Source of the DNA: Verrucomicrobiota bacterium
Lineage (GTDB): Bacteria > Verrucomicrobiota > Verrucomicrobiia > Limisphaerales > CANJXF01
Direction: 5' to 3'
Assembly: GCA_038214755.1 (NCBI GenBank)
Contig: JBBQRQ010000132.1
Span: 1-10,256 of the forward strand
DNA length: 10,256 nt
Shown here: piece after piece, positions 1-10,256 of the stretch
Layout of the letters: the number at the start of each line of letters is the position of its first letter
Position numbering within the stretch: the first letter of the stretch is position 1
Translations under genes and position numbers: made by a program
Notes under the pieces: generated by a model
Told to the model about the DNA's origin: nothing
Databases searched by the model: none
Seen by the model: the letters and a program-made list of their open reading frames with translations, nothing else

Positions 1-213
1 CGCCCCCCTTGCGTGTTGATCTGGTCCGCTTGGTGGGCCGTTTTTTCCCTGGGTTGGGCGGCCCCCCCGTCCCCCTGGCGCGGGACCCCCCCCCCCCGCT
101 CCGAGGTGGAGGGCGACTTCGCCACGGTGCGACTTTTAGTCCGACTGAATCGTTGTGGTTAAGTTCGGACTTTGGCTTCAATAATTTTCCCGCAAATTAA
201 ATTTCAAAAACAT

Positions 214-1287
214 TTGAGCAACTCAAAATTCAAAACTCAAAATTCAAAACTTCCCTCCGAGCTTGGTTACAGAATGCCCGCCGAATGGGAACCGCATGCG
301 GCGACGTGGTTCACCTGGCCGCGTCGCGAAGGAATCAGTTTTCCAGATAAGTATGAAGCTGTTTTGCCCGTTTATGCGCAGCTGATTCGCGAATTGGTTC
401 GAGTCGAAGAGGTCAACATCAACGTTTGGAATGCCGACCTGGAAAACGAAGCACGCGAATTTTTGCGTACAGAAAAAGTTCCGCTCGACCGAATTCATTT
501 TCACCATTTCCCCGCTTATGAGCCGTGGTGCCGCGATCACGGCCCCATTTTTTTAGTGCGCGACAAAAATGGAAAACACGAACGCGCCATCGTCGATTGG
601 GGTTACAACGCGTGGGGAGGAAAATATCCGCCGTTTGATTTGGACGACGCCATCCCGCAACACGTCGCCCAACTGCGCGGCCTTCCGCTTTTTTCGCCGG
701 GCATCGTGATGGAAGGCGGGTCTATCGACGTGAATGGTTGCGGCAGTTTGCTGACGACTGAAAGTTGTTTGCTCAATCCGAACCGCAATCCGCACTTGAG
801 CAAATCTGAGATTGAGAAATATCTTTGCGATTATCTCGGCGTCACGAATGTCCTCTGGCTCGGCGATGGAATCGTCGGCGACGATACCGACGGCCACATC
901 GATGACTTGAGCCGGTTTGTAAATCCGACGACCGTCGTGACGATTGTCGAAGAAGATTCGAGCGACGAAAATTACGAAATCCTGCAGGAAAATTTGAAAC
1001 GCCTCCAGGAAATGCGCGACGAAAAAAATCGTCCGCTGCGCATTGTGGAAATTCCGACGTGCGGAGTGGTCGAACATGGAGATCAGCGTCTTCCCGCCAG
1101 CTACGCGAATTTTTATATCGCAAACCAAATTGTTCTAGTGCCGACCTATCGTCACAGGAATGACCCGAAAGCGTTGGAAATTTTGCAGAAGGAATTTCCC
1201 GATCGACGTGTCGTCGGAATCGATTCAACGGAATTGATTTGGGGACTCGGCTCGTTTCACTGCATCAGCCAGCAAGAGCCAGCATAA
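214..1287 (+). CDS. aguA: Agmatine deiminase (peptidyl-arginine deiminase family)
   Basis: Family motifs GYRMPAEWEPH, WCRDHGP, MEGGSIDVNG, DDTDGHID, ASYANFY and C-terminal GSFHCISQQ with the catalytic Cys. Start is uncertain: TTG 172, TTG 214 (preferred, since homologs usually have a few residues before MPAEW) or ATG 274. Confidence 0.92.
   Translation: MSNSKFKTQNSKLPSELGYRMPAEWEPHAATWFTWPRREGISFPDKYEAVLPVYAQLIRELVRVEEVNINVWNADLENEAREFLRTEKVPLDRIHFHHFPAYEPWCRDHGPIFLVRDKNGKHERAIVDWGYNAWGGKYPPFDLDDAIPQHVAQLRGLPLFSPGIVMEGGSIDVNGCGSLLTTESCLLNPNRNPHLSKSEIEKYLCDYLGVTNVLWLGDGIVGDDTDGHIDDLSRFVNPTTVVTIVEEDSSDENYEILQENLKRLQEMRDEKNRPLRIVEIPTCGVVEHGDQRLPASYANFYIANQIVLVPTYRHRNDPKALEILQKEFPDRRVVGIDSTELIWGLGSFHCISQQEPA
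222..249 (+). repeat. Tandem heptamer repeat (YTCAAAA)x4 in the aguA 5' end
   Basis: CTCAAAA TTCAAAA CTCAAAA TTCAAAA read directly; encodes part of NSKFKTQNSKL. Confidence 0.85.
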
Positions 1288-1451
1288 TTTTTTTCAGGGA
1301 ATGGAAATAATTACGGCCAATCGCCGCCATGCTTGAATTGCTTCGATCGCTCAAGCCAAGAAATAAATTCCAAACTCGACAACTCATCCGGAACATTGGC
1401 GTGTAAGGCGCGAGCGGGCGAATGAATGATGGGAAAAATTCATTCAAATTG

Positions 1452-2042
1452 TTAAACTGGCGGTAAGGTTTTTCGTCTTTCAATTTCATCTAGGACGCAT
1501 TTCTCACAAACGCCGTAAAATTGTTCGATATACCATTCAGATGCCAAAGGCGTGTCATTATCCGCATGAGAACAACGACTATCCGGAGTGTAACTTCGGA
1601 AAATAACAATGCCTTGACAAGGAATTCGCTTCTGCAGAACTGAAACAACCCGCTTCATACACGATTCGCAAAACCAAAACAATTTTGCGTCCGGCGTTCG
1701 TTCAGCTTTGCGACACATATGACATCGCAAAGCTTTTCGGATACCGTCGAGGTCTTTTGCGTATGGCCGTCTTTTCGGATACGCCAAACAATCTTCAAGC
1801 AAGTCTCCCATCTTCCATGATGTTTCCTTCGACAGAAGATCGATGCGAGGAGTAATCTCTACTTGGCGGCGGACAAGTTCAGAGCGAACCAAGCACACTT
1901 CGTTTATGTGTTGTTTGAAACGATCGTCATTCGGACGATCATAATCGCATACTCCGACGTGACGAAGTTCTAGGCAAAGATCGTCCAACAAGTCTAAGTC
2001 CGAGCGTTCCTGAATTGGCGGTTTTGGTGGCGTATTGGCCAT
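1452..2042 (-). CDS. Hypothetical Cys-rich protein (196 aa), possible tandem zinc-binding motifs
   Basis: Only long ORF in the interval; ATG lies 17 nt downstream of the hisD stop; 12 Cys including CHMC-x14-CESC and CSH-x19-CEKC; two hand-counted 60-nt lines are 40% and 45% GC, lower than hisD. Confidence 0.75.
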   Translation of the reverse strand: MANTPPKPPIQERSDLDLLDDLCLELRHVGVCDYDRPNDDRFKQHINEVCLVRSELVRRQVEITPRIDLLSKETSWKMGDLLEDCLAYPKRRPYAKDLDGIRKALRCHMCRKAERTPDAKLFWFCESCMKRVVSVLQKRIPCQGIVIFRSYTPDSRCSHADNDTPLASEWYIEQFYGVCEKCVLDEIERRKTLPPV

Positions 2043-2059
2043 AAAAAGTTGGGTTCAAT

Positions 2060-3352
2060 TTATTTTGTGCGAACCCTTGTAGATTTTCCATGCGCATCCA
2101 AACCTTCAAGCTCCGCAAATTTTTCCACGGCAGGAAGCGCCTCTGCCAGAGCCGCGCGAGTGTATTCCACCACGCTGGTGCGGCGTTGAAATTGATCCAC
2201 CGTTAACCCGGCAAACGACGCGCCCGCTCCGCCAGTGGGCAGCGTGTGGCTCGGCCCGGCGACGTAATCTCCTAGCACCGTTGGCGAATAATCACCGAGA
2301 AAAATCGCGCCGGCCGTCAAAATATTCTCCGAAACTTGAGCGGCGCGTCGCGCCATCACTTCGCAATGCTCCGGCGCAATCTGGTTCACGAGTTGGATTC
2401 CCTGCTCCAAATTTTTTACCAGAATCAGCCAGCCGTTATTTTGCAAGGCGCGTTGAATAAATTCTCGCCGCGCAAATTTGGGAAGTTGCCGATTGATTTC
2501 CGTTTCAACGCCACGAAGCAATTTTTGGGAATCCGTCACCAGCCAAACGCGCTCATCGCCGGAACCATGCTCGGCCTGGGCGAGCAAATCGGCCGCGACA
2601 AATTTTGGATTGGCGGTTTCATCCGCGAGCACGAGCACCTCACTCGGTCCCGGCAAAAGATCAATCGCGACATGCCCGAACAGCAAACGTTTTGCCGCGA
2701 CGACATAGGCGTTGCCCGGTCCAAAAATTTTCTGAACCCAACGAATGGTGGCCGTGCCCAGAGCCATCGCTGCAATCGCCTGCGCGCCGCCGATGCGATA
2801 AATTTCCGTCGCACCGGCAGAACGAATCGCAAACAAAAGCGCGGGATTTATTTCGCCATTTTTTCCCGTCGGGGTGCAAACCACCATCTCCTTACAACCG
2901 GCGACCCGCGCCAACGTGATCGTCATTAGCGCGGTGGACACCAGCGGCGCTGTTCCGCCCGGAATGTAAATTCCCACGCGTTGAAACGGATCGTATTTCT
3001 CGCCGACCTTCGCGCCGTGGCTGTTTCGCATTGACCAATTTTTGCGTAATCCTTTTCGGCTGAACGCTTCGATGTTTTTTGTCGCAACCGCAACTGCGTT
3101 TCGCAACTCGTCGTCCGCTTTCACCGATGCAGCCAGAAGTTCCGCTTGGGTCACAGCAAATTGCTCCGCCGAAATTTTTACGCCATCGAATCGTTCGGTG
3201 AATTCGGCCAGCGCATCATCGCCGCGCACTCTCACGGCCTCGATGATTTCGCGCGCGCGGCTTTCAATTGCCGGATCGAAGAGACTGGAGCTGGCCGTGA
3301 TTTCACGAAGGCGGTCGGCGAAATCCGCGTCACTGAATCGGACAATTTTCAT
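2060..3352 (-). CDS. hisD: Histidinol dehydrogenase
   Basis: 430 aa; motifs VGIYIPGG, IGGAQAIAA, KIFGPGNAYV, DLLPGPSEV, DLLAQAEH, APEH, LGDYVAGPSHTLPT. Confidence 0.98.
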   Translation of the reverse strand: MKIVRFSDADFADRLREITASSSLFDPAIESRAREIIEAVRVRGDDALAEFTERFDGVKISAEQFAVTQAELLAASVKADDELRNAVAVATKNIEAFSRKGLRKNWSMRNSHGAKVGEKYDPFQRVGIYIPGGTAPLVSTALMTITLARVAGCKEMVVCTPTGKNGEINPALLFAIRSAGATEIYRIGGAQAIAAMALGTATIRWVQKIFGPGNAYVVAAKRLLFGHVAIDLLPGPSEVLVLADETANPKFVAADLLAQAEHGSGDERVWLVTDSQKLLRGVETEINRQLPKFARREFIQRALQNNGWLILVKNLEQGIQLVNQIAPEHCEVMARRAAQVSENILTAGAIFLGDYSPTVLGDYVAGPSHTLPTGGAGASFAGLTVDQFQRRTSVVEYTRAALAEALPAVEKFAELEGLDAHGKSTRVRTK

Positions 3353-3361
3353 TCGGCGACG

Positions 3362-3390
3362 AAATTAGAGGAAGGCTAAACGAAAGTCAA
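3362..3390 (-). promoter_or_regulatory. Putative sigma70 promoter of hisD
   Basis: Minus strand: TTGACT (3390-3385), 17-nt spacer, TAATTT (3367-3362), then 9 nt to the ATG; no Shine-Dalgarno. Confidence 0.6.
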
Positions 3391-3410
3391 AAGACGGGGA
3401 ATGGGTATGG

Positions 3411-3503
3411 CGGAGCGCAGATCTCCAATCGGTCAGACGTCGCCCCTCCAGCGGCATTGCGATTTCAAATCGGGGATACAACAACTTGCAACGCTGTCCC
3501 GCC
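3411..3503. repeat. Degenerate copy of the three-hairpin REP-like element at 4928-5014, same orientation
   Basis: 3460-3496 matches 4971-5007 at 30/37 positions and 3411-3432 matches 4928-4949 at 16/22, both ungapped hand alignments. Confidence 0.75.
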
Positions 3504-3529
3504 GATCTAATGCCAAAGCCGGCCGATGA

Positions 3530-4855
3530 CTAAATGGAATCGTATGACCACGGCTTGCGCATCGGGCGCGCAACAAATTTGTCGGCCTCTTTATCCCCGA
3601 CAAAGTGTTCGTGTTTAGCGTCCCACTTTAGTTTGCGGCCCAGCCGCAGTGCGATGGCCCCGAGATGGCAAACCGAAGCTGAACGATGACCAATCTCTGC
3701 TTCGCAAATCGGTTGTTTCCGGGAGCGGAGACAATCGAAAAAATTGCCCATGTGATCTTCGCTGACGTAAAGACGGATGGCACTTGATGGAAGCGCATCG
3801 GTTAAAATTTCCGGACGGCTTGCCTCGATTTTTCCACGCGTCACCCGAATCCAACCGTCCGTCCCTTCGAACTTTGTCCCATGAAGTTTTCCATTCGGAT
3901 TTACGACACCGCCAGTCAAAGTGTTGTCGCGCGTGCTTTCGCAAGTGTGGGTCAAGCCATTGGCATAGGTGTAATCGATTTTGTAATCGGCGATGGCGGA
4001 GTAACCTCCCGGTATCGGCTCGGACAAGACCTTACCTTCGATGCTGGCCGGCCCGCTGCGCTCCAGGCCGCTTCCCCAAAGCGCGATGTCGTTATGATGC
4101 GCGCCCCAATCGGTCAGCGTCCCGCCGGAATACTCATACCAATAGCGAAAGAAAAAATGGCAACGTTCCTTCACGTAATCCACCGATGGCGTTGGCCCCT
4201 GCCAAAAATCCCAATCCAAACTTTCCGGCACAGGCGACGTTTTAAAAGGACCTTCGCGCAATCCTCCCGGTAAAACAGTATTGATGTGTTGCAGCTTTCC
4301 GATCCGGCCATTGCGCACCAGTTCACAAGCCAGTCGAAAGTTTTTATCGCTGCGCTGCTGACTGCCGGTTTGCAAAATGCGTTTTGTTTTCTGCACTCCG
4401 CGAACGAGTTGCTTGCCGTCTTCAATCGTCAGCGTCAAGGGCTTCTCGCAATAAACATCTTTCCCGGAGCGCATCGCCGCCAGCGAAACCAGCGTGTGCC
4501 AATGATCCACCGTGCCGCAAATGACGACATCAATGTCATCGCGTTCCATCACCTTGCGAAAATCGTGATAGGCCGTTGCCTCCGGAAACATTTTTTTCGC
4601 CTCGGCAATATGCGCTTCGTCCACATCGCACAGAGCGACGACCCGACCAAAGCGTGAGGCATTTTTTGCGTCGCCGCGCCCTTGCCCGCCGCAGCCAACG
4701 AGCGCGATGGCGGGCTGGTCGTTGGGCGAAAGCTTGCGTTTTGGCTTCGCCTCGCATTCCGCCACAAACCATTTCGGCAGAGTAGAAGCGGCAGCGAGGG
4801 CCGCGCTCGATTTGAGAAAACGGCGGCGGTTCAAGCGAAGGATTTCGTGATTCAT
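3530..4855 (-). CDS. Gfo/Idh/MocA family oxidoreductase with twin-arginine (Tat) signal peptide
   Basis: LNRRRFLKSSAALAAA Tat motif after ATG 4855; Rossmann IALVGCGGQG; DHWH, GKDVYCEKP, QTGSQQRS, GGTLTDWGAHHND. The upstream extension to 5002 runs through a palindromic repeat and is unlikely to be coding. Confidence 0.93.
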   Translation of the reverse strand: MNHEILRLNRRRFLKSSAALAAASTLPKWFVAECEAKPKRKLSPNDQPAIALVGCGGQGRGDAKNASRFGRVVALCDVDEAHIAEAKKMFPEATAYHDFRKVMERDDIDVVICGTVDHWHTLVSLAAMRSGKDVYCEKPLTLTIEDGKQLVRGVQKTKRILQTGSQQRSDKNFRLACELVRNGRIGKLQHINTVLPGGLREGPFKTSPVPESLDWDFWQGPTPSVDYVKERCHFFFRYWYEYSGGTLTDWGAHHNDIALWGSGLERSGPASIEGKVLSEPIPGGYSAIADYKIDYTYANGLTHTCESTRDNTLTGGVVNPNGKLHGTKFEGTDGWIRVTRGKIEASRPEILTDALPSSAIRLYVSEDHMGNFFDCLRSRKQPICEAEIGHRSASVCHLGAIALRLGRKLKWDAKHEHFVGDKEADKFVARPMRKPWSYDSI

Positions 4856-4927
4856 AATTGGGCAAAGATTGTTTGGCCATCGTGCCTTCCCGAACCTCTC
4901 GCCACAATTATTTTTTTGCGCCTCACT

Positions 4928-5014
4928 CGTAGCGCAGGTTTGCAACCTGCGGGATGTCGCGATGCCCTGCCGGTTGCAAACCGGCGATACAGCAGCTTGC
5001 AAAGCTGCGCTACG
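4928..5014. repeat. GTAG-type REP-like element with three 17-nt hairpins
   Basis: Terminal inverted repeat CGTAGCGCAG...CTGCGCTACG; hairpins GCAGGTT-TGC-AACCTGC (4934-4950), GCCGGTT-GCA-AACCGGC (4969-4985) and GCAGCTT-GCA-AAGCTGC (4992-5008). Confidence 0.88.
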
Positions 5015-5152
5015 GCCCCTGCAATTCGGTTAAATTGAATATCACGAAATCTGAATCAGTCGATTAAGCAGGTCAATGAGTTGAAGAATTTGGAAAGAAT
5101 AATGAAGAGGAGTAGCTTAATAACAGCTTGGTTGAACCGGAAGGATTTCACT

Positions 5153-7384
5153 ATGAAAACTAATCTATTGCACCGGGTAGCATCTGCCTCTGGCGGGTGC
5201 GTGACGACTTTCTCTTTTCTCTCTAAAAAAACAAGCGACCCAATAAATCTTTTCGCACCCGTCAGAGGCAGATGCTACCCCGGATGGAGAGGGGCAGGCG
5301 CAATGATTGCCATTGCTCTCGGGCTGATGGGATGCGTGGATCAAACCAGCGGAACTGACACTCAAAATTCAGCGGAAATTCTGGCCGACCAGAACGCGCC
5401 CCCGCCCGCGTCTGCCAGCGAAGAAGAAATTCCTCCAGCCAGAGCGATCATCCCACCGGCCGATCTTTCTCCGGGCGTTGCGGAGGTCGTGAAATTGGCT
5501 CAATCAGGTGTCGGGGATGAAGTCGTTCTGGCTTATATCAATAAATCCGGACCCGCCTTCAATCCCTCCGTGGATGAAATTGTTTACTTAAAAGACCTCG
5601 GTCTTTCAGAGGCGGTTCTCACCTCGTTGGTCAGCCACAAAAATGCTGAGGGTGGAACAGCGGCCCCAATACCCGTGGCCGAAAATAAAACTCTTCCACA
5701 ACAGCCCACGCCTTCAAATCCCACCACTGCCAGCGCGCCATCCTATTCCGTGGCCGCCGCACCGGATTATACAGAACCGGTGACTGCTCCCGCCGCTCCT
5801 CAGCAGGTCAATATAAATTATTTTGAAAACACTTTGTCTCCGTACGGCAGTTGGGTGGATGTGGCGGACTACGGCCGCTGCTGGCAACCCACCGTCGTTC
5901 TCGTCAATCGCGGATGGCGTCCTTACTCCGACCGGGGACGATGGATTTATTCTTCTGCGGGATGGTACTGGCAGTCCGATTATTCGTGGGGCTGGGCGGC
6001 TTTTCATTATGGACGCTGGCACTCTGATGATCGGATTGGCTGGGTGTGGTCTCCCGGTTCTACTTGGAGTCCCGCGTGGGTAAGCTGGCGCTATAACGAC
6101 AATTATTGCGGATGGGCCCCGTTGCCGCCCGCCGCACACTTCGATGGGTTTGGATTCCGTTACCACAATGCGCATGTAGGAGTCGGCTTCGATTTTGGAC
6201 TGCGCGCCGATTTCTACACTTTTGTCCCGATTCACCATTTTGCCGATCGCGCGCCTCATCACTATTTCGTTCCCGGTGCTCAGGCAAAAACCATTTATCA
6301 AAACAGCGTCGTGAACAATTACTACATTCGCGGCAATAACAACACGGTGATCAACGAAGGCATCTCGCGCGATCGCGTTGCCAAAGCGAGCCGCACGCCA
6401 ATCCGCACAGTTGCGATTCGTGATCTGCCTGTCACCGGAAATCCCATTGGCCGGGCCGAGCGTTTGGAAGGAAATACTCTGGCTGTTTTTCGGCCGAATG
6501 TTTCAGCGAGCGCCGCAGCCACTCATTCGGCGGCCACACGTTCCTCTCGCACGTCGCCGCAGAACTCGGCGGCAATCACGGCGAGAACGCGCCAAAATGT
6601 TTCCCCGGAATCATCGCAAAATCTGGTGACCCGAACGCAACGCGGCAACAATTCCACTCCGGTGAAAACCGAAACGACCCCTTCATCGCCGCGTGAAACG
6701 ACCACGGCTCGCACGGTTGAAACGGCGACACCTCGCAGAGATTCTTCGACGCCTCAATCGCCCACGACATTTCCGCGCACCTGGTCGCAACCCTCGGGTG
6801 CGGTGAGAAATTCTTCCACCGTCGCTCCATCGCGCAGTGCGCCAACCGCACCGATTACCGCACCGGTGCAAGCTCCGAATTCTGCGCAGACTCGTTCCGC
6901 CAATACTCCTTCGAGCGTGGCACAACCCGTTCCCTCGGCGCTGAGAAATTTTCCGGCTCGACCAACGCCCGCACAAAACACGCCTTCTCAAGTCACAGAA
7001 AATTCTGCGCCGCATAATAATTTTGTCGCGCCATCGAGCGTTGTCCGCTCGGATTCACCGGCGCGAAATCAATCGGTGCGCCGCGATGTCGATGCAGCGG
7101 CTCCTCGCTCGTTGCGCTCGATGGGAACTGAGCGGCAGCAACCTGTCTTCAATGCGCCGGAAAATTTCAACAGAGGTTCTCAGGTGGAGAGGAGAAGTCC
7201 GGCGGTCGTTCAACCGGCTGCTCCGCGATCGATCTCACCCGCACCGCGAGCAATTTCACCTGCTCCCCAAGCGGCCGCGCCTGCCCCCCGAGCGGCCGCG
7301 CCCGACGCTCCACGCAGCCAATCCGCCCCGGCGGTGCGCGAACGAACTGATCGACCGGATAGAAACAGCCGCGACAAGAATTAA
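5153..7384 (+). CDS. DUF6600-like domain putative lipoprotein with long low-complexity C-terminal tail (743 aa)
   Basis: AAGGA RBS at 5141-5145 before ATG 5153; hydrophobic stretch plus lipobox LMG-C; helical module LSPGVAEVVKLAQSGVGDEVVLAYI...; Trp/Gly-rich LSPYGSW...WRPY...WGWAAFHYGRW...WSPAWVSWR...GWAPLPP (5819-6130) recognised as DUF6600-like; P/S/T/A/R-rich tail. Confidence 0.85.
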   Translation: MKTNLLHRVASASGGCVTTFSFLSKKTSDPINLFAPVRGRCYPGWRGAGAMIAIALGLMGCVDQTSGTDTQNSAEILADQNAPPPASASEEEIPPARAIIPPADLSPGVAEVVKLAQSGVGDEVVLAYINKSGPAFNPSVDEIVYLKDLGLSEAVLTSLVSHKNAEGGTAAPIPVAENKTLPQQPTPSNPTTASAPSYSVAAAPDYTEPVTAPAAPQQVNINYFENTLSPYGSWVDVADYGRCWQPTVVLVNRGWRPYSDRGRWIYSSAGWYWQSDYSWGWAAFHYGRWHSDDRIGWVWSPGSTWSPAWVSWRYNDNYCGWAPLPPAAHFDGFGFRYHNAHVGVGFDFGLRADFYTFVPIHHFADRAPHHYFVPGAQAKTIYQNSVVNNYYIRGNNNTVINEGISRDRVAKASRTPIRTVAIRDLPVTGNPIGRAERLEGNTLAVFRPNVSASAAATHSAATRSSRTSPQNSAAITARTRQNVSPESSQNLVTRTQRGNNSTPVKTETTPSSPRETTTARTVETATPRRDSSTPQSPTTFPRTWSQPSGAVRNSSTVAPSRSAPTAPITAPVQAPNSAQTRSANTPSSVAQPVPSALRNFPARPTPAQNTPSQVTENSAPHNNFVAPSSVVRSDSPARNQSVRRDVDAAAPRSLRSMGTERQQPVFNAPENFNRGSQVERRSPAVVQPAAPRSISPAPRAISPAPQAAAPAPRAAAPDAPRSQSAPAVRERTDRPDRNSRDKN
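5175..5280. mobile_element. REPIN-like inverted doublet inside the coding sequence
   Basis: GGGTAGCATCTGCCTCTGGCGGGTGCG (5175-5201) and CGCACCCGTCAGAGGCAGATGCTACCC (5254-5280) are reverse complements at 26/27 positions (the exception is a G-T wobble) around a 52-nt AT-rich loop; each arm is GTAG plus an imperfect hairpin. Confidence 0.82.
7220..7303 (+). repeat. Imperfect 21-nt coding tandem repeat x4
   Basis: Encodes APRSISP APRAISP APQAAAP APRAAAP. Confidence 0.8.
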
Positions 7385-7460
7385 AGGTTAGCGCCTTTTG
7401 GTTTCTTGGGCGGTTCTCGTGGGTCATAAATTTTTTTGGGATCGACTGGCTTCCCGGATT

Positions 7461-7625
7461 AAATCCGAAATCCGAAATCCGAAAGAAATCCGAAGCCCGA
7501 AGGCCGAAGACTGCGGAACTATGCGGATGGCAAAGCACTTTGCCGGGCGCTGGCGGCAAATCGTTTTCGATATTCGGATTTTCTTTCGGATTTCGGGGAT
7601 TCGGATTTCGGATTTCGCACTTCGG
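7461..7625. repeat. Inverted pair of (AAATCCG)n heptamer arrays
   Basis: Left arm AAATCCG x3-AAAG-AAATCCG-AAGCCCG-AAGGCCGAA (7461-7508); right arm TTCGATATTCGGATTTTCTTTCGGATTTCGGGGATTCGGATTTCGGATTTCGCACTTCGG (7566-7625) is the reverse-complement pattern, including the AAAG/CTTT interruption. Confidence 0.9.
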
Positions 7626-7683
7626 GTTAAGTTAGCTGATTCCAGTTGCGGGAGGAATTATTTGCGGCAAACGTCTTTTCGCG

Positions 7684-8400
7684 ATGCCAAAAATTTCACG
7701 AACCAAAAAGTTTTTACCGTTCGTGTATGTCAATGTGGCCACAACCGCCGATGGAAAAATCGCTCCGGCCAATCGGCACTTCGAACCGTTCAGCAGCAAA
7801 TGCGATCGCCAGCTTTTGCTCCTGCTCCGATCTCAAGCCGATGCCGTAATGTCTGGCGCGCGCACGGTGGATTCGGTCCCGGTCAACCTCGGCCCAGGCG
7901 GAAAAAAATATCGCGCACTCCGCCTCCAGCGCGGTTTGTCGGAATATAATTTACGGATCGTCGTCAGCGGCGCGGCGTCCATCGATCCCGGAGCGGAAAT
8001 TTTTAAACACCAATTCTCGCCAATCATCATTTTGAGCACCGAACGCGCCGACAAAAAGCGCGTCGCAGTTTTGCACAAACTGGGCGCTGAAGTAGTGGCT
8101 TTCGGAGAACAAGAACTGGATTTTACCAGCGCGTTTCGTTGGCTGCGGGAAAAGCGCGGGGTCAAACGGCTGCTCTGCGAAGGCGGGGGCGAAATAAATG
8201 CCGCGCTCTTCCGGGCCGATTTGGTGGACGAGGTTTACCAAACAATTTGTCCACTGATTTTTGGCGGATTTGACGCTCCAACCATGGCGGACGGGGAAGG
8301 AATCGAAAAACTCAGCGACGCGATTCGGCTCAAAATGAAATCAATGAAACGCCACGGTGATGAGTTGTATCTGGTTTGGAAAGTTCTGCGACAAAGGTAG
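7684..8400 (+). CDS. RibD C-terminal domain reductase (pyrimidine reductase / DHFR fold), stand-alone
   Basis: PFVYVNVATTADGKIA, LRSQADAVMSGARTV, LLCEGGGEINAALFRADLVDEV, PLIFGG..APT; no N-terminal deaminase domain. Confidence 0.9.
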   Translation: MPKISRTKKFLPFVYVNVATTADGKIAPANRHFEPFSSKCDRQLLLLLRSQADAVMSGARTVDSVPVNLGPGGKKYRALRLQRGLSEYNLRIVVSGAASIDPGAEIFKHQFSPIIILSTERADKKRVAVLHKLGAEVVAFGEQELDFTSAFRWLREKRGVKRLLCEGGGEINAALFRADLVDEVYQTICPLIFGGFDAPTMADGEGIEKLSDAIRLKMKSMKRHGDELYLVWKVLRQR

Positions 8401-8423
8401 GGCGCGTCACTCCGTGCGCGCCG
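8397..8423 (+). repeat. Single GTAG-type REP hairpin overlapping the stop codon
   Basis: GTAG-GGCGCG-T-CAC-TCC-GTG-CGCGCC-G: bulged hairpin directly after GTAG, whose TAG (8398-8400) is the gene's stop. Confidence 0.72.
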
Positions 8424-8487
8424 ACACGCTCGCACAAAAATGGTTCTTCGACATTTTCAGTGGAATAGAGGCCGGTTGTTCCCAAAA

Positions 8488-8585
8488 AGCGGTGGAGGGC
8501 CACCGCAGTCCAAGACGCTGTCGCGCGATTTGTGCACCATCGAAATTCGCGAGAGCGTCTTGGACTGCGGTGGCCCTCCACCGCT
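8488..8585. repeat. Long inverted repeat (REPIN-like doublet)
   Basis: Arms 8488-8525 and 8548-8585 are reverse complements at 37/38 positions with a 22-nt loop; each arm has an internal hairpin GCGGTGG-AGGG-CCACCGC. Confidence 0.92.
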
Positions 8586-8695
8586 CTTGTCACGGCGACC
8601 ACACAGCTCCGCCGACGGGGAGGGCGTCACTTCTGCGACCGGAACTTTACTCCGGGAATTTTTGGAAATGGGATCCATTCATTACCACACGCGGC

Positions 8696-8724
8696 TTGAC
8701 CTGTTTCTTTTCAAAACCTAGGTT
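8696..8724 (+). promoter_or_regulatory. Putative sigma70 promoter of tig
   Basis: TTGACC (8696-8701), 17-nt spacer, TAGGTT (8719-8724); followed by a small hairpin CTCGCC-GTTT-GGCGAG (8731-8746) at the predicted mRNA 5' end. Confidence 0.5.
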
Positions 8725-8807
8725 CTTCCGCTCGCCGTTTGGCGAGATTTAATTTTGCGTGAAGACATCCGTTTCACGCCGGAAAAATAATTACAGAAAA
8801 GGTATTT

Positions 8808-10133
8808 GTGAACGTCACCGTAGAAAATTTGGCGCCGTGTAAAAAATTGTTGCGCGTGGAAGTCGATGCCCAAAAAGTCGATGAAGCCTTTGATGCGATG
8901 CTGAAGAATTATCAGCGTCAAGCGGCGTTGCCAGGTTTTCGCCCCGGCAAAGCGCCGAAAGCAATGGTTGAAAAACGTTACGGGAGCGACATTCAGGATG
9001 AGGTAAAAAAGAAATTGATTCCCGACGCTTATCGAGAAGCAATCAAAGAACAAAAGCTGGACGTGGTCGGTTATCCGGACATCGAGGAAATTCAATTTGG
9101 CCGGGGGCAGCCACTGCAATTTGCCGCGACGATTGAGACTGCGCCCGAATTTGAAATGCCCGATTACAAAGGCCTTCCCGCGATTCGTGAAAAAACGGAA
9201 GTCAGCGACGAGGACGTGGAAAAGGCGATTACGCTTTTGCGTGAACGACAACTAAATTTTCGCACGGTCGAGCGCGAACTAAAAGAAGGAGATGTCGTCG
9301 TGGTCAATTTCACCGGCGTCTGCGAAGGAAAACCCATCACCGACATCGCGCCCACCGCGAAAGGTTTGACGGAGCAAAAGAATTTTTGGATCAACGCGGA
9401 CAAAAATTCTTTCATCCCCAGTTTCGCCGATCAATTGATCGGGGCCAAAGCATTCGATAAAAAAACTGTGACCGTCGATTTCCCCGTGGATTTTGTCACG
9501 CCGCAATTGCAAGGCAAACAGGGTGTGTACGAGGTCGAGGTGGTGGAGATCAAAGAGAAGATTTTGCCGGAACTCAACGAGGAGTTCGCCAAAGCTTACG
9601 GAGCGGAAAGTCTGGAAAAATTACGCGAAGGGGTTCGCACTGATTTGGCCAACGAACTCAAATACAAACAGGAGCGCAGCGTTCGAGATCAGGTCGTCAA
9701 GGGATTATTGGATCGCGTGAAATGTGAACTGCCCGAATCGGCGGTGACCCACGAAACGCGCAATGTGGTTTACGACATCGTCAGCGAAAATCAGAAGCGG
9801 GGCATTTCCAAGGAGTTGATCGACCAGCAGAAAAACGAAATTTACAGTGCGGCGAACTCGACCGCCAAAGATCGGATCAAGGCGTTGTTTCTTTTCCAGA
9901 AAATTGCGGAGAAAGAAAAAATCAACGTGGAGCAAAACGAGTTGATGCAACGCATTCAGCAATTGGCCGCCAACTATCAAATGCCGCCCGACAAATTCGT
10001 CAAAGAATTGCAAAAGAGAAATGGCGTGCAGGAAATCCATAACCAGGTCCAGAGCGAAAAGGTGATTGATTTCCTGGTGAACAACGCGGCGATCAAAGAA
10101 GCACCACCGGAAAAAACATCGAGCGAAAAATAA
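8808..10133 (+). CDS. tig: Trigger factor (ribosome-associated chaperone / FKBP-type PPIase)
   Basis: 441 aa, GTG start with AAAGG upstream; ribosome-binding signature LPGFRPGKAP; FKBP-like segment GDVVVVNFTG...FIPSFADQLIG...VDFPVDF; helical C-terminal domain. Confidence 0.98.
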   Translation: MNVTVENLAPCKKLLRVEVDAQKVDEAFDAMLKNYQRQAALPGFRPGKAPKAMVEKRYGSDIQDEVKKKLIPDAYREAIKEQKLDVVGYPDIEEIQFGRGQPLQFAATIETAPEFEMPDYKGLPAIREKTEVSDEDVEKAITLLRERQLNFRTVERELKEGDVVVVNFTGVCEGKPITDIAPTAKGLTEQKNFWINADKNSFIPSFADQLIGAKAFDKKTVTVDFPVDFVTPQLQGKQGVYEVEVVEIKEKILPELNEEFAKAYGAESLEKLREGVRTDLANELKYKQERSVRDQVVKGLLDRVKCELPESAVTHETRNVVYDIVSENQKRGISKELIDQQKNEIYSAANSTAKDRIKALFLFQKIAEKEKINVEQNELMQRIQQLAANYQMPPDKFVKELQKRNGVQEIHNQVQSEKVIDFLVNNAAIKEAPPEKTSSEK

Positions 10134-10256
10134 AGTAGCGGCGTGGGGGGCACCCCGGGCCAGAAACATTTACACCCCCCGGGCGTACCCAACCGCAAAC
10201 GGGTGGGGCCCCCCCCCCGAACAAAAAAACCCCCCGAGACGCACCACCGAGGACTA

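Follow-up and report, generated by a model that had tools for sequence, protein, structure and literature searches.

The stretch of DNA analysed here, referred to as the window, comes from a Verrucomicrobiota genome, is 10,256 nucleotides long and carries a gene for a DUF6600 protein with a repeat element near its start (Table 1). The frame of this gene is open from ATG 5153 to position 7384, through the element, with no stop across the 743 codons. Its product, a singleton in clustering, begins with the features of a lipoprotein (SPase II) signal, namely a basic n-region, a hydrophobic core, and a lipobox ending in a conserved Cys, as such signals are defined in the portion of PMC9360617 considered here. 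The L-M-G-C of the window gene departs at position -2 from the L-A/S-G/A-C consensus, as do the L-L-G-C and F-L-G-C of its orthologs. The hydropathy of the core was within the ortholog range of 1.9-2.6. Residues 1-46 contain seven Lys/Arg and one Asp/Glu, and the insert adds basic residues. No second hydrophobic core is brought by the insert (best hydropathy 1.31). A second lipobox in the insert (Cys16) was considered and rejected, since no hydrophobic core lies ahead of Cys16.

Table 1. Features of the DUF6600 locus and further REP insertions in leader peptides of the same genome (C numbers, contigs; G numbers, genomes)
Feature	Position	Strand	Basis or comparison
SD-like motif AAGGATT; AAGGA ends 7 nt before the start	5141..5147	+	Sequence; same motif before the start of an insert-free homolog
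Host gene (743 aa) with DUF6600 domain (PF20245, residues 226-327) and a long tail rich in Pro/Ser/Arg	5153..7384	+	Pfam E 1.4e-33
Ancestral start with n-region codons 1-7	5153..5173	+	Homologous start in 8/8 same-genus orthologs
REP doublet (REPIN) of 108 nt, read as 36 extra n-region residues	5174..5281	+	36-column gap in all orthologs
Left REP arm: GTAG (5177-5180) followed by a 9-pair stem (two G-T) and 3-nt loop	5175..5201	+	DNA fold; column frequencies of 330 arms
A/T-rich spacer, common to a subfamily of ~106-nt doublets	5202..5253	.	Spacer comparison with 32 doublets
Right REP arm, inverted	5254..5280	-	Inverted-copy comparison
End of n-region (Gly-Trp-Arg), hydrophobic core, lipobox-like L-M-G-C, Cys61	5282..5335	+	Best 10-residue hydropathy 2.54
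Alternative start at an in-frame ATG past the element, disfavoured	5303..5305	+	Opening cost 13.1 kcal/mol
REP inserts in signals of two adjacent genes	C32:44172-44332, 46774-46919		Plain signals in G004; longer n-region for one gene in G002
REP insert in signal of a TolC-like gene	C12:33197-33307		3/3 orthologs plain
REP insert in signal of a gene on C36	C36:17531-17768		Five orthologs without the long insert
Single arm in a Tat-type signal	C4:44473-44499		Shared by G005, where it is degenerate with the internal ATG lost
Repeats in a prepilin-like leader	C20:617-715		In both G000 and G002

The initial annotation had described a GTAG-type inverted doublet with 27-bp arms at 5175-5280, and this was borne out: the two arms are inverted copies of each other with 26 of 27 bases identical. 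The RNA fold of this stretch had an energy of -63.1 kcal/mol (z = -9.2), and none of 200 shuffled sequences was equally stable. The arms span 106 nt and the net insert is 108 nt, so the ends of the element cannot be fixed to a single base. It lies after codon 7, within the n-region and ahead of its last three residues. When 5174-5281 was deleted by script, the conserved Cys moved from residue 61 to residue 25, in agreement with the unbroken frame and the shift that had been annotated.

Other repeats were seen around the host gene. A second GTAG REP doublet of a different family lies in the intergenic region upstream (4928-5014), and inverted heptamer-repeat arrays lie downstream (7454-7628). 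Similar heptamer arrays fill many REP spacers across the genome. Between a RibD-like gene and the trigger factor gene there is an inverted doublet (8485-8588) with 41-nt arms that are 95% complementary. A Cys-rich ORF of 196 amino acids at 1452-2042 on the minus strand had no Pfam match.

The element is absent from orthologs

Matches to the DUF6600 protein were obtained in 58 of the 61 genomes searched. All eight same-genus orthologs begin with M-K/N-T, lack the element, and have the Cys at residue 24. Residue 25 therefore holds for the window gene, in which one extra residue stands between Trp-Arg and the hydrophobic core, but not for its same-genus orthologs. The ortholog alignment proposed in the initial annotation gave a gap of exactly 36 columns at the element in all orthologs. 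An insert-free homolog (L083) reads M-K-T-N-L-L-R and then directly G-W-R, with the same AAGGATT ahead of its start. Of 29 ortholog loci fetched, one of them (L010) from an unpublished genome (G009), 25 had a Met-to-Cys leader of 22-30 residues, three had no such Cys, and one was a spurious match. Among 80 metagenome loci, 48 had leaders of 23-29 residues, 38 of these exactly 24; the other 32 were unmatched, being cut or without the Cys, and the search pattern could not match long leaders. By eye, no REP peptide was seen among the metagenome starts listed. The leader length is thus strongly conserved at about 24 residues across the order, and the 61 residues of the window gene are a real departure. 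On this sequence comparison, none of the orthologs examined has the element, which is thereby shown to have been inserted later.

The element belongs to a genome-wide GTAG family

A search with the arm found 330 occurrences within five mismatches in the genome, compared with none for three shuffled arms, so the arm is not unique to this site. These occurrences formed 129 inverted doublets and 72 unpaired arms. GTAG was conserved at 98% per column, and the window arms agreed with the consensus of the family in 26-27 of 27 bases. In like-sized doublets at unrelated sites, the spacer was at least 70% identical in 7 of 32 (best, 81%), and the shuffled maximum was 62.5%. This homology above the shuffled maximum indicates that the doublet moves as a whole. 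No fixed target-site duplication was found among the 129 doublets; the best signal was 18, where 9.5 would be expected (z 3.0 in one of 40 tests). The family had 317 matches in the window genome (G000, 5.1 Mb), 0-62 in eight congeners, and 14 in the unpublished genome, while the 51 genomes from other families had no match. Among the 61 genomes, the arm family is therefore confined to the genome's own family, and it is expanded in the window species.

The family thus combines a high-copy palindromic arm with a conserved GTAG 5' of a short stem-loop, mostly inverted hairpin doublets that spread together with their spacer, and a REP-associated tyrosine transposase (RAYT) flanked by the same REP. 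These results identify the element as a REPIN, a REP doublet whose GTAG family is spread through the genome. Together with the orthologs, the 330 arms support the initial annotation's proposal that a REPIN-type mobile element was inserted in frame into a signal peptide. The doublet lengths were nearly even modulo 3 (45/37/47), and we rejected the idea of a doublet designed for coding on this ground. In the frame of the window, 132 of 258 doublet orientations were free of stops. With such numbers, staying in frame needs no design.

Translation from the ancestral start is the most likely reading

The element lies wholly inside the ORF, is in frame, and is absent from orthologs. We computed the cost of opening the mRNA from -15 to +12 at ATG 5153, which was 6.8 kcal/mol with the element and 8.5 kcal/mol without it, and 4.4-8.2 kcal/mol in orthologs. 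No rate acceleration of the host gene was detected in 16 relative-rate tests (all chi2 < 2.2), which span the whole species branch and are blind to a recent loss of function. Since the start at ATG 5153 and its SD-like motif are preserved, with an accessibility like that in orthologs, ATG 5303 is buried, and no acceleration was found, the element is most likely translated as 36 n-region residues that are tolerated, with the ancestral start in use. A search for the 16S 3' end with one motif did not find it.

We therefore favor an in-frame REPIN insertion that is probably translated and cut off with the signal peptide, so that the mature protein is unchanged and the insertion is nearly neutral (probability about 0.7). 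The course of events may be as follows. The RAYT would have copied a REP doublet of the GTAG family through a single-stranded hairpin into the site after codon 7, as REPIN/RAYT biology suggests. Ribosomes are predicted still to initiate at ATG 5153. The 36 extra residues would then sit in a cytoplasmic n-region of 46 residues and be removed with the signal peptide. Sec, Lgt, and signal peptidase II would read the basic residues, core, and lipobox behind the insert. As all of these are intact, the insert should be close to neutral and at most lower expression. It would persist because the frame is kept and the stretch is disposable and unstructured, and not through a benefit to the host. Tolerance through cleavage of the signal peptide is thus plausible.

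A different outcome, which we consider unlikely, is that the insertion is recent and harmful, with the hairpin or the long n-region cutting expression or export in an allele that selection has yet to remove and that has yet to decay. The hairpin begins 18-22 nt past the start codon, at the edge of the initiation footprint. When the footprint was extended to +25, the cost rose to 17.3 against 11.2 kcal/mol, and lower expression is therefore possible. The near-consensus arms, the expansion of the family in the window species, and the conserved leader length in relatives also fit a recent and harmful event, and the element is known from a single genome and a single DNA run. However, the frame, core, and lipobox are intact, and another gene has kept an n-region peptide of REP origin in two species. 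The spacer is just 79-81% identical to its nearest siblings, which hints at age, although this divergence may predate the insertion. Dating by dN/dS gave no date, as synonymous sites were saturated. The closest homologs found were 61% (metagenomes) and 66% (genomes) identical, with no closer relative carrying a filled or an empty site.

The element would be 5' UTR if translation began behind the hairpin at ATG 5303, and we regard this as improbable. This in-frame ATG follows a G/A-rich stretch, with GGAGAGGGG 10-18 nt upstream, and PMC3733652 favors the untranslated reading for many N-terminal REPs. Its opening cost is nevertheless twice that of ATG 5153, and the product would have 10 residues before the Cys with no Lys or Arg among them, while the ancestral start retains its SD-like motif and an open frame. 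A downstream start, named in the initial annotation as a refutation of the coding insertion, is thus disfavored by computation. The right arm also holds GGAGG/AGAGG 3 nt before an ATG, which is out of frame in the window. Elsewhere, the corresponding ATG falls in frame in some genes, where it might serve as a new start.

The initial annotation had further raised excision as a switch, and it is very improbable that the element is retained for control, with excision or hairpin folding toggling the lipoprotein: precise loss would restore an ortholog-like signal, and low-frequency REPIN excision occurs in Pseudomonas reads, but in the portion of PMC3116915 considered these excisions are asymmetric and rare, the element is found in one species only, multiple-of-three lengths are not preferred, about half of the doublet orientations are stop-free, and both states keep the frame, which leaves little to switch. 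No joint of 5173 to 5282 was present in the contigs of the one DNA run in which this stretch occurs (probably the source sample), where rare variants are dropped, and nothing in the anatomy suggests excision.

Other in-frame REP insertions occur in the genome

The window REP family has 185 loci, five of which are in frame inside genes. The insert in a glycosyltransferase gene is absent from five of five orthologs. In a DUF1549/1553 protein, two orthologs lack the insert, G003 shares it, and in G007 the site is occupied by a different one. A heuristic scan covering 1013 loci from 27 palindromic families returned in-frame candidates, 84 rows of them internal, together with 12 C-terminal and 25 N-terminal candidates; one locus was counted twice, and the window locus was missed because it merged with its neighbor. 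The window genome has about 90 in-frame REP insertions, most of them putative. A single 27-nt arm was also seen in frame deep in a 1009-aa ORF (C106:7283-7309).

Besides the window locus, five ortholog-checked REP inserts were found in signal n-regions of this genome (Table 1, where the prepilin-like leader on C20 is listed in addition to these). In two of the five (C32:44172 and C4) the start is ambiguous, because an ATG within the arm is in frame. The heuristic scan added candidate prepilin-like cases at C60:4813 and C148:3982. By a rough rule, n-regions make up 0.7% of codons, and six signal cases compare with fewer than one expected. About 9 of 26 N-terminal candidates were leaders by eye, against 911 signal-like ORFs of 3134, and this comparison demonstrated no signal-specific enrichment over N-termini in general. 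We suggest tentatively that cleaved leaders (lipoprotein, Sec, Tat, and prepilin) may be a systematic safe harbour for REPINs, in which n-regions grow by 36-85 residues. If this is true, signal peptidases remove the peptide of the parasite, much like intron removal at the protein level.

Relation to known repeat systems

Insertions of this kind are already known. In 2013, Di Nocera, De Gregorio, and Rocco catalogued about 70 GTAG REPs lying inside genes of Opitutus terrae, as singles or dimers and in several cases N-terminal, according to the part of PMC3733652 considered here. These resemble the present element in being RAYT-linked GTAG hairpins, single or dimeric, in frame in verrucomicrobial ORFs and in some cases near the N-terminus. 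They belong to another REP sequence family, and the peptides of the window family were absent from the O. terrae rows compared. PMC3733652 discusses both readings, cautions that many REPs placed at N-termini are in fact not translated, and never uses the term 'signal peptide' in its main text. In contrast, the start and the signal core on either side of the present insert are both conserved in orthologs. Our literature search for REPs in signal peptides found no paper, with Additional file 3 of PMC3733652 covered in part 1 of 3.

The inverted REP doublet forming a long hairpin, the predominance of doublets, the conserved arms with a variable spacer, and the associated tyrosine transposase are as described in the sections of Bertels and Rainey 2011 (PMC3116915) considered. 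The GTAG followed directly by a short stem with a 3-nt loop resembles the group 3 REP of S. maltophilia, as presented in part of Corneloup et al. 2021 (PMC8266576). As far as those portions of the two papers go, their REPINs are extragenic, whereas the window element is intragenic, its stem has two G-T pairs, and the sole transposase with window arms lies in frame inside priA.

The initial annotation had drawn an analogy to Rickettsia palindromic elements (RPE). In the parts of PMC3733652 and PMC3184786 considered, these too are palindromic repeats in frame in coding sequences, N-termini included, and this side of the analogy holds. They differ in host and probably in sequence, and RPE-1 is longer, whereas the window element is of the GTAG type with a cognate RAYT. 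By analogy, it appears to work like an RPE and is not classed as one. The comparison understated the precedent, as GTAG REP singles and dimers had been catalogued in Verrucomicrobia, and this genome has many of its own. In-frame repeat fusions are reviewed in PMC3184786, and long fused proteins were discarded in PMC6006769, in the parts of both considered.

The lipoprotein insertion indicates no new mechanism. It is an unusually clean case, in which orthologs fix both the ancestral start and the empty site, and this answers the usual objection that REPs at N-termini reflect faulty annotation. If the element is translated, a lipoprotein signal of conserved length accepts 36 foreign residues, and predictors of signal peptides and start sites may miss exported proteins in REP-rich Verrucomicrobiota.

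The associated transposase is embedded in priA

The genome has 17 Y1_Tnp matches, one of which has window-type arms nearby. This arm-flanked domain (C88:19356-19942) passes NCBIfam NF047646 with 88.8 bits (cut-off 80). The RAYT (L051) lies in frame inside priA, just before Walker A, as a REP-RAYT-REP cassette. By analogy with the REPIN/RAYT biology set out in the parts of PMC3116915 and PMC8266576 considered, it probably mobilises the window REP family. The cassette within priA is more surprising than the lipoprotein insertion itself, and our literature search on RAYTs and REPINs in priA found no paper.

The priA orthologs (L064-L072) differ in what they carry. The RAYT type is the same in G003 and G005, though with other REPs, and a second RAYT type is present in G008 and G006. 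G007 carries just a REP doublet, and G001 next to nothing. The priA of the unpublished G009 has a RAYT with the REP family of the window. Y1 transposase domains associated with other REP families were also observed in frame in a 1440-aa UDPGP-family ORF (C33:16136-16378) and in a 970-aa helicase-like ORF (C64:10402-10626).
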